Positions 1 to 64,000 of a stretch of DNA of 64,000 nucleotides are shown in pieces (positions within the stretch are counted from its first letter, which is position 1; each line of letters begins with the position of its first letter). The DNA is taken from the IMG/VR virus record IMGVR_UViG_3300042940_001591; one strand, 5' to 3'. The DNA comes from a virus (taxonomy: Duplodnaviria > Caudoviricetes). The translations under genes were made by a program, and so were the position numbers. The notes under the pieces were generated by a model that was not told the origin of the DNA, ran no database searches, and saw only the letters and a program-made list of their open reading frames with translations.

Positions 1-2837
1 ATTGTAGAACCAGCAACAGGTGTTGAGGATTCGACTAAACCAGCGGCATATCCTGTTGATGGGTTTATTGGTGAGTGTGAATCTCCATATGAAGAATCTG
101 GTGTTGCCCACAAATATTTGTATGATAATGCCTCATTATATGCTTTGTCATATTTTTGACAACCTACTTCTGTTGCAATTTCTGTTCTTATTTGGTCAGC
201 CGGATTTTTCTTTCTAACTGTTCTATCATAAATTCTCATGATAACGAAAGTTCCTCTATCTGCGAAATTACCCACTCCATTATGTCCTCCCTCATATCCT
301 GCATAGTTAACACCACATAGATTTGTCCATTCCTCATGACTAAATGCTAACACTTCCATATAGTTTTTCCAAATACCAACAACGTTTGTCCATTGTTGTA
401 TTTTACTACTTAGTCTTGTTGGTCCATTTGAAGCACCATATGCTTCCCAACTATCTTCTTTATCTGGACCCAAAAATGTTGCTTTCCAATGATCTCTAAA
501 TTGAGCAGCTCTAAAATAACTTTTATTACCTAAAGCATTATTTGACTTATTAAAGTTTAAAATAAAATTTGAGAATGATATTGATGTTATACCCGCTTTG
601 TCTGGAGGCACTGTGTACGGAATAATTGTATCATCAACCAAAGGATACATATCCGCAATAAATCTACTATCGTTTATGTCTCCTTGTAATGGTATAACTT
701 TTGCAGTGCTCAGATATTCTAATATTGTTTTTTGTGTTGCCTTTGTTGGGTTTGTTAATTGGAAATTGTTACTATATAGTGGTGATGATGTGTCAGAACT
801 ATAATCTCTTGCCTGTGCATCTGGATAAAATGATTGTAGCCAAGATGAACCGTTTGTGGTTGATGTGTTAAATTCTATTGGTATTAACATTACCGAGCCA
901 GCACCTTGACCAATACCGACTACTTTTAATTTTATCTCTCCAACAGACGCATATTCAGATTCAGTTGATAAATCGGCAAATGCTGATGTATCTTCAGAAC
1001 ACTCTTCACAATCGGGATAAACCGTTAATGGAAGTACTTTTGTTCCTTTATCTTGCATACTATATGCCGCACTCATAAATTGTTCACCAATTCTCGCAAA
1101 CGGTCTCCAATTAAATGGCCATCCAAAATATATTCCGAATAGACCTTGACCTACTGAAAATAAAAATGAACCAATAAATTCAAAAAATTTGACAATGATG
1201 ATTGCAAAAACGAATTGTATAAATGTTACAATAGAAGATATTAATAAACTAAATTTAATTCTATTTCTAAATGCGAAGTTTGTTGGTATATAATTTGCAT
1301 TACCTGTACAATCATCTTCTTGACTTGGTCTAATTTGTTTAATACCTAAAAATGCATCTCTTCTTGATAAACCAAAAAATTGTTCGGCGGTTGAAACTTC
1401 ATAATGTGACCCTTGAAAAGACGTTGGTGTGTAAACTTTACCATAAATAAATTTATAGAAAACGTCTTCGGGAACTCCTCCGTTATTTGTCCCCAACATT
1501 GCATTTAATTTGTCATTAACAAATGTTGTTGCCATTGTTGAACCAGTTGTACCGGCTGGCCATGCGATATTTAAATAATCTTCAAATACATTTGAAAATT
1601 GATAAGTTGTTAATAATTCTTCATCATACTCACCTAAATTATTTGAACCATTTGCATTTTTATTATATTCTCTAATTTGTGGTATTAAATAATGTGCCGA
1701 TGTTGTTCCCTTTGTTGATTCGGTATTTCCTTCACCTAAACCAATTCTAAGTCTTGCAATTGTTGTTGTTGGAATACCTTTATTTCGGTCGTTTGTAATT
1801 TCTTCTTCACCAAATTCGTTTGTGAAGGTATATTCCATATTCATTGGAATGACAGCCATTGCTGTACCATCATCTTCAATAACACCCGGATTAAAATACT
1901 CTAATTCAGGATACAATGTTGTTCCATCTGAACCATATACTTTATTTCCTGTATATCTTACACCTTCAATTTTACCACCACTAGTTTGTAAATTACATTT
2001 ATATCCAGTGTTCGTTCTAATAACACCAGTTTTCTTAACCGCATCTGAATCACTATCTGTTACAGATGAGATTAAAATTAATGAAATTGGTTCTACCTTA
2101 ACACCTTTATCTGATAAGTCAAAATCTACTCTTGATATACCTATTTCACATAAATCTTGATTTCCCCAAAATGGAAAAACCTCAATTTTTTTATTAAATG
2201 CTACAATTTGTTCTAACCCGTCTAAATCTTCATCAGATTTAAAATTATAAAATCTATCAAATCTTTTTTCGTCAATTCCTTGTCTAATAAAATCATATGG
2301 TCTAATTGAAAAACATCCCATATCTGACAAGTCAACTTCAGCATGAATTGTTTGTTCACCTAATGGAACTCCCCAAATCATAAAGTCACCAGCACTATTG
2401 GTTTTTACAGTATAATTGTAATAAGTTTCATAAACTTCTAAAACTTCCTCTCTTGATAAGATTTCTTGTTGGTCAAAAAATGTACCTGTTGGTACATGTC
2501 CTCCGTGTTGTTTCCTTGATGGTAAAAGATTATAACGATATCCATCATCATTTTTATCTACGACTGACGTATAGGGATATAAAGCGGATATAACGGGGTC
2601 TGTTGAATCTGTGTCTTTTTGTGGTACAAAAACCGATACTTTAACATTTGGTATACCTAAACCATTATTTGCAGTAACTCTACCACAAACCACTCCATAA
2701 TCCGAGCATAACGATGTATATGCCTGTTGTTGGGTAAATTTTAATGATAAAACCTCCAATAAGTCGTAGTCTTGTTTTAACTCAACCGTAACCCTTTGGT
2801 CTTTTCCAATATTTGTTGAAATTCTATGTTTTTGCAT
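1..2837 (-). CDS. Large virion/baseplate-associated protein (>945 aa, truncated at window start) with a carboxypeptidase-regulatory-like beta domain and a hydrophobic segment; missing from the ORF track
   Basis: ATG at 2835-2837 (minus) reads MQKHRISTNIGKDQRVTVELKQDYDLLEVLSLKF...YGVVCGRVTANNGLGIPNVKVSVF. The frame stays open to position 1 (...PVAGST), so no stop lies in the window. A TATTTAT motif lies upstream (2848-2854) and the gene follows the wedge gene. Confidence 0.85.
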   Translation of the reverse strand, partial: MQKHRISTNIGKDQRVTVELKQDYDLLEVLSLKFTQQQAYTSLCSDYGVVCGRVTANNGLGIPNVKVSVFVPQKDTDSTDPVISALYPYTSVVDKNDDGYRYNLLPSRKQHGGHVPTGTFFDQQEILSREEVLEVYETYYNYTVKTNSAGDFMIWGVPLGEQTIHAEVDLSDMGCFSIRPYDFIRQGIDEKRFDRFYNFKSDEDLDGLEQIVAFNKKIEVFPFWGNQDLCEIGISRVDFDLSDKGVKVEPISLILISSVTDSDSDAVKKTGVIRTNTGYKCNLQTSGGKIEGVRYTGNKVYGSDGTTLYPELEYFNPGVIEDDGTAMAVIPMNMEYTFTNEFGEEEITNDRNKGIPTTTIARLRIGLGEGNTESTKGTTSAHYLIPQIREYNKNANGSNNLGEYDEELLTTYQFSNVFEDYLNIAWPAGTTGSTMATTFVNDKLNAMLGTNNGGVPEDVFYKFIYGKVYTPTSFQGSHYEVSTAEQFFGLSRRDAFLGIKQIRPSQEDDCTGNANYIPTNFAFRNRIKFSLLISSIVTFIQFVFAIIIVKFFEFIGSFLFSVGQGLFGIYFGWPFNWRPFARIGEQFMSAAYSMQDKGTKVLPLTVYPDCEECSEDTSAFADLSTESEYASVGEIKLKVVGIGQGAGSVMLIPIEFNTSTTNGSSWLQSFYPDAQARDYSSDTSSPLYSNNFQLTNPTKATQKTILEYLSTAKVIPLQGDINDSRFIADMYPLVDDTIIPYTVPPDKAGITSISFSNFILNFNKSNNALGNKSYFRAAQFRDHWKATFLGPDKEDSWEAYGASNGPTRLSSKIQQWTNVVGIWKNYMEVLAFSHEEWTNLCGVNYAGYEGGHNGVGNFADRGTFVIMRIYDRTVRKKNPADQIRTEIATEVGCQKYDKAYNEALSYKYLWATPDSSYGDSHSPINPSTGYAAGLVESSTPVAGST

Positions 2838-2894
2838 TGTTCTTATAATAAATAGAAAGCATGAGATTTTCTACTATTATAACGAAAAAACATT

Positions 2895-4724
2895 TTAGTA
2901 TGTAGTCGTTCCTAAAGATTTAGTTCTCACTTTGATATCTACATTTGGGAATCTGATTTGGAAAATTTGATTGGACTTCATGAATATCGTTAAATCAGTT
3001 TGTGTTATTAATCCTGTTGTTGCATTTACGTCTTGTGAAACTTCAGAACTTGAGTAGTTTCCACCTTTTTTGTTAAAAACTCTAACGTCGACAACATTTA
3101 CAACTCCTGAAACCGCACCAATTTCTCTCATTAAATCTCCTACGAATAATGGGTCACCCATTTTACGTTTTTCAATTGCGAAAAATTCTACTGTATTTTG
3201 AATCGTTGTTCTTAAAATATCACTTGTTTTTTCGTTCTTATCGACAATTAAATCAATTTCTAACCCTAAATCAATTACCTGACCACTTGTAATATCAATG
3301 TAATCATTTATCATTCTATATTCAGAAAGATAACTTAATATGTTGTTTTTCAATGTGTTAGAAACAATATCAGTTAAATTACCATTTTCATCATATGATA
3401 AAAGTTTAATCTTAACCTTATTATCTTCTTCCATTACATTTACTTTAGCAGGTGCACCATAAGTAGATGGCATTGTCTCAATCAATGATTTGTAATCATT
3501 TAAAGTTACTGCTCTATCTTGTGCGGAAAAATTATAAGATACCATATTTCTTAACTCTTCTATTGTAGGTTGGTCAGCTCCACCGATTGCGGGAGTTACG
3601 TTAGTAACTCTCAATGATTGTTGAACTTGTGAATTAAAGTTCTCATTTGGACCATTAACCTCAAATTCAACGTCATCTACACTTGTTATAATATTAACCC
3701 CTAAATTCGAGTCTTTACCACCGCCAATACGATATTTGATGAATATTGTGGTGTTGGCCTTTGGTACCGCACCCAATGACATATTATTTAGATATGTTGA
3801 TAGATTAACCTTTAAAGAACCATTCATATAGTTATCTAAATTATCTAATGGGTTAACAGTTCCTGAACCAAATGTTATTGAAAAATAACCCTCGGGAGTA
3901 TATTCGGTTACAAATTTGTTGTTTACATCGAGATATTTTCCCGCCTTAAAATTATCTGAATCTGAAGCTGCAGTTGGGTCTGGTATAAAAACTTTATCTT
4001 GAATTAATGTTTTTACTTCATACCATTTATTTGAAATGTTTGTAAATTCAGAAGATGATGGATTTGCCCCAAATGAGGTTCCATCTTTATGAATAATAGA
4101 TGTTACACCTAACACATCTTGTTCGGGTAAGTAAAGTTTAAGAAATGGTTTTTGATCTAATTCTGAAATTACTCTTCTATAAATTCTTGTAACTCCGTTA
4201 ACAACGGGTTCTCTTTTTGTTATAGTGTATGAAATCAATCTATTATTATTATCAAAATTAGGTATTTTAAGTCTATTTGGTTCTCCTCTACTATTGAATG
4301 GGTCAGAAAAATCAATATCTTCTAACGTTTCAAATATTTGTCCTCCTCCTGAAACCTGAGCACCTGCTTTAACAACACCCAAATATCTATCATCCTCTTT
4401 ATCTCCCCTTACCGGCACGTTAATAGAAAAATCACATAAAGAAACGGATGGTCTATTACCGGGTATTTTAATACCATAAGTTTTTGCAATATGAAATAAC
4501 GATTGTCTTTGTTGAGCAAAGTCTAACATTGTTTCTTGCCAAACCCTATCAATATGAAAGTGTAAGTTATCTGCAACTGCCGCGTTTAAATCTAACAATA
4601 CAGAGAATATTGATGCGTCGTTGGTATTTTTAACCAAATCAGGATAATATTCTTTTGTTAAATTTACTAATTCTTGTCTAAGTCCCGCAAAATCTCTGGT
4701 TGCGTATGATATCTTTTTTCCCAT
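2895..4724 (-). CDS. Baseplate wedge protein (T4 gp6 / baseplate J-like)
   Basis: N-terminal YATRDFAGLRQELVNL...DLNAAVADNLHFHID and C-terminal GGADQPTIEELR...AQDRAVTLNDY...AKVNV are typical gp6-like motifs; adjacent to a gp25-like gene. Confidence 0.88.
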   Translation of the reverse strand: MGKKISYATRDFAGLRQELVNLTKEYYPDLVKNTNDASIFSVLLDLNAAVADNLHFHIDRVWQETMLDFAQQRQSLFHIAKTYGIKIPGNRPSVSLCDFSINVPVRGDKEDDRYLGVVKAGAQVSGGGQIFETLEDIDFSDPFNSRGEPNRLKIPNFDNNNRLISYTITKREPVVNGVTRIYRRVISELDQKPFLKLYLPEQDVLGVTSIIHKDGTSFGANPSSSEFTNISNKWYEVKTLIQDKVFIPDPTAASDSDNFKAGKYLDVNNKFVTEYTPEGYFSITFGSGTVNPLDNLDNYMNGSLKVNLSTYLNNMSLGAVPKANTTIFIKYRIGGGKDSNLGVNIITSVDDVEFEVNGPNENFNSQVQQSLRVTNVTPAIGGADQPTIEELRNMVSYNFSAQDRAVTLNDYKSLIETMPSTYGAPAKVNVMEEDNKVKIKLLSYDENGNLTDIVSNTLKNNILSYLSEYRMINDYIDITSGQVIDLGLEIDLIVDKNEKTSDILRTTIQNTVEFFAIEKRKMGDPLFVGDLMREIGAVSGVVNVVDVRVFNKKGGNYSSSEVSQDVNATTGLITQTDLTIFMKSNQIFQIRFPNVDIKVRTKSLGTTTY

Positions 4725-4725
4725 T

Positions 4726-5178
4726 TTAAATGTTTAATATTATAAAATCTGAAGACGAAAACGCTCCATTATTAACTGTATATTCAATCTTTACTTTAGC
4801 CGTGTACGGTTTATTTTTACTATCTGATACTCTAAAAAGTCTTTCGTCCTCATCAGAAGAAAATGTTCTTACATTATCAGGATCATCTTCCGCAGAAATT
4901 ACTTCAAGATTTGTTATGTCTAAATTAGGTATGTATCTTTTTACCGATTCCCTAATTTCTTCTTCAATTAAGTTCCAAGTTACCATGTCGTTTTGGTCGA
5001 ATATAAATTGATATAATCTTGTACCAAAATCAGGTAAGAAATAACGACTACCTCTTTTTGTTAATAATAAATGTATTAAATTAGCTCTAACTTCCCTATC
5101 GGGTGCTGAGGTCATTTTTAAATAACTACCTTCTAAACTGTCTCTAAAAGGAAAATCAATTCCATATTTTACCGCCAT
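4726..5178 (-). CDS. Baseplate wedge subunit, gp25/GPW-like
   Basis: YGIDFPF...VRANLIHLLLTKRGSRYFLPDFGTRLYQFIFD...IEEEIRESVKRYIP is the gp25 signature. Confidence 0.9.
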   Translation of the reverse strand: MAVKYGIDFPFRDSLEGSYLKMTSAPDREVRANLIHLLLTKRGSRYFLPDFGTRLYQFIFDQNDMVTWNLIEEEIRESVKRYIPNLDITNLEVISAEDDPDNVRTFSSDEDERLFRVSDSKNKPYTAKVKIEYTVNNGAFSSSDFIILNI

Positions 5179-5214
5179 ACCAATAAATATAAACTATTAT
5201 AAAATGGTAATAAA

Positions 5215-5240
5215 TAAAAAACCCAGCCGAAGCTGGGTTA
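5215..5240 (-). terminator. Rho-independent terminator after nrdA (C-UUCG-G tetraloop)
   Basis: Minus strand AACCCAGC-TTCG-GCTGGGTT followed by a T-run. Confidence 0.85.
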
Positions 5241-5268
5241 AATTTATAGTAAAATATACCTAATTTTA

Positions 5269-7701
5269 TTACGAACCACATCCCTCACACTCAAATGGTG
5301 AATCGGTGGGTCTTTCTGATGTCATTACAACTTCAGGTGTTTGTTCACTAATCAATGTATTATTTGTTGGAACTTCAACATTATTCACAGATGATGTTTG
5401 TTCGACTGGTTTTGATGCTGACATATCAACCCCCAAACCTTTCAACGCATCAACTGCCGCTCTTGTTCTTAAATAATACATACCAGTTTTTAAACCTAAT
5501 TTCCATCCAAATAAGTGTGCTGCTAATAATTTAGGTTTAGTTGCATTATCCACAAATAAATTTAATGATTGTGATTGGTCAATAAATACACTTCTGTTTG
5601 CTGCCATTTGTAAAACTCTCTTTTGAGACATTTCCCAAACGGTCTTATATACTTCTTTCATTTCAGTTGGAATTTCAGGAATATTTTGAACCGAACCATT
5701 TTCCATGATTAACTTGTTCTTAATCGTATCATTCCATAACCCTAACTTCAATAAATCGGCAACCAAATGTTTGTTAATCATGACAAACTCACCACTTAAT
5801 GTTCTACGTGAATATAAATTTGTTGTGAATGGTTCAAACGCTTCATTATTACCTAAAATCTGTGCTGTAGATGCTGTTGGCATCGGTGCAACTAATAATG
5901 AATTTCTAACACCATAGTTAACAACATTCTTCCTTAATTTTTTCCAATCCCAACGACCAGATAAATCTTTGGCAGTTTTACCCCACATCTCAAATTGGAA
6001 AATTCCTTTTTCGATTGGTGAACCTGCAATTGATTCATATGGTCCAAACTCTTTCGATAAGTCATTTGAAGATGTCATCGCCGCAAAATATATTGTTTCA
6101 AAAATATCTGTTTGTAATTTATCAGCATCTTCAGATTCAAATGGTAAATTTAACATACAAAACACATCGGCTAAACCTTGAACTCCTAAGCCAACTGGTC
6201 TGTGTTTAAGATTTGAACGTTTTGTTTCTTCTGTTGGGTAATAATTTAAATCAATCACATTGTTTAAGTTTTTTACAACTTGATATGTGTATTCATATAA
6301 TAAATCGTGATTAAATTCACCGTTTAAAATATACTTAGGTAAAGCAATTGATGCTAAATTACAAACCGCTTGTTCAGTTGGTGAACTGTATTCAATAATT
6401 TCAGTACATAAGTTTGATGACTTGATAGTACCTAAATTTTTTTGGTTTGATTTATAATTGGCAGGGTCCTTATATAACATATAGGGTGTACCTGTTTCAA
6501 TTTGTGCAGTTAAGATAGCATCCATTAATTTTCTTGCTTTAATGACTTTTCTACCTAAACCTTGTTGTTCGTATGATTCATATAAACGAGTAAACGCCTT
6601 ATCTTCAGGACTATCATATGCATCAGATAATCCAGGTGCCTCATCAGGTGAGAACAATGTCCAATCACCATCTTGTTCGACACGTTGCATAAACAAATCA
6701 GGAGTCCACATTGCTAAGAACAAATCTCTTGCTCTCATTTCCTCTTTACCGTGATTTTTTCTTAAATCAATAAATTCAAATACATCAGAATGCCATGGTT
6801 CTAAATAAACAGCGAACGAACCTTTACGTTTTCCTCCTTGGTTAATCCAACGAGCAACTTCGTTATATGTTTTCATCATTGGTAACAATCCATCAGATTG
6901 TCCACCTGTTCCTTTAATATATGCTCCTTTAGCACGAACATCATGAACGTGTAAACCGATACCACCAGCCCACTTAGAAATCTTTGCAACGTCTTTAATT
7001 GTGTCAAACAAACCATCAATATCATCACCTTTGTTTCCAATTAAAAAACAAGATGACATTTGTGCTCTACGTGTACCAGCATTAAATAATGTTGGTGTTG
7101 CGTGAGTATAAAAATGTTGTGATAAGTCATCATAAATTCTTAACGCAGTATCTAAATCACCCTTACATATACCAACCGCAACTCTCATATAAAGATATTG
7201 TGGTCTTTCAATAACTCTATCTCCAATCTTTAAAAGATAAGAACGTTCTAATGTCTTATAACCAAAATAATCAAAATCAAAATCTCTTTCTTGATGAATT
7301 GCACCATCTAAAGTTTCTCTATTATCAATCACAAACTTGTAAACGTCATCACTTATTAATGAAGATTCTTTACCTGTTTTTGGTTCAACAAAAGAATATA
7401 GTTCTTTAACACATTGTGAGAATTTTTTATGTGTTGTTTTATGTAAATTAGAAACTGCCAATCTACCAGCTAACTTAGCATAATCTGGATGTGTTGTAAC
7501 CATAGCAGCAGCTGTCTCCGCCGCTAACACATCTAACTCAGTTGTTGATATTCCGTCATAAATTCCTTGTGTTACTTTTAATGTAACATATGTTGGGTCA
7601 ATATATTCTAAATTTAAATCACTACAGAAAACACTAATTCTTCTCGTGATTTTATCATACCTCATTTCCTCTAAGGAACCGTCTCTTTTTTTTACTTTCA
7701 T
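5269..7701 (-). CDS. nrdA: Class Ia ribonucleotide reductase alpha subunit with N-terminal ATP cone
   Basis: VKKRDGS ATP cone, TPTLFNAG, SSCF, GGIG, SNLCTEI, VCNLAS, APMPTASTAQI, YYLRT and C-terminal CEGCGS. All catalytic residues are present and there is no intein. Confidence 0.98.
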   Translation of the reverse strand: MKVKKRDGSLEEMRYDKITRRISVFCSDLNLEYIDPTYVTLKVTQGIYDGISTTELDVLAAETAAAMVTTHPDYAKLAGRLAVSNLHKTTHKKFSQCVKELYSFVEPKTGKESSLISDDVYKFVIDNRETLDGAIHQERDFDFDYFGYKTLERSYLLKIGDRVIERPQYLYMRVAVGICKGDLDTALRIYDDLSQHFYTHATPTLFNAGTRRAQMSSCFLIGNKGDDIDGLFDTIKDVAKISKWAGGIGLHVHDVRAKGAYIKGTGGQSDGLLPMMKTYNEVARWINQGGKRKGSFAVYLEPWHSDVFEFIDLRKNHGKEEMRARDLFLAMWTPDLFMQRVEQDGDWTLFSPDEAPGLSDAYDSPEDKAFTRLYESYEQQGLGRKVIKARKLMDAILTAQIETGTPYMLYKDPANYKSNQKNLGTIKSSNLCTEIIEYSSPTEQAVCNLASIALPKYILNGEFNHDLLYEYTYQVVKNLNNVIDLNYYPTEETKRSNLKHRPVGLGVQGLADVFCMLNLPFESEDADKLQTDIFETIYFAAMTSSNDLSKEFGPYESIAGSPIEKGIFQFEMWGKTAKDLSGRWDWKKLRKNVVNYGVRNSLLVAPMPTASTAQILGNNEAFEPFTTNLYSRRTLSGEFVMINKHLVADLLKLGLWNDTIKNKLIMENGSVQNIPEIPTEMKEVYKTVWEMSQKRVLQMAANRSVFIDQSQSLNLFVDNATKPKLLAAHLFGWKLGLKTGMYYLRTRAAVDALKGLGVDMSASKPVEQTSSVNNVEVPTNNTLISEQTPEVVMTSERPTDSPFECEGCGS

Positions 7702-7716
7702 CTTTATAATAATATT

Positions 7717-8694
7717 TTAAAAATCAATGTCGTCACCAAATGCTGAATCTAAATCTTCAGTTGCTACGTTATTAACACCAGCTTTTTGATATTCAGCCAC
7801 TCTTTTCTCAAAAAAATTAGTTTTACCTTGTAATGCAATGTTTTGCATAAAATCAAAAGGATTTTCTGAATTATAAACTTTAGGAGCACCTAATGCAACC
7901 AATAATCTATCTGTTACAAACTCAAGGTATTGTGACATTAAATCTGAGTTCATACCGATTAAACGAACCGGCAATGCTTCGAGAATAAATTCCTTTTCAA
8001 TTTCTAACGCACCACAAATAATTTCTTTAATTCTTTCTGGTGATATTTTATTTTCAATATGGTTGTTATAAAGATGACAAGCAAAATCACAGTGTACACC
8101 TTCGTCACGAGAAATCAACTCATTTGAAAAAGTTAAACCTGGCATTAAACCTCTTTTCTTTAACCAAAAAATTGAACAGAACGAACCTGAAAAGAAAATA
8201 CCCTCCACCGCAGCAAACGCTAATAGTCTATCTACGAATGATTCTGAATTAATCCATTTAAGTGCCCAATCCGCTTTCTTCTTAATTGCGGGAATAGTAT
8301 CAATTGCATTAAACAATTTATGTTGTTCTTCCTTATCTTTTACCAATGTATCAATTAATAATGAATACGTTTCACTATGAATATTCTCCATCATAATTTG
8401 GAATCCATAAAAGAATTTAGCTTCAGTATATTGAACTTCATTAACAAAGTTCATTGCCAAATTTTCATTTACTATACCATCAGATGCCGCAAAAAATGCT
8501 AACACGTGTTTTACGAAATGTTGTTCATCGTCATTTAATTTATTCTCCCAGTCATTTACATCTTGAGTTAAATCAATCTCTTCCGCAGTCCAAAAAGACG
8601 CTTCAGATTGTTTATAGAACTTCCATAAGTCATGATGTTCGATAGGAAAAAGGACAAACCTTCCTGGGTTGTCTTGTAAAATTTTTTCAGTCAT
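7717..8694 (-). CDS. nrdB: Class Ia ribonucleotide reductase beta subunit
   Basis: [55 protein letters not shown]. Confidence 0.98.
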
Positions 8695-8701
8695 TTTTTT
8701 T

Positions 8702-10081
8702 TTAGTTTTGTTTGTTTGCTACTTCTTGTCTCTTTAAAAAGGCTTCTCTTGCTCTAACTTGGTTATTTTGAACTTTTTGTTCTTCGTGACCTAATAGAGT
8801 ATTTTGTGATTCTGTATCAATAAGTAAGAACTCATTGTTGAATTTACAGTTTTGCCATATGATACCATCCTTACCTATACGAGATTTAAGTAAAGTTAAA
8901 GTTGCTAAGTTGTGTTCTTTTTGTTCTAATGTTTTACCAATAGATAATATAACGTGAGCAATTTGTGCCTTCTTGATTGAACCTCCCATTTGGTCTCCTG
9001 TTACAACTTCAGATGAAATTGATTCACGATTACCTTGAGTTGCTGTCCATATTGCCATATCAAACTCACCTGTCATTGCTTCTAAACTTCTCATTACCGA
9101 ACCCTCACCTTTCCATTCTTCTCCGTTTGTTGATTTATCTGAAGATACACAATCAATATAATCAATAATTAATAAATCAATTTTGAATCCATCTGAATTC
9201 AGTTTTCTAACTTTAGATTTGATATCGGCTATTGTAACATTATCACTAGCTAATTTTAATAATCTTAAATTACCTTTTGATTTTTCTTGTACTTCCTCAA
9301 CCTTTTTCTTAACTATGTCCTTAAATTCTGGTTGTTCGTCCGCAGTAATGTCAGTCCAAATTGTATAGTGTTTTCTCTTAATGTTACCCGGATTATCTTC
9401 AAAAAATATTTGAAGTACGTTAAAGTCTAAATTATATGCTGTATTGGCAAATTTAGTTAATAATGTGGTTTTACCAGTACCAGTTGGTGCAAGAACTACT
9501 CCTAATTCACCTCTACCTAATCCACCCTTAAGAACTTTATCAACTCCAACAATTCCAGTTGCAATTGGTAGACGATAGTCGCTTTCTAACGCCTCATCAA
9601 TATTATGAAATACGTCAGTTGCATCATCATTACTGATACCAACTTGTAATGCCTTTTGAATGATTTGTTCAATTTTACTATAAGATTCGAACTCACCGCT
9701 TTCAATAATACTTTGTACACTTTTAAGTTCTCTTTTTAAATTTTGTTGTTTACAAAAATTAAGTGCCGTGTCTTTAATATATTCAGTTTGACCCTCTCCT
9801 TCACTTATAGCCGTTAATGTGTCTAAATGTACTTTAGAAGAATCACGGTTACCTCCTTCAGCCATGATTTTTTGTGCTAACGTATCGTAATTAGGTATTT
9901 TACTATATATTTTGTACAATTCCTTTGTGTTCTCCATAATAAATCTAAATGAATTATTATCAAAAAACTTAGCTTCAATTACATCAATAATCGTTTCTCC
10001 GTACTTCTTATCCTCAATTATTGCCTTTATTAGTGATTGTTGAAATGTAAATCCCAAATACCCAAAATTCCTTTCTTCCAT
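8702..10081 (-). CDS. dnaB: Replicative DnaB/gp41-like helicase
   Basis: Walker [31 protein letters not shown]. Confidence 0.92.
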
Positions 10082-10106
10082 GTTATGTTTTATTATATAT
10101 TAAAAA

Positions 10107-10556
10107 TTATAGTTCGTAATGTAGATATGTTGTTTCCAATTCTTCAGATGATAAAATGTCAGTTAAGTCTGACAAAATACGCTTAAGTTTTGGACGAATA
10201 TCAACCGTATACCTAACCTTTGGATGGTAATAATATGCGGGGAATATCCTTTGAATAAATACATCGTCATTCAACTTAATGACTAATAAAAAATGTTCTC
10301 TGTCCTTCTCCGGAGCATCTTCCACATAGTCCGAAGATAGGAAATAATTTTGATTTTCACACAAATAATCGGAACTTTTTATTTTTAAATCCTCCGCAAT
10401 ATCTTCACAAATATTTCTTATATAATAATGTAAATCCATAGAACGGCGGGATTGTTCTACATGATCCTTAACATTGAAGAATCGTTGACAGATTATGTTT
10501 CCTTCTAATGTTAAAAGAAACTCAAATTTTGTGATGTCAAGTTGTTGGTTACTCAT
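10107..10556 (-). CDS. Hypothetical protein in the replication operon
   Basis: 149-aa ORF tightly packed between the exonuclease and helicase genes; no motif recognised. Confidence 0.7.
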   Translation of the reverse strand: MSNQQLDITKFEFLLTLEGNIICQRFFNVKDHVEQSRRSMDLHYYIRNICEDIAEDLKIKSSDYLCENQNYFLSSDYVEDAPEKDREHFLLVIKLNDDVFIQRIFPAYYYHPKVRYTVDIRPKLKRILSDLTDILSSEELETTYLHYEL

Positions 10557-11571
10557 AGATTTTTACTTTAATTGTTTTTTTTTTATTTTTTTCTTTTGTT
10601 GTTAATCGAAGAAATGGGTTTATAAATTTAATCCACGAATCGTCAGATTTTGATAATAGATTGAATATTCCATCGTCCCTCATCATTCTCATAGCATTTT
10701 TATATGACCTACCTTCTTGGTCTAAATTTTCATTTATTAGTAAATTTATATTTTCTTTAGCCTCATCAGTTAAAAAAGGTTCTTCCAAACTTACGATACG
10801 ATTGTTAATATCGAAAAATTCCTCACCTAATACTCCGTGTTTGGTAACACCTGTTAGTAAATTTGCAATAAGTTTGTTGTGTTTGTCTTGTTGAAAGATT
10901 TCCTCACATTTGTTTTTAACTCGTTCAACAGAAATTTGTTGTGTTTTTAGTTCAGGGAAAACTGATAAAAATCTTTTTACTCCCATTCCTCTTATACCGG
11001 CAATGTTGTCTGAAGAATCACCACACATCATCTTAACCAATTTAACATTTTCGATTAAAATTTCTTCATGGTTGTATAGAATAGTATCGTTTTTTTTGTA
11101 AAGTTTTCCGTGTGAGGGATTGTAAATTTGTGTGGTTTCTGAAACGAGTTGAGTTAAATCTCCGTCTGAAGAATAAATTATTTTATTTTCGTCAGGTGAA
11201 TTTTGAGTATAGTAAGCGATGTTGTCATCAGTCTCACAATACTCATATTCTCCCTGTCTTACAAATAACTCCTCGAGATATTGTTTTACTCTATCTCTTT
11301 GGTAGTTATAGGAATTTAATTCTTCTTCACTTCTAATTCTTTGTCTTCTATTTTCCTTGTAATGGATATAGATTTTCTTTCTGGTTTGTGAACCTTCCAA
11401 TCCATCCCAAAATACCACTATTTTATCTAAATGATATGTTTCAAATGATTTTCTAAGAGTATTGAGAAAATGATAAATTCCTCCAATATGTGCTCCTTTA
11501 TGAAAGGCGTTCTTAACACCATAAAAACCAATCGTGAGTAAATTGTCTCCATCAACAAGTAATACCGACAT
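10549..11571 (-). CDS. 5'-3' exonuclease / flap endonuclease (T4 RNase H, PolA N-terminal-like)
   Basis: LLVDGDNL, VVFWDG, CETDDNIA, SSDGDLTQL, MCGDSSDNIAGIRGMG. Confidence 0.93.
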   Translation of the reverse strand: MSVLLVDGDNLLTIGFYGVKNAFHKGAHIGGIYHFLNTLRKSFETYHLDKIVVFWDGLEGSQTRKKIYIHYKENRRQRIRSEEELNSYNYQRDRVKQYLEELFVRQGEYEYCETDDNIAYYTQNSPDENKIIYSSDGDLTQLVSETTQIYNPSHGKLYKKNDTILYNHEEILIENVKLVKMMCGDSSDNIAGIRGMGVKRFLSVFPELKTQQISVERVKNKCEEIFQQDKHNKLIANLLTGVTKHGVLGEEFFDINNRIVSLEEPFLTDEAKENINLLINENLDQEGRSYKNAMRMMRDDGIFNLLSKSDDSWIKFINPFLRLTTKEKNKKKTIKVKIYE

Positions 11572-11581
11572 TTAAAATTAA

Positions 11582-12562
11582 TTATAGATCACTCTCTTCT
11601 GTTACAACTTCTACGTCCGTAATGTCTGTAACATTAACACCTAACATCTTACTGATGTAATCACCACTTTCTTTTTTGTACTCTTCAAGAGATTTTTTTT
11701 CTTCTCCTTCCTCTCGTCCAGCCATAAATCCGTGTGATGTAACCAAGATACGTCCGTCTTCATATCCTAAACCATTGATGTGGTTTTTCATGATAGAGAT
11801 TTTTGTTCTTGTTGCTATTTTTACTTTTCTCTTATCTTTAGTGATAGAGATTTTAGTCGTTCCTGCACCTTTTTGATTACCAAATAAGAATACGATACTT
11901 GAGTTTAACCAAATGGCTTCACCACCTTTTGCTTTAATCTTCGGTTGTCCGAAAGGATTATCAGGTAATTCTACCCAAGGTTGGTTAACAATGATTAATG
12001 TGTTCGTATAAGACTTATCTGTTCTTCTTGAACCTGAGATACGTTGGTTGATACCCATTCCAATTTTGTCAGCTAAAACTGATGCATTGTGTTGTTTACC
12101 ACCTTTACCATCGTAAGTCATTTTACATGGAACCGAACCTACTGAATCCCATAAGATTAATAAATCGTGAGGTAAATCTCCTTTCTCTTGTGCATCTAAT
12201 AATTCATTGATATAATCTGTGATTTGTTCAATGTACTCAAAATCACTGTTGAAAAGATAATCTCCTCCTTTATCGAATCCCATTAATTCAGCATGGTCCC
12301 AACTCCATTTTTGTTCTGTGATAATAAACACGGGAACAATACCTTTCTTTTGAGCATCTACCGCTGACTTTACAAGTGCGGTTGTTTTACCTGTATCACT
12401 ATGTCCTAACAACATATTGATGTGACCCATTGCGGGGCCAGGTATACCTGTAGCGTCTAAGAAGGCACTACCCAAATCGAAAAAACGGTCTGGTTTATAT
12501 TCTGCCTCTTTTGAGAATTTCTTCTTAATAGAAGAAAAATCTGTTTTTTTAATTCCTGCCAT
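11582..12562 (-). CDS. uvsX: RecA/UvsX-like recombinase
   Basis: Walker A GHSDTGKTT, LWDSVGS, IIVNQ, GGEAIW, KNHING. Confidence 0.9.
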   Translation of the reverse strand: MAGIKKTDFSSIKKKFSKEAEYKPDRFFDLGSAFLDATGIPGPAMGHINMLLGHSDTGKTTALVKSAVDAQKKGIVPVFIITEQKWSWDHAELMGFDKGGDYLFNSDFEYIEQITDYINELLDAQEKGDLPHDLLILWDSVGSVPCKMTYDGKGGKQHNASVLADKIGMGINQRISGSRRTDKSYTNTLIIVNQPWVELPDNPFGQPKIKAKGGEAIWLNSSIVFLFGNQKGAGTTKISITKDKRKVKIATRTKISIMKNHINGLGYEDGRILVTSHGFMAGREEGEEKKSLEEYKKESGDYISKMLGVNVTDITDVEVVTEESDL

Positions 12563-12618
12563 GTTTTTGTTTTTTAAAGGATGTTCCCGACAACAATGTC
12601 GGGAACATCATAAATTAA

Positions 12619-13464
12619 TTAGAATGGTAAATCTCCATCAACATCATCTTCTTCTTGTGGGTCAACCACAGGAGTAGAAGTTTTTGGTGATGCAATTACC
12701 TCATCACTTGTAGATGATGAAACGTATCTTTTTTGGTCTGAATCCCAACGTGGGGCTTCACCTCTTGCAACTAACTCTAAGTAGTCTTCACCCTTCTTAG
12801 CATATACATCTGACCAAGTTAATTCATCCTCTAACCATGTTTTTGCAACATCTGCATCCGTGTGTAAAACACCTGAATCTTCAGGGATGATTGAATTAAT
12901 TGTTGTGTATTCCTTACCGTTACCTGATTTAGTTAATGCCAAAGAAAGAATCAAATCACGTCCTGTTTCTGCATTAGTGATATCTCCTTTGTTACGGAAA
13001 ATTGGGAATACTTTATCCATAATACCATCACCTTTGTGGTTATGTTTAAATCTCCAAAATTTAACTCCGTCATTTTCATGGTCACGGTCAATAACCTTTA
13101 CAATGTAAAATTTACGAGAACGGTATGTACGTGCTAATTCTTTATCAGAATCAACACCAGTCATCATTAAACCTTCATAAACCTCGTTTAATGGTGAACG
13201 CTTACCTTCTTGTTTAGGGTCGAATAATTTAACCCATTTTCCATCCACTTGAACTTCGTGGAAATAAGCCTCTACAAATGGTGAACTACCATCTTTTGTA
13301 GGTAAAATACGAATACGTCTTTCTTCACCTTTAGAACCCTTAGGTAATACGGTTGTGAAATACTTCTTCATTCTATCCTCTTGGGATACCTTGTTTGCAT
13401 TGCCACTTGTGGCGTTGTTCTTGTTTTTCTCGTACTGTGCTAGTACTGCGTCAAATGTAGACAT
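12619..13464 (-). CDS. Single-stranded DNA-binding protein, gp32-like
   Basis: RRIRILP...PFVEAYFHEV, YIVKVIDR, GVKFWRF, DITNAETGRDL and acidic tail EEDDVDGDLPF. Confidence 0.88.
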   Translation of the reverse strand: MSTFDAVLAQYEKNKNNATSGNANKVSQEDRMKKYFTTVLPKGSKGEERRIRILPTKDGSSPFVEAYFHEVQVDGKWVKLFDPKQEGKRSPLNEVYEGLMMTGVDSDKELARTYRSRKFYIVKVIDRDHENDGVKFWRFKHNHKGDGIMDKVFPIFRNKGDITNAETGRDLILSLALTKSGNGKEYTTINSIIPEDSGVLHTDADVAKTWLEDELTWSDVYAKKGEDYLELVARGEAPRWDSDQKRYVSSSTSDEVIASPKTSTPVVDPQEEDDVDGDLPF

Positions 13465-13510
13465 AATTGTTAAAATTTAAGTTTTTAAAACGTTATAGTA
13501 AAATATACAT

Positions 13511-13540
13511 AAAAAAACCCAGACTTGGAAATCTGGGTTA
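13511..13540 (-). terminator. Rho-independent terminator upstream of the SSB/replication operon
   Basis: Minus strand AACCCAGAT-TTCCAA-GTCTGGGTT plus TTTTT; it has the same AACCCAG/CTGGGTT arms as the nrdA terminator. Confidence 0.75.
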
Positions 13541-13571
13541 AATTATTTTTAAAGTTTTTTTTAAGGTTGAA

Positions 13572-13799
13572 TTACCAAGAAATCACATATCTTGGATAGG
13601 TTCCCATAGTGTCATATGTGGTATCCACCGTAAAACCATAAGATTTTAATGTGGTAATCATTTGTGGGTTTACTCTTGCTCCATCCACCGTTATAGAGTA
13701 TAAACCTTGAGCAGTTGCTCCAGTTACTAAACTATCTATGTAAGATAATGAACTTGTTGCTGTGTTTGATGCAATTCTTGCCGCTGAACCTGATATCAT
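13572..13799 (-). CDS. Small hypothetical protein
   Basis: 75-aa ORF in the operon, followed by a terminator. Confidence 0.65.
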   Translation of the reverse strand: MISGSAARIASNTATSSLSYIDSLVTGATAQGLYSITVDGARVNPQMITTLKSYGFTVDTTYDTMGTYPRYVISW

Positions 13800-13825
13800 T
13801 TAATTTGGTTTTTTTAATAATTTTA

Positions 13826-14197
13826 TTATTCTAATGTTAAAAGATAAGATAATTTATTCAATTCTCCTAAGATTTCGTCACGAATATTTAATAAATCGGT
13901 ATCTGACGAGTCTAATTGCTCACTCATTTGAACCAACGCATCTCTTACTGTTGAAATCATACCCTTCATATCTAATTCAGATAAGTTACTTAATTGAATT
14001 GTTTTTGTTTCCTCATCTAATGTAAATCTACCATATTTTCCCATTGCGGACTCAATAAATGTGTCGATTAAATCACTTAATGAATCATAAAATCCACCAA
14101 ATGCGTTGTGTCTAGCATAACCTTTGGTTTGCCAATGATTAATCTTCATTTGTGTTTGTAATCCCAATAAAAAGTTTACGTTAGAACTTATATTCAT
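13826..14197 (-). CDS. Dps/ferritin-like four-helix protein (DUF5856-like)
   Basis: INHWQTKGYARHNAFGGFYDSLSDLIDTFIES keeps the Dps HW...H...DxxxE pattern; C-terminal LLNIRDEILGELNKLSYLLTLE. Confidence 0.75.
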   Translation of the reverse strand: MNISSNVNFLLGLQTQMKINHWQTKGYARHNAFGGFYDSLSDLIDTFIESAMGKYGRFTLDEETKTIQLSNLSELDMKGMISTVRDALVQMSEQLDSSDTDLLNIRDEILGELNKLSYLLTLE

Positions 14198-14828
14198 CTT
14201 CTTGTTGTTCTGGATTAAATGAGGTTTTTATAGTATCTGTTGGATAATTATCAACTTCATTTTTGGTTAATACATATTCATTTTTACCACTTACTTGCAT
14301 TTCACCTTGTTTATGTGCGAAAAATTCTTGTGGTTTTTCATTAAACGGATATGAATCCAATGAACGCATTTCAAGTTTCTCAACTCCCGTTTTTGGTTTT
14401 GACGCTTCAACTTTAGCACCCAATTCGTCAATTTTAGCCATAACTTGGTCCATTTGAGATAATTTAGATTCTAAATCACTTAATTTGGTAAACACATCAT
14501 CCATCTTTCCGATAACATCTCCATTTTCGTTTTTACTATCCTCAACATCTTTTTTAAGACTTTTAGTCATATTAACTAAATCTGTAATATCAATCTCTTC
14601 TGTTGTATCGGTTTCAGCCGGTACATCAGCAGGTGCAGCTGCAGGGTCAATAGGTGCCGCGGGGTCAATAGGTGGTGCCACTGCATCTAATGCTGGGTCA
14701 GCTGGTGGTGCCACCGCATCTAATGCTGGGTCAGCTGGAGGAGCATCTTGCTCCATTATCATCGTTTTACCATATTTGTTAATGGCTTTGTAACGATTTA
14801 ATTCTTCTTGTAGTTTTTGTTCTAACAT
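14181..14828 (-). CDS. Putative internal head protein with Pro/Ala/Asp repeats and a coiled coil
   Basis: MLEQKLQEELNRYKAINKY...IMEQ, then (PPADPALDAVA)x2 and PIDPAA repeats. Confidence 0.7.
   Translation of the reverse strand: MLEQKLQEELNRYKAINKYGKTMIMEQDAPPADPALDAVAPPADPALDAVAPPIDPAAPIDPAAAPADVPAETDTTEEIDITDLVNMTKSLKKDVEDSKNENGDVIGKMDDVFTKLSDLESKLSQMDQVMAKIDELGAKVEASKPKTGVEKLEMRSLDSYPFNEKPQEFFAHKQGEMQVSGKNEYVLTKNEVDNYPTDTIKTSFNPEQQEDEYKF
14641..14736. repeat. Coding tandem repeats (2 x 33 bp and 2 x 18 bp)
   Basis: ggtggtgccac(t/c)gcatctaatgctgggtcagct at 14671-14703 and 14704-14736; gc(a/g)gggtcaataggtg at 14641 and 14659. Confidence 0.9.
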
Positions 14829-14831
14829 GGC

Positions 14832-15032
14832 TTAATCTTGTAATAATTGTCTTCCGTCGTTTGTAACGTATTTTTTATTTATTCTTTCAACAATTCCGTC
14901 TTTTTCTCTGATTGTGTAACATTCTCCCGTTACCATATCACATTCTTCTCTTTCCATTCCGTCATTAGAAACCTTTCTAACTTTTTTTGGATTTAAGAAT
15001 TGATCTACTGCATTAATTTTATTATTTTCCAT
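14832..15032 (-). CDS. Small hypothetical protein
   Basis: 66-aa ORF with a TATTTAT motif upstream (15051-15057). Confidence 0.7.
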   Translation of the reverse strand: MENNKINAVDQFLNPKKVRKVSNDGMEREECDMVTGECYTIREKDGIVERINKKYVTNDGRQLLQD

Positions 15033-15077
15033 AATATTCTTTTATATTGTATAAATATCCCAAATTTGTTAATATTC

Positions 15078-18000
15078 TTATGTCATTGTGAAATAAACAA
15101 CATCTCCATCATATAATCCCAATTTGGTCATTAATGATTGTGATAATGCGATTCCATATCCATCGAGATTTGGTCCAACATTTATTGGTCCTGTTATATT
15201 ATCCTTTGTGATGGGGTTACTTCCATTTGGTGTTATTGTTATTTTTTTATTTGTTTTGGGGTTAAGAAAATGAGTGGTTGCTCCGGCATGTGTTATATTA
15301 ACTCCTTGTGTTTTATTAACTGTTCCAATAATAATATCCGCAGATGCAACACTCAAATCAAATCTTAATGAATAAAAGTCTTTTTCTTTGTTAATATCCC
15401 CCCAAGTTAAATAACTAACATATTCTCCATTATTATTCATCGTCGTACCCTGTATGGTTTTTGATTTTAGTCGAGACAATAAATTCATTTGAATTGCATC
15501 TTCAGGTTTATATGTTTTACCTCCCATCCCAACAGCAATTGCTCTAAAGTATTCATTCTTGTTATATGTTACTTTTTGGATGTATTTCTCACCATTATAT
15601 CCGTTATATCTAACACCAAATACATTGACCCCCGTTTCTTTTGTTAATTGTTCTCCTTTAATTTCTTGTTCCTTACCCCCCATATCAATAGTAAATGTAC
15701 CTTGGTCAGTACTAATTGATTTTTCATTTTTAGTCGAACCTGTTATGTTTAAACTATCTTGTTTAACTCGAGCAACCGCACTTTTGGTAATTCTATCGAA
15801 TAACGCCCTATAACTTGCCATGAATGAATCTTTAGGGTCTGGTAATGAAGCATATGGTATTCTTGTACCCTTAAACGAAGTTGTTATGTTGTTGTTATTG
15901 ATTTTATGTGATACCTCTGTAATCCAATATGAACCTTTGAACATTGGTATGTTTTTCAAATAAAAATACATTGTTGGTTGTATCATTACATTACCTAAAC
16001 ACGTAACATCACAAGTATATGACGCTTGTCTGTATATGTCAAATAATCCAATATCTACTTGGTGTGCTCCCGATCCTGATTCGGACCTACCTAAATTTTC
16101 TTGAGCAATAAATGATTCCGTAGTATTTCTTATTGAACTTTGGTCTAAACTAACCCCTTTGAAAATACTTTGGTTTTGGTCTCCAAAATTAACTTCAAAC
16201 GCAACCACCTTATTTGATTTTGATAAATCAGCATTGCTGAATATATCAGGTATGGTTATGACTAAAGGATTTTTATTTGCATTACCAACATTAAAACTGT
16301 CGTCATTAAAATTGTATTTTTTACTAACATCAGCCATTTCCAAATGTTTGGAAGTTGGTCCCGTATATTGTAAAATCATCTTTGGAGACGATTCTTGATA
16401 ATCTACCTCTAAAAACGTACCAAATAAATTTTGAGCCACCTTTTTAGATGGTGTTAATTTAGATTTGGTTGTTAAATTTGTTCCATAAAAATTTACATAT
16501 GCTGGTAAACCTCTCATATCAAATCCAGTACCATTTATCAACATACCAATAAGACCGTATAGGTTTTGTTTGTCGTTTTCCGGTTCTTCTAACGGTATTA
16601 GTTTTTCTAAACTAAAATACGCTTTATCTCCAATATCTCTATTTGCTTTATCTAAAAATAAAAATTCCTCTAATAACAATCTTTGTCCTATAGAATTACC
16701 TGCAATCCATTTATCATTAAATGATTTAAAATAATTATATTGTTCAAGTTTCATGGGACTGTCATTGTACCCATTTAAAATTGTTTGTTGTATTGTTTTT
16801 GTTTCACTCTTAAGACCAACAAGTTTAGATATAATAGTATTCAAATATAAATCTTGTCTATTTTGAATTCCGTTATGGAATATAGTGTTATATGAAAGTA
16901 TGTTACTAATTAGATATTGTTGGAATGCTCCTTTTGTATTTGTACCTCCATTTTTTCTATAACCCGCATAGATGTAAACTAAAGGTCTAAAAATTCTAAA
17001 ATATTCTTCAGTAAATTCTACATTATTAGTACTGAAAAATTCCACATAATAATTTGTCGGTGTTCCCGTATATGGTTCTGTACCAATTATTAATTTTAAA
17101 TCCTTTTGATTTGTTGTGTCTCCTGTTTGTACAATATCAAAATTATTATATGAGAAACTTTTTACGCTTCCACTTTCCGCAAATCCATTCCAAGTGTATA
17201 AATCAATTTCTTTCGGGTTACCAATAGTTATCTTTATTAAATTAGAATCAGATAAAATATCTTTTGTTATTGTTTTTAAATTTTCTAATTGTTGTTCTCT
17301 TAAAGTTTTTATTAACAAATTTGTGTTTGTTGGGTCGCTATCTTTCTTTTTAACCGTTACAATAGATTTTAATAAATTTTGAAAGTTATCCTGTTTTACG
17401 GATTTAAATTTTTTGTATGGGGTTTCCTCGATAACTCTTTCAGTTGCAAAGTCTAAAAAGTATTCCTCAAATTTATCTAAAATATCAGGACTAAAAGTTG
17501 CAATTAAATCATTAACCTTTTTAAATTTAATAGAACTATCCATCACTAAGTAATCTCCAAAATTAACATCAATGTGATATTCATCATAAGATGGAAACGT
17601 TTTACCCGTATAAGTTGTATAAACAGTTTCATCTGTCCACACTATTCTAAATGAATTTTGTCCTTTATTAAAGTTTTTTTCTGAATCTGAACCTGTTGTT
17701 AAATCTAAATTTGAAGATGAGTTTGCTCCAACTGATGGTAATAATGTATAGTGTGTATCTGTTGATTTTAATTTAGAATTATCAACAAATGATGTCCAAT
17801 ATCTAAATTCATCTCCGTTTGATACTCTATCAAAATTTATTGTATTACTTGTTGTTCTACCAGTAAAAGAATTAACACCGCTTGGTGCATTAATATCAAA
17901 ATGACTATAATCATTTATAAATTGGTGGTAAAGAGCGTCGTAGAATGGATGAACTCCTGTATCAAGTACATCACTAACAGTTTCATTACCAATTTCAATT

Positions 18001-20873
18001 TCGCCAGGAACGTTAAATCCGGGGCAAGTGAAAAATGCTCCTGTATCAATCGAAGATGTTATTCCACTTATAATATCAACATTTTCAGTTAGATACTTTT
18101 TATATCTATGATATTGGGAACCCCACTTTAACATTAAATGATATGGAATATAGTGTGAAGAACTTACTTCTTTAAATAACGAAGAAGGTCTTGTACTTGA
18201 TAATCCAAAGTTAACCATTTCATCTAAATCAACAAATGGTAATGAGTTTAATAAAAGATACGCGGAACCCACATATTTTCCGTATGATGATGTTTTATGT
18301 AAATCGTTATATAATTGTTTATGAAAATATGGTGTGTTTAAAATATTAACAGAACTAAATAAACCATCAGAAGTATCTAAATCTAATTTTCTTGCAAAAA
18401 TATCTGTTGTATAACCATCTTTAATCCAAAACAATGAATTGATTGGTGAACTAATTAACCCTTCTTTAGTGTTTACCTGTAAAATACCTTCAAATTTAAA
18501 TTCTTGAGGTTCAAATTTTGGTTTTTTAATATAAGACAAGTATTGTTCAGAATTGAATGGGTATATTTTTGTTCTATATGGTTCCGCTAAATATGAAAAT
18601 AAATTACTATTTAAGTTTTTATAAAGATTCCCTGACTCACCACTTTTTTTAGATGTTGTATATTCTTCTATTTGAAATGGTTTTGCCAATAATTGGTTAA
18701 CATATTCTACCGTTGGTAATTGGTCTTGTACATATGGATATCTTTCAAATGGTGAAAACGATAAAAGGTATTGTTCCATTTTTTCTTTACTATCTATCGT
18801 ATTTAAAATATCTATAATATCATAATCTTCTTTTAATAGTTTCTCCAAATTAGAAAAATCAATTAATGCCAATTCTTTTATTGATGCATTATTAAAAGTG
18901 TCAATTGCCATCGTATATCTAGACCTTTCATATATTTCATATATAAGAGAAGAAATAGATTTATTTGAATATGGAACATTTGGTGTTAAACTTAATAACG
19001 TTGATATATTATTGAAATTTTGTTCTTGTGAATTTTCTTCAAAAATGTAACTAATATTACCAACATTACCTTCTTTTTGTGCTAATGAGTCGAGTCTTTT
19101 AGTTGCAACTCCGTGGTAGTTTTCAAGAAAATCTATTTCAGGCCAAAGTGATCTGTTAAAACTTTGTAATTTTTGTTGTAACTCAGGGTCTCCTGGATAC
19201 GCCAAAACTTTTTGTTTGTTTGGTGTTTGTTTTTTAATTTCAGGCCATGGGTAAATTTGTCCGTCTTTTGACTCATCTTCTAAATTACCTATTATTTTTT
19301 TTCTTCTTTCCGCAACTTCAAATGCTCTATTATGAACATCTTTCATTAATCTAATGTAAACATCTGCATTTGCAAGAATAACACCTATAATATTTCTTAT
19401 TGTAGGTTCAAAACCAATTCCACCCTTTGTTGGGTCTTTAATAACTTCATTAATTTTTTGTTCAACTTTAGCCTCTAACTTGTCTCTTTGTGCAACAAAT
19501 GATTTTTGTATGTTGAATATGTCCGTTAAAATTGCATTTAAGTTTACAATTATTTTACCTTCGTGAGGTGCAAAACCATTACAGTACTCACCAACTTTTT
19601 TAATTTGATTAATAAAAGAAAATGTTTCTTTTTTAAAATCAGCCCCTGTATCGTTAATGTATTTTTGGGCAAATAACTGTGTTTTTAATAGTTCTTTTGG
19701 GTATTCTATTAATATTTTTTCTAATGTTCCGGCTTTTTCTGGATTTATTAATTTAGTTGTACTTGTTTTTTCCTGTCCTGAAAGATAACTATATGTAACT
19801 CCTGTGACTCCATTTATTTCAAATGTGTTTTTTTCTAAGTTAATTGAACCCCAAGTTCTAACCGCAGTTTCAAAATTCTGTACTGTTTTTTCAAATTCCT
19901 TTAAACCTGCAAATATTTTATAATCAACCACTTGGTTGAATATTTCCTTTTCTAATATTTTATCTAAACTTCTTGCAACCGTAATAACTTCTCTTAGTGT
20001 TTTCGTTGGGAAGTTTTTAGGTAATAATCCCTTTGCAATATATTCATCATATACCGACCTCAACATTGTATAACCTCTTGAAGATTTTGAAACCTTCTTC
20101 TCGTATCTACCCGTTTTTTCGTTAAAAGATGTGTTTGTTTCTTTTTCAATTGCATACATATACGGAGCATTTAATATACCCGTTAATGGTATGTCGTTTA
20201 GATATGCATATGTTGAACCAACAAATGTGGTTGAAACTTCAAAATTACCATTTGATTCGTTGTATTTTGTATTAAATTTAACTAAATGTAAACGATATCT
20301 AATTGCCTTACCATAATATCCTTTTACTGTTAAGTAAAATATTGGCCAAGGCATGTGAAAAAACGCATTATATGGTGAATTCTCAGGAGACTCAAATAAA
20401 GTCTTACCTCTAACATCGATAAAGTTTATGTTAATTTGTGGTATGAAATTTGCACCTTTGATATTGATGTTAATACTGTCAATACCAAAAGATTGTGCGG
20501 TTCCATCATAACCTTTATTTTCAACACCTTTATAAATTTGATTACCGTTAGAATCTTTTTCAGTAACAACGTTGTCACTACCATTATATGCCTCGGTCCA
20601 TGACGTATCGTAATCTCCTGTTTTTGGTTTTAGAATGTTGAGTGTTCCTTTTGCAACAGAGACCAATGTGGTTTTATTACCCGAATCAACTAATGTGGTT
20701 CTTGGAATTAAATCAGCCTCTAAATTAACATACATCACCAAGTTTTCTTGTTTAACCCCTCTTTCTTCAACAACGCCATTGTTCACAACGCTGTTTGGGT
20801 CGATGTATATTAAATTGTTTTGGTCAACTTTGACTAATATATTTTCACCACTGTTTAACTTATTGTTCGCCAT
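15078..20873 (-). CDS. Giant baseplate hub-like protein (gp27/GPD-like N- and C-terminal parts, 1931 aa)
   Basis: N-part FGIDSININI...PQININFIDVRGKTLFE; C-part YTCDVTCLGNVMIQPTMYFYLKNIPMFKGSYWITEVSHKI...TSFKGTR resembles the hub C-terminus; position in the baseplate cluster. Confidence 0.65.
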   Translation of the reverse strand: MANNKLNSGENILVKVDQNNLIYIDPNSVVNNGVVEERGVKQENLVMYVNLEADLIPRTTLVDSGNKTTLVSVAKGTLNILKPKTGDYDTSWTEAYNGSDNVVTEKDSNGNQIYKGVENKGYDGTAQSFGIDSININIKGANFIPQININFIDVRGKTLFESPENSPYNAFFHMPWPIFYLTVKGYYGKAIRYRLHLVKFNTKYNESNGNFEVSTTFVGSTYAYLNDIPLTGILNAPYMYAIEKETNTSFNEKTGRYEKKVSKSSRGYTMLRSVYDEYIAKGLLPKNFPTKTLREVITVARSLDKILEKEIFNQVVDYKIFAGLKEFEKTVQNFETAVRTWGSINLEKNTFEINGVTGVTYSYLSGQEKTSTTKLINPEKAGTLEKILIEYPKELLKTQLFAQKYINDTGADFKKETFSFINQIKKVGEYCNGFAPHEGKIIVNLNAILTDIFNIQKSFVAQRDKLEAKVEQKINEVIKDPTKGGIGFEPTIRNIIGVILANADVYIRLMKDVHNRAFEVAERRKKIIGNLEDESKDGQIYPWPEIKKQTPNKQKVLAYPGDPELQQKLQSFNRSLWPEIDFLENYHGVATKRLDSLAQKEGNVGNISYIFEENSQEQNFNNISTLLSLTPNVPYSNKSISSLIYEIYERSRYTMAIDTFNNASIKELALIDFSNLEKLLKEDYDIIDILNTIDSKEKMEQYLLSFSPFERYPYVQDQLPTVEYVNQLLAKPFQIEEYTTSKKSGESGNLYKNLNSNLFSYLAEPYRTKIYPFNSEQYLSYIKKPKFEPQEFKFEGILQVNTKEGLISSPINSLFWIKDGYTTDIFARKLDLDTSDGLFSSVNILNTPYFHKQLYNDLHKTSSYGKYVGSAYLLLNSLPFVDLDEMVNFGLSSTRPSSLFKEVSSSHYIPYHLMLKWGSQYHRYKKYLTENVDIISGITSSIDTGAFFTCPGFNVPGEIEIGNETVSDVLDTGVHPFYDALYHQFINDYSHFDINAPSGVNSFTGRTTSNTINFDRVSNGDEFRYWTSFVDNSKLKSTDTHYTLLPSVGANSSSNLDLTTGSDSEKNFNKGQNSFRIVWTDETVYTTYTGKTFPSYDEYHIDVNFGDYLVMDSSIKFKKVNDLIATFSPDILDKFEEYFLDFATERVIEETPYKKFKSVKQDNFQNLLKSIVTVKKKDSDPTNTNLLIKTLREQQLENLKTITKDILSDSNLIKITIGNPKEIDLYTWNGFAESGSVKSFSYNNFDIVQTGDTTNQKDLKLIIGTEPYTGTPTNYYVEFFSTNNVEFTEEYFRIFRPLVYIYAGYRKNGGTNTKGAFQQYLISNILSYNTIFHNGIQNRQDLYLNTIISKLVGLKSETKTIQQTILNGYNDSPMKLEQYNYFKSFNDKWIAGNSIGQRLLLEEFLFLDKANRDIGDKAYFSLEKLIPLEEPENDKQNLYGLIGMLINGTGFDMRGLPAYVNFYGTNLTTKSKLTPSKKVAQNLFGTFLEVDYQESSPKMILQYTGPTSKHLEMADVSKKYNFNDDSFNVGNANKNPLVITIPDIFSNADLSKSNKVVAFEVNFGDQNQSIFKGVSLDQSSIRNTTESFIAQENLGRSESGSGAHQVDIGLFDIYRQASYTCDVTCLGNVMIQPTMYFYLKNIPMFKGSYWITEVSHKINNNNITTSFKGTRIPYASLPDPKDSFMASYRALFDRITKSAVARVKQDSLNITGSTKNEKSISTDQGTFTIDMGGKEQEIKGEQLTKETGVNVFGVRYNGYNGEKYIQKVTYNKNEYFRAIAVGMGGKTYKPEDAIQMNLLSRLKSKTIQGTTMNNNGEYVSYLTWGDINKEKDFYSLRFDLSVASADIIIGTVNKTQGVNITHAGATTHFLNPKTNKKITITPNGSNPITKDNITGPINVGPNLDGYGIALSQSLMTKLGLYDGDVVYFTMT

Positions 20874-21186
20874 AATATAACTTGTACAATTCTACAGCAC
20901 TTTTGTAATCTTGTAAAGTGCTAATCAGAGGAAATGGTATTCTAATAAAAGAATTATCAGGTATTTCAAATTCCACACTACCAAGTAATGGATTTGCTTG
21001 TAATATAATCCAACCAAATAATGGTGAGTTATAATACTCTTGTGATATTTTATCTAATCTATCTTTACCCCTTTTGTATTGCATATACTTATCACTTCCC
21101 TTTATAGGAATTTCAATGCCAGGGACAATTCTAAATTTACCGTCCGCTAAAAAATATTGGTACCTGTCAAAATAGTCCCTACTCAT
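20860..21186 (-). CDS. LysM-like baseplate protein (gp53 / tail X-like)
   Basis: KRGKDRLDKISQEYYNSPLFGWIILQANP...EIPDNSFIRIP. Confidence 0.8.
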   Translation of the reverse strand: MSRDYFDRYQYFLADGKFRIVPGIEIPIKGSDKYMQYKRGKDRLDKISQEYYNSPLFGWIILQANPLLGSVEFEIPDNSFIRIPFPLISTLQDYKSAVELYKLYYGEQ

Positions 21187-24100
21187 GGTTTATAATAATT
21201 TAGTTTATCACCTATTTTATTCTTTGTATTAAATATTTTCTTCAAATCTGTTTTCGCTTCCGTGGTTAACTCCCCCGTTACTACCTCAAATTCAATTTCT
21301 TTATCATTTTTCTTAACAGGAAATTTATCTAATTTAAACTTCTTCTCTGTTGGTTTTGTAATAAAATTATCAAATTTCTTTTCTAATTTTGTTTTTATCT
21401 TATCTGTAAAGTTTACAGTATCAACGTTATATAAATCTAAAATACTTTTCTTTTCATCTTTAAGTAATACAGATAACATATCATTCATATCTTGTGGTGA
21501 TAATGCTGAATAATCTAATGTAGTTGTAAAATCTTCTGTAAAATGTTGGAAGTTATTTTTAATATATGTTATAACGCTTGAATAGTTTGAATAAAAACCT
21601 TCATTTGTAAATCCCACACTAAAAGTAACTCCACTATAATTTTCCTTTTCTATTTTACCATCTCTTTCGTATTTTGTAATAAAATTAACTTTGTCTAATG
21701 CCTCAATCACCTCTTTTCTAACATCTTCTACTTTTTTCATTTCCTTAAAATCACTAATCTTTTGTGTCTTATCTGAAATTAATTTTTTAACATATGGTTT
21801 TAATAAGTCATTTGAATTAGATACTAATGATGATGGTAATACGTCTGAAAATCCTAAAACACTAGTTAAATCCGCAGTATTGGAAACATAATTAACTAAT
21901 GAGTCAGTTAATCTTATTTTTAATTTATTTAAATCAAGAGAAGGTTTATATTCTCCCAATAGTTTTATGTCTTCTGCAGATGTTGTATTGGTATTAACAG
22001 TATATCCAGTTATTGTTCTAAAATTTTGTGATAAAAACATTTGACCTATTTTTGGACCAAAGTTCTTTATAACTTCATTATATGCGGTTTGGTATGTATT
22101 AAAGTAATTTCCAACACTACTATAAACCATATCAATGGTGTTAGTATATTTCATCTTATTTCCATTTGGGGTTCCGATATATGTTCCCTCAACTGTTTTG
22201 TTTGAGTTTGCTGAATCGTTTTTACCTTCTAACGAAAATCCGTTTCTTTTTTGTAATTCTTCTAAAAAATCTTTTGTGAATTTTTCAGCGTCTTTTCCGT
22301 CTATTTTAGTTGTTGTAGAAATTGCTCTTTCATCATACATTTCTGTATTTGCAAAAAAGTTTGACGATAATGCATTTTGTAATCTCTCAACAGGTTTTTC
22401 TAAACCTTGTCCTCCAATAAATGAAACTTGTAAACTTACATTAGCAATCATTGGTTGTACACCAATTCCTTCTGGATTTAAATCCCAAGTACTATCTTCA
22501 TATGTAATTCCAACATCTCTAATAATAACTTTAGAATGGTAAAAATCACCAATTCTTAAAACACAAATAGGTGGTGGACCAAATGAAGTATTTCTTGCTC
22601 CCACATCTAATGGGTCCGAAACTCCTTTAATTGGGATTGTATCTCCAGGTCTTACACATTGCAATAAGAATGTTAATCTACTATTTAATCCTTCGGGTGT
22701 TGTTGAATGGAAACCCGGATGGAAATATCTTAATTTTTCTTTTAATGAGGTAAATGCAACTGGTGAATCTTCTTCTAACTTTTTAAAGTAATGACACTCC
22801 GATAATGTTTTCATAATGATTCTCTTCATCACATCTATAGTAGGTTTCCTATTCGGTACAGTCGTTGTACCATCTGGTTCAATTGTTGTTATTGGAACCG
22901 GTATATTTGGTACTGTAATTTCCTGTGGTTGTTCAGGTTTCTTCTTATAATCAAATTTAACTCTAGCTTGTCTACAATAAAATGCAATAGGTGATGTATC
23001 TTTAAGACCTTGTCTTGTTAATATTTTTTGATTACAATTTAAATTATCTTTACCACCTGTGTTTTTTAAAGTGGTATCTTCACCATTTGTATTAAATTTA
23101 AAAATAAACTTACCATCTACGTCATAACCAAAATCCTTAAATGTAAATTCTTTTACAAATTCTCCTGGTTTTTGATTGGTTCCTGTTTTTTCATATGGTT
23201 TTAAAACGGTATCGTTAAACCATTTTAGTTCAGGTGTTTTACCATTTGATATTCCTTTGAATATATCTTGAAAAATACTATGTCCTCTTCTAACACCTAA
23301 ATAAAAATTATATGTACTATCTGCAACTTCTGAAGTTGATGATGAAATTGAAAAAGTAACTTCGCTAACCGTCTTACCTGTAATATCAGATTTTAATGCA
23401 GCTAATTTTGTATTGTATTCTGTATACCCACTTGTTAATTCATCAAACCCTGTTGCAATTTTTTGTGCTTCTTTACTAATTGTGGCTCCACTTGTTGCAG
23501 AATCAATAGATTCTTTACCAAAAATAACCAATCTATCTTTTTTATGATTTTCGGTTGTTCCTACCACTAATTCACCTAAATCGATAACAGTATTTCCAGT
23601 GTATGTTACTTTTTGTTTAACATACTGTTCATATAATTGTGTGTACGTTAAATTTGTTGATCCTTTTGTTGAACCATCTTTTTTAGGATAATCGTTTGCA
23701 AAATAAAATCTCTTATCAAATTGTACCGTTGTGTCTTTACCTCCATTTTGTCCTTTATCGGGTTTAGGAAATGTAACTGGTGTTGTGGTATATTTGTATT
23801 TTTTAATTTCCTGTGGTGGTTTAGAAGAATTTAAATATAGTTTTATTAGATTAATATCGTCACTATCTAAAGTTGTATATGTTTGTATTAAACTATAAAA
23901 ATCAATTTCTTCACATCCAGCAAAAAATGCATTAATGTAATTATCCGCCTCTTCATCCGACATTCCTTTGAAGTGTTCTCTAACTAATAAATTTAAAATA
24001 CTTGGGTGATCAACAACAACTTTAAAAGATATTGTACCACTTCTTGATGTATTTTGATAAGTATAAATTGGTTCCGGTCTTCCTAAAAAAGAGTTCTCCT

Positions 24101-25934
24101 CCCATCTTGCACTATTCTGTTCGTTCATTTTTAAATCATATGGTGGGAACCACATAACACGACCTCCGTTATTACCCCTTTCACAAGCCGGTAAATCGGT
24201 AACTTTAAAACCATCTCTATTAGATGTTTTCCAAGCCAAATTCTCAATTGAGAACATATACTTTTTAGCGTAAAAACCTCCTCCATATGGATACTTGTCA
24301 ACTATATTTGTTGAACCATCAAAAGATTTATTACCGTTAGACATTGGTGCATAATTTAAATTCCACGGTGTACTTCCTCCTCCCATTACACTACCGTCAA
24401 ATTTTCTTACATTACCTGTTCTTTTCATGGTATCGGAATAGTGCATATATGACCTATCCTTTGTCCATACTCTACAATATTCAACACCACTTTCTTCACC
24501 TGAAAATTTATTTGTGTATTTGATTGCAGAACCTTTTGATATTCTTAAATCACCTTCTCCAAATACTCTACTTGTTTGGTCGATTACATTTCCAACATGT
24601 GAAATTGATCCTCCGTCGGATGGCATCGAATTTAAAATTTCCTGTGTAGTTCCTAATATAGAATCTTCTCTAAAATTAAATGCGGTGGATTTTGAATCGT
24701 CAAATGTTGATGATTCACTACCCCATTCTTTATTACCTGAACCTAATTTATTTTTAGAATTTTTACTAATCCATGTAAGATTACCGGTAATTTTACCTCC
24801 CTCAGTAATGTTTTTACTTCTGTGAAATAATTCGGCAGAAACTCTATCAAACATTATTGAAAGATAATATGGACTTCTAACGGGTCTATCATTAAAATCA
24901 CCCATCGCATATTTTACATCTTCACCTCTATCGTCCCCTATATATGCTATTCCCGCAGGTGCTTCAACACCTAAAATATTTTTTACACCTTGTGCTGCTC
25001 TGTCAATAAAATTAAATAATTTTGAGGTGTTTTGTGATCTTGCGGTTGTTGTATAATTTGGTGCATATTTGTTAAATGTTAACGTATCAAATAATCTATT
25101 TTTTTGACCGTCACCCATATATTCGATTAATAAGTCCGAAGGTTTTCTTGATAACCTTGGTCTTCTTTTTATACCAATTAATGAACCTAGTACACCTGTA
25201 ACATCTTGAAATAATTTACCAACTTCAGTTCTTGCTTGTGGTCTTATATTTACAGGATTTGCTGGATTCGATAAATAATCGCCAGGTATTTCACTAAATG
25301 GTAATTGTGTTCCTGAAATGGTTTGTAAAAAATCAATTGCTTTACCCGGTAAAGTTCTTGCTACTGTAATTTTATTATTAGGGTCAACCAATGGTTCTCT
25401 ACCCGTAACTATGTTAAACGCAGTTGCGGTATTACCATTAAGAGCATCCAATAATCTTAATCTACCATTTGTTGCTGTATCAATATTTCTTGATATTCTT
25501 GAAAGAACAGGTCCATCAGGATTGTTTTTAATATTGTTAGCCGCAAATTTAAATAATTCAGATTCATTATCATATTTTGATGAACCCATAATACCAACTA
25601 AATTATACGTTGGTGTATTTGTTGGGAAATAAGGATAAAGATTTAAACCATTACTTCTTCTTTGTATTAATACTGTATTTAAATCTTCAACAATTAAATA
25701 ATTGTCAGAAGGTTGATTAACATTTAAATTAGATATGTTATCAACTTGTGTCTTTCTACTTGTAGAATCGTTTAAAACAACGTCTCCATTGTCTTTATTA
25801 GACATGTCACTTAACTTATCAACTGAAAATGATGCATTACTAAAAGTCTGTGGACCATTAGGTACATTAAGTGTTTTACCTAATATATAATCTCTGAATT
25901 TTTTAGTCGAATTAAAGTCTAAGTAACTTGGCAT
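21183..25934 (-). CDS. Large baseplate / tail-tube initiator protein (gp48/gp54-like tube fold) with an inserted OmpA-like region
   Basis: WFPPYDLKMNEQNSARWEENSFLGRPEPIYTYQNTSRSGTISFKVVVD and PPPICVLRIGDFYHSKVIIRDVGITYEDSTWD...PMIANVSLQ are tube-initiator-like halves; FYFANDYP...SSTSEVADSTYNFYLGVRRGHSI is OmpA-like. Confidence 0.6.
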   Translation of the reverse strand: MPSYLDFNSTKKFRDYILGKTLNVPNGPQTFSNASFSVDKLSDMSNKDNGDVVLNDSTSRKTQVDNISNLNVNQPSDNYLIVEDLNTVLIQRRSNGLNLYPYFPTNTPTYNLVGIMGSSKYDNESELFKFAANNIKNNPDGPVLSRISRNIDTATNGRLRLLDALNGNTATAFNIVTGREPLVDPNNKITVARTLPGKAIDFLQTISGTQLPFSEIPGDYLSNPANPVNIRPQARTEVGKLFQDVTGVLGSLIGIKRRPRLSRKPSDLLIEYMGDGQKNRLFDTLTFNKYAPNYTTTARSQNTSKLFNFIDRAAQGVKNILGVEAPAGIAYIGDDRGEDVKYAMGDFNDRPVRSPYYLSIMFDRVSAELFHRSKNITEGGKITGNLTWISKNSKNKLGSGNKEWGSESSTFDDSKSTAFNFREDSILGTTQEILNSMPSDGGSISHVGNVIDQTSRVFGEGDLRISKGSAIKYTNKFSGEESGVEYCRVWTKDRSYMHYSDTMKRTGNVRKFDGSVMGGGSTPWNLNYAPMSNGNKSFDGSTNIVDKYPYGGGFYAKKYMFSIENLAWKTSNRDGFKVTDLPACERGNNGGRVMWFPPYDLKMNEQNSARWEENSFLGRPEPIYTYQNTSRSGTISFKVVVDHPSILNLLVREHFKGMSDEEADNYINAFFAGCEEIDFYSLIQTYTTLDSDDINLIKLYLNSSKPPQEIKKYKYTTTPVTFPKPDKGQNGGKDTTVQFDKRFYFANDYPKKDGSTKGSTNLTYTQLYEQYVKQKVTYTGNTVIDLGELVVGTTENHKKDRLVIFGKESIDSATSGATISKEAQKIATGFDELTSGYTEYNTKLAALKSDITGKTVSEVTFSISSSTSEVADSTYNFYLGVRRGHSIFQDIFKGISNGKTPELKWFNDTVLKPYEKTGTNQKPGEFVKEFTFKDFGYDVDGKFIFKFNTNGEDTTLKNTGGKDNLNCNQKILTRQGLKDTSPIAFYCRQARVKFDYKKKPEQPQEITVPNIPVPITTIEPDGTTTVPNRKPTIDVMKRIIMKTLSECHYFKKLEEDSPVAFTSLKEKLRYFHPGFHSTTPEGLNSRLTFLLQCVRPGDTIPIKGVSDPLDVGARNTSFGPPPICVLRIGDFYHSKVIIRDVGITYEDSTWDLNPEGIGVQPMIANVSLQVSFIGGQGLEKPVERLQNALSSNFFANTEMYDERAISTTTKIDGKDAEKFTKDFLEELQKRNGFSLEGKNDSANSNKTVEGTYIGTPNGNKMKYTNTIDMVYSSVGNYFNTYQTAYNEVIKNFGPKIGQMFLSQNFRTITGYTVNTNTTSAEDIKLLGEYKPSLDLNKLKIRLTDSLVNYVSNTADLTSVLGFSDVLPSSLVSNSNDLLKPYVKKLISDKTQKISDFKEMKKVEDVRKEVIEALDKVNFITKYERDGKIEKENYSGVTFSVGFTNEGFYSNYSSVITYIKNNFQHFTEDFTTTLDYSALSPQDMNDMLSVLLKDEKKSILDLYNVDTVNFTDKIKTKLEKKFDNFITKPTEKKFKLDKFPVKKNDKEIEFEVVTGELTTEAKTDLKKIFNTKNKIGDKLNYYKP

Positions 25935-25955
25935 TATATTTTATAATAAATAGAT

Positions 25956-27884
25956 TTATTTAGTTTTTGGTGGTGCTGTATATTCATCATTACCTGTGTT
26001 TATAAAATCTTCTTTTACACTTGCATCTCTGATAATTTGTCTAGTCCAACCATCCATTAATGCTTCAGATGATTTAGCTGAAACTTCAACTTTCACAACT
26101 TTTGTTGATGAGGTATTTGCGGCCGCTTGTTTAGCTTCCGCAGCTTTCTTTTCTGCCTCCGCAACATTCATCGCATTTGTTTGTGTTGTAGCAGTACCTT
26201 GTGATTTTGGTTTTTCACCTTTAAGTTCGCTAATGTAATTACCAACCAACTTATTAAAGTTATCACTCATTTGAACCGTACCCTTTGAGACATTATCTGC
26301 AGTTTCTTTGACGAATTTCTGAGCATCTTCCCCCGTTAAACCCGCAGCTTCGGCTGCAGATTTAGCCATATTAACTACACGACCTCTTGTTGTAGCGGCC
26401 ATGAATCCAATATCTCTTTCTATGTTTTCCATAGCACTTAACTGTCCTCTTGCAATGTCTTCTGTAGACATTTTTTCAAATGCGGCTTGGTTTGCTAATA
26501 ATGTAGTTTTTTGTGCATTTGTTAAATCTTCTAAAATAACTTCTGTTTGTCCACCTAATTCACTCATTAAAGATTTAGGAACTTCAATAACCATTTTACC
26601 ATCTTTCATTTGTGATAAGTTAGTTAAGAATTCCCTTTCTTTATCTTCCATTACTAATCCACTTGTCATTAAAGCACTCGCAGCGGCAGTTCTTTCTGAA
26701 GCCGCTATTGCACCTTTAGCCAATTCTTGATACGATATACCCAATTCACTTGCCATTGCTTTGGCCTTTCTTAGGTTAACACCTGTAATTTCAAATCTAC
26801 CTTGTTCTTGATTATATGTGGTTAATGAACCCGCAGCACCAATTAATGCGTCTTGTAATCCTTCCACATTATTGGTTGCCATGTACATTAATTTTATTGG
26901 GTCACCAAAGTCACCCATAGCACCTCCCAATACCGATAAATTTGCACTTAATTCTAACGCACCTTCAGGACTAAACACTTTATCCGCAATCTGATAAACA
27001 GAATCCATACTTATTCTAAATTCATTGGCCTTTTGAACCATTCTATTTAATCCTTGTACACCATTTGCAAATCCAAATTCATTTAATTTTCCTAAATTGT
27101 CTCTTAAATCTTGTGTTGTTTTTTTACTATTCAAACCTAAAGATAATGAAGATTTACCAGCAGTATCAATGGCCTTGGTTGCGTCTGAAGCACCTAAACC
27201 GACTTTTTCAAATTGACCAAATACTCTACCCATTTCACTTAAATCTCCAACAAAAGACCTTGCGGTTGCTGCCGCTTGACCTATTGTTTCTTTTGATATG
27301 AGATTAAATCTACCCGATTCTGACATCATGTTTGTCATCATATCAGTTAGTTGTTGCATCCCATATCCTAATCTAAGTGTTGATGGATATGCGTCTATTA
27401 TTTCTTCTCTTAGACCTTTTGAAAGTTCCCCTTGCATACCAACTTTTTCGTTGATATCTGTTCTTAATTGAGCTTCTTGTTTTAATTGAGTTGCTATTCC
27501 ACCACCAACTTCTTCAACCAATCTACTAGCCATCCCCATTAGTCCTCCAGTTACCTGTCCTTTTTTATTAATAATATCTAACATATTACTAATTCTAAAC
27601 ATTTCACCTTCGGCGTATTGTGATGATTGTGTTTTTTGTGTGTCTATTGTTCCTCTTACAAAATCAACAGCCTTATTTCCAAAATTTTGTTTGGTATCCG
27701 TTATTGGTGTATTTGTTGTACCTAATTTTTCATTATATAACTTCCATGTACCTGCTAATGATGCTCCATCGGAGCTGTCTCCCTTATATGCTTTACCAAA
27801 TTCTTTTTGATACGCGTCGGCAAACGCAATTTTGAAAGCGCTTTCATTTGTAATTCCACTAGGTATTCTGCTTAATAATCCCAT
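25956..27884 (-). CDS. Tape measure protein
   Basis: Ala/Gly/Leu/Met-rich alpha-helical 642-aa protein directly downstream of the tail chaperone genes. Confidence 0.75.
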   Translation of the reverse strand: MGLLSRIPSGITNESAFKIAFADAYQKEFGKAYKGDSSDGASLAGTWKLYNEKLGTTNTPITDTKQNFGNKAVDFVRGTIDTQKTQSSQYAEGEMFRISNMLDIINKKGQVTGGLMGMASRLVEEVGGGIATQLKQEAQLRTDINEKVGMQGELSKGLREEIIDAYPSTLRLGYGMQQLTDMMTNMMSESGRFNLISKETIGQAAATARSFVGDLSEMGRVFGQFEKVGLGASDATKAIDTAGKSSLSLGLNSKKTTQDLRDNLGKLNEFGFANGVQGLNRMVQKANEFRISMDSVYQIADKVFSPEGALELSANLSVLGGAMGDFGDPIKLMYMATNNVEGLQDALIGAAGSLTTYNQEQGRFEITGVNLRKAKAMASELGISYQELAKGAIAASERTAAASALMTSGLVMEDKEREFLTNLSQMKDGKMVIEVPKSLMSELGGQTEVILEDLTNAQKTTLLANQAAFEKMSTEDIARGQLSAMENIERDIGFMAATTRGRVVNMAKSAAEAAGLTGEDAQKFVKETADNVSKGTVQMSDNFNKLVGNYISELKGEKPKSQGTATTQTNAMNVAEAEKKAAEAKQAAANTSSTKVVKVEVSAKSSEALMDGWTRQIIRDASVKEDFINTGNDEYTAPPKTK

Positions 27885-27901
27885 ATCATATAAATAGATG
27901 T

Positions 27902-28084
27902 TTAATTATTTCCATTTTCTAATGATATTAAATATTGTATATAATAACGTCTGATATAGACGGGCATAGAAAGGATATCTCCATATGAGAATCCTCTTTT
28001 AACTAAAAATAAAATCTCGTCTAACTGTCCCTTTTTATAATCCGTAGAAAGGACGAAAAAACTCAACCCCGAATCCAATTTCAA
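27902..28084 (-). CDS. Tail chaperone C-terminal extension (gp51/GT-like); probably reached by frameshift
   Basis: QLDEILFLVKRGFSYGDILSMPVYIRRYYIQYL; only a TTG start, lying inside the upstream gene; overlaps gp26-like in the +1 frame. Confidence 0.7.
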   Translation of the reverse strand: MKLDSGLSFFVLSTDYKKGQLDEILFLVKRGFSYGDILSMPVYIRRYYIQYLISLENGNN

Positions 28085-28784
28085 CTTGGATTGTGTCTCC
28101 TGACGGGGTGATTGCTGTTTGGGTTAAGTCTAACCCCGGTTTATTTTCGTTGATAAATTTTCTAAAATCTTGTGAGTCCTTAATCGGCATGTTCTCAACA
28201 AAGTTTCTAATATTCATTAGGTCTTTATTGCCCGCGACCGATTTAATCATCATTTCAAGTTGTTTAGTGATAATTGGAGCCACTCCGTTACCGTTCCAAC
28301 TATCTCTAATTGCGTCTATTTCCTTTTCTTGTTTCTTATTTAAAAAATTAAATGTGATATCTAATTTTGATTTTTCCATGAAATAAGAATATTCACCATT
28401 TGAATCTGCAACTAATTTAAAGTCTTTTGTTTTTACTGTTGATAAATCTAATTCAAAATCAAACTGTTCTCCTGTTTTTGGGTCTGTTGATGTAACTTTA
28501 TAATCACTACCAAATGAGGTATTTCTTAAGAATATTAAAATCGCTTGTCTATCCTCCTCAACCAAATCATCGATAGGTAAATCTTTATCTAAAATTTTTC
28601 TTTTTAGTAATTCGTCAACAACTTTATTAGTTGCAATTAAACTTGGGGATGATAAGATATTCTCATCTGCGGCGGTTAAGTATGCGATTCTTACCGATTT
28701 TTTGTTATTTGTATAATGAATACCTCTACTTGGTAATTCAACTACGTCATAAGCAATGTTGGGGTCAATTCTAAATTCTTCCAT
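28035..28784 (-). CDS. Baseplate hub / tail assembly chaperone, T4 gp26-like
   Basis: YDVVELPSRGIHY...LTAADENIL...LRNTSFGSDY...DPKTGEQFDFELDL...IGFGVEFFRP; lies between tube and tape measure. Confidence 0.8.
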   Translation of the reverse strand: MEEFRIDPNIAYDVVELPSRGIHYTNNKKSVRIAYLTAADENILSSPSLIATNKVVDELLKRKILDKDLPIDDLVEEDRQAILIFLRNTSFGSDYKVTSTDPKTGEQFDFELDLSTVKTKDFKLVADSNGEYSYFMEKSKLDITFNFLNKKQEKEIDAIRDSWNGNGVAPIITKQLEMMIKSVAGNKDLMNIRNFVENMPIKDSQDFRKFINENKPGLDLTQTAITPSGDTIQVEIGFGVEFFRPFYGL

Positions 28785-28828
28785 AGTACAATTTAAACTA
28801 TAAGTAGATTAAAGTAAAGTTTTTGCAT

Positions 28829-28880
28829 AAAAAAAACCGACAACCCATTAGACAGATTTACTAATTTGATTATCGGTTTT
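28829..28880 (-). terminator. Long hairpin terminator after the tail tube gene
   Basis: Minus strand AAAACCGATAATC...GGTTGTCGGTTTT followed by TTTT. Confidence 0.65.
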
Positions 28881-28898
28881 AATATTAAATAGAAACTA

Positions 28899-29387
28899 TT
28901 AGTATACTTGGATACAACGGTCCATTCTCAAGTTACAAGTAATTTGAGCTAAAGCATCGTTGTTGTAATCTAAATCACCAAAGTTTAAACTTGTTAAGAA
29001 ACAACCTTGGATAATCCATTTTTCAACAACAACTCCTGTTGGGTCAAGCATTTCAAGTTCAATGTCTTTTTTGTATCCGGCAGCATATCCCATTCTACCT
29101 GTTACTGATTCCGCATGTAAACGGAACCATTCCATTAACGCTTGAGAAGCTGAAGGACCAATCGGGTCTTTAAAAGTAACACTCATTTCTTCCCAAGTGA
29201 ATCTACCAGCAACATAAGTTGAAGTATTCAAGAAAGGAATCTCTGTTGAGTTAATTTTAGCTGAAGGTCTTTTTGTTGAAGATACATACCATTCGTTAAT
29301 TCCCAAAGATGAAGGGAATCTAAGAATAAATCTGTTCTGTCTTTTCGGTTCGTAAGGAACCGGCATTTTCATTAGTAAATCTGCCAT
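28899..29387 (-). CDS. Tail tube protein (gp19-like)
   Basis: YEPKRQNRFIL, AGRFTWEEMSVTFKDPI, YKKDIELEMLDPTGVVVEKWIIQGCF, ITCNLRMDRC. Confidence 0.93.
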   Translation of the reverse strand: MADLLMKMPVPYEPKRQNRFILRFPSSLGINEWYVSSTKRPSAKINSTEIPFLNTSTYVAGRFTWEEMSVTFKDPIGPSASQALMEWFRLHAESVTGRMGYAAGYKKDIELEMLDPTGVVVEKWIIQGCFLTSLNFGDLDYNNDALAQITCNLRMDRCIQVY

Positions 29388-29511
29388 TTTGTATTTGTTA
29401 AATTTTTTGTTATTTTATACTTCTTATAAATATGTGTTATTTGGAAATAAATTTATTTTTGGTTAGGTACTTGATTTTATCAATTATTTTTCGTAGTTTT
29501 TTACAAACCCT

Positions 29512-29620
29512 CCAGTATTCTAGTTCCAGTAATAAATAATATATCTATTTTTTAATAATTTATTCAATATTAAATAAATACTAGTATAACCAGTTCTAGA
29601 TTATACTAGTATATACTGGG
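29512..29620. other. Origin-like element: 48/50 AT core flanked by CCAGT/CTAGT repeats and palindromes
   Basis: AT core at 29531-29580; ATACTAGTAT palindromes at 29578 and 29603; CCAGTAT (29512) and ATACTGG (29613) form an outer inverted repeat. Confidence 0.45.
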
Positions 29621-29651
29621 TGCAGTAAAACAATCCAATCATTATACAAAA

Positions 29652-29674
29652 GGTTCCACGTGGAACGTTCCACA
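29652..29674. promoter_or_regulatory. parS-like palindrome with an extra half-site
   Basis: GTTCCAC-GTGGAAC-GTTCCAC at 29653-29673; the 16-mer GGTTCCACGTGGAACG matches TGTTCCACGTGGAACA at 14/16 positions. Confidence 0.65.
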
Positions 29675-29704
29675 AATAAAGAAGGAGGTCCAAAGACCCC
29701 CTTC
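29675..29704 (-). terminator. Terminator after the tail sheath gene
   Basis: Minus strand GAAGGGGGTC-TTTG-GACCTCCTTC followed by TTTATTT. Confidence 0.75.
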
Positions 29705-29727
29705 CTATTTTTATATCTCCTTTTAGA

Positions 29728-32607
29728 TTAGATATTCTCAAATGAGGCTCCTGTTGGAGTGATTACAAATTCAACATCAATAAATTCAAGAGAACGAGTA
29801 GGTTTAATATAAATTTTACCTCTCAATGTGTTTGCATCAATATCTTCTGGGTCACTAGAAACAGTAACTTTGAATTCGTACAAACCTCTTTCCTTTTTAA
29901 TTGAATCCAAGATAGGGTTAACCAATCTTAAGAACTCTTGTCTTACTTGCTCGTCATTTTGTTCAAATAACAATCTTACCGCAACTGCTGAAATTAATTT
30001 TCTTGCTCTCAATAATAATCTTCTTACGTTGATTCTATCCAATGCAGATTCTCTTACTTGAAGTGTTTTGTTACCCCAAATAATTGTACCTGTATCAGAG
30101 AAAGTTGCAATTGGGTTGATTCTATTCTTATATAATTCATCTCTTTCGTCTAAAGTTAATTTTTTGGTTGCTTTAATGGCATTTACCAAACCTCTTGAAT
30201 AACCCGCGACTGCGAACCAAGGATAAGAAACGTTGTCGGTTAATGCGATATTCTTCAATACCTCACCTGTTGGTGGGATATATAGTTGAGTTGCATTATC
30301 CGTATCTCTTACTTGAATCCAAGGCCAATATGTTGCAGAATAGTTAGAATCAATAGATACTGTATCTAATTCACCAACAACGTCAGCAGCTGCGGTTGTT
30401 CCCGTAATGTTAGGAGAGTTCATAATGTATAATGAATCTGCTCTATCATTCTCAATCATATCAATTGCTTGATTAACTAAAGAACTATGGTCACGGAAGT
30501 TAATACCTGGAGTTGCAAATACGTTAATATCAACCGCTTCAGGGTTAGCAAATGTGTTTATAGCGTCTAAATAAGCATAATAGTCAGAGTTTCCATTATC
30601 AGCGTTAAACACCCCACTATACGCACCAGTTGTTTTATTATTGTTGTAAGTTGTTTTACCAAATATATAACCGTCGGTGTTGGTTCTTGATGTTCTATAG
30701 ATATCCCAACCATCTGTACCTCCACATGTTGCAAATGTAAATTTACGATATGCAATATTTTCTAACGCTCCTTTTGTTATACCTTCTAAATCGTAAGGTG
30801 TACATTGGTATGTAGTTCCTGTAATATCGGTAGCATTAACAGATAAGTGGAATCCGAAAGTTTCAGTTGTACCACTTGTACCTTTATATTTAAATAAATC
30901 CTTATCAAATCCGACTTGTGATGATAATCCTAACATTACTTTCTTTACCTTATCACCTGACTCAATATTTTCAGTACCGTCTGCGTTATATGTTACTACA
31001 TCACCAGCATCGATATATTCAGTTTTATAAATTACACTACCTAATGTTGTTCCACTAAAGTTTGCATTATTAACAAATCCTTTAAATCCTGCAGGGAACG
31101 CATCCGATGGATGATTATCAGCTAAAGATAACATTATATATTTTGAACGTAATTCGTACTCACCATCGGCGGTACCTATTTTTCTACCAACAAAACCTGG
31201 CATGTCAGGATTCATAGAACATCTTGAATATTTTTCAAGAACAACCATATTGTCATCAGTATCGTTAAAATCACGAACAACAATGTCAAATTCACCTGAA
31301 TCTAAATTAATGTTTTGGATTGTTATTTTAACTTGGTAGTTAGAACCTTCACCGTCTGAAATTGTTATTACTTCAAATAAATCTGAAACTTTTCCACCAC
31401 GAACTTCTGAAACCACCATTGGAGATAAAGATGTTGACCATTGACCTAAAAAGTTAGAACCTTCATCATTAAAAACTTTAGTTGTACTTAAACCTCTAAT
31501 CAATCCTCTTTCATAAGCGGATTTAACTAAATTAGGATAAGATTCATAAACATAAAGAGGAAAATCTTCATATGACTTGTCAAATACATCAGAACCTAAT
31601 ACTTTTTTAATGTATTTTGTTGACGTTGTATCTAAAGTACAATTAAATGATTTTGCACCTCCTGTTGTTCCTGTAACATTAATTTGAAATTCACCTAATG
31701 GATTTAATTCAATATCTGTAACTTCGGCCAATGAAACTTGTGTGGTGCCCGTAACTTCATAAGTTAATATCTCTGAAGCATAACGACCTCTTGATCTTAA
31801 TGTTGCCACAGATATACTATCATAATCGGTATTAACCTCAGCACCAAATGTGTATTTTACAACATCAAATCTAGTAGTACCTGAATTCCAAGCAAATTTA
31901 TATGAATAAAGTTGATTAATTGTTGCACCTGAATTAAAGAAAGTATTGTACCATTCTTTATTATTAGGTGTTTCACTGTATAGTTTACCTGTTAAAGGCG
32001 ATACAACTTGTAATGTCGTACTAGGTAATGTTACACCTGAAGGCATTAAACCAATTGTAAACCATTTACCGTCATCTGTAGTTGTAAAACCACTAAAATT
32101 TGATACTATATAACTTGTTATAGATACTCCTTCTGTTGAAGTTTTACCCGATAACTCACCATATATTGTACTTCCGGTAATTGTTGCGGTTGTTGCAGAC
32201 ATAGTAGTACTTCCAGACGTACTATAACTTGAATCCCAAGTAGCACCTGTTGGTGAAATACCACCTAATGTTTTTATTGCGAATGTTTTACCTGCTTTAT
32301 ATCCAGTCAATCCAAGTACTCTTGTTACGAATAATTGGTTTGACTCTTGTAAATAAGATTTAGCTACGTAAGGTAACTCATATTTTGGGTTATTAGATCC
32401 GTCTCCATATTTTTCTGGAGAGGTACCGCCAAAGTATGTTTTGAATTCGTCGAAGTCTCCTATTAAAATTGGTTCGAAAGCTGGACCTTTTAAGGTTTCA
32501 CCTACTAATCCCAATGTTGTTACTCCGACACTTTGAGCCACGAATGTTAGATCCTTCTCAGATGTGTAGACACCTGGAGAAACGAATACTCTGTTTGAAT
32601 TTGCCAT
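29728..32607 (-). CDS. Tail sheath protein (gp18-like)
   Basis: FVSPGVYTSEKDL, LVGETLKGPAFEP, YWPW, PPTGEV, PWFAVAGYSRG, RDELYKNRINPI, IWGNKTLQ, ALDRINVRRLL, IKPTRSLEFI. Confidence 0.97.
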   Translation of the reverse strand: MANSNRVFVSPGVYTSEKDLTFVAQSVGVTTLGLVGETLKGPAFEPILIGDFDEFKTYFGGTSPEKYGDGSNNPKYELPYVAKSYLQESNQLFVTRVLGLTGYKAGKTFAIKTLGGISPTGATWDSSYSTSGSTTMSATTATITGSTIYGELSGKTSTEGVSITSYIVSNFSGFTTTDDGKWFTIGLMPSGVTLPSTTLQVVSPLTGKLYSETPNNKEWYNTFFNSGATINQLYSYKFAWNSGTTRFDVVKYTFGAEVNTDYDSISVATLRSRGRYASEILTYEVTGTTQVSLAEVTDIELNPLGEFQINVTGTTGGAKSFNCTLDTTSTKYIKKVLGSDVFDKSYEDFPLYVYESYPNLVKSAYERGLIRGLSTTKVFNDEGSNFLGQWSTSLSPMVVSEVRGGKVSDLFEVITISDGEGSNYQVKITIQNINLDSGEFDIVVRDFNDTDDNMVVLEKYSRCSMNPDMPGFVGRKIGTADGEYELRSKYIMLSLADNHPSDAFPAGFKGFVNNANFSGTTLGSVIYKTEYIDAGDVVTYNADGTENIESGDKVKKVMLGLSSQVGFDKDLFKYKGTSGTTETFGFHLSVNATDITGTTYQCTPYDLEGITKGALENIAYRKFTFATCGGTDGWDIYRTSRTNTDGYIFGKTTYNNNKTTGAYSGVFNADNGNSDYYAYLDAINTFANPEAVDINVFATPGINFRDHSSLVNQAIDMIENDRADSLYIMNSPNITGTTAAADVVGELDTVSIDSNYSATYWPWIQVRDTDNATQLYIPPTGEVLKNIALTDNVSYPWFAVAGYSRGLVNAIKATKKLTLDERDELYKNRINPIATFSDTGTIIWGNKTLQVRESALDRINVRRLLLRARKLISAVAVRLLFEQNDEQVRQEFLRLVNPILDSIKKERGLYEFKVTVSSDPEDIDANTLRGKIYIKPTRSLEFIDVEFVITPTGASFENI

Positions 32608-32734
32608 CGATTGTTGTTTGGTTAATTATTTTTATTAGTTATTCTATAAATATCTTTGTTTTTACCAAAGATTTCCGTACTTTTCTTAAAAAAGATAGTA
32701 AATTATCTTTTTATATCTAAAACTATCTTTCATT

Positions 32735-32893
32735 ATGGAAAACAAACAGAAAAATGTAAAAATCAGTGAAAAACACCACGAGATGTTAAAAGTCCATTGT
32801 GAAAAGAACGGATTAAAAATTTACAAAGTCTTAGAAAAATTTATAGAAGACTTGTGTAAACCAAAAAAGAAGGACATGTATGGTGATGATTAA
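32735..32893 (+). CDS. Small ribbon-helix-helix-like DNA-binding protein (52 aa), below the ORF-track cut-off
   Basis: MENKQKNVKISEKHHEMLKVHCEKNGLKIYKVLEKFIEDLCKPKKKDMYGDD; beta strand KNVKIS then two helices; divergent from the sheath gene. Confidence 0.7.
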   Translation: MENKQKNVKISEKHHEMLKVHCEKNGLKIYKVLEKFIEDLCKPKKKDMYGDD

Positions 32894-34146
32894 TAAAGAT
32901 ACGTAACCCCTATTCTTGACCCAATTACAGGTGCACCACTCAACGTTATTCTTTGGTCACTAGTTATATCAAAACCTGAACCTTCCTCTTGTAATAGACC
33001 GTTTATGTCTACAGTTATGATACTATTGATGGAGTTATGTAATGTAAATTCTAATGTTGATCCATTATATGTAAAATATTCCGTTGTAACTTGTAATAAG
33101 GAACCATAAGTGTCGATAATTACACTATTTCTACCCTTATAATATGTTATGGCAATCGAACTACCTTCAGGTGGTGGTTCAGAAAATGTAATTTTTGATG
33201 TGTATGCGACGTGAAAATAATCCGTATCCCTCTCTTGTACAAGACCGTTTACCGATGCGTTGAATAACGTTCCTATACTTTCACCAACACTAAATTGTGT
33301 TTGAATTCCATCAGCAGGAAAAGTGGCCACAGTTACATCAATTAACTTATTAATAAATTTTTTACTGCCTGGTTTTTGATTTATAAATTCATTTAATAGA
33401 AAAAATCTACTAATTGCCGGCTTAACCTCAAATTCCTCACTATCTATTAAAATACCCAACATTACAAATTTATAATTTTGAATATAAAATCTACGACCAT
33501 CAACTGTATCTATAGGACTATTATCTTCAATACCCTCTAAAACTATTGGTATGTAATGTCCTTTTACAGATGTGTAAGCCTGTCTTGAAGAGAACTTTTG
33601 TAAAACAATTTTATTAAATTTATTTAAATCCCTAAATTTATGACACACTATTGTAACCTCAAAAGTTATATCCACAGCAACTGGTTGTGGCATTTTATAT
33701 ATGTCGGCACCAATTTGTGTTCCGTTCCATGTTGGGACAGATGCATAATGGAATGTTCTTCTATCAGGTATTGTTCTTTGTGTTACAGGATTCGTACCTG
33801 GCTGAACGTCAGGTTTTCTAATAATTGCAATAAATGGTACTTTAACATTACCATCGTCATCAGAAAACTCCCAATTGTTTGCAAATTCACCCCATCTTTG
33901 TATTGTAAGTATTTTTGGTATGATTGGGATTTGATTCCCATCAGATACAACAACAAAATTTGTTTTTATAAAATCTAACATTCCACCATCCAAATCATCA
34001 TGAAGTATAGAATCAGGTAAATAGGAATCTGACTTGGTAATCCTATCCAATAATTCCTGTCTTCTCTCCATAACTCGTTCACCTTGGAACGATTCTTTCG
34101 CACCACCATAAACATCAATGTTGTTTTTTCTTTTAGGTATTCCCAT
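32890..34146 (-). CDS. Tail terminator / sheath stabiliser (gp15-like) with C-terminal repeated beta domains
   Basis: DLDGGMLDFI...KVPFIAIIR...KMPQPVAVDITFEVTIVCHKFRDLNKFN; C-terminal ADGIQTQF and YNGSTLEF repeats. Confidence 0.65.
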   Translation of the reverse strand: MGIPKRKNNIDVYGGAKESFQGERVMERRQELLDRITKSDSYLPDSILHDDLDGGMLDFIKTNFVVVSDGNQIPIIPKILTIQRWGEFANNWEFSDDDGNVKVPFIAIIRKPDVQPGTNPVTQRTIPDRRTFHYASVPTWNGTQIGADIYKMPQPVAVDITFEVTIVCHKFRDLNKFNKIVLQKFSSRQAYTSVKGHYIPIVLEGIEDNSPIDTVDGRRFYIQNYKFVMLGILIDSEEFEVKPAISRFFLLNEFINQKPGSKKFINKLIDVTVATFPADGIQTQFSVGESIGTLFNASVNGLVQERDTDYFHVAYTSKITFSEPPPEGSSIAITYYKGRNSVIIDTYGSLLQVTTEYFTYNGSTLEFTLHNSINSIITVDINGLLQEEGSGFDITSDQRITLSGAPVIGSRIGVTYLY

Positions 34147-34147
34147 G

Positions 34148-34660
34148 TTATACTCCTCTAAATTCGTTTTGTTGTGTTGGTACGCAAACTATAGTTCTAT
34201 AATGTGGTTTGAATCCAAACATTTTGTGTTTATTATCTGAGGTTACCTTACCATCATTTGAGACAGTATAAAACCTCAATTTCTCCTCCGAATCGGGATA
34301 ACCAATATAATCACCGTACTTAATATCCACATTCAATTCTTCCAAATGTGTTATATAAACCGACAATGTTAAATTTCCCGGCTCATTATATCTAACCATA
34401 CCAGATTTATATGTAACATTCTTCGGTTCTTCAATTTTAACCAATGCATTAATCTCAACAGGTGGAAAGTACTTTATCTCATCCGCACCCGCTTCAGCAT
34501 AGACCGCGTCATTGTCTGTTTTACTCCTATCGACACGATAAAGGACTAATTTCATGTTTAAATCCCCATGAAGATATTCCCTACCCATTTGAATATTGAT
34601 ATCAAAGTCGTCTTGAGAGAAGAATTTAGACAATCTGGTAATTGGTAATTTATTGTTCAT
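34148..34660 (-). CDS. Neck / head-closure protein (gp14-like)
   Basis: LYRVDRSKTDNDAVYAEA...FPPVEINALV...LEELNVDIKYGDYIGY; adjacent to the terminator-like gene. Confidence 0.6.
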   Translation of the reverse strand: MNNKLPITRLSKFFSQDDFDINIQMGREYLHGDLNMKLVLYRVDRSKTDNDAVYAEAGADEIKYFPPVEINALVKIEEPKNVTYKSGMVRYNEPGNLTLSVYITHLEELNVDIKYGDYIGYPDSEEKLRFYTVSNDGKVTSDNKHKMFGFKPHYRTIVCVPTQQNEFRGV

Positions 34661-34708
34661 ATCCTAATAAATAGTTTAATCTTACGTTCTAATTATTTAT
34701 ATTTTAAT

Positions 34709-36460
34709 ATGGAAACAAAGATTCCCGAAATTGAGGCTAGAAATATACTTTCAACATATGAAGGTTCTAATAATCAATTATTAGATTGGAAAAGAAAATT
34801 TAAAGATGTTAAGAATTTTAAGTTAACGAGACCCCAATCTGAATATGTACAGAAATATCATGAAGTAACTCCAAAAATTGCCAGAAAACATATTAACATT
34901 GTTAGTACTTTCGGTGAAAAGATAATGGAGGATAGGTTATTAACAACTCCACCGACCAAAATTTGGTGTGAAAAATTATTATGTGAATCAGATAAGGCGT
35001 TTCATATATGGGGTAAGGTTTTAGAAATTGACCAATTAAGTGCAATGTGGTTACCAAAAGCGGCGGTTGTTCAAGAAGAAAAAAAATTAGATAGGGTAAT
35101 TGATTATACCAAATACAATTCAAGACCCCCGATGGACCATCAAAAGATTGCAATTGAAAAATTATTAGCGAACGATAAATTTATTTTAGCGGATGATATG
35201 GGTCTTGGTAAAACAACATCTGCGGTTATTGCGTCTTTAGAAAGTAAAGCAAGAAAGATACTTATAGTATGTCCCGCATCATTAAAAATAAATTGGGAAA
35301 GGGAAATAAAAAACTATTCAGATAGAAAAGTTTTAATTGTCGAAGGACGTAAATGGGGTTCTACTTTTGATTTCTACATTATTAATTATGATATTATTAA
35401 AAACTACCACACTACAGACAAGAGTGAAGATAGCGACGATTATAAATTATTGGTTAATGCCAATTTTGACTTGGCAATCGTAGATGAGGCTCACTATATA
35501 TCAAATGCCACAGCAAACAGAACTCGTTTATTAAATGATGTTTTAGAAACAATCCCAAAAGTTTGGTTATTAACTGGTACACCGATGACATCAAGACCAA
35601 TTAATTATTTCAATTTATTAAAGATTGTAGAATCACCATTAGCATTAAATTGGCAATCCTATGTTCGCAGATATTGTAAAGGTTACCAATTCAATGTCGG
35701 TAATCGTAAGGTTTGGAATACAAGTGGTGCAAGTAATTTAGATGAACTTCGTGAACGAACGAAAAATCTTGTTTTACGAAGAATGAAGACTGACATTCTT
35801 GACTTACCTGAAAAAATTGTTACACCAGTGTTTGTTGAATTGACTAGTAAAATGTATGATGAGGAATTAGAAGAATTTACTCGTATTAGTACCGATAAGA
35901 AAAATGATGAAACAATCACAGTTACGTTAAATCGTTTAATGAAAATTAGACAACTTATTGCTTACGAAAAAATCCCTTATACTTGTGAGTTGATTGACAA
36001 GTGTTTAGAACAAGGTAAAAAGGTAATTGTATTTACAAACTTTACAATGTCATTAGATATGTTACATGAGAAATATAAGAAAGTTTCAGTAACACTTGAT
36101 GGAAGAATGAATAAAGATAAGAGACAAGAAAATGTTGATAGATTCCAAACCGAAGATAAAATCAAAGTCTTCATTGGTAATATTAAAGCTGCGGGTGTTG
36201 GTATAACATTAACCTCTGCTGAAGTTGTTATTATGAATGACTTATCATTTGTACCTGCTGACCACTCACAAGGAGAAGATAGAGCATATCGTTATGGTCA
36301 ACAAAATAGTGTATTAGTTTATTATCCCGTTTTTGAAAACACGGTAGAAAAAATAATTTACAATATATTACAAAAGAAAAAGGGGATTATTGACCAAGTA
36401 ATGGGTGACGGAGAATATTCAGAATCCTTTAGTAAGGACTTACTTAAACAACTCTTTTAA
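34709..36460 (+). CDS. SNF2-family helicase, SMARCAL1/HARP-like
   Basis: LADDMGLGKT, VCPASLKINWEREI, DEAH, LLTGTP, AAGVGITLT, QGEDRAYRYGQ. Confidence 0.9.
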   Translation: METKIPEIEARNILSTYEGSNNQLLDWKRKFKDVKNFKLTRPQSEYVQKYHEVTPKIARKHINIVSTFGEKIMEDRLLTTPPTKIWCEKLLCESDKAFHIWGKVLEIDQLSAMWLPKAAVVQEEKKLDRVIDYTKYNSRPPMDHQKIAIEKLLANDKFILADDMGLGKTTSAVIASLESKARKILIVCPASLKINWEREIKNYSDRKVLIVEGRKWGSTFDFYIINYDIIKNYHTTDKSEDSDDYKLLVNANFDLAIVDEAHYISNATANRTRLLNDVLETIPKVWLLTGTPMTSRPINYFNLLKIVESPLALNWQSYVRRYCKGYQFNVGNRKVWNTSGASNLDELRERTKNLVLRRMKTDILDLPEKIVTPVFVELTSKMYDEELEEFTRISTDKKNDETITVTLNRLMKIRQLIAYEKIPYTCELIDKCLEQGKKVIVFTNFTMSLDMLHEKYKKVSVTLDGRMNKDKRQENVDRFQTEDKIKVFIGNIKAAGVGITLTSAEVVIMNDLSFVPADHSQGEDRAYRYGQQNSVLVYYPVFENTVEKIIYNILQKKKGIIDQVMGDGEYSESFSKDLLKQLF

Positions 36461-36649
36461 CTCACCAATTTTTTTATCCAATAAAGAATCCAACTCCTTA
36501 TCTTCATAATCCGATACGTTAACAACTATTGTTTTTTCAGGTTCATTAAAGTTGACGTAGTTCCCGCCTTCCTCTTTTTGATATGTAAAAACAATATTAT
36601 TTATTCCACAAAGGATTAATAGTTCATTTAGTTTATTCGTTGTAGTCAT
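36440..36649 (-). CDS. Small hypothetical early protein
   Basis: 69-aa ORF with its own canonical Bacteroidota-type promoter. Confidence 0.65.
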   Translation of the reverse strand: MTTTNKLNELLILCGINNIVFTYQKEEGGNYVNFNEPEKTIVVNVSDYEDKELDSLLDKKIGELKELFK

Positions 36650-36654
36650 AATAC

Positions 36655-36686
36655 CAAAAATAAACTATTTATTGAAATATACCAAA
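36655..36686 (-). promoter_or_regulatory. Bacteroidota sigma-A type promoter (TTTG-N20-TATTTTTG)
   Basis: Minus strand TTTG at 36683-36686 and TATTTTTG at 36655-36662, 5 nt before the ATG at 36649. Confidence 0.65.
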
Positions 36687-36688
36687 TT

Positions 36689-37804
36689 ATGGCTACAATT
36701 ATTTCACAATCTGAAAAGGACAAATTATATACACAGGTTTTTCACCTATTGGGGATGCCCGTTCGTGGCATTGAACTTACTGAAGAACAAATGGATACTT
36801 TTTTAGAGTTTTCCTTGTCTGAATATGAACAATACGTTAGTGATTGGTTGATTGAATCTCAATGGTCCGCATTGGCCGGATTAGATGTTGATACACAATC
36901 CCTTTCTAGAGCGTTTACTACAAGAAGTTTAGATTATGAGACACAATACACTTATTCATATTCCAAAATAGTTGGTTTACAGGCCGGTGGTGATAACGAA
37001 CTTAAAAAAGATTTTTTTACCCTTACAGGTGGTACACAAACATATGAAATACCTGCTGGTCGTGAAATAAACGAACTATTATGGTTTACAAGAGCCGAGT
37101 TAACCGATTCAATCGTTGACCCGTTTTTAGGTGGTTTCGGTGGTCTTGGAGGTGTTGGTTTTGGTGGTGTGGGAGGATTTGCTCAGGTTGGGTCTTCAGG
37201 TTCATACTTTATGTTACCAGCTTTTGACCTTCTTTTAAGAATGCAAGATAGAAGTATTAAAAATAGAATAATTGGTGGGGATTTAACATATAGGATTACT
37301 GCGGGACCTGAAGGTAAAAAATATATTCACTTATACAACGTGCCTGGTGGAAAATACGATTTTGGTAATAACGCTAATAAAAACTATCAAGTATGGTATT
37401 GGTATTATGATACCATGGATAGAGACACTTGTCTACAAAAAAACAAAGATGTTATTAAATTACCTTCTGATGTTATGACCGAAGAACTTACTTGGGATAA
37501 GTTAAATAAACCATCTCAAAATTGGGTAAGAAAATACCTAATAGGTTATTCTAAAGAAGGATTAGGTCGTATTTGGGGTAAATTCTCAGGTGATTTACAA
37601 GTTCCTGACAGTGCTGTTAAATTAGATTATAGTTCTTTATTGACTGAAGGTAAAGACGAAAGAATGAAATTGGTTGAGGAACTTATGGCTAGATTAGAAA
37701 GACTCCGCCCTGAAAAAATTCTTGAAAGAAAAGGTTCAGAAGCGGAGAATTTAAATAAAGCACTTAAGTTTAGAGCAATGCCAAGTCCGTTTAATGTAAT
37801 CTAA
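36689..37804 (+). CDS. Neck protein / head-tail adaptor (gp13-like)
   Basis: LYTQVFHLLGMPVRGIELTEEQMD...WVRKYLIGYSKEGLGRIWGKFSG...VKLDYSSLLTEG. Confidence 0.8.
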   Translation: MATIISQSEKDKLYTQVFHLLGMPVRGIELTEEQMDTFLEFSLSEYEQYVSDWLIESQWSALAGLDVDTQSLSRAFTTRSLDYETQYTYSYSKIVGLQAGGDNELKKDFFTLTGGTQTYEIPAGREINELLWFTRAELTDSIVDPFLGGFGGLGGVGFGGVGGFAQVGSSGSYFMLPAFDLLLRMQDRSIKNRIIGGDLTYRITAGPEGKKYIHLYNVPGGKYDFGNNANKNYQVWYWYYDTMDRDTCLQKNKDVIKLPSDVMTEELTWDKLNKPSQNWVRKYLIGYSKEGLGRIWGKFSGDLQVPDSAVKLDYSSLLTEGKDERMKLVEELMARLERLRPEKILERKGSEAENLNKALKFRAMPSPFNVI

Positions 37805-40704
37805 ACTTCTATTGCGTGGTAAGCGTAATCGTGTCCATCATTTTCAATGATTTCATCCTCATTACTGATTGTACTTTCAGCTTGTAGTGATACCACTTTT
37901 CTATTATGTTCCACCCAATTTTGGTCAACTAATTTTAGACTATCTTCAACATACATAAAATAAGGATCTCTACCCACTCTATTCCAAAAAATAACTTCAC
38001 TATCTGAAAGTGTCATTACCTCATCAAACTTATCTTGTCCACTTTCTTTTAATGGATAACCATTAACAAGTTCACATTGTAATTTAGTAAAGTATTGTCT
38101 ATCCTTTGGGTCTTCAATAAGAATATCTTCTCTAATGTTTGGGTTAAATGCAACCAATAAAGGCTCAACACGTTTGTTAAAATTACTAAGATAACGAGGA
38201 ACGTTATAATCACCTTTTAAATCGGGATTATTTGTAATTTCCTTTTCATCAATCATGTAACAATTAACATTTATAACTGCGTGGTCTTTCGGCATTTCAC
38301 TACCAATACTTTCAAAATACTCAATCATTTCCTTTTTTGTCCATCTAGTTTTTCTTTCCACATCTCCAGATGATTTTTTTATACCATTATTAACATAGTA
38401 TATTGTATCACCTAAACCGGCAGGATAATCATTTTGAATTATTAATTCCATGTGTGCTTGACGAGACATTAAAGAACCTGATTTAGTTGTTTTTTGTACG
38501 TGTTTTTTATATTCATTAATAGATTGTTTAACACGAGCTTTATTTGCAATTTTAGATAATGGTATTTCTTTATTATATATTTTTTCTACGTAATTGTAAT
38601 ATAGTTCCACAAAAGAATGTCCGTCACCATTTAACAAATATTTAAAACCTTCATCCAAAAATTCAACAATATATGTTTGTAATTTTTTTGATTTAATTGT
38701 GTTACCTGTTAATTTAATTTTCTCCTTGCCTTTCTTAATTAATTTAATAATATAATTCTTACGAGATACGTTAATGCAAGATGGTGCGGTGTAGTCAATA
38801 TCTAAACCCATTTCACCTCTCATGAATATGTCATTGAACTCTGCGGTGTGAGCTTCAATACCTTTATATTCTTTACCTTCTATTACTAATTCATTTAAAC
38901 CTTTACCAACATACACAGCGTCTAATGCACTATCAGGTGTTTCAAAGTTCACACCGTCCGTGTCCATTACAAGAGGTTTATAACCCTTTTGCATATAGAA
39001 CATAATCATCATACGTAAACACTGACGACCAATGCAAGTAATAGTTTCACCTGAATCCATTTCCCCCCAAGGGAATACGTGTGGTGCAGATAATGAACCA
39101 AAATATGCATTAATAAAAATCTTAATTGGTAATTGTTTACGGTCGTACATTTCAGCAGCAACAGGGTCGCTATCTTTTAATTCACTGGCAAGATGCTTAT
39201 ATTTAATACGAATGTTACGGAAATATTTCAACATCGATTTTTGTACTCCCATGACATCACACGCGGGAAATACATCATACACTAATTGAATTGATGGGTA
39301 GAGCGATGAGTAGTCAAATTTAACAATATTCTTTGCATAACCAACATTTAATAAACGAGATAATCCACCAGTAAAGGCTCGTTTCTCATCTTTAGATGGT
39401 ACTGCTAAATTATTTTCATAAGACCAAGCTAACATAATGATTTTCCATAATGTTGCCGTACCCATTGTTGCAATCCTTTCATAAGTTGTTGGTACAAGTT
39501 TTGACAATAAAAATGTTGATTGAGAAAATGAATCGTCTACAACCATTGTCTCATAAAGGTCATCATCAAGATATTGCTCAACAATTTTCCTACCTGGCCA
39601 TATCTCAAACTTGCCAGGATATTTTCGTAATAAATCTTCGGTACCTGGCTCACCTATTTGTTTATATCCACCTGTTTTTGGATTTACATAATAACTTTCA
39701 TTATCTAGATATATTTTTGATATTTTACTACCTTCAACATACACACGATTAGGTTTTTCTTTTTCCAAATATGTGGTAATGTATTTCAAACCCCATGATT
39801 TAATTTCAGAATTGATTGCTTGAGCACGTCGTACTGAATGTGCAATATCAATGATATTAAAACCCCAAATAATATGTTGTTTATATGGCTCAACTTCATT
39901 TGCCAATTTTAACATTCCCTCTTTTTCTTTCATTCCTTGGGACGTGAAAATTTGAGTCATTCCATCAACATCAACACCAAGAATTTCCGCACGTTTTAAT
40001 ATGAATGGCCAATCAAAAAATGCGGAGTTGTAACCAGCAATGATTGTTGGTTTTAAGTCCCTTATATATTGGAAAAATCTTTCAATACATTTTTTTTCTC
40101 CGTCTTCCCCAAAGGCGGGAATTGTTACGTTTAAACCACGATTATCTTTAACCCCAATTAATATAATAACACAAGTTTCAGGGTCAAGACCTGTGGTTTC
40201 AATATCAAATACAAATCGATTAACACCACCATAATCATCAATACCTTTGAATAATCTTTTTTTCGTTTGAACAAGATATTGTTCTACCGGTGATAAAACC
40301 GTAAAATGTTGTCTATATTTTTCATCCCACGGATTAATACCACCCATTCTGAAAAATGAAATTAAATCGGTATACGATTTAAGACTTTTTACCAAATATT
40401 TCATACCCGACTCAAGTCGTTCATCTCCATGAGTATCTAATTTTTCAATTAGAATACCAAATTCACCCATACGTTTTTTTTGTATGGATTTTGAATTATT
40501 GTAAAAACCTAAACCTGATAAATCACCAACCCACATAAACGGGGTAAATGAATCTGATTTTACAATCTTTCCCTTTTCGGGGTCCTGAATAATTTTGTAA
40601 ATTGTGTTGGTGGGGTAGTCGTATTCGACTCCGACAATGAACTCTTCGGGGTCGCCACCGTTAAGGAAGTTTTCTATAACTTCCTGAGAGATAACTTCTT
40701 TCAT
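37801..40704 (-). CDS. polB: Family B DNA polymerase with 3'-5' exonuclease
   Basis: ExoI FDIETTG, ExoII GYNSAFFDW, motif A FDYSSLYPS, motif B KIFINAYFG, motif C MDTDG, KKLQTY. Confidence 0.95.
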   Translation of the reverse strand: MKEVISQEVIENFLNGGDPEEFIVGVEYDYPTNTIYKIIQDPEKGKIVKSDSFTPFMWVGDLSGLGFYNNSKSIQKKRMGEFGILIEKLDTHGDERLESGMKYLVKSLKSYTDLISFFRMGGINPWDEKYRQHFTVLSPVEQYLVQTKKRLFKGIDDYGGVNRFVFDIETTGLDPETCVIILIGVKDNRGLNVTIPAFGEDGEKKCIERFFQYIRDLKPTIIAGYNSAFFDWPFILKRAEILGVDVDGMTQIFTSQGMKEKEGMLKLANEVEPYKQHIIWGFNIIDIAHSVRRAQAINSEIKSWGLKYITTYLEKEKPNRVYVEGSKISKIYLDNESYYVNPKTGGYKQIGEPGTEDLLRKYPGKFEIWPGRKIVEQYLDDDLYETMVVDDSFSQSTFLLSKLVPTTYERIATMGTATLWKIIMLAWSYENNLAVPSKDEKRAFTGGLSRLLNVGYAKNIVKFDYSSLYPSIQLVYDVFPACDVMGVQKSMLKYFRNIRIKYKHLASELKDSDPVAAEMYDRKQLPIKIFINAYFGSLSAPHVFPWGEMDSGETITCIGRQCLRMMIMFYMQKGYKPLVMDTDGVNFETPDSALDAVYVGKGLNELVIEGKEYKGIEAHTAEFNDIFMRGEMGLDIDYTAPSCINVSRKNYIIKLIKKGKEKIKLTGNTIKSKKLQTYIVEFLDEGFKYLLNGDGHSFVELYYNYVEKIYNKEIPLSKIANKARVKQSINEYKKHVQKTTKSGSLMSRQAHMELIIQNDYPAGLGDTIYYVNNGIKKSSGDVERKTRWTKKEMIEYFESIGSEMPKDHAVINVNCYMIDEKEITNNPDLKGDYNVPRYLSNFNKRVEPLLVAFNPNIREDILIEDPKDRQYFTKLQCELVNGYPLKESGQDKFDEVMTLSDSEVIFWNRVGRDPYFMYVEDSLKLVDQNWVEHNRKVVSLQAESTISNEDEIIENDGHDYAYHAIEV

Positions 40705-40795
40705 CTTATAATTTTTTTAAATGTGACGTATTAGCTTACTGAAAATCAGTAGTTTGCCTTGTTTTCATCTGTAAATATAAGAATTAAAATCGGTA

Positions 40796-41164
40796 TTAAA
40801 AAATGTTGATGTATAATTTTTCTTTAACGGGTAATATCAATTTTGTTGTTGGGTTTCCGTTTGTGTCTAAAAATTGTATAGTTATTTTACCCTCAAATTT
40901 ACCCATTTCTGAAGTTTGGGTTTCAGTAAATCTATGTGTAATATAATATTCCTCGGTTGTTTGGTTATATAATTTTGTTCTCGTTGTCACTAAACAATCA
41001 CTATTCAATATTACGGGTTCCCCTGTTTTAACGTCAGACATTTCAAATGTGATGTCTGCACTTTCGAGCATATCATTAAATGATGATTTGTCGTTTTTAC
41101 CGTCATCAATCATCCTCATTTTTAATATTGGGTCAGATGCCCCTTGTCTTATAAAGAATTCCAT
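40796..41164 (-). CDS. BppU N-terminal-like virion structural protein
   Basis: FFIRQGASDPILKMRM...ADITFEM...KFEGKITIQF...LILP. Confidence 0.6.
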   Translation of the reverse strand: MEFFIRQGASDPILKMRMIDDGKNDKSSFNDMLESADITFEMSDVKTGEPVILNSDCLVTTRTKLYNQTTEEYYITHRFTETQTSEMGKFEGKITIQFLDTNGNPTTKLILPVKEKLYINIF

Positions 41165-41194
41165 ATGTTATAAATATTGTTTTTTTAATATTAT

Positions 41195-42358
41195 TTATCC
41201 TCTAAATGTTATTGTTATTGGTAAATTCTTTACAAATGGATTAGGTGAATCTTGTGTTTGTGTTACTCCGCCTGTCTCAGATATAATAAATGTATTATAT
41301 GTTGGTTGATTAAATATATAGTTAAAACCCGGAGCAAGTGAATATCTTGCGGTGTTCGAACCTTGTGTTAATGACACTGTACCTCCATTATCTTTAATGC
41401 TTTGAAATAATGATAAATAATCAACACCCGCACTATTTTTGGTGTTAAAACGAAGTATAACAAATGTATTACTAATAAAATTAGGATTATATGTAACAAC
41501 TATATCACTAGGCTGTCCTGTAGGATTATATGTGAAAAGTGATTCACCATTACCATCGAAAGTTGCACTCGTCTGTCCAAAAAATAAACCCTCATCGCCC
41601 GTTAAATACCATTCACTAGTAACTACCATTGGTGATGTTGGACTTGGCGTCATAGTCATTGTTGGTGTCATTGTTGGTGTCATTGTTGGTGTTTCCGACG
41701 GAGTCATCGTTGGTGTTAAAGTAATGGTAGGTGTAATACTAGGTGTTGGTGTTACTGTATTAGTTGGTGTCATGGTTGGTGTTTCTGATGGGGTCATTGT
41801 GGGCGTTTCAGAAGGAGTTACCGTTGGAGTTTGACTATTTGTTGGTGTTTGAGTTATCGTTTGTGTTGGCGTTTGTGTTGGTGTTTCCGACGGAGTCATC
41901 GTTGGAGTTTCACTTGGTGTTTGAGTTGGTGTTTCCGACGGAGTCATCGTTGGAGTTTCACTTGGTGTTTGAGTTGGTGTTTGAGTAATGGTATTTGTAG
42001 GTGTTACCGTATTAGTTGGTGTTAAACTAATTGTTGGAGTAATACTTGGTGTGGGTGTGTTGGTCGGTGTTACTGTATTTGTTTGTGTTAAAGTAATAGT
42101 AGGTGTTTGAGTTGGAGTTGGTGTTCCGGTAGGTGTAACAGTATTAGTTGGTGTTTGAGTTGGTGTAACAGTATTAGTTGGTGTTTGAGTTGGTGTGGGG
42201 GTTGCCGTTCCGGTTGGTGTCATAGTATTAGTTGGTGTAATACTTTGAGTAAGTATTGGAGTTACAACCGAAGACCAAATTATGTTTCCATTTAAATAAA
42301 CAAAAGATGGTGTGTTACCATTAAACTTAATATCTGATGCGTTTGTAAATAAACTCAT
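41195..42358 (-). CDS. Thr/Pro-rich mucin-like virion fibre or decoration protein
   Basis: Short N-terminal anchor ([10 protein letters not shown]), about 210 aa of TPT(Q/N/M)TP(S/T) repeats, and a C-terminal aromatic beta-rich domain. Confidence 0.8.
41630..42260. repeat. Degenerate coding tandem repeat encoding TPTxTP units
   Basis: Repeated gttggtgt / tttgagttggtgt / tttccgacggagtcatcgttgg units; exact 60-bp repeat near 41877 and 41925 region. Confidence 0.9.
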
Positions 42359-42359
42359 T

Positions 42360-42692
42360 TTAATTTATTATAATATACAATGTACCACTAACTGGTGTTA
42401 TCGATGCATATGATGATGATGTAATAGTTTCGAGTTTATTAACGGTATTTGATGACATAATATTACTTCCGTTTACATTTGCACTGCCAGTAACATTTAA
42501 TGAACCTGTTAACGATAAACTACCACTAATATATTGACTACCGGTAAAATAATGTGAACCACTATCAACTAACGTTTGTCTAAGTGTGGATAATGTCGAT
42601 TTATATGTTGTACCACCAAATGCAACCGCGGTAACTCCGGTTAAACTTGGAGCAATTGAACTAGATAGTTCTGTTATTTTTTTTCCTGCCAT
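42360..42692 (-). CDS. Small fibre-like virion protein
   Basis: [12 protein letters not shown]-terminus, [19 protein letters not shown] beta repeats, GTLYII C-terminus. Confidence 0.65.
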
Positions 42693-42705
42693 TTAAATAA
42701 ATAGT

Positions 42706-43860
42706 TTAAAATAGTATGATATCATTATTATTTTCAGTTATTATGTCTTCACCATCCTCTGTCAGTAATGCGTTTGAAAATACACCACTTAATGTGTCTA
42801 AACAATCTTCATAACATTCAACAATGTCAAAATTTGGTTTTATTTCGGTCAGATAATGGTGTCTTACTCTCGGGAAATTTAATGGTTCTTCAAAATATTT
42901 TATTTGATAAACATTAAATTGTGTATTCCCTGTATGTAATGATTGTATACCACTGGTTCCTCCACCCCATATTTGTACAATTTTATTTTCAGATTCTCTT
43001 AGTGAAGGTATTATTTCCTCCCAATCTTTTACTTTATAAATTAAATTTCCATTTAAAAATATCTTTAACGTACCCAACCTTCTCTGTTTTTCTGAAGCCC
43101 ACTCTCTATTTAATTTCTCAATAAATTCATATGTTGGTGTTGCCCCCGATAATACATCTATTGAGTTTGTTATGGTATAGCCAGTTGTTATTTGAGTTGT
43201 TGTAGTTCCGGTTGATGACCCAGTATAAGAAATAGGGTATGGACCTCTTATTAAATCGTTCCACCCACCGTCGTTTTCAATCTCACAACCTTCGTAGTGT
43301 TTATATCTGTCGAAAGTAATGGTTATATTAAAATCCATTGAAGTACCACCACTACATAAAACAGGGGTTTGTCCTGAAGATATATAATAACTCTCAGTAT
43401 AACCCGAACTTGAATCACATAAACCAGAATACCTATAAGATTCCCATTTTATTCTACGGTCATCCGTAAACGAAAAGGAAAGGTTGTTGTCAGCATAGTT
43501 AGATTGTACCGTTTCCCCACTAATACCCCAATAGTAAAATGTAGTACCACCCGACCAAGGTATATTCTCCTTATTAAAAACAAAATCCAAAGTCCAACCC
43601 TTTTCAGTACGTCTTCTAATGTTGAAATTACATGTATGACCTGTATATCTCTCGTTAATTGGTATTGACCACGGAGTTGTAAAATTGGTATAACATGAAG
43701 AATCTATTGTTAATCCTGTATATATAATTTCATTTGTTAAATCTAAAACGTCGGAATCATAATTCACGTCTTTTGATAATTCAAAATCATATAATTCGGA
43801 AGAATCCAACCTTAAATCTAATTTTAACCCATAAAAATTTAAAATATTCTGTCTATTCAT
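42706..43860 (-). CDS. Virion structural protein (concanavalin/LamG-like beta features); likely start MNRQNIL at 43860
   Basis: TLKIFLNGNLIY...QIWGGGT...IKYFEEPL; a TATTTAT motif at 43867-43873 lies just before the ATG at 43860. Confidence 0.6.
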   Translation of the reverse strand: MNRQNILNFYGLKLDLRLDSSELYDFELSKDVNYDSDVLDLTNEIIYTGLTIDSSCYTNFTTPWSIPINERYTGHTCNFNIRRRTEKGWTLDFVFNKENIPWSGGTTFYYWGISGETVQSNYADNNLSFSFTDDRRIKWESYRYSGLCDSSSGYTESYYISSGQTPVLCSGGTSMDFNITITFDRYKHYEGCEIENDGGWNDLIRGPYPISYTGSSTGTTTTQITTGYTITNSIDVLSGATPTYEFIEKLNREWASEKQRRLGTLKIFLNGNLIYKVKDWEEIIPSLRESENKIVQIWGGGTSGIQSLHTGNTQFNVYQIKYFEEPLNFPRVRHHYLTEIKPNFDIVECYEDCLDTLSGVFSNALLTEDGEDIITENNNDIILF

Positions 43861-43913
43861 GTTTCTATAAATATCTTTCATAAGATTTGATATTTATAAT
43901 AAAACCGATTTAG

Positions 43914-44657
43914 ATGAATAATTTTATAAAACAGGTAATTGAGGAGAAATTTGCATCAAAAGCACAACAAAGGTTCTTCTACGCTAAGGCGAATGAAAAG
44001 GGTAAACCTAAGAAAGAAAAGAAGAAATGGAGTAAATGGGCTAAGGAATTCTCTGATAAAACAAATTATGACGAAATACCTGATAAGGTAGAGACAGAGG
44101 TCGATGAAATTGTAGACAAATACGGAAATATTGCTACAGGCAAAAAACCAACTGATTTTAATACGAAAGGTGTCACACAAAAGAAAACAAGTGATGATGT
44201 TGCAAAGGCGGCTCATGGTTCTATGGGTAGAATGGCTAATGTTGGTGGATCAACAATGAGATATTGGGCTGAATCGGATATGAGTAAAGCGTTAGGATTT
44301 GACGACACGATGGCAAAAGATGCTGATTATGAGGATGCTGAAGACCATTTTAAAGGTGAATTAGGTTTAGATGAACCTGAAGCTGAAGATAGGTTAGCTC
44401 AAATGGGTTATGATAAAAAATTACCCGCGGATAAGGTAAGATTGGTTGAGAATCCTAAAAAATTCATGGAGGAATATATCGAAAGTGTTTTATCTAAAAG
44501 GGCAAAAGACAATGAAATCGTTTCAAAAGACGAACAAACAGAAGAAAAAGAAATTAACCCAATTGTTTTAAAACAATTAAAATCATTGAAAAATACAATG
44601 AATAGTCATAAATTATCAATTAATGATATTATGAAACATTTAAAAGATAATGAATAA
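43914..44657 (+). CDS. Putative internal head protein with a basic FASKAQQRFFYAK motif
   Basis: MNNFIKQVIEE|KFASKAQQR...; late motif at 43891-43897. Confidence 0.65.
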   Translation: MNNFIKQVIEEKFASKAQQRFFYAKANEKGKPKKEKKKWSKWAKEFSDKTNYDEIPDKVETEVDEIVDKYGNIATGKKPTDFNTKGVTQKKTSDDVAKAAHGSMGRMANVGGSTMRYWAESDMSKALGFDDTMAKDADYEDAEDHFKGELGLDEPEAEDRLAQMGYDKKLPADKVRLVENPKKFMEEYIESVLSKRAKDNEIVSKDEQTEEKEINPIVLKQLKSLKNTMNSHKLSINDIMKHLKDNE

Positions 44658-45147
44658 AGATTTAAAAGATAGGGTATTCAACATACCTCAAAACATATTG
44701 GACAAAATTAATCACACTATTAAGAGTTTGGGTGGACAACACGTACATGGTGTACAAAGAGCACAAAAACTTTTAACAGATAAAACTGTAAAATATGGTC
44801 AACTTAAAAGAATTATCCACGATTTCCAAAAAATGGATAAGTCGGTAGATAGGGTTAAATATGATTTATCCGGCGGAGATTTAATGGATAAGTGGTCTAA
44901 ACAACATTTACAGGGAGAAAGAGATTTAGTTAGTAATGTCAAAGACGCAAGAAAAAGAGCTGATGAAATTGGTAGTATAGGTGGAGAAAGAAAGAATAGT
45001 CATCTTAAATCACATACTAAAGATGAAACTTTTAAAATACCAACCAATTTATTAAAAAGTAATTCACATAAAAATACAATAAGTCCAATATCATCTCTTG
45101 GATTGTTTGAACAAATTCAAAAATTTAAAAAATTAATATCATATTAA
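44650..45147 (+). CDS. Hypothetical basic protein ending LFEQIQKFKKLISY
   Basis: ATGA overlap with the upstream gene; C-terminal helix shared with other putative head proteins. Confidence 0.7.
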   Translation: MNKDLKDRVFNIPQNILDKINHTIKSLGGQHVHGVQRAQKLLTDKTVKYGQLKRIIHDFQKMDKSVDRVKYDLSGGDLMDKWSKQHLQGERDLVSNVKDARKRADEIGSIGGERKNSHLKSHTKDETFKIPTNLLKSNSHKNTISPISSLGLFEQIQKFKKLISY

Positions 45148-45148
45148 T

Positions 45149-45526
45149 ATGGCAACACAATTAGAAATTTTAGCAGAAAAACTTAGAAAAGAAGTTATTA
45201 GTAAGAATAGTTACAATAGTAGTAACGGTTATTCTTCAGTTAATAAGAACGCCTTGTCTGATGGAGACGAAAAGGGTAAGGGTGACGTTAATGGACAAGT
45301 TGGTTCCTCCATTGATATACAAAACAGAATCGATAATTTAGGACGAAATAGATACAACAACGGTAATGAATATTCATCTGTTAATAAGGACGCCCTATCT
45401 GATGGGGATGAATTTGGTAAAGGTGATGTTAACGGACAAGTTGGTTCATTAACCGATATTAAAACAAGAACTGACGTTGTTGCTAGAAATAAATACAATG
45501 AATCAAAAGGTTACCCTGATTTTTAA
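45149..45526 (+). CDS. Hypothetical protein with two 47-aa repeats
   Basis: YSSVNK(N/D)ALSDGDE(K/F)GKGDVNGQVGS twice; 141-bp DNA period (45230 and 45371). Confidence 0.75.
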   Translation: MATQLEILAEKLRKEVISKNSYNSSNGYSSVNKNALSDGDEKGKGDVNGQVGSSIDIQNRIDNLGRNRYNNGNEYSSVNKDALSDGDEFGKGDVNGQVGSLTDIKTRTDVVARNKYNESKGYPDF

Positions 45527-45529
45527 TTT

Positions 45530-46252
45530 ATGTTAAATAATACAATCTTTGACATAATCGAAGAACAATCTATACTTAAAACAACTAAAACGAAACCTAT
45601 TGTTGATGCCATCAAAAATAGGAAAAAAATTACGTTTTATTATTCTGGACCAAGAAAACCTAAAAAAGATAGTGTGAAACCGGGTTATAGAGTAAAGGCA
45701 GAAGTCGTTGCATTAGGATTAAGTAAAAAAGGTAATTTGGTTATGAGAGCATATGTTCAACCCCCATCAACCTCAAAAAAGGGGTTTGCAAAACATGGAT
45801 GGAGAACGTTTATGTTGAGTAGGATGAGTGGAACTAATGTGACCGATGAAATTTTTAACGAGAAGAGACCGGGTTATAAAGAAGGTGATGACAATGGATT
45901 AAGTGTTACATATGTAACAACTGATTGGACTAAACAACCCAAAACCAAAAAAGTCGAAAAACCACAACCAAAAGTTGAACCAAAAACCACAGTTAAACCA
46001 CCTATTGAAAAACCTGATGTTAATGTTGAAAAACCCCAACCACAAGTTAAAACACCGGAACCAAAACCAACAGAATTACCTCAACCAAAACCAGAAGTAA
46101 AACCAACAAAAGCACAGGAACCTCCTAAGGAAGAACCAAAACCAGAGGACTTACCACAACCAAAACCAGAAGATAAACCAACTCAAAACCCTGAGGAGGA
46201 TAACAATCTTCAAGAAAATTTAAAAAGAATTAAGAGTTTAATGTTACTATAA
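45530..46252 (+). CDS. WYL-domain protein with a Pro/Lys/Glu-rich linker
   Basis: AIKNRKKITFYY...RVKAEVVALGLSKKGNLVMRAY...GWRTFMLSRM; PKPE repeats; C-terminal LQENLKRIKSLMLL. Confidence 0.75.
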   Translation: MLNNTIFDIIEEQSILKTTKTKPIVDAIKNRKKITFYYSGPRKPKKDSVKPGYRVKAEVVALGLSKKGNLVMRAYVQPPSTSKKGFAKHGWRTFMLSRMSGTNVTDEIFNEKRPGYKEGDDNGLSVTYVTTDWTKQPKTKKVEKPQPKVEPKTTVKPPIEKPDVNVEKPQPQVKTPEPKPTELPQPKPEVKPTKAQEPPKEEPKPEDLPQPKPEDKPTQNPEEDNNLQENLKRIKSLMLL

Positions 46253-46287
46253 AAATAGTTATAATTAAAAAAGAAAATATTATTATC

Positions 46288-46872
46288 ATGTCACAAGGTA
46301 AAGGAAGTATATCACAAAACGATTTAATGAAAAAATTAGTTCAGGCCAAAAAAGTTATGAATAAAGTAGATGGAGGAGATTATGAAAGAGGTCACGTTAA
46401 TGAATCTATGTTATTATCTTCTCCTGAAGATGTAATGAACAATACTGAATATCAATCAACTCCAACAAGACCAATAGGTTCCCCTTCAATTGATAAAATA
46501 CAAAATTCTAAATTACCCGACGCAATTAAAAGGGCTATGATTGAAAGTCCAATACAACAAATGAACCAAATTTCATTAAACGATACTCTTGATATGGATT
46601 TTATTAAGGGAGCAAAACGATTAATGGAACAAGAAGGTGTTGCAACTAAAAAACAACAAGTACAACCACAAAGACAACAATCTTCAGGTGGTAATATTGA
46701 TATGGGTGCAATTGCGGTTCTTATTGAAAACACCATACGTAAAGTATTGGATGAAAAATTAAATCAAATTCTAACCGCCCAAACAACATCAACTATAAAT
46801 GAAAATTTAGTATTAAAAGTTGGTGATTCTATTTTTAAGGGTAAAATTACTGGCGTAAATAAAGCCAAGTAA
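46288..46872 (+). CDS. Hypothetical protein (putative internal head protein)
   Basis: Multiple (V/I/L)xE sites (VNES, MIES, LMEQ, INEN); Gln-rich linker. Confidence 0.65.
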   Translation: MSQGKGSISQNDLMKKLVQAKKVMNKVDGGDYERGHVNESMLLSSPEDVMNNTEYQSTPTRPIGSPSIDKIQNSKLPDAIKRAMIESPIQQMNQISLNDTLDMDFIKGAKRLMEQEGVATKKQQVQPQRQQSSGGNIDMGAIAVLIENTIRKVLDEKLNQILTAQTTSTINENLVLKVGDSIFKGKITGVNKAK

Positions 46873-46873
46873 T

Positions 46874-46904
46874 TTTGTTTTTCCAATTTTTTTAGTTATA
46901 TTTT
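46874..46904 (+). promoter_or_regulatory. Bacteroidota-like promoter for the glycosyltransferase operon (TTTG-N19-TATATTTT)
   Basis: TTTG at 46874-46877 and TATATTTT at 46897-46904. Confidence 0.5.
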
Positions 46905-46923
46905 AGACATATAAAGTAACATA

Positions 46924-48147
46924 ATGTCAAAATTGAGAATTTTAGCTATTCCGTCCGATGCCCATGGTGTGGGTAAATTTAGGATAATGGATCCATACAA
47001 ATATATTGGTGATAATCACATGGATGAATTTCATGTTGACATTTCATATAATGTTGAAAATAATGATGAAGCGTTTTTAAATTATGACATTGTTGTGTTT
47101 CATAGTTTTATACACCAAACAACTCACGAAGATAACGTTAATAGAGTTTTATGGTTAAAGAAACAAGGAATTAAAGTTGTAATGGACATTGATGATTTAT
47201 GGTTTGTTGACCAAAGACATCCAATGTACCAACAAATAAAAATTTCTAAAATGGGTGAGAAAAAAATCGAGTTACTTAAAATTGCCGATTATGTTTCCAC
47301 AACAACTTCCATCTTTGCTAAAACAATTAAAGAAAGATTAGGTGTTAAAAACATTGTTATTTTTCCAAATGCCGTGAACAATGAAGAACCTCAGTTTAAA
47401 CTAAATCCAATTAAATCAGATAAAGTTAGATTCGGTTGGTTAGGTGGGTCATCACATTTACACGATATTGAGTTAATGGCAAGTGGTATTTCCGCGACAC
47501 ATAATTTATTTAAAGATAAAGTACAATTTGTTTTATGTGGATTTGATTTAAGAGGTAATGTAATGGAAATTGACGATAAAGGTAATCGTAGAAATAGACC
47601 AATTAAACCACATGAAACTGTTTGGTTCAAATATGAAAAGTTCTTTACAGATGATTATAAAGTTTTAAGTGAAGAATATAAATCATATCTTAATACGTTT
47701 ATGGAAATTCCATATGATGATGAAAATGAACCATATAGAAGAAGATGGACAAAAGAAATAAACACATATGCAACAAACTATAACACTTTTGACGTATCTT
47801 TGGCTCCGTTAGTTGAATCTGTGTTTAATGCAAATAAATCACAATTAAAAGTCATTGAAGCTGGTTTTTATAAAAAGGCTTTGATTGCAAGTGATACAGA
47901 CCCATTCACTTTGGATTTATTGTCTGCGGTAAACGAAGGTAATTTTAATGATAAAGGAAACGCATTATTGGTAGGTACAAAAAAGAATCACAAAGATTGG
48001 GCGAGACATATGAAACGATTAGTTGAAAATCCAAATATGATTGAAGACTTAGGAAACCGTTTATATGAAACAGTTAAAGACACATACTCACTAAAAAAAG
48101 TGTGTCAAGATAGAGTAGAATTTTTCAAATCAATTATAAATAAATAA
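46924..48147 (+). CDS. Glycosyltransferase, GT-B fold (GT4-like)
   Basis: VVMDIDDLW, STTTSIFA, IFPNAV, GWLGGSSHLHD, DVSLAPL...NKSQLKVIEAG...IASD. Confidence 0.88.
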   Translation: MSKLRILAIPSDAHGVGKFRIMDPYKYIGDNHMDEFHVDISYNVENNDEAFLNYDIVVFHSFIHQTTHEDNVNRVLWLKKQGIKVVMDIDDLWFVDQRHPMYQQIKISKMGEKKIELLKIADYVSTTTSIFAKTIKERLGVKNIVIFPNAVNNEEPQFKLNPIKSDKVRFGWLGGSSHLHDIELMASGISATHNLFKDKVQFVLCGFDLRGNVMEIDDKGNRRNRPIKPHETVWFKYEKFFTDDYKVLSEEYKSYLNTFMEIPYDDENEPYRRRWTKEINTYATNYNTFDVSLAPLVESVFNANKSQLKVIEAGFYKKALIASDTDPFTLDLLSAVNEGNFNDKGNALLVGTKKNHKDWARHMKRLVENPNMIEDLGNRLYETVKDTYSLKKVCQDRVEFFKSIINK

Positions 48148-48158
48148 AACAAACACGT

Positions 48159-48392
48159 ATGCATTACTTAGTAACTATCGGTTATGAAACCGAACAAATG
48201 GACAGAAACGGAAACGCCCGTCTTCAAAAATTAAAGTACATTATCGAAGCGGAAACTGTTGAAGAAGCGACAATTGTTGCGTCAAAATATAGAGCCGGAG
48301 ATGTTCGAACAAGCGAAAGTATTTCAGTTGCAAAAATGGCAATTGAATGTGTTATCGACAAAAAGAACACGCCGGAATATTACAAGGCTTAA
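48159..48392 (+). CDS. Small protein, DUF4494-like
   Basis: YLVTIGYETEQMDRNG...KYIIEAETVEEA resembles the Bacteroidota DUF4494 pattern as recalled. Confidence 0.5.
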   Translation: MHYLVTIGYETEQMDRNGNARLQKLKYIIEAETVEEATIVASKYRAGDVRTSESISVAKMAIECVIDKKNTPEYYKA

Positions 48393-48414
48393 TAACAAAC
48401 ACACCAACTGAATT

Positions 48415-48636
48415 ATGGATTTCTACGGTAGAGATATACAGATAATGCGACAATCGCAAAGTAAAATGGCTTTAGAATACCTTAATACAGTTGGTGTTCA
48501 AGTTACATTTGAGGAATTACAACGTGTAACGGATGTATTTGTCGAGTGTTGTTTAAGACCACAAGATAATGACTTAAAAGAGAGAGTTAAGAAATTAGAT
48601 AAATGGATATTAGAAAAAAAACTAAAAAATGAATAA
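48415..48636 (+). CDS. Hypothetical protein
   Basis: 73-aa ORF in the operon. Confidence 0.65.
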   Translation: MDFYGRDIQIMRQSQSKMALEYLNTVGVQVTFEELQRVTDVFVECCLRPQDNDLKERVKKLDKWILEKKLKNE

Positions 48637-49228
48637 AAAAGAAATTGAGGACTATATAAAAAAATTAAAAGAGTTTGAAACAGAATTATCTAATGATGAT
48701 GATTTGGATTTTAATTTTATTAATGAATTAAATGGTGTTTTAAATAAAATTAATACCGACATTAAAAATGAAACTCAAGAAACACCGATATATAATAATT
48801 CATTAATTGTTAAAGTTAAAAAATTGAGTGATAATGCCGTTATACCATCTTATTCTAAAGTTGGTGATGCTGGTATGGATTTAACAATTACAAGAGAAAT
48901 TGAAAACACATCTTTTAGTGTTTCCTATGGATTTGGAATCTCAATGGAAATTCCAAAAAATTTCGTTGGTTTAGTATTTCCGCGTTCATCAGTACGTAAC
49001 CAAGATTTGATTTTATCAAACTGTGTGGGTGTAATTGACAGTGGGTATCGAGGTGAAATACAGGCAACATTCAAGAAAACGAACGGATTAGACTCAATTA
49101 AATACAAAGTAGGAGATAGGGGTGCTCAGATTATTATATTACCCTACCCACAAGTTAAAATGGTCGAATCAGATGAATTATCCGATACTGAAAGAGGAAC
49201 GGGTGGATTTGGGTCCACAGGTCAATAG
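48629..49228 (+). CDS. dut: Trimeric dUTPase with an N-terminal acidic extension
   Basis: Motifs AGMDL, PRSS, GVIDSGYRGEI, GDRGAQ, RGTGGFGSTG. Confidence 0.95.
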   Translation: MNKKEIEDYIKKLKEFETELSNDDDLDFNFINELNGVLNKINTDIKNETQETPIYNNSLIVKVKKLSDNAVIPSYSKVGDAGMDLTITREIENTSFSVSYGFGISMEIPKNFVGLVFPRSSVRNQDLILSNCVGVIDSGYRGEIQATFKKTNGLDSIKYKVGDRGAQIIILPYPQVKMVESDELSDTERGTGGFGSTGQ

Positions 49229-49275
49229 TGAGATATTTATATAAAATAACAATTGAAATTTAAAATTTAAAAGTT

Positions 49276-50007
49276 TTGGCATTAAAACCTAAGGTTGGGA
49301 AAAACTACTCAGTTCCCGTTGTAGTTGAAGATAAGAAAATATCTCATAAAGATAAGATTAGACAAATAATAAAAAGACCAAAAGAAAAGTTCCTAACTAA
49401 GAATCAAGAAACCTATTGGGACATTCTTGGAGAAAATCAAATTACATTATGTTTCGGTCCTGCGGGTGTGGGTAAGTCCTACATAGCGATGAAACGAGCC
49501 GTAGACCTATTATACGACGATTCTAACAAGTATGAGAAGATAATTATAGTTAGACCCGCAGTTGAAGCTGAGGAGAAATTAGGGTCCCTTCCGGGAGGTT
49601 TAGAAGAGAAATTAGACCCATACATTTATCCATCATATTACCTTTTAAATAAGATTATCGGTAAAGAGGCTCGTGAAACTTTAAAAGATATGGGTTATAT
49701 TGAAGTGGCGGCACTTGCGTACATGAGAGGGTGGAACGTAGATAATACAATATTAGTGTTTGAAGAAGCCCAAAACGCTACACCATCTCAAATTAAGTTG
49801 TTATTAACTCGTATTGGATACAATTCAAAATTCTTTATTTCAGGTGATCTTGAGCAATCGGATAAATTTAGAGATAAAACAAAATCTGGTTTATTTGATG
49901 CAAAGAAAAGATTACAAGATGTAAAGGGGATTGGAATATTTGAATTTGGTATGGAGGATATTGTACGAAATCCAATCATCGGTGAAATACTAAATAGATA
50001 CGAATAG
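49276..50007 (+). CDS. phoH: PhoH-like ATPase
   Basis: GPAGVGKSY, IIIVRPAVE, LGSLPG, YMRG, EEAQN, GDLEQSD, IVRNPII; TTG start. Confidence 0.95.
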   Translation: MALKPKVGKNYSVPVVVEDKKISHKDKIRQIIKRPKEKFLTKNQETYWDILGENQITLCFGPAGVGKSYIAMKRAVDLLYDDSNKYEKIIIVRPAVEAEEKLGSLPGGLEEKLDPYIYPSYYLLNKIIGKEARETLKDMGYIEVAALAYMRGWNVDNTILVFEEAQNATPSQIKLLLTRIGYNSKFFISGDLEQSDKFRDKTKSGLFDAKKRLQDVKGIGIFEFGMEDIVRNPIIGEILNRYE

Positions 50008-50044
50008 GGTTTACTTATAATCTCGATAATGTTATATTTCTTAT

Positions 50045-50695
50045 ATGGAAATATTCATTAGTATCGATGGTGTTTTAAGAAACACAATACAAAAATTTGA
50101 CTACCACTATAATGATGCATATCTAGCATCTGATTTTGAGAACGAAAATAAGTTCGAATACGGTGTTGTTGAGCCAATTAAAAATGATGATTTGTTTAAT
50201 CATTATAGGTTTCAATCACAAGACGAATTCGAATTTTTTCTTTTTATGGAATATCCTATTGAGATATTTGGTCACGCTGGTTTAAGTTATTCAACAACAT
50301 TTACCGATTTACATAAATTGTTGTTCGAAAATAAAGAACATAATTTTACGTTGGTTGGTTTAAATGAATTGGGTAAAGCAAAGCCCGCTACTTTATTTTT
50401 TCTATCAAAAAATGGTTTTCTTGGTAATAATATAAAATTTATTAAAACTGAGGATATTAAAAATACGTGGGACTTATGTGATGCTTGGATAACTGATAAT
50501 AAACAAATTTTAGATTCGTGTCCTGAAAATAAAACAGGAATAAAATTCAATAGCAAATATAACGGACACTTTACTTATAATAAAGAAATAACTAAATTAA
50601 CTGAAATACAAGAACCATGGTCGAAATTTTCGGAAAATACTACTACATTGACCTTGACGGAATCACAGAAAAATGTAGAACAGGAAACAAAATAA
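50045..50695 (+). CDS. HAD-fold 5'(3')-deoxyribonucleotidase-like protein with a degenerate motif I
   Basis: ISIDGVLRN in place of DxDGVL; KPATLFFLSK; DAWITDN...FNSKYN. Confidence 0.6.
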   Translation: MEIFISIDGVLRNTIQKFDYHYNDAYLASDFENENKFEYGVVEPIKNDDLFNHYRFQSQDEFEFFLFMEYPIEIFGHAGLSYSTTFTDLHKLLFENKEHNFTLVGLNELGKAKPATLFFLSKNGFLGNNIKFIKTEDIKNTWDLCDAWITDNKQILDSCPENKTGIKFNSKYNGHFTYNKEITKLTEIQEPWSKFSENTTTLTLTESQKNVEQETK

Positions 50696-50910
50696 AAACT
50701 GAAGAAGAAGAAGATACTTTAGAAATAAACATTTTCAAATATGAAATTATTAAAATGTGTTTAGAAAGAATCTTAGGTGAGGTAGATGATGTTGATGAAG
50801 AGATGGGTGCGTTTGCACAAAACTCAACCACCACATCATTTAAAATAGCATTTAACACCCTAATAAAATATAAAATCTTAATCGAAGAATTAAACGAAGA
50901 CGATGAATAA
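50617..50910 (+). CDS. Hypothetical protein
   Basis: MVEIFGKYYYIDLDG...FKIAFNTLIKYKIL; overlaps the upstream ORF by 79 nt and the downstream ORF by 8 nt. Confidence 0.65.
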   Translation: MVEIFGKYYYIDLDGITEKCRTGNKIKTEEEEDTLEINIFKYEIIKMCLERILGEVDDVDEEMGAFAQNSTTTSFKIAFNTLIKYKILIEELNEDDE

Positions 50911-51970
50911 TAAAGAAAACATTGAAAAATTAGAGTCCTCATTAGGAAGACTCGCAACAAAAGAAAATGTCATATATTTTTTAACATATGATACAAGAAA
51001 TAACGCAAGAGCATCTGTAAAGCATATCTACGATATGGCATTGATATTGAAACAAAACGATTACAATGTTAAAATATTAGTAGAGGATAAAAGCTATACT
51101 GGAGTTAGTAATTGGTTAGGTAGCACATATGACGAATTAAGTGTTGTTACAATCAAAGAAGATAAAATAGAAATAAAAATAGATGACGTACTTGTAGTAC
51201 CTGAATATTATTCAAACGCATTAGAACAATTATCTAGCGTTAAATGTGTAAAGGTAATGTTAATACAACAAAAAGATTATATTTTTGAAAATCTACCAAT
51301 TGGTAGTCGTTGGAGTGATTATGGTTTTGATAGAGTTATTACAACAACAGAAGAAACTAAGAAATATATTTTAGATATATTTCCAGAATCTTTAGTTTTT
51401 GTTATCCCTCCAATTATAGGTGAAAATTTCAAACCAATATCATTACCATTAAAACCATATATTGCAATTAGTTCAAGAGATAGATTAATTCATAGAAGAA
51501 TCATATCTGAATTTTATTTAAAATACCCACAATTACGTTGGATAACATTTAAAGATATGGTTCAATTATCTTATGATGAATTTGCAACCGCATTAAAAGA
51601 ATGTATGGTTTCTGTTTGGGTTGACGATGACTCTACGTTTGGTACGTTCCCATTGGAGTCGATGAAATGTGGAGTTCCTGTTGTTGGTAAAATACCAAAT
51701 ATTGAACCTGAATGGTTAGACGAAAATGGAATGTGGACATATGATATCAATAAGTTGGTAGAAATATTAGCAACTTATGTATTGGCGTGGGTTGAAGGAG
51801 TTGAATTAAGTGATGAGGTTAAGGAAAAAATGAAGGATACTTTATTACCATATAGTCTTGATATAACAAAAAACAATGTACTATCAATTTTCAAATCACT
51901 AATAAATAAAAGAGTGGAATCTATCGAGAATGCACTTAATAAATTAAAAGAAGAAGAAACTACAGCATGA
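50903..51970 (+). CDS. Glycosyltransferase, GT-B fold (GT4/WsaF-like)
   Basis: DVLVVPEYY, STFGTFPLESMKCGVPVVG (GT4 nucleotide-sugar motif). Confidence 0.8.
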   Translation: MNNKENIEKLESSLGRLATKENVIYFLTYDTRNNARASVKHIYDMALILKQNDYNVKILVEDKSYTGVSNWLGSTYDELSVVTIKEDKIEIKIDDVLVVPEYYSNALEQLSSVKCVKVMLIQQKDYIFENLPIGSRWSDYGFDRVITTTEETKKYILDIFPESLVFVIPPIIGENFKPISLPLKPYIAISSRDRLIHRRIISEFYLKYPQLRWITFKDMVQLSYDEFATALKECMVSVWVDDDSTFGTFPLESMKCGVPVVGKIPNIEPEWLDENGMWTYDINKLVEILATYVLAWVEGVELSDEVKEKMKDTLLPYSLDITKNNVLSIFKSLINKRVESIENALNKLKEEETTA

Positions 51971-52746
51971 AAAATATAACAGTAATTTTACCAATTCATA
52001 CCTTATCTGATGATTATAAGGAAATGTTAAATAACGCACTATCATCAGTCGAAGATTTTCATAATGATGTAAAAGTTTCTATTGTTTGTCCAACATCATT
52101 AAAAAAAGATTTAAAAGATTTATCAAATAAATTAGAAATAACGATTGTTACAAATAAAGGTGAGACCGATTTTTGTTCACAAGTAAATTTAGGTATTGAC
52201 AATTGTGATACTGAATGGTTTACAATTTTAGAAATTGATGACGAATTTAAACCAGTTTGGTTAAAATCAATGAACGAATATAGTAAAGTCTTTACAGATG
52301 TTTCTGTATTTTTACCAATAGTTAAAGATATTAATGTAGAGGGTAAATTTATTAATTATACTAATGAATCTGCTTGGGCATATGGTTTTACCGATATGCA
52401 AGGATTTATCGATAACGAAGTTTTATTAGATTTCCAAAATTATCAAACAAGCGGTGGATTATTTAAAACACAAGTCATTAAAGACAATGGTAAATTTAAA
52501 GAAAATATTAAATTAACATTTGTTTATGAATTCTTATTAAGATTAACACACAATGGTGTTAGAATAATGACAGTTCCTAAGGCGGGATATCAACACGTAA
52601 ATCTAAGAGAAGATTCATTATTTTGGAAATATAAAAATGAGGAAAAAATGATTCTATCTGAAAACGAAGTTAAATTTTGGTTGGACACAGCAAAGAAAGA
52701 ATTTTTCTTTAAAAATAAACGAGATGTAAATTATCAACCAGCTTAA
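51967..52746 (+). CDS. Glycosyltransferase family 2 (GT-A fold)
   Basis: ITVILPIH, QVNLGID, WFTILEIDDEF, YEFLLRL. Confidence 0.85.
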   Translation: MKNITVILPIHTLSDDYKEMLNNALSSVEDFHNDVKVSIVCPTSLKKDLKDLSNKLEITIVTNKGETDFCSQVNLGIDNCDTEWFTILEIDDEFKPVWLKSMNEYSKVFTDVSVFLPIVKDINVEGKFINYTNESAWAYGFTDMQGFIDNEVLLDFQNYQTSGGLFKTQVIKDNGKFKENIKLTFVYEFLLRLTHNGVRIMTVPKAGYQHVNLREDSLFWKYKNEEKMILSENEVKFWLDTAKKEFFFKNKRDVNYQPA

Positions 52747-53444
52747 TGCCGAGAAAACGTACCCAAAAAATTTATTTTGGGGAGGATCAAGAGAAGGCGG
52801 TAGTCAGTTACCTTGAAAGTAGTGACGATGCAGAAAAAAACAAGATATTCAACGAATATTTACGAGAACCCCTAATTATAATGGTCGAATCAATTATTCG
52901 ACGTTATAAACTTTACAGAAAAGATTTAGAATTTGAGGAAATTCATAACGATACAATGTCGTTTTTAATTACTAAAATTCACAAATTTGATCACACAAAA
53001 AATCATAAAGCATACTCCTATTTTGGGACAATCTGTAAAAACTACCTAATGGGGGCAATACAGAAAGACACAAAAGAACAGAATAGACAAGTTTCTTATG
53101 ATGATATATCATCTGACATTGAGGATAGAACGGATTTATCCTATGTTATTGATGAGTATATCGTAGACTATCGGGATGTTATTATTAAACTAACAATATC
53201 CTTAGAGGAGTTTATGGAAAAAGAAGACCTAACAGATAACGAACAGAAATTAGGTTATGCGTTACTTGAAATTTTTAATAATTTTGATAGAATATTCCAA
53301 GTTGGTGACGGTAATAAATTTAACAAAAACCTAATTTTATTATCATTACGAGAAATGACATCCCTTTCCACCAAAGAAATTAGAATATCTCTAAAAAAAT
53401 TCAAAAAGATGTACGACGGGATTTTGGGTGGATTTTTAGAATAA
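52746..53444 (+). CDS. Phage sigma factor, gp55-like (late transcription)
   Basis: IMVESIIRRY...FLITKIHKFDHTKNHKAYSYFGTICKNYL resembles sigma region 2 / gp55. Confidence 0.75.
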   Translation: MPRKRTQKIYFGEDQEKAVVSYLESSDDAEKNKIFNEYLREPLIIMVESIIRRYKLYRKDLEFEEIHNDTMSFLITKIHKFDHTKNHKAYSYFGTICKNYLMGAIQKDTKEQNRQVSYDDISSDIEDRTDLSYVIDEYIVDYRDVIIKLTISLEEFMEKEDLTDNEQKLGYALLEIFNNFDRIFQVGDGNKFNKNLILLSLREMTSLSTKEIRISLKKFKKMYDGILGGFLE

Positions 53445-53458
53445 ATCTATTTATAGGT

Positions 53459-53839
53459 ATGAGAACACAAAGAAATTTAATATCATTAGATGTTGATTCT
53501 GCATTGGCTTTAATGCAGGAGATATATAATGATGTAGTTGAGAACCGAAACACCGCCTCAATTATTATGAAAAAAATGCTTTCTTTTATGAAAGATGCTG
53601 AAGATATGAGTGTTATTGGTCCCGTAATCAAAGAACAACAAAAGGTTTTAAATGACCTTACCGAAAAGAAAATATCCCTTGTAAAATTACAAAGTGCACT
53701 CCTTAAACAGACCCAAGGAACGGGTAGTGGTAAAGGTGGACCTATGGGTAAATTAACATTATCTGAGGAGGATAGAGATTTATTGGATAAGTTGGTTAAT
53801 GACGGTGACAATAAAAACGAAACTAACTATAGATTATAA
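53459..53839 (+). CDS. Coiled-coil protein; possible terminase small subunit (gp16-like)
   Basis: Helical core VIGPVIKEQQKVLNDLTEKKISLVKLQ and a C-terminal DLLDKL; late motif at 53448-53454. The family assignment is weak. Confidence 0.35.
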   Translation: MRTQRNLISLDVDSALALMQEIYNDVVENRNTASIIMKKMLSFMKDAEDMSVIGPVIKEQQKVLNDLTEKKISLVKLQSALLKQTQGTGSGKGGPMGKLTLSEEDRDLLDKLVNDGDNKNETNYRL

Positions 53840-55746
53840 TGGCATCTAAAATAAAAGAACAGAAGTCCAAAATAAAGGCCAAAATTGATGCGGTTAAGAG
53901 AATTGCCGACGACGGTGAGAAAAGTTTCAATGAGAAAAGTGATAAATTCTTAAAGGACTTACCAACAACTGATGCCCTTTTTGGTAAAAAACTTTCAGAT
54001 TTTGCTGAAAAAAGAAAAAAGAAAAAAGAGAACAACAAGGATATTTTTGGTGAATTAATCGATACCGTTGAGGGGTTTTTAGGAACAAACAATAAGATAG
54101 AGATTAACGAAAAAAGTACAAACAAACAAAGACTTAGACAACACACAAACGATTCTATAAATGAAACTTTAAAAAGTTCAAAACAGATTGTTATGGATAG
54201 TGTTAAAAAGGTTTTATTTGCCGGAGACGGTATTTGTGGTACAAATAAATCTTTAATTAGTAGTGTGACCATATCACCTTCTGAATTTGATTTTATGAAT
54301 GTATTAACAGTTTCACCCGTTAGTAATAGTGGTAAAATTGTTTACGAAGATAATAAAGATAGAGGGTTAGTTAAAATGAACCAATTACTTTATAGTGGTT
54401 TTACTTCACCACAAACATTTTATACAAAGGACCCCGACCCAATATTTGACATTAATTGGAATGCATCAACTCAAAAATATACATTTGATAATTTTAGTGT
54501 AACCAAAGTTGATGAATTTTTAACAACATACTACACTAATATAGAGTTTTTAGACATCAGTGGTGTTACAAAAACAGCAATGTTAATGACATTACAAGGA
54601 GATGGTACCGAACCTCCTTTATTTGATAAAGGTTTTAATGAATTAAATAGATTATTGGCAAAATTATGTGCATTATGTAACAACCCAACATCTACAGGTA
54701 CAAATCAAAATCCAACCACTGAATTTAATGAAAATGATGAAGACATTGAATTTTATTTTGATTTTGATAATGTTGAGGGTATTGATTTGGATGATGAAAG
54801 TGCGAGATATAAAAAAGTATTGAGATTTAAAGATTGTAACAATTTTGAATCTGTGGCTGACACCTCTCACTTTGAAGATTTTGTTTACTTATCAAATAAG
54901 AAAAATTTAAACGATGCTGTTAATAATGCATTGTTAAATGCCGCGGCTGCAGCACATGAGACATCAGACTCGTCTATACCGCCAGATAATTTTCATTTAT
55001 CATTATTAAACACTTTTATTTTAAATTTACCAAAGGCATTAATAGGTTCCGTATTGGCACCGAAATATATGCTACCAATTGTTATTATATACAAATCAGT
55101 TGTTGCTGGTGTTGGGGGATTGGTTGAATCCGCAAAAGAAATAATGAAAAAATTGAGTAAATTATTTAATGAAATTATTAGAAATCTACTTTGGAAATTT
55201 TTATCTGAGTTTTGGAAACGAGTTAAAATAGATTTATTAAATTTCTTACAAAGATTAGCATTAAAAATATTAAAAAATAAAGCAAAACGTTATTATCTTA
55301 TTATAACATCGTTAATTGCACTATTAACAAAATTATTAGAATTGGGGTTAGATAATTGTGATTCATTATTTAAAATTATATCTCAATCAATAGATTTAGC
55401 CTTAAAGGGTGGTATTTCTAGTATTACTGGAGGTCTTACTGGAGGTGCTCAAGTGCCAGGATTTTTGTTAGGGTTGTCTCATTATTTACCTGGTTTTAGT
55501 ACGGATAGAGCGTTATTAAATATTACTGAAAAATTAGAATCTTCTGGAATTAGTACAGGTCCAATTTTTGGAGAATCAAATAATTTAACTGCATTAGTTA
55601 AATCTGTAATTGATGGTCAAACCGAAGAACACGACGCAAACAGTTTTATACAAGTATCAACACAAGAGGTTATTATACCAACACCGTTTGGATTACCAAT
55701 TATAATTCCACCGGGTATTATAACAAGTTCAGGAAAAATGTTTTAA
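53839..55746 (+). CDS. Hypothetical virion protein with hydrophobic/amphipathic helices
   Basis: 635 aa; LPKALIGSVLAPKYMLPIVIIY and YYLIITSLIALLTKLLELGL segments; upstream of the spike gene. Confidence 0.65.
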   Translation: MASKIKEQKSKIKAKIDAVKRIADDGEKSFNEKSDKFLKDLPTTDALFGKKLSDFAEKRKKKKENNKDIFGELIDTVEGFLGTNNKIEINEKSTNKQRLRQHTNDSINETLKSSKQIVMDSVKKVLFAGDGICGTNKSLISSVTISPSEFDFMNVLTVSPVSNSGKIVYEDNKDRGLVKMNQLLYSGFTSPQTFYTKDPDPIFDINWNASTQKYTFDNFSVTKVDEFLTTYYTNIEFLDISGVTKTAMLMTLQGDGTEPPLFDKGFNELNRLLAKLCALCNNPTSTGTNQNPTTEFNENDEDIEFYFDFDNVEGIDLDDESARYKKVLRFKDCNNFESVADTSHFEDFVYLSNKKNLNDAVNNALLNAAAAAHETSDSSIPPDNFHLSLLNTFILNLPKALIGSVLAPKYMLPIVIIYKSVVAGVGGLVESAKEIMKKLSKLFNEIIRNLLWKFLSEFWKRVKIDLLNFLQRLALKILKNKAKRYYLIITSLIALLTKLLELGLDNCDSLFKIISQSIDLALKGGISSITGGLTGGAQVPGFLLGLSHYLPGFSTDRALLNITEKLESSGISTGPIFGESNNLTALVKSVIDGQTEEHDANSFIQVSTQEVIIPTPFGLPIIIPPGIITSSGKMF

Positions 55747-55747
55747 C

Positions 55748-55948
55748 ATGGAAAAAGAAAATTTAATTGAAATAGCAAAAGACCCTAAAAATAAATCAAA
55801 TAAAGATTTATTTGTTGTGGTTAATGAATTATATGGTGAACACGAAAAAACAAAAAATTTAATTATAGATTTAACAAGACATTTAGAATCTATTGAAATT
55901 TTATATAATAATGTAAATAATGAAATAGAGAAAAGAATTAAGAAATGA
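55748..55948 (+). CDS. Small coiled-coil hypothetical protein
   Basis: 66-aa ORF with ATGA overlap into the spike gene. Confidence 0.65.
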   Translation: MEKENLIEIAKDPKNKSNKDLFVVVNELYGEHEKTKNLIIDLTRHLESIEILYNNVNNEIEKRIKK

Positions 55949-57456
55949 AAATAATAGATATTGGTATTTGTGTTGATAATTTTGATCCGGCTGGTTTAGG
56001 TGCAATTAGATGCGTTAGATATAGTTCTTGGGTTAGTCAACAAGAAAAGGCTTTAGAATACACAAAATGGGATGATAATGATTTATTTTTAGCATATCCA
56101 TTCCTACCAACAAATATTAATTTTATTCCAGAAAAAGGTCAAGCGGTTAAAATTATAAATTACAATCCTGATAAAGATACTGTAAATACAGAATATATTG
56201 CCGGTCCTTTTACAACAATGTTTGACTATAATTCACAAACACATTCCGCACAGGTTGAAAATACAACATATGGAGTTTCAGCAAAACACGGACCTGCGGT
56301 TATGGATTCCACTAAAGCAGATGGATATAAAAATCCTAAATCAGTTGCTGCGTTCGCAAAAACAACAGACTTTGGTGTTTATGGAAAATACGGTTCTGAT
56401 GTTATTTTTACAGAAAATGGTGTACAACTTAGAGGTGGTAAATTAATCGCCAAAGACTATGCATCGACGGGTCAAAAAACAATAATGGTAAATCAACCAT
56501 TAATGTCCAATAAAGTATCAACACTATACCTTAAAAAATTTGGTAAAAGAAAAGAATTTAAGGAAGAAAAAATAACCACGAACACCGTTGCAATATCTGA
56601 CTTATCACATCTTATAGAATATTCAATAGATAAATTTAGCGGTACAACAAGAACCGTTAGTTTATATGTTTATAAATTAACAAAGCCGTTCGGTGGTTTA
56701 TATAGAACGGATAACCCAAAACTATCCGATGTTGATTTAATTCAAGACCATTATAAGTTATTAAATTTAGATGGGACAACAACGGGAGCAACTCTTACCT
56801 TTACAACCGAAGATACCGAAGAAACTTATTGTACAATAAGAGATGTCTTAAAAACATTACACTTAAAGAGTCTTAATGAATTTAATACATCATACTCAGA
56901 AGGAGATTTACATCCTTTTTATTTTAGACCAACAAGTGAATGTAAAAATAGAGTTTTATCCGACACAACCCAAAAAACTGAAAGAAAAACTATATTCAAT
57001 AAAATAACCATTAATAAAGGATGTGGTCCAATTAATGGTTTGGTATTTTCAAGAACAAAGGTTTCACCGCCGGTAACTCCAGTTACAAAAAAAGAAAACG
57101 TTCTTAAAGATTCAAACATTCCGGGGGAACAGACTTTTGCGTCTTTGAAATCGGATAACATATATCTTATATCTACAGATACTAACGATTCAGGTAAAAC
57201 AATTGATTTTACCAATTTAGACAAATATGAATTAACCCAAGAAAATTATTTAAAGGATATTGGACCAAACACATACTCAACTGTTAGAGGTGAAAATTTA
57301 TTAGAATTGTTAAGAGCAATTATAGATTTATTAAACGGACATAAACATAATTTAATGGGTCCTTTAGTGAAAGGAGACCCAAATTACGAAAGATTAATGG
57401 GGTTATATTCCTCTTTTGAAAATGACATTTTAAATAAATCGATTAGAATCAACTAA
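55945..57456 (+). CDS. Baseplate central spike (gp5/VgrG/gpV-like, N-terminal OB fold)
   Basis: GICVDNFDPAGLGAIRC...AYPFLP...IPEKGQAVKII; GKYGSDVIF; C-terminal VRGENLLELL...GHKH. Confidence 0.75.
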   Translation: MKIIDIGICVDNFDPAGLGAIRCVRYSSWVSQQEKALEYTKWDDNDLFLAYPFLPTNINFIPEKGQAVKIINYNPDKDTVNTEYIAGPFTTMFDYNSQTHSAQVENTTYGVSAKHGPAVMDSTKADGYKNPKSVAAFAKTTDFGVYGKYGSDVIFTENGVQLRGGKLIAKDYASTGQKTIMVNQPLMSNKVSTLYLKKFGKRKEFKEEKITTNTVAISDLSHLIEYSIDKFSGTTRTVSLYVYKLTKPFGGLYRTDNPKLSDVDLIQDHYKLLNLDGTTTGATLTFTTEDTEETYCTIRDVLKTLHLKSLNEFNTSYSEGDLHPFYFRPTSECKNRVLSDTTQKTERKTIFNKITINKGCGPINGLVFSRTKVSPPVTPVTKKENVLKDSNIPGEQTFASLKSDNIYLISTDTNDSGKTIDFTNLDKYELTQENYLKDIGPNTYSTVRGENLLELLRAIIDLLNGHKHNLMGPLVKGDPNYERLMGLYSSFENDILNKSIRIN

Positions 57457-57480
57457 TTTGATATTTATAAATAAAAAGAG

Positions 57481-58851
57481 ATGTCATATTTTCGTTCATA
57501 TTTTGAGAAAAACAACACAATCATAAAGGATTCTGCTGTTAATACCTCTAAAAATCCAACAACTGAGATATTTTATGGTTCTGGATTTTCTAAATTTATA
57601 TTTAAATTAGATTTAGACAGTTTACAGAATAAAGTAAACTCGGGTGAATTGGTTGTAACCAACACCACTAACCACACATTACATCTAACAAACACGATTT
57701 TTGGTGACGAGGGACTAAAAGGTAAAAACAGAAGTACCTCAAGAGATAGAGCAACTTCTTTTGATTTAATAATCTTTAAAATAACAGAATTTTGGGACGA
57801 GGGTGTTGGTTTTGATTACCAAGACTCTGGTTATGATTTTACAACTGGTAACCACACATTTGATGAGAGACCATCTAACTGGTTTAATAGAACCACTTTA
57901 AATGAATGGACAAGTCAAGGTGTATATGCAACAGACCCAATTATAGTAACTTCAATGCATTTTGACAATGGTAATGAGGATATTAATGTCGATATAACAG
58001 GATATGTTAATGGTATATTATCGGGAGATACAAATCACGGATTGGGAATTGCGTTTTCGGTGTTATATCAAGATTTAAGTCCCGAGGTTGATAACTCTGT
58101 AGCGTTTTTTACGAAATACACCCAAACGTTCTTTGAACCTTATATGGAATCAACATTTGATGATAGAATAGAAGATGATAGACAAAATTTTATCGGTGGG
58201 GTTGACCAAAATTTATATTTGTATGTTACAAAAGGTTCTAATTTTTATGATTTAGATGAACTTCCAATGGTGGATATATTGGATAGTACAAATACCGTTA
58301 TTAGTGGATTGTCCAATTTTACAGCAACAAAAGTCAAAAAGGGAGTTTACAAAGTTACATTTGGAATTGATGGTGTTTTGTGTGACGGTAAAAAATTCTT
58401 TTTTGATAAGTGGAAAAATTTAACCTTAGATGGTGTTGACATTTCAGATGTCACTCAAAAATTCGTACCTAAACCATACACCTCATTATATACTATTGGT
58501 GCAAATCAAACAGAATTACAAAGATATGCAATACAATATTTTGGTATAAAACAATCCGATAAGATAAAAAGAGGAGAAAAAAGAAAAGTTGTAATAAGTT
58601 TTAAATCAATTGACAATCCTAAAACGGTGTTATTTGACGAGGTTTATTATAGAATGTTTATAAAGGAGGGGGTTACCGATGTTATTATTCATGATTGGAC
58701 TTTGACAGATACCACAAATGAAAATTCTTTTACATTAGACACGTCTATTTATATTCCGAGGGAATATTTTATAGAAATAAAAGGAAAAACTCATACAGAA
58801 GAAATCTTCTATAAAGAACATATAAAATTTGAAATTTTATCTGAAAAATAA
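57481..58851 (+). CDS. Virion structural protein (beta-rich)
   Basis: YFEKNNTIIKDS...FDLIIFKITEFWDEGVG...NHGLGIAF...FFTKYTQTFFEPY; late motif at 57462-57468. Confidence 0.65.
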   Translation: MSYFRSYFEKNNTIIKDSAVNTSKNPTTEIFYGSGFSKFIFKLDLDSLQNKVNSGELVVTNTTNHTLHLTNTIFGDEGLKGKNRSTSRDRATSFDLIIFKITEFWDEGVGFDYQDSGYDFTTGNHTFDERPSNWFNRTTLNEWTSQGVYATDPIIVTSMHFDNGNEDINVDITGYVNGILSGDTNHGLGIAFSVLYQDLSPEVDNSVAFFTKYTQTFFEPYMESTFDDRIEDDRQNFIGGVDQNLYLYVTKGSNFYDLDELPMVDILDSTNTVISGLSNFTATKVKKGVYKVTFGIDGVLCDGKKFFFDKWKNLTLDGVDISDVTQKFVPKPYTSLYTIGANQTELQRYAIQYFGIKQSDKIKRGEKRKVVISFKSIDNPKTVLFDEVYYRMFIKEGVTDVIIHDWTLTDTTNENSFTLDTSIYIPREYFIEIKGKTHTEEIFYKEHIKFEILSEK

Positions 58852-58865
58852 AAATATTTATTATT

Positions 58866-59324
58866 ATGAACATAAGTGAATTAATTAAAAAACATTTAAG
58901 TAAGGTGGTTAAAGAACAACAAGAATCTCACATATCTGAGGACGGAACGTACATGGTTTTAAGTAACCTTGTTAAAATAAAGAATGATATTGAAACAATA
59001 CTGTCATTTAAACACCAAACCGATTTCCCTAAATTAGTCACAGGAGAACATGCTTGGGCTGGTGACCATATAACAACATCTGCGGATGATATTGAGGAGG
59101 TTGCTAACTTCATTGATGGTTATTTTGAACAAAAAAATCTGTCAGAATCAGAGAAAAAAAGAAACAAACTTTGTTCAAGAGGAATGTCCGCAGCCAAATC
59201 TAAATTTAAAGTTTATCCATCGGCATATGCAAATGGGTACGCAGTACAAGTCTGTAAGGGTAAAATTAAAGGATTAGATGGTAAAAAACAATGCTCCGGT
59301 TCATACTGTAGTGGTAAAAAGTAA
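58866..59324 (+). CDS. Putative head protein with a basic C-terminal module (DUF5872-like)
   Basis: KLCSRGMSAAKSKFKVYPSAYANGYAVQVCKG. Confidence 0.6.
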   Translation: MNISELIKKHLSKVVKEQQESHISEDGTYMVLSNLVKIKNDIETILSFKHQTDFPKLVTGEHAWAGDHITTSADDIEEVANFIDGYFEQKNLSESEKKRNKLCSRGMSAAKSKFKVYPSAYANGYAVQVCKGKIKGLDGKKQCSGSYCSGKK

Positions 59325-59327
59325 ATT

Positions 59328-60209
59328 ATGAAAATACACATAAACGAAGAAGATTTACGATATATTAAATTATCTATTAAAAATGGTGAAGTCTTAGAAG
59401 AAGACTTAGGTAGATGGTTTAAAGAAAAATGGGTTGATGTAAGTCGTAAAATTGACGGTAAACATCCTCCATGTGGTCGTAGTGACGCCGATGGTGAAAA
59501 GGGAAGAAAGGGTTACCCAAAATGTAGACCCTCTAAAAAAGTATCAAAAGACACCCCTAAAGTAGCTTCTTCTTATGATAAAAAAGAAAAGAAAGCAATG
59601 ACATCTCAAAAAAGAAACGCAGAAAAGAAAGACCCAAAAATTGGGAAAGGTAATAAACCAACAATGACAAAATTCGATGAACAACAAAATGTTGACGAAA
59701 GAAGTAGAAGTTTTGCGTTTACAAGAAAAAAAAGATTGTTTAGTCAATCAGAAAAAATGTCTAATCCCCTTAGATATAAAGAATCTGATAGATTATCTGA
59801 AAGTGTAGAAAAAAGAACAATTATTCAAATATCTGAGGATCAATTTGAAAGACTTTTTGAATATAACGAAGAAACTCCTGTTTTAATTTATGAAGATGAG
59901 TCGGGTTCTGTTCAAAATACAAATTTTGAATCAACCAATATGTTAAATGAGGCCGAGTATCAAGGACGTAAGGTTCAACTTGGCAAAATCATGCAAGGTG
60001 ATATTAAAAAGTTTAAAGTGTATGTCAAGAATGACAAGGGTAAGGTCGTTAAAGTAAATTTCGGTTTCGGAGGTAAATCTGCGAAAGGAAAAAGAATGGT
60101 TATTAAGAAAAATAATCCTCAGAGACGTAAATCTTTTAGAGCTAGACATAATTGTGAAAATCCTGGACCTCGTTGGAAACCAAGATATTGGGCTTGTAAA
60201 ACTTGGTAA
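59328..60209 (+). CDS. Putative head protein with two basic modules (C-terminal one DUF6321-like)
   Basis: EDLGRWFKEKWVD...PPCGR...YPKCRP; AEYQGRKVQL...KKFKVYVK...VNFG...RKSFRARHNC...RYWACKTW. Confidence 0.65.
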   Translation: MKIHINEEDLRYIKLSIKNGEVLEEDLGRWFKEKWVDVSRKIDGKHPPCGRSDADGEKGRKGYPKCRPSKKVSKDTPKVASSYDKKEKKAMTSQKRNAEKKDPKIGKGNKPTMTKFDEQQNVDERSRSFAFTRKKRLFSQSEKMSNPLRYKESDRLSESVEKRTIIQISEDQFERLFEYNEETPVLIYEDESGSVQNTNFESTNMLNEAEYQGRKVQLGKIMQGDIKKFKVYVKNDKGKVVKVNFGFGGKSAKGKRMVIKKNNPQRRKSFRARHNCENPGPRWKPRYWACKTW

Positions 60210-60650
60210 TTAATAATAAATTATATTAACCCCACACTCATTTAAAAGTTGTTTGGCCTTACTTTGGGATTCATCCCACTTTTCTTTATTTTTAGTAGTG
60301 CAGACTTCCTTACAATATACCGTCTTTATACCAGAATTAACAATTCCTCTAGCACAATCCATACAAGGTAATCCCGATGTTAAATAGATTGTTGAGTTTT
60401 TAAGGGACACACCCTCTAACGCAGCATTATAAATCGCATTACGTTCCGCATGTTCCATCCAGAAGTATTTCTCGGGTCTTTCCTGACGTTCAGGTTTAGA
60501 ATCGTCTAAACCCCTTGGAAAGGAATTATAACCCGTAGAAAGGACGTTTCTACCCTCCCCAACGACAACAGCACCTATCTGTGTAGATTGGTCCTTAGAT
60601 TTAAGTTTTACAACCTCTGCAATTTCTAAAAAATATTCCGTCCAATTCAT
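60210..60650 (-). CDS. dCMP deaminase (likely start MNWTEYF at 60650)
   Basis: SKDQSTQIGAVVV, TGYNSFPRG, HAERNAI, PCMDCAR; TAATG stop/start overlap at 60648-60652. Confidence 0.92.
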   Translation of the reverse strand: MNWTEYFLEIAEVVKLKSKDQSTQIGAVVVGEGRNVLSTGYNSFPRGLDDSKPERQERPEKYFWMEHAERNAIYNAALEGVSLKNSTIYLTSGLPCMDCARGIVNSGIKTVYCKEVCTTKNKEKWDESQSKAKQLLNECGVNIIYY

Positions 60651-60946
60651 TATATTAATTTTTGTGGTGACCAAAACATAATACGATTATCCTCGTACCT
60701 ATTTAAATGTTTCCCTTCTTTTTTCTCGATTAATTTACTCATTTGTAGTAAATGGTCTCTATTTTTAATATCAATACCCACAGCATATCCATTACCATCC
60801 TTCATATAAGTGGTTTCTCTGATATATTTATCCTCATCGTCCAATTTAAGGTATTTTATAATCTCATCCTTCTTGCTTTTACAAGAAATACCCCTTTCAT
60901 CAATGAGTTTAATAAGAACATCTAATCTAAGATTCTCGTATTCCAT
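60650..60946 (-). CDS. Early protein with an N-terminal SAP/HeH-like motif
   Basis: YENLRLDVLIKLIDERGISCKSKKDEIIKYL. Confidence 0.6.
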   Translation of the reverse strand: MEYENLRLDVLIKLIDERGISCKSKKDEIIKYLKLDDEDKYIRETTYMKDGNGYAVGIDIKNRDHLLQMSKLIEKKEGKHLNRYEDNRIMFWSPQKLI

Positions 60947-60950
60947 AATG

Positions 60951-60982
60951 CAAATATAAATAATATTCTGGAATATGCCAAA
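60951..60982 (-). promoter_or_regulatory. Canonical Bacteroidota sigma-A promoter (TTTG-N20-TATATTTG)
   Basis: Minus strand TTTG at 60979-60982 and TATATTTG at 60951-60958, 4 nt before the ATG at 60946. Confidence 0.75.
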
Positions 60983-60984
60983 AA

Positions 60985-61010
60985 TAAAAAACCCCCATAA
61001 TTGGGGGTTT
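60985..61010 (-). terminator. Terminator after the 61014-61334 gene
   Basis: Minus strand AAACCCCCA-ATTA-TGGGGGTTT followed by TTT. Confidence 0.8.
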
Positions 61011-61013
61011 AAA

Positions 61014-61334
61014 TTATCTTACTACTGTAAATTTACCTAATTGTGAATTACCACTTAGTACACCGGGAGCGTCTGAATATAATTCAAGACCCGATTGTCC
61101 ATTTTTTAACGATGCCCCACCGTATGTTCCTGGACCTGTTATAGTACCAACCATAAAATTTGGTTCTGCCGCTGTAATTTTTATTGTATACATTTGGCCA
61201 TCAACATCTCTCTTAGTATTAACTACTTGACCCACACTAAAATTTTTAGGTTGGTGTTGTTCATTTAATAATGTTTTGTTTAATCTTTGGTTAGCCTCAA
61301 TTATGTTTTGTAATTTTGCAAGTTTTTTGTTCAT
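61014..61334 (-). CDS. Small late protein (putative head cargo)
   Basis: MNKKLAKLQNIIEANQRL...LLNEQ; late motif at 61354-61360. Confidence 0.65.
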   Translation of the reverse strand: MNKKLAKLQNIIEANQRLNKTLLNEQHQPKNFSVGQVVNTKRDVDGQMYTIKITAAEPNFMVGTITGPGTYGGASLKNGQSGLELYSDAPGVLSGNSQLGKFTVVR

Positions 61335-61373
61335 TTTTTAATTGTTTATAGATATAAATATTTCAGTTTAAAT

Positions 61374-61403
61374 AAAAAACCCCCGATTTCTCGAGGGTCT
61401 TTT
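61374..61403 (-). terminator. Terminator after the major capsid gene (GAAA loop)
   Basis: Minus strand GACCCTCGA-GAAA-TCGGGGGTT followed by TTTT. Confidence 0.8.
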
Positions 61404-61422
61404 AATATGATAAATCCTAAGA

Positions 61423-63177
61423 TTATCTTAATGTATCCATATTGAATGTTACAATACCTTGTACATCGATTACACCAAAGTAACGGTTGTTCACCATTTT
61501 CTTTGCGTAACGTGTCATGATACCTTTGATAGGAGTCATGTTGAATGGATTGTACATTGTTGGAGTTAATTGTAATGGCACGTATGGTGCGTATACATAT
61601 CCTGCGTCCAATAATGATTTTCCTTTATGTCCAATCAAGATTTTTCCAGCTGGGAAGTAAGGGTCACGATATACTTGATATCTTCCAGCAAGAGAACCGA
61701 TTTTCTCGATACCCATGTTGTATGAATCTTGCTCAGGAGCTGCATTAGATACGTGGAAATACTCTAAATCATCGAATACTGCAGAAACTTCTGAAGAAAC
61801 AACAATCCAGTTAGCACCACCTCTTAATGTAGTCTTGTGGATTTGAGCAGAAATTTGGTTAACTTTAGTTACTAAAGTTTGGTTCCAATCTTTCTGTGTG
61901 TAACCTTGTAGAGTTGCTCCACCAGTTCCACCGTATTTCCATTCGTTATAATCCCACTTAGCTTTCCATGCTGCACCTTTACGTAAGTCACGTAAGATTT
62001 CACGGTCAACTTCAGCAGCGATTTGCTCTGATAATAAAGCTGTCAATTCTGCCTCAGCATCGATGTTGTGGAATGCACTAACGTCTTGAGCCAATTCAGG
62101 AGACCAGCTAGCTCTTAATTTTCTTTCAGTTACAGAAACTGTTACTGATTCTAAATCAAAAGAAACTTCACCGATTGCATCTTCAAATTCTAAAGTTGCA
62201 TAACGACGGTATTCCGCTGTAAAGTCAGTACCATCTAAAGATGTTGTACCTGTTACAGAAAAATTAGAATAACCTGCAGTAGATGAATAAGATTGTAAAT
62301 CAACGTTTAAGTAGATTGCACCATCTTCATCACAAATGTCATTAAATTTAAGACCATTTGCACCTGCGGTTCTTGAACCGTATTCTACAATACCTTTACC
62401 ATATTTCTGAGTTACTACGTTAAATGGTAATGATGTTCTACCACTTAAACCAGCAATACGAGGACATGTTAAAGATAATGAAGCTAAAAATTCTTCAGTA
62501 TCCATTTCGTTACCGTCTGGACCTGCTAATTTACCTTGACCTGGTTTAGAGAAACCAGTTAATTTCAAGATTACTGAACCTAATGAAGTTACAGTTGAAC
62601 CTGAAGTGTAAGTTACTCCGTTACCTGCTTCACCTGCAGCAAATTCGTGAAGTGATGTACCTGTTAAAGAAACTGTTGAAAACTCTCCTTTAGAGTAATC
62701 AAACAAACCTTGATCGTTTGCATCACTGTTCTCGTAGAAACGATCGTACAAGTTAATACCTGTATAACCAGTAGAAGCACTTGATCCACCAGCACCACCT
62801 GGGATACCGTAAGGAGAATAGTGACCGTTACTTGCGTTTCTTTCTTGAATTTTAGGTACGAAGAAGAACAATTTACCAATTGGTAAGTTCATTGCTTGTA
62901 CTGAAACGATGTCGTTTGCTAATAATTTAGAGAATACACGACGGATAATTGGGAAAACTACAGTCTCGAAAGAACCAGATGCATCAGCTGTTGCTGCTTC
63001 ATTGATTAAGTAAGACGCTTGGTTTTCATACAATTGCGCGATGTTATCTTTTTGGTGACCGTTAAGACCTTCTAAAAAGCCTAAGTCATCCCATTTTTTG
63101 ATGGTATCTTCTTTGATAACACGAAGGTGCTTAAGACCGATGTTACCTACCATACCTGATTCTAATAATGCTCCCAT
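61423..63177 (-). CDS. Major capsid protein (T4 gp23-like)
   Basis: FPIIRRVFSKLLANDIVSVQAMNLPIG, RKLRASWSPELAQD, DAEAELTALLSEQIAAEVDREIL, GSLAGRYQVYRDPY, YAPYVPL, KGIMTRYA. Confidence 0.97.
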   Translation of the reverse strand: MGALLESGMVGNIGLKHLRVIKEDTIKKWDDLGFLEGLNGHQKDNIAQLYENQASYLINEAATADASGSFETVVFPIIRRVFSKLLANDIVSVQAMNLPIGKLFFFVPKIQERNASNGHYSPYGIPGGAGGSSASTGYTGINLYDRFYENSDANDQGLFDYSKGEFSTVSLTGTSLHEFAAGEAGNGVTYTSGSTVTSLGSVILKLTGFSKPGQGKLAGPDGNEMDTEEFLASLSLTCPRIAGLSGRTSLPFNVVTQKYGKGIVEYGSRTAGANGLKFNDICDEDGAIYLNVDLQSYSSTAGYSNFSVTGTTSLDGTDFTAEYRRYATLEFEDAIGEVSFDLESVTVSVTERKLRASWSPELAQDVSAFHNIDAEAELTALLSEQIAAEVDREILRDLRKGAAWKAKWDYNEWKYGGTGGATLQGYTQKDWNQTLVTKVNQISAQIHKTTLRGGANWIVVSSEVSAVFDDLEYFHVSNAAPEQDSYNMGIEKIGSLAGRYQVYRDPYFPAGKILIGHKGKSLLDAGYVYAPYVPLQLTPTMYNPFNMTPIKGIMTRYAKKMVNNRYFGVIDVQGIVTFNMDTLR

Positions 63178-63211
63178 TTTTTGAATATTTGTTTTTTGGT
63201 TTTTTTATTTA

Positions 63212-64000
63212 TTATTTTATTTTACTCATCAAATCCTTCATTCTCTTGAATTGTGGATTCTCATATGCTTTAGCTTCTGATAATACTTCTTGAGATGTTG
63301 ATGTTGATGGAGTGTTTGAGATTTTTTCAACTACTGATTCGGTAACTGTTATTTTTGTACCTAATTCAGTTTTTATTGTATTGAATAGATTTTTAGCCTC
63401 ATTCATAGTAGAAACTGAATCAAATCTCTTTAATATATTCAATTTCTCCTGTTTTGTTGTAGAATGTTCTGTGAATAAACGAGTGGCATAAGCTAAGTTC
63501 GCATTGAAAACAGCAACTTCATTAAGTTTTTCTTTAAAAAGGATTAACGCCTTCTTATACTCAGAATTTTGCTTTTTTAAGTTTTCAACTTCTTCATTCA
63601 TTTCGTGACGACCAGCTTTGTATTTTTTACCCTGAGGTGCTCTAACGTCAGCTCCATATGTTCTTGCAGCTTCGCCAAACTCTCCTTCTTTAGATTCTTC
63701 TTCCTCTTCAGAAACCTCAATTTCTTCAGAATCTTCGTCTTCTTCATCTAACTCAATTTCGTACATAATTTCTTCGTCCATTTCAGGTTCCATTGCTGGA
63801 GCTTCCATTTCTGATTCATCATCACCATCAAGTTTGATAATATAGTCGTCATCACCTGTAGACATTTCGACATTGTTACCGTCTTTTTTAACTACAATAC
63901 CATCTTCTGGTTTCATAGCCTTAAAAACTTTTAGTACTTCATCATCTGAAGCACCTGTCATGTCCATTACATCTTCATCATCTGCAGAAAAATCATCCAT
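63212..64000 (-). CDS. Prohead scaffolding protein (gp22-like), C-terminal part; the true start probably lies beyond the window
   Basis: Highly acidic region, then LNEVAVFNANLAYATRLF...KQEKLNILKRFDSV...AKNLFNTI...FKRMKDLMSKIK; directly upstream of the capsid gene. Confidence 0.85.
   Translation of the reverse strand: MDDFSADDEDVMDMTGASDDEVLKVFKAMKPEDGIVVKKDGNNVEMSTGDDDYIIKLDGDDESEMEAPAMEPEMDEEIMYEIELDEEDEDSEEIEVSEEEEESKEGEFGEAARTYGADVRAPQGKKYKAGRHEMNEEVENLKKQNSEYKKALILFKEKLNEVAVFNANLAYATRLFTEHSTTKQEKLNILKRFDSVSTMNEAKNLFNTIKTELGTKITVTESVVEKISNTPSTSTSQEVLSEAKAYENPQFKRMKDLMSKIK

What the first reader, a model, noticed from the sequence alone, without database searches (positions are those of the whole stretch)
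27902..28784. Probable programmed +1 (or -2) frameshift at GAG-TTT-TTT-CGT-C fusing the gp26-like chaperone to a start-less ORF
Seen: the chaperone ends IGFGVEFFRPFYGL*. The downstream 60-aa ORF overlaps it in the +1 frame, has only a TTG start inside the upstream gene, and no ATG until its last third. The minus-strand sequence GAGTTTTTTCGTC (28052-28064) lets a Phe-tRNA re-pair from TTT to TTC (+1) or TTT to TTT (-2). This would give a ~293-294 aa fusion ...VEFF-VLSTDYKKGQLDEILFLVKRGFSYGDILSMPVYIRRYY. Established: tail chaperones upstream of tape measure genes use frameshifts (lambda G/GT -1, Mu -2), and UUU_CGU is a known +1 motif in influenza PA-X, whereas T4 gp26 and gp51 are separate genes. 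Inference: a recoding event linking T4-type gp26/gp51 to the G/GT scheme.
Basis: partly seen in the sequence, partly recalled or inferred. Interest (0 to 1): 0.8.

Follow-up and report, generated by a model that had tools for sequence, protein, structure and literature searches.

The report
Forward frameshift in phage tail-chaperone gene
One tail-assembly gene of this uncultured lake giant phage very probably makes a short and a long protein because some ribosomes slip one base forward at UUU-UUU-CGU, doing with one gene what phage T4 does with its two genes 26 and 51.

Summary
On the minus strand a 249-aa gp26-like gene (28035-28784, PF12322) lies between the tail tube gene and a tape-measure-like gene. 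It ends six codons after GAG TTT TTT CGT. A start-less ORF continues in the +1 frame to 27902.

In 51 distinct relatives the +1 ORF is under purifying selection (pN/pS 0.21). In 24 of them a +1-frame TAG confines any shift to 9 codons that hold TTT_CGN, and 11 have no start codon before a late Met. The site always reads TTT then CGN, never AGA, which is 80% of Arg codons.

Four more clades (about 150 distinct sequences) and five isolated or named phages keep the +1 offset and an in-frame TTT followed by C or T. Two natural variants gave the extension its own ATG and lost the motif. Interrupted T-runs (TTC TTT CGY) favour +1 over -2.

The short product matches T4 gp26 and the long one T4 gp51 in profile coverage. 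Other clades use -1 at T_TTT_TTC. I found no paper reporting this; earlier reports of this scan found the same on other DNA. No protein evidence exists.

The parts
28035..28784 (-). Zero-frame gene for the short product (249 aa), a gp26-like baseplate-hub / tape-measure assembly chaperone
   Evidence: ORF. PF12322 T4_baseplate E 1e-10 and phrog_150 'baseplate hub' E 7e-14. AlphaFold model with mean pLDDT 88. 61 BFVD matches at E<=0.001, many named baseplate hub subunit or assembly chaperone.
28053..28064 (-). Shift site GAG TTT TTT CGT. Proposed P-site codon TTT 28058-28056 re-pairs with TTC 28057-28055, with CGT 28055-28053 in the A site.
   Evidence: Codon table of 51 distinct relatives: F243 TTT 51/51, F242 TTT 50/51, R244 CGC 28 / CGT 20 / CGA 3 and never AGA. 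In 24 of 51 the +1 frame is open for only 9 codons, which contain this site.
27902..28054 (-). +1-frame coding region for the 50-aa C-terminal extension of the long product (stop at 27904-27902); total long form 293 aa
   Evidence: pN/pS is 0.21 in the +1 frame against 1.1 and 2.2 in the other frames, and 0.18 for the part before the only conserved ATG. Homologous extensions occur in the +1 frame of distant phages.
28066..28109 (-). Conserved RNA hairpin ending 7 nt upstream of the P-site codon (outer stem 28109-28104 with 28071-28066; inner stem 28092-28086 with 28078-28072); candidate 5' stimulator
   Evidence: 95.8% of cells are paired. GC<->AU and UA<->CG compensatory changes give a covariation score above all 500 shuffles and above the slid controls. 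Each compensatory change appears in two separate branches of the gene tree. The hairpin is not found in the other +1 clades.
28899..29387 (-). Tail tube gene (162 aa), immediately upstream
   Evidence: phrog_4542 tail tube E 3e-26; PF06841 gp19 just under its cut-off.
29728..32607 (-). Tail sheath gene (959 aa)
   Evidence: PF04984, PF17482 and phrog_23.
25956..27884 (-). Tape-measure-like gene (642 aa), immediately downstream
   Evidence: Assigned by position only. The same slot is annotated tape measure protein in Flavobacterium phage immuto and Bacillus phage HSE3. There is no Pfam or PHROG hit, and BLASTP to the immuto protein is weak (E 0.049).

Best explanation
[quoted passage not shown] Most ribosomes read GAG UUU UUU CGU CCU ... 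and stop at UAA, giving the 249-aa short form. With the second UUU in the P site and CGU awaited in the A site, a fraction of peptidyl-tRNA-Phe (anticodon GAA) slips one base forward onto UUC. The next codon read is then GUC, and translation runs 50 codons further to give a 293-aa long form (...VEFF-VLSTDYKK...).

A conserved hairpin that ends 7 nt upstream may push the ribosome forward. By analogy with lambda G/GT and T4 gp26/gp51, both forms would act on the tape measure protein and the baseplate hub during tail assembly, and the extension would add a second contact.

Shown here: the anatomy, the conservation, the coding signal, the absence of a start codon, and family membership. Inferred: the slip itself, its efficiency, the role of the hairpin and of the A-site codon, and the function of the extension.
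For: (1) The extension is coding but has no start. pN/pS is 0.21 in the +1 frame and 0.18 before the only conserved ATG. 11 of 51 distinct relatives have no ATG/GTG/TTG before that Met.

(2) In 24 of 51 a +1-frame TAG lies two codons before TTT TTC. The shift must therefore occur within 9 codons, and the TTG at 28084 cannot serve as a start.

(3) The site is invariant at synonymous positions. TTT is 51/51, against 73% TTT at other Phe codons of the gene. The Arg codon is always CGN, and is CGC in 28 of 51, although CGC is 0.8% and AGA 80% of Arg codons in these phages.

(4) Of 205 distinct sequences with a long +1 ORF, across five clades, 202 carry an in-frame TTT followed by C or T at the homologous F-[FL] position. 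The same layout is seen in Microcystis phage Mel-JY01, Flavobacterium phage immuto, Bacillus phage HSE3, Streptococcus phage GXN1 and the uncultured phage LR756508.

(5) Natural control: in L182 and L188 the extension has its own ATG, and the motif has decayed to TTC TTG / TTC CTT.

(6) The 0-frame tail RPFYG is also conserved, so both products appear to be used.

(7) phrog_150 coverage: short form to position 233, shifted form to 264, T4 gp26 to 235, T4 gp51 to 280.

(8) UUU_CGN is an established +1 motif (PMC3498833, PMC5052127). An upstream hairpin stimulates +1 shifting on 70S ribosomes (PMC6321510). The hairpin here shows covariation.
Against: There is no protein, ribosome-profiling or reporter evidence, and the efficiency is unknown.

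In this window the T-run is six long, so a -2 slip cannot be excluded for this phage itself. It would give the same frame with one extra Phe.

The 'hungry codon' element is doubtful. A 92%-complete relative encodes its own tRNA-Arg(ACG), tRNA-Trp and tRNA-Phe. CGT, the codon in this window, is not very rare (about 18% of Arg codons). In other clades the A-site codon is TGG, TAC or TTC.

The upstream hairpin is limited to this clade.

The L182/L188 variants show that the extension can be made as a separate protein in some phages.

Similarity of the extension to T4 gp51 is weak on its own (hhalign E 0.14).
Confidence: 0.82

Rival explanations
1. A -2 ribosomal slip on the T6 run. Peptidyl-tRNA-Phe on the second UUU moves two bases back onto UUU. 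This gives the same frame and a 294-aa product with an extra Phe (EFFFVLS...).
Against: L038/L039 (GAA TTC TTT CGC), Bacillus phage HSE3 and Streptococcus phage GXN1 (TTC TTT CGT), the LR756508 relatives (TTC TTT TGG) and LR756508 itself (AAC TTT CTA) keep the +1-frame extension. In all of them a -2 re-pairing would meet a mismatch, whereas +1 onto UUC/UUU still works.
Confidence: 0.07
2. The small ORF is translated on its own, either by initiation at the TTG (28084) or a non-canonical codon, or by termination-reinitiation at the upstream stop. The result would be a separate peptide of about 50-60 aa.
For: A TTG with AGGAG 12 nt upstream exists in this window. In L182/L188 the homologous module is a separate gene with its own ATG. 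Databases hold short ORF calls for it.
Against: In 24 of 51 distinct relatives a TAG separates that TTG from the ORF, and 11 have no canonical start before codon +23. Residues encoded before the 0-frame stop (L-S-x-D/E-Y) are conserved in the +1 frame across clades (L invariant, Y in at least 90%). The 0-frame tails differ in length and sequence between clades. Translation in +1 must therefore begin upstream of the stop. No start codon lies next to the stop.
Confidence: 0.05
3. Transcriptional slippage: RNA polymerase drops one U (or adds two) in the T-run, so a share of the mRNAs carries the fused frame.
For: A homopolymer run of six T, or seven in the TTT TTT TGG clades.
Against: The run is only 3-4 T in several clades that keep the arrangement. 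Productive slippage usually needs longer runs (own knowledge; reviewed in PMC5009743).
Confidence: 0.03
4. There is no recoding. The overlap is an assembly error, a pseudogene or a chance ORF.
For: None beyond the absence of direct protein evidence. One locus (L004) has a premature stop at a contig end.
Against: The same frame structure occurs in about 260 independent contigs from many samples, in four isolated phages and in one named uncultured-phage assembly. The +1 ORF shows strong purifying selection.
Confidence: 0.01

Closest known systems
Lambda gpG/gpGT and the conserved frameshift of tail assembly chaperone genes (Levin 1993; Xu, Hendrix, Duda 2004, 2013, 2014; as summarised in PMC5009743)
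   Same: The gene sits between the major tail/tube gene and the tape measure gene. It yields a short product and a C-terminally extended product from an overlapping start-less ORF, through a conserved slippery site close to the 3' end. The weak fold matches include the HK97 tail assembly chaperone (2ob9, Z 5.1).
   Different: The direction is +1, not -1. The site is UUU_CGN rather than an X_XXY_YYZ heptamer. The protein belongs to PF12322 (T4 gp26/gp51), not to the G/GT Pfam families. The host virus is a contractile-tailed giant phage. The review states that G-T frameshifting is conserved 'except T4'.
Phage T4 gp26 (208 aa) and gp51 (249 aa), hub assembly chaperones (Leiman et al. 2010, PMC3004832)
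   Same: Same family (PF12322, phrog_150). gp26 ends ...KEFFELL*, just as the short form here ends ...VEFFRPFYGL*. gp51 carries a C-terminal extension of about 45 aa at the profile positions reached by the shifted product.
   Different: T4 uses two separate, divergently transcribed genes and no recoding. gene 26 also has an internal-start product, 26'. Direct sequence similarity of the extensions is weak (E 0.14).
-1 arrangement of gp26 and short 'gp51' in T4-like cyanophages and relatives (P-SSM2, Methylophilales phage Melnitz, Agrobacterium phage OLIVR5, Delftia phage PhiW-14)
   Same: gp26 ends at an FF motif on a T-run, followed by a start-poor ORF annotated gp51 or hub assembly catalyst. 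Sullivan et al. 2010 noted that cyanophage gp51 is only the C-terminal ~20% (PMC3037559).
   Different: There the run is phased T_TTT_TTC and the extension is in the -1 frame. Here it is phased TTT_TTT_C and the extension is in the +1 frame.
UUU_CGN +1 frameshift motif of influenza A PA-X (UCC_UUU_CGU) and plant amalgaviruses (PMC3498833, PMC5052127)
   Same: The core is identical: P-site UUU re-pairs to UUC, with CGN in the A site.
   Different: Those cases are on eukaryotic 80S ribosomes in RNA viruses. Here the setting is a bacterial host and a dsDNA phage, with a different E-site codon (UUU) and a clade-specific upstream hairpin.
Other +1 frameshifts in tailed viruses: Listeria phage PSA capsid and tail genes (Zimmer 2003, as cited in PMC9024508) and the haloarchaeal myovirus HSTV-2 chaperone ('very likely +1', PMC5009743)
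   Same: +1 recoding in structural or tail-assembly genes of tailed viruses.
   Different: The sites differ (PSA: Pro codons next to a stop, from my own knowledge) and so do the proteins. No family-wide survey was reported.

Membership tests
PF12322 / phrog_150 (T4 gp26-gp51 baseplate hub assembly chaperones) | Profile match above the curated cut-off | tested here: met
   PF12322 scores 42.1 bits against a cut-off of 24.5. phrog_150 E 7e-14. T4 gp26 and gp51 hit the same two profiles.
PF12322 / phrog_150 (T4 gp26-gp51 baseplate hub assembly chaperones) | Shared fold with annotated members | tested here: met
   A model with pLDDT 88 has 61 BFVD matches at E<=0.001, among them baseplate hub subunits and assembly chaperones of Bacillus, Aeromonas, Campylobacter and Acidovorax phages.
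PF12322 / phrog_150 (T4 gp26-gp51 baseplate hub assembly chaperones) | Long form carries the gp51-type C-terminal extension | tested here: inconclusive
   The phrog_150 alignment extends from profile position 233 to 264 when the shift is applied, for only +2.8 bits. hhalign places the extension on gp51 residues 219-242 at E 0.14. There is no hit to phrog_634.
G/GT-type frameshifted tail assembly chaperone system | Gene lies between the tail tube gene and the tape measure gene | tested here: met
   The order sheath, tube, gp26-like, +1 ORF, 642-aa protein is seen. The same order, with an annotated tape measure protein, is seen in phages immuto and HSE3.
G/GT-type frameshifted tail assembly chaperone system | Overlapping downstream ORF without its own start, coding, reached through a conserved slippery site | tested here: met
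G/GT-type frameshifted tail assembly chaperone system | -1 slip on an X_XXY_YYZ heptamer | tested here: not met
   The -1 frame closes 4 codons after the stop and the extension is in +1. It works like G/GT but with the other direction of shift.
G/GT-type frameshifted tail assembly chaperone system | Tail assembly chaperone fold | tested here: inconclusive
   VIA-align against 48,161 chains: 3fgx Z 6.2, HK97 tail assembly chaperone 2ob9 Z 5.1 (95 residues aligned), YqbN 3klu Z 4.7. All are below the Z of about 8 at which a match is safe. Foldseek against the PDB found nothing.
G/GT-type frameshifted tail assembly chaperone system | Both products made in a fixed ratio and both needed for tail assembly | not testable with these tools
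   Needs protein analysis and genetics.
UUU_CGN +1 frameshift motif | In-frame UUU followed by CGN, with the extension in +1 | tested here: met
   TTT CGT in the window. TTT CGC/CGT/CGA in all 51 distinct relatives.
UUU_CGN +1 frameshift motif | Slowly decoded A-site codon | tested here: inconclusive
   CGC is 0.8% and all CGN about 14% of Arg codons in the clade. However, a near-complete relative encodes tRNA-Arg(ACG), and host tRNA pools are unknown.
prfB-type +1 frameshift (CUU_UGA with Shine-Dalgarno 3 nt upstream) | A-site stop codon and closely spaced internal SD | tested here: not met
   The A site holds a sense codon. The nearest G-run ends 8 nt before the P-site codon, and AGGAG lies 38 nt before it.
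Transcriptional slippage | Long homopolymer run conserved in length | tested here: not met
   The run is 6 T here and 3-4 T in several clades that keep the arrangement.

The most novel reading that the evidence does not exclude
All long-tailed phages, T4 included, need a short and a long version of one tape-measure/hub chaperone. The gp26-gp51 family would supply this pair in four interchangeable ways: two genes (T4), a -1 slip on T_TTT_TTC, a +1 slip on UUU_Y, or a separate small gene. The UUU_CGN site with its upstream hairpin in this clade would be a bacterial-ribosome case of the +1 motif so far described in influenza A virus and plant amalgaviruses.
Probability: 0.55. Interest if true: 0.8.

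Novelty: new variant of a known kind. Interest (0 to 1): 0.72.

Why it matters
A frameshift in the tail chaperone gene is among the most conserved recoding events of tailed phages, and reviews list T4 as the exception (PMC5009743). This locus and its relatives suggest that the T4-type chaperone family follows the same short-plus-long logic. It would reach that outcome by a +1 slip here, by a -1 slip in cyanophage-like clades, and by gene duplication in T4.

That gives a testable function for gp26 and gp51, whose roles have been unclear for decades (PMC3004832). It would also correct the annotation of hundreds of phage genomes in which the extension is missed or called 'truncated gp51'. And it offers a natural series of +1 sites (UUU_CGN, UUU_UGG, UUU_CUU), with and without an upstream hairpin, for the study of +1 frameshifting on bacterial ribosomes.

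Tried and rejected
At first I rejected the gp51 link, because T4 gene 51 is divergent from gene 26 and gene 26 is followed by gene 25. Earlier scan notes led me to test family membership, and I reversed that judgement.

Pairwise BLASTP of the shifted protein against T4 gp51 gave nothing. A PDB sequence search gave nothing, and so did Foldseek against the PDB.

An exhaustive phmmer search with the 50-aa extension found only 16 proteins. All but two were short ORF calls. P0124 (158 aa) is an in-frame fusion whose frame switch lies about 8 codons upstream of FF.

There is no conserved RNA structure downstream of the site. There is no conserved upstream hairpin in the other +1 clades.

The motif CTATTTATA before the next gene is not enriched in the window.

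The held 150-kb record has no tRNA genes. ARAGORN reported ordinary triplet anticodons for every tRNA of the relative.

Metatranscriptome runs are held only as contigs. A few short RNA-library contigs of relatives cross the site without an indel, which says nothing about rare slippage or about expression.

Full report
ANATOMY. On the minus strand the window carries a contractile-tail module. It comprises a sheath gene (29728-32607, 959 aa), a tube gene (28899-29387), a 249-aa gene (28035-28784), a small overlapping ORF (27902-28084) and a 642-aa tape-measure-like gene (25956-27884). The 249-aa protein matches PF12322 'T4_baseplate' (42 bits, cut-off 24.5) and phrog_150 'baseplate hub'. It ends ...IGFGVEFFRPFYGL*. 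The DNA at the site reads GAG TTT TTT CGT CCT TTC TAC GGA TTA TAA. The small ORF is in the +1 frame. Read stop to stop, it opens 29 codons before the 0-frame stop and runs 44 codons beyond it. The window belongs to a 150,872-bp virus record estimated to be 45% complete, which implies a giant phage of roughly 300 kb. DNA runs that hold the stretch are labelled lake water metagenomes.

IS THE +1 ORF A GENE WITHOUT A START? Eighty IMG/VR loci encode relatives at 70-100% protein identity. In all 79 loci where the +1 ORF ends inside the locus, it runs 42-44 codons past the 0-frame stop. The exception, L004, has a premature stop beside a contig end. Among 51 distinct sequences, pairwise pN/pS of the extension is 0.21 in the +1 frame and 1.1 and 2.2 in the other two frames. 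For the 22 codons before the only conserved ATG it is 0.18. In 24 of the 51 the valine codon is GTA, which creates a +1-frame TAG (GGG GTA GAR TTT TTT CG). The +1 frame is then open for only 9 codons before the 0-frame stop, and the TTG at 28084 is cut off from the ORF. Eleven sequences have no ATG, GTG or TTG anywhere before the conserved Met 23 codons past the stop. The conserved N-terminal half of the extension therefore cannot be reached by ordinary initiation.

THE SITE. Within that 9-codon window the only place where a P-site tRNA can re-pair one base forward is UUU_C. The second Phe codon is TTT in 51 of 51 sequences and the first in 50 of 51, while other Phe codons of the gene are 73% TTT. 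The following Arg codon is CGC (28), CGT (20) or CGA (3) and never AGA. Yet AGA is 80% and CGC 0.8% of Arg codons in these phages (for the window alone). The 0-frame tail R-P-F-Y-G is itself conserved, with synonymous changes that alter the +1-frame residues (V/A/D, T/M). Both reading frames are therefore used.

+1 OR -2. In this window a -2 slip on T6 would also re-pair perfectly. L038/L039 read GAA TTC TTT CGC. Bacillus phage HSE3 and Streptococcus phage GXN1 read TTC TTT CGT. The LR756508-like clade reads TTC TTT TGG, and LR756508 itself reads AAC TTT CTA. All of these keep the +1-frame extension and permit UUU->UUY re-pairing at +1. A -2 move would meet a mismatch. I therefore favour +1.

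BREADTH. Five phage records at about 25-30% identity show the same order of genes and a +1 ORF of 64-89 codons. The order is sheath, tube, gp26-like gene, +1 ORF, then a long gene that two of the records annotate as tape measure. The extension of this window matches the +1 ORF of Mel-JY01 (E 0.06, at the expected place). The Mel-JY01 extension matches the immuto +1 ORF (E 7e-4). Four further scans of IMG/VR gave 182 loci. In all, 205 distinct sequences have a long +1 ORF. Of these, 202 carry an in-frame TTT followed by C or T at the homologous F-[FL] position. The forms are TTT TTT TGG, TTT CTT TGG, TTC TTT TGG, CTT TTT TGG, TTT CTA TGG, TTT TTT TAC and TTT TTT CGN. The three exceptions read TTA TTY AAT CCC AGT; there CCC_A may be the site, which I did not test. 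Two loci, L182 and L188, act as a natural control. Their extension module has its own ATG just after the stop, no +1 ORF exists, and the motif has decayed to TTC TTG TAT and TTC CTT TGG. The extensions of all clades align on L-x-x-[DE]-Y ... G-[FY]-x-[FYW] ... MP-[IV]-x-x-R.

RELATION TO T4 AND TO -1 CLADES. T4 gp26 (208 aa) and gp51 (249 aa) both match PF12322 and phrog_150. gp26 covers profile positions 14-235 and gp51 13-280. Our short form covers 14-233 and the shifted form (P0001) 14-264. T4 gp26 ends ...KEFFELL*, the same EFF-plus-a-few-residues ending. A profile of the extensions aligns to gp51 residues 219-242 ([24 protein letters not shown]), but only at E 0.14. In T4 the two genes are divergent and no recoding is needed. 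In P-SSM2, Melnitz, OLIVR5 and PhiW-14, gp26 ends on AGT/GAT TTT TTC or TTT, and the annotated short 'gp51' lies in the -1 frame. This fits the remark of Sullivan et al. that cyanophage gp51 is only the C-terminal fifth (PMC3037559). Leiman et al. list gp26 and gp51 as hub assembly chaperones (PMC3004832). Some GenBank records already name them 'tape measure protein assembly chaperone'. The family thus appears to supply a short and a long chaperone by two genes, by -1, by +1, or by a separate small gene.

FOLD. AlphaFold2 with a 74-row alignment gives pLDDT 88 and pTM 0.81. BFVD returns 61 matches at E<=0.001, many of them annotated baseplate hub subunit or assembly chaperone. Foldseek against the PDB finds nothing. 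An exhaustive VIA-align search puts 3fgx (Z 6.2), the HK97 tail assembly chaperone 2ob9 (Z 5.1) and YqbN 3klu (Z 4.7) at ranks 1-3. 3fgx and 3klu align to roughly residues 2-100, and 2ob9 to residues 61-219. These Z values are too low to establish a shared fold. I count them as a hint only.

POSSIBLE STIMULATORS. I found no conserved downstream structure. Upstream, a two-stem hairpin (28109-28066) ends 7 nt before the P-site codon. On 29 distinct sequences 95.8% of cells pair. One pair alternates GC (18) and AU (11) without a mismatch, and another shows UA/UG/CG. The covariation score exceeds all 500 shuffles and all slid controls. On a tree built from the rest of the gene, each compensatory change occurs in two separate branches. 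Recombination could mimic that pattern. An upstream refolding hairpin stimulates +1 and attenuates -1 shifting on 70S ribosomes (PMC6321510). The hairpin is absent from the other +1 clades, so it is at most a clade-specific enhancer. The 'slow A-site codon' idea has mixed support. CGC is very rare, but a 92%-complete relative carries 24 tRNA genes, including Arg(ACG), Trp(CCA) and Phe(GAA). ARAGORN reported ordinary triplet anticodons for all of them, so nothing points to four-base decoding.

LITERATURE AND EARLIER SCAN NOTES. Full-text searches found no report of a frameshift in gp26/gp51-family genes. The 2016 review says that G-T frameshifting is conserved among long-tailed phages 'except T4', and mentions a likely +1 case in the archaeal myovirus HSTV-2. 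The library covers open-access papers only. Earlier reports of this scan describe the same phenomenon on other DNA, mostly the -1 form and once a +1 form at TTT-TTT-CGG. I re-tested their main claims here.

LIMITS. All evidence is comparative. RNA runs were available only as contigs.

VERDICT. It is a new variant of a known kind: a tail-chaperone frameshift that runs forward, in the T4 gp26/gp51 family.

Noticed in passing
L182:1917-2252 and L188:1914-2213: In two IMG/VR relatives of the immuto-like clade the extension module is a separate ORF with its own ATG and about 20 extra N-terminal residues. The TTT_Y motif of the upstream gene is lost there. This is a natural unfused form.
   Followed up: partly
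P0124 (158 aa, metagenome protein): An in-frame fusion of the C-terminal half of a gp26-like core with the extension. The frame switch lies about 8 codons upstream of the FF motif. It may be a real indel fusion or an assembly error. The contig could not be fetched.
   Followed up: partly
L194, L197, L198 (relatives of Bacillus phage HSE3): The +1 extension is kept but there is no TTT_Y: the site reads TTA TTY AAT CCC AGT AAG. The only re-pairable codon in the 9-codon window is CCC_A, which suggests a different +1 site on tRNA-Pro.
   Followed up: no
G001:C1:574-5575 (288-kb relative, loci L282, L285, L302): An array of 24 tRNA genes, including Arg(ACG), Arg(UCU), Trp(CCA), Phe(GAA), Leu(UAG) and Ile(UAU). 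The held 150-kb record of the window's own phage has none, probably because it is a fragment.
   Followed up: partly
window 57480-58851 (+), site at about 57490: In-frame TTT_CGN occurs only twice in the 40 long ORFs of the window (17,899 codons; about 5 expected from codon frequencies). One case is the shift site and the other is TAT TTT CGT TCA here. This hints at avoidance but is not significant.
   Followed up: no
window 28095-28102 (-), internal loop of the hairpin: An invariant TC(A/C)GGAGA, a Shine-Dalgarno-like AGGAG, lies 38 nt upstream of the P-site codon. It encodes S-G-D/E and is probably a protein constraint. The two gene starts inspected here (28784 and 27884) show no such motif.
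   Followed up: no
L083:3803-4090 (T4 gene 26'): T4 gene 26 has an annotated internal-start product, 26' (the C-terminal 95 aa). T4 therefore makes three related chaperone forms. Whether 26' has a counterpart in the frameshifting phages is unknown.
   Followed up: no

What the first reader, a model, noticed from the sequence alone, without database searches (positions are those of the whole stretch)
29652..29674. Chromosomal parS-like centromere site in a lytic-looking phage
Seen: GTTCCACGTGGAAC palindrome plus a third half-site (GTTCCAC), GC-rich within an AT-rich gap. Established: bacterial parS sites (TGTTNCACGTGAAACA family, including TGTTCCACGTGGAACA) load ParB-CTP clamps and SMC near oriC. 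No ParA or ParB is seen in this window. Inference: the phage may recruit host ParB/SMC to position or segregate its genome (e.g. pseudolysogeny or plasmid-like carriage) or titrate ParB away from the host chromosome. I am not aware of this being a standard feature of T4-like phages.
Basis: partly seen in the sequence, partly recalled or inferred. Interest (0 to 1): 0.8.

Follow-up and report, generated by a model that had tools for sequence, protein, structure and literature searches.

The report
Host-type parS site on jumbo phage
A large T4-like lake-water phage that has no partition genes of its own carries, between its tail sheath and tail tube genes, an exact copy of the DNA docking site that its likely Bacteroidota hosts use for their chromosome-segregation protein ParB. 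I found no published case of this, and it could explain how such phages persist in cells without integrating.

Summary
GTTCCACGTGGAAC (29653-29666) plus an abutting GTTCCAC (29667-29673) is unique in the 150.9-kb phage record. It lies in the 340-bp gap between tail sheath and tail tube, just after the sheath terminator.

The parS reading survived the tests I could run.
- The phage belongs to the published bS21-encoding jumbo myophages of freshwater Bacteroidota.
- In three Bacteroidota orders, 80 of 97 genomes carry GTTYCA(C/T)(G/A)TGRAAC. They usually have 2-4 copies next to mnmG, and the phage's exact 14-mer is the commonest spelling in two of the orders.
- Host genomes encode canonical ParA-ParB. 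The phage and five large relatives show no ParB, ParA or integrase.
- 53 of 80 related phage loci keep a site with at most 2 mismatches next to the tube gene, while the flanks have diverged.
- The site moved once from upstream to downstream of the tube gene and was lost at least three times.
- The variant spellings match those tolerated by Pseudomonas ParB.

ParB binding itself is untested, and its consequence is inferred: partition or organisation of unintegrated phage DNA, ParB titration, or local silencing. This same stretch was also noted in an overlapping window of this scan. I class it as a new variant of a known kind, interest about 0.7.

The parts
29653..29666 (.). 14-bp perfect palindrome GTTCCACGTGGAAC, the core of a chromosomal-type parS site
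   Evidence: unique in the window and in the record; the identical 14-mer is used at mnmG in Bacteroidota chromosomes; conserved in related phages.
29667..29673 (+). Extra parS half-site heptamer GTTCCAC abutting the palindrome
   Evidence: Intact only in the nearest relatives L002/L003. Other lineages (L016/17, L044/49, L025) have an extra GTTCCAC 9-10 bp upstream instead. Pseudomonas ParB binds this heptamer in ChIP-seq (PMC5961200).
29679..29706 (-). Intrinsic terminator of the tail sheath gene (12-bp stem, T-run)
   Evidence: scan. fold: -19.2 kcal/mol, z -4.4. Relatives have a hairpin of different sequence at the same place.
29641..29646 (-). TATAAT-like hexamer 6 nt downstream of the palindrome on the gene strand; a possible promoter -10 box of unproven function
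   Evidence: TATAA stands at the same offset in about 26 of 41 unique contexts. It moved together with the site in part of the 'downstream' clade.
29575..29620 (-). Conserved CCCAGTAT motif followed by ACTAGTAT / CTAGAAC word repeats, including a 15-nt inverted repeat
   Evidence: CCCAGTAT is also kept in relatives that lack the palindrome.
29425..29432 (-). Sense-strand TATTTATA, the gene-proximal promoter-type motif of this phage, about 40 nt before the tube start codon
   Evidence: TATTTATA occurs in 24 of 117 upstream regions in the sense orientation against 6 in the antisense orientation.
29728..32607 (-). Tail sheath gene (959 aa)
   Evidence: phrog_23, E 4e-61.
28899..29387 (-). Tail tube gene (162 aa)
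   Evidence: phrog_4542, E 3e-26; more than 594 relatives in IMG/VR.

Best explanation
The palindrome is a genuine chromosomal-type parS site, that is, a docking and loading site for the ParB protein of the Bacteroidota host. The phage supplies only the cis-acting DNA site. The host supplies ParB and, through it, ParA and possibly condensin. The site sits between the sheath terminator and the tube-proximal promoter, where transcribing RNA polymerase is least likely to sweep ParB off. Once ParB-CTP clamps load there, unintegrated phage genomes would be treated like a host origin region. They could be positioned or partitioned by ParA, or compacted, which would give an integrase-less jumbo phage a way to persist in dividing cells (carrier state or pseudolysogeny) or to organise its replicating DNA. 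What is shown: sequence identity to host parS, conservation in relatives, and the absence of phage par genes. What is inferred: ParB binding, clamp loading and the physiological outcome.
For: (1) Host phylum. The phage's bS21 matches only Bacteroidota genomes. The genome fits the published bS21 jumbo phages of freshwater Bacteroidetes (293-331 kb, 31-34% GC, no integrase, pseudolysogeny suggested; PMC9723584).
(2) Host parS. GTTYCACGTGRAAC occurs in 13 of 15 genomes of one order, as two sites flanking mnmG. GTTYCAYRTGRAAC occurs in 35 of 41 and 32 of 41 genomes of two other orders, in clusters of 2-4 sites between ybeY and mnmG, where GTTCCACGTGGAAC is the commonest spelling. The reversed-pattern control is near zero.
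(3) These host genomes encode one canonical parA-parB operon. The ParB has ParB_N, HTH_ParB and ParB_C domains and matches Spo0J 1vz0 at E 6e-52, as well as the ParB-parS co-crystal proteins 6t1f and 4umk.
(4) Conservation. The related loci hold 58, 43 and 14 sites with at most 2, at most 1 and 0 mismatches in 438 kb, against 3.1, 0.12 and 0 in shuffles. 53 of them lie in intergenic DNA beside the tube gene, while the flanks carry about 0.1-0.4 bits per position. L005 and L039 carry the perfect 16-mer TGTTCCACGTGGAACA.
(5) The variable positions are those variable in real parS sites: Y/R at core positions 4 and 11, CACATG also inside host clusters, and GGAACC, CACGAG and GCTCCAC, which match Pseudomonas parS1/4, parS7 and ChIP-tolerated half-sites (PMC4368675; PMC5961200).
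(6) Extra GTTCCAC heptamers recur in 4 lineages, and L034 has two sites 46 bp apart, like host pairs.
(7) On the tube-gene tree the upstream position is ancestral, and the downstream position is one clade with 99% support.
(8) No ParB_N, HTH_ParB, AAA_31 or tyrosine integrase was found in G000 or in large relatives.
(9) Precedent: a single parS plus host parAB stabilises an unstable plasmid (PMC4368675).
Against: No binding data exist for any Bacteroidota ParB or for this site. The host is known only to phylum level. 24 of 76 assessable relatives lack a site near the tube gene, and two relatives of 176-184 kb (51-59% complete) have none at all at up to 1 mismatch, so the site is dispensable. 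Many relatives have a degraded second arm (CACAAG, CACGCG, CACGGG) altered at the position that is strictly conserved in Pseudomonas half-sites. There is a single site per genome, whereas hosts use 2-4. The near-constant 5-8-nt spacing to a TATAAT-like box suggests a transcriptional role. Phage DNA might be base-modified, which could alter ParB recognition; this was not determined. All phage records searched are incomplete, so a phage par gene could have been missed.
Confidence: 0.55

Rival explanations
1. The site is an operator of the adjacent promoter-like element. It is read by an unidentified phage-encoded (or non-ParB host) dimeric regulator and resembles parS by convergence.
For: A TATAA box lies at a fixed 5-8-nt offset in about 26 of 41 unique contexts. 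Site and box moved together in part of the downstream clade. The site is single-copy and always beside the tube gene. One arm is often degenerate, as in many operators.
Against: A 14/14 (in relatives 16/16) identity with the host-phylum parS, together with the same tolerated variant positions, would have to be coincidence. No candidate regulator was found. TATAAT is not the motif enriched before this phage's genes, which is TATTTATA.
Confidence: 0.2
2. Host ParB does bind, but the selected function is local. A ParB complex would act as a repressor, roadblock or insulator between the sheath and tube transcription units, or would time the adjacent promoter according to ParB availability. It would not serve genome partition or compaction.
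For: Pseudomonas ParB bound at parS3/parS4 represses adjacent promoters, and ParB spreading silences genes on test plasmids (PMC5521831; PMC4368675). The site is always placed between a terminator and promoter-like DNA.
Against: A strong terminator already separates the two units. Relatives that lost the site keep the same gene order and terminator. Nothing shows that the TATAAT element is active.
Confidence: 0.15
3. The palindrome acts as a nucleic-acid hairpin: a second, back-up intrinsic terminator or an RNA processing site.
For: The consensus scan lists it as terminator-like, with a 5-bp stem, 4-nt loop and CTTTTGT tail. It directly follows the main terminator.
Against: The fold is only -6.4 kcal/mol with z -0.9, no better than shuffles. 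Its letters are conserved, while true terminators nearby change sequence freely. Asymmetric variants occur in both orientations relative to the gene strand. There is no Rfam match.
Confidence: 0.04
4. The site is a non-functional relic, such as a captured host fragment or a chance palindrome, that persists by descent.
For: It was lost at least three times. The central CpG-to-TpG change is frequent.
Against: The core is retained while the flanks are randomised. It was relocated once yet kept. There are 43 sites with at most 1 mismatch against 0.12 expected. No flanking similarity to host DNA was seen.
Confidence: 0.06

Closest known systems
Chromosomal parS sites of the ParABS system (consensus TGTTNCACGTGAAACA; e.g. 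Pseudomonas aeruginosa parS2/3 TGTTCCACGTGGAACA)
   Same: The 14-bp core is identical. The degenerate position (T/C in each arm) is the same, and so are the tolerated variants (GGAACC end, CACGAG centre, GCTCCAC arm). It is an intergenic palindrome. Half-site heptamers accompany it.
   Different: It lies on a virus, not on a chromosome near oriC. There is one site per genome instead of 2-10. The replicon that carries it encodes no ParA or ParB.
Partition loci of plasmid-prophages (P1 parABS, N15 sopAB-type)
   Same: A phage genome with a centromere-like site that could support extrachromosomal inheritance.
   Different: Those phages encode their own ParA and ParB and have element-specific centromeres. 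This phage has neither gene and uses the host's spelling. It is a T4-like myophage with no recognised lysogeny genes (PMC9723584).
Laboratory plasmids stabilised by a cloned chromosomal parS using host ParAB (cited in PMC4368675)
   Same: The logic is the same: the replicon contributes only a cis site and the cell provides the partition proteins.
   Different: Those are engineered constructs. This would be a natural, evolutionarily maintained case on a genome of about 330 kb.
KorB-OB operators of IncP plasmids and ParB-mediated silencing at parS3/parS4 in P. aeruginosa
   Same: A ParB-family palindrome placed next to a promoter, where binding can repress transcription.
   Different: KorB is encoded by the plasmid and has many operators. 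Here there is one site and no cognate gene on the element.

Membership tests
Chromosomal-type parS (ParB loading site) | Match to the 16-bp palindromic consensus TGTTNCACGTGAAACA | tested here: met
   The window matches the 14-bp core 14/14, with outer bases G...G. Relatives L005 and L039 match TGTTCCACGTGGAACA 16/16. The outer bases also vary in host sites.
Chromosomal-type parS (ParB loading site) | The same spelling is used as parS by the chromosome of the host lineage | tested here: met
   80 of 97 Bacteroidota genomes in three orders carry it next to mnmG, and the exact 14-mer is common. The host is known only to phylum level (PMC9723584).
Chromosomal-type parS (ParB loading site) | A cognate ParB (ParB_N + HTH_ParB) is available in the cell | tested here: met
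   Five of five host-phylum genomes that carry the sites encode one canonical ParB, with parA adjacent. The phage itself has none.
Chromosomal-type parS (ParB loading site) | Specific binding by ParB and CTP-dependent clamp loading or spreading | not testable with these tools
   This needs EMSA/BLI, a CTP-dependent loading assay or ChIP-seq.
Chromosomal-type parS (ParB loading site) | Maintained by selection in related genomes | tested here: met
   53 of 80 loci carry it. The core is conserved while the flanks diverged. It was relocated once and retained. It was lost in at least three lineages.
Self-contained phage/plasmid partition locus (parA-parB-parS) | The element encodes its own ParA-type ATPase and centromere-binding protein | tested here: not met
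   No PF02195, PF17762 or PF13614 match in G000 or in relatives of 184-251 kb. All these records are incomplete (45-75%).
Intrinsic (rho-independent) terminator | A stable G+C-rich stem-loop followed by a U-run, with the structure rather than the sequence conserved | tested here: not met
   -6.4 kcal/mol, z -0.9. The sequence is conserved rather than merely the pairing, and both orientations occur.

The most novel reading that the evidence does not exclude
A T4-like jumbo phage of about 330 kb, with no integrase and no partition genes, persists in dividing Bacteroidota cells as a ParABS-partitioned episome by carrying nothing more than the host's own centromere sequence. This would be a minimal, cis-only route to pseudolysogeny, and it would also divert host ParB (and condensin) onto viral DNA.
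Probability: 0.2. Interest if true: 0.85.

Novelty: new variant of a known kind. Interest (0 to 1): 0.7.

Why it matters
The bS21 jumbo phages are abundant in lakes. [quoted passage not shown] A conserved host-type parS gives a concrete, testable one: the virus borrows the host's chromosome-segregation machinery through a 14-16-bp site. If ParB binds, this would be the first natural case I could find of a virulent-type phage using the host centromere sequence. It would bear on phage persistence, phage DNA organisation and interference with host chromosome segregation. It would also serve as a sequence marker for predicting hosts, because the parS spelling differs between bacterial groups.

Tried and rejected
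- Metatranscriptome contigs from four lake runs were laid on 28700-30400. They cover the sheath and tube coding parts of relatives at 90-99% identity but not the intergenic gap. Contigs cannot show transcript ends, so the site's transcription status stays unknown.
- Rfam search of 28700-29900 gave only a sub-threshold chance hit.
Because the list is truncated, the enrichment cannot be quantified. Only one listed hit came from this phage group, and most others were in G+C-rich contigs or inside ORFs.
- The cultured Flavobacterium myophage immuto (160 kb) has no match at up to 2 mismatches, so there is no ready laboratory model and the site is not a general feature of Flavobacterium myophages.
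- The tube protein was searched in 401 sampled Bacteroidia genomes with no match, so there is no evidence of the phage inside host assemblies.
- Genes inserted between sheath and tube in some relatives were checked as candidate readers of the site. They are DUF7487 endonuclease-like, YkuD and GDSL proteins, not DNA-binding regulators.
- Four literature searches for a host-type parS on lytic phages found nothing relevant.
- I tried to assign the TATAAT box to a promoter class. It is not the TATTTATA motif enriched before this phage's genes and not the Bacteroidota TAnnTTTG type, so it is left open.
- Thymidylate-synthase family search as a proxy for cytosine modification: one relative has a hit, which is uninformative.

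Full report
**What is there.** On the + strand the window reads aaaaGGTTCCACGTGGAACGTTCCACaaat. It contains a perfect 14-bp palindrome at 29653-29666 and a third GTTCCAC at 29667-29673.
- With up to two mismatches, this is the only match in the window (0.13 expected) and in the whole 150,872-bp IMG/VR record that holds the window.
- The looser pattern GTTCC-N4-GGAAC is also unique in that record.
- All neighbouring genes run on the minus strand. The site lies in a 340-bp AT-rich gap between the tail sheath gene (29728-32607) and the tail tube gene (28899-29387).

**Order of features on the gene strand.**
- Sheath stop codon.
- A strong intrinsic terminator (29706-29679; -19.2 kcal/mol, z -4.4).
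- GTGGAAC followed by GTTCCACGTGGAAC.
- Six bases, then TATAAT.
- A conserved CCCAGTAT motif and short ACTAGTAT/CTAGAAC repeats.
- The sense-strand TATTTATA motif that precedes many genes of this phage (24 sense against 6 antisense in 117 upstream regions).
- The tube start codon.

**Which phage and which host.**
- The tube protein has more than 594 relatives in IMG/VR, one of them on a 333.6-kb contig. The nearest cultured phages are only 38-39% identical.
- The record encodes ribosomal protein bS21 on the opposite strand among head genes. Its only matches among 185,579 species genomes were 14 Bacteroidota, including Saprospiraceae, Cytophagales, Flavobacteriales and Chryseobacterium, at 49-56% identity.
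- This fits the bS21-encoding jumbo myophages of freshwater Bacteroidetes described by Chen et al. 2022 (PMC9723584). Those genomes are 293-331 kb with 31-34% G+C and have no integrase or resolvase. [quoted passage not shown]
- I found no tyrosine integrase in this record or in four large relatives.

**Is it the host's parS?** I searched Bacteroidota genomes reached through the bS21 hits.
- In one order that includes a Flavobacteriales MAG and a Chryseobacterium, 13 of 15 genomes have GTTYCACGTGRAAC. Nearly all have exactly two sites 1.9 kb apart flanking a 622-aa MnmG/GidA gene, and the reversed control pattern gave almost nothing.
- In the orders of a Saprospiraceae MAG and a Cyclobacteriaceae MAG, 35 of 41 and 32 of 41 genomes have GTTYCAYRTGRAAC, in clusters of 2-4 sites 30-160 bp apart. 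The commonest spelling is exactly GTTCCACGTGGAAC.
- In the 20 clusters I fetched, most lie next to a roughly 620-aa gene, commonly between a YbeY-sized gene and that gene. The bases flanking the 14-mer vary.
- Five of five such genomes encode a single ParB. In the one I examined, it is a 300-aa ParB_N + HTH_ParB + ParB_C protein next to a ParA. It matches Spo0J 1vz0 at E 6e-52 and also the proteins crystallised with parS, 6t1f and 4umk.
- So the phage carries the exact core that Bacteroidota chromosomes use as their centromere. That ParB binds it in these bacteria is an inference from the universal parS consensus, not something shown for this phylum.

**Conservation in related phages.**
- Across 80 related loci (438 kb) there are 58, 43 and 14 sites with at most 2, at most 1 and 0 mismatches to the four canonical spellings. 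Shuffles gave 3.1, 0.12 and 0.
- Fifty-three of these sites are intergenic and next to the tube gene. They lie either 220-267 bp upstream (1.75-1.8 kb upstream in L034, behind an inserted gene) or 60-96 bp downstream of the tube gene.
- The flanking DNA carries about 0.1-0.4 bits per position, while the core is nearly invariant. That comparison is biased by how the sites were chosen.
- The adjacent real terminators change sequence freely between lineages, whereas the palindrome keeps its letters.
- On a tube-gene tree the upstream position is spread over the whole tree. The downstream position forms one clade (support 99). Absence needs at least three losses.
- Two large relatives from the site-less clade have no match at up to 1 mismatch in 176-184 kb.

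**The spelling variants behave like parS.**
- Relatives show T/C at core position 4 and A/G at position 11, the classic degenerate position. Examples are GTTCCACGTGAAAC in L020-24 and GTTTCACGAGAAAC in L052/55.
- Other variants include GCTCCAC arms and centres CACATG/CATGTG (in either orientation relative to the gene), CACGAG, CACAAG, CACGCG and CACGGG.
- CACATG variants also occur inside host clusters beside perfect sites.
- In Pseudomonas aeruginosa, parS1/4 end in GGAACC like the window's gene strand. parS7 is TGTTCCACGAGGAACG and binds ParB in vitro (PMC4368675).
- ParB ChIP-seq in that species shows binding to the single heptamer GTTCCAC, with tolerated variants GTTTCAC, GTTCCAT and GCTCCAC (PMC5961200).
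- Lineages whose second arm is degraded tend to carry an extra intact GTTCCAC 9-10 bp upstream (L016/17, L044/49, L025). The window has one abutting the palindrome, and L034 has two sites 46 bp apart. About 0.13 extra heptamers would be expected by chance in the 41 contexts (my estimate from base composition).
- The occurrence of asymmetric variants in both orientations argues for a duplex DNA site rather than an RNA element.

**No reader encoded by the phage.** ParB_N, HTH_ParB and ParA-type AAA_31 profiles found nothing in this record or in relatives of 184-251 kb, while controls responded. All of these records are 45-75% complete, so this is strong but not final. Genes inserted between sheath and tube in some relatives are endonuclease-like DUF7487, YkuD and GDSL proteins.

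**How it most likely works (inference).**
- Host ParB binds the site and loads as CTP-dependent clamps on phage DNA.
- The position just behind a strong terminator and ahead of the next promoter would shield the complex from transcription in a genome that is about 93% coding.
- The consequences could be ParA-driven positioning or partition of unintegrated genomes, in line with the pseudolysogeny suspected for this group and with the known ability of one parS plus parAB to stabilise a plasmid.
- Other possible consequences are condensin loading, titration of ParB from the host origin, or local silencing of the neighbouring TATAAT element, as at parS3/4 of Pseudomonas.
- I cannot separate these possibilities. 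The near-constant 5-8-nt spacing to TATAA in about 26 of 41 contexts keeps the regulatory reading alive.

**Rivals.**
- A weak hairpin terminator is unlikely: -6.4 kcal/mol and z -0.9, no Rfam family, and the sequence is conserved rather than only the pairing.
- Chance or relic status is unlikely given the counts and the relocation.
- An unknown phage regulator with parS-like specificity cannot be excluded.

**Novelty.** Four full-text searches found no report of a host-type chromosomal parS on a virulent-type phage. Known phage centromeres (P1, N15) come with their own ParAB. The cultured Flavobacterium myophage immuto has no such site. I class the finding as a new variant of a known kind.

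Noticed in passing
window 29575-29622; L002-L081 upstream of the tube gene: CCCAGTAT followed by arrays of short words (ACTAGTAT, CTAGAAC, TTAGTA-type) fills the sheath-tube gap in nearly all relatives, including those without the palindrome. The window has a 15-nt inverted repeat TAAATACTAGTATAA / TTATACTAGTATATA. It resembles the word arrays that another report of this scan described between early genes.
   Followed up: partly
L023, L038, L041, L043, L051, L053, L065, L067, L071 (sheath-tube gap): The clade that lacks the parS-like site has a different conserved block (AAGTAAAAATTGAGATGAC) at the equivalent place, directly before CCCAGTAT.
   Followed up: no
L018, L020, L021, L050, L079, downstream of the tube gene: In part of the 'downstream' clade a second palindrome of the type AATTGATAATCAATT lies between the tube terminator and the parS-like site. 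A TTGATT-N17-TATATT sigma-70-like pair follows the site.
   Followed up: no
L034 1398-2951, L081 1282-2895, L039 903-2432, L025 1040-1738, L056 2116-2739: The sheath-tube gap is an insertion hotspot in relatives. Inserted genes include DUF7487/REase-like (probable homing endonuclease), a YkuD L,D-transpeptidase and a GDSL lipase.
   Followed up: partly
Bacteroidota genomes G005-G105 (loci L100-L123): In most loci fetched from three orders, parS clusters sit next to mnmG (gidA), usually between ybeY and mnmG, while parAB can be far away (G104: sites at 0.575 Mb, parB at 1.94 Mb). One order mixes T- and C-type arms, and the other two mostly use GTTCCACGTGGAAC. The phage sites are C-type in 38 of 41 contexts, a weak hint towards hosts in the latter orders.
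   Followed up: partly
window 29386-29388: Two RNA-library contigs of relatives end at or a few bases upstream of the tube start codon and continue into Illumina adapter sequence. This is a weak hint that the tube mRNA starts very close to its ATG.
   Followed up: no
G000 whole record: Sense-strand TATTTATA is the most enriched 8-mer in the 80 nt before long ORFs (24 of 117 regions, against 6 antisense). This confirms the orientation reported by first-stage notes.
   Followed up: yes
phage sites in L019, L026, L027, L029, L032, L035, L040, L042, L050, L057, L060, L066: The commonest departure from the perfect palindrome is CACGTG to CACATG/CATGTG, a transition at the central CpG. It toggles between very close relatives and might reflect cytosine methylation and deamination.
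   Followed up: no
L308 (G025:C1:37928-39034): One relative encodes a 409-aa thymidylate-synthase-family protein (318 bits). I did not examine whether it is ThyA or a pyrimidine hydroxymethylase that would modify the phage DNA.
   Followed up: no
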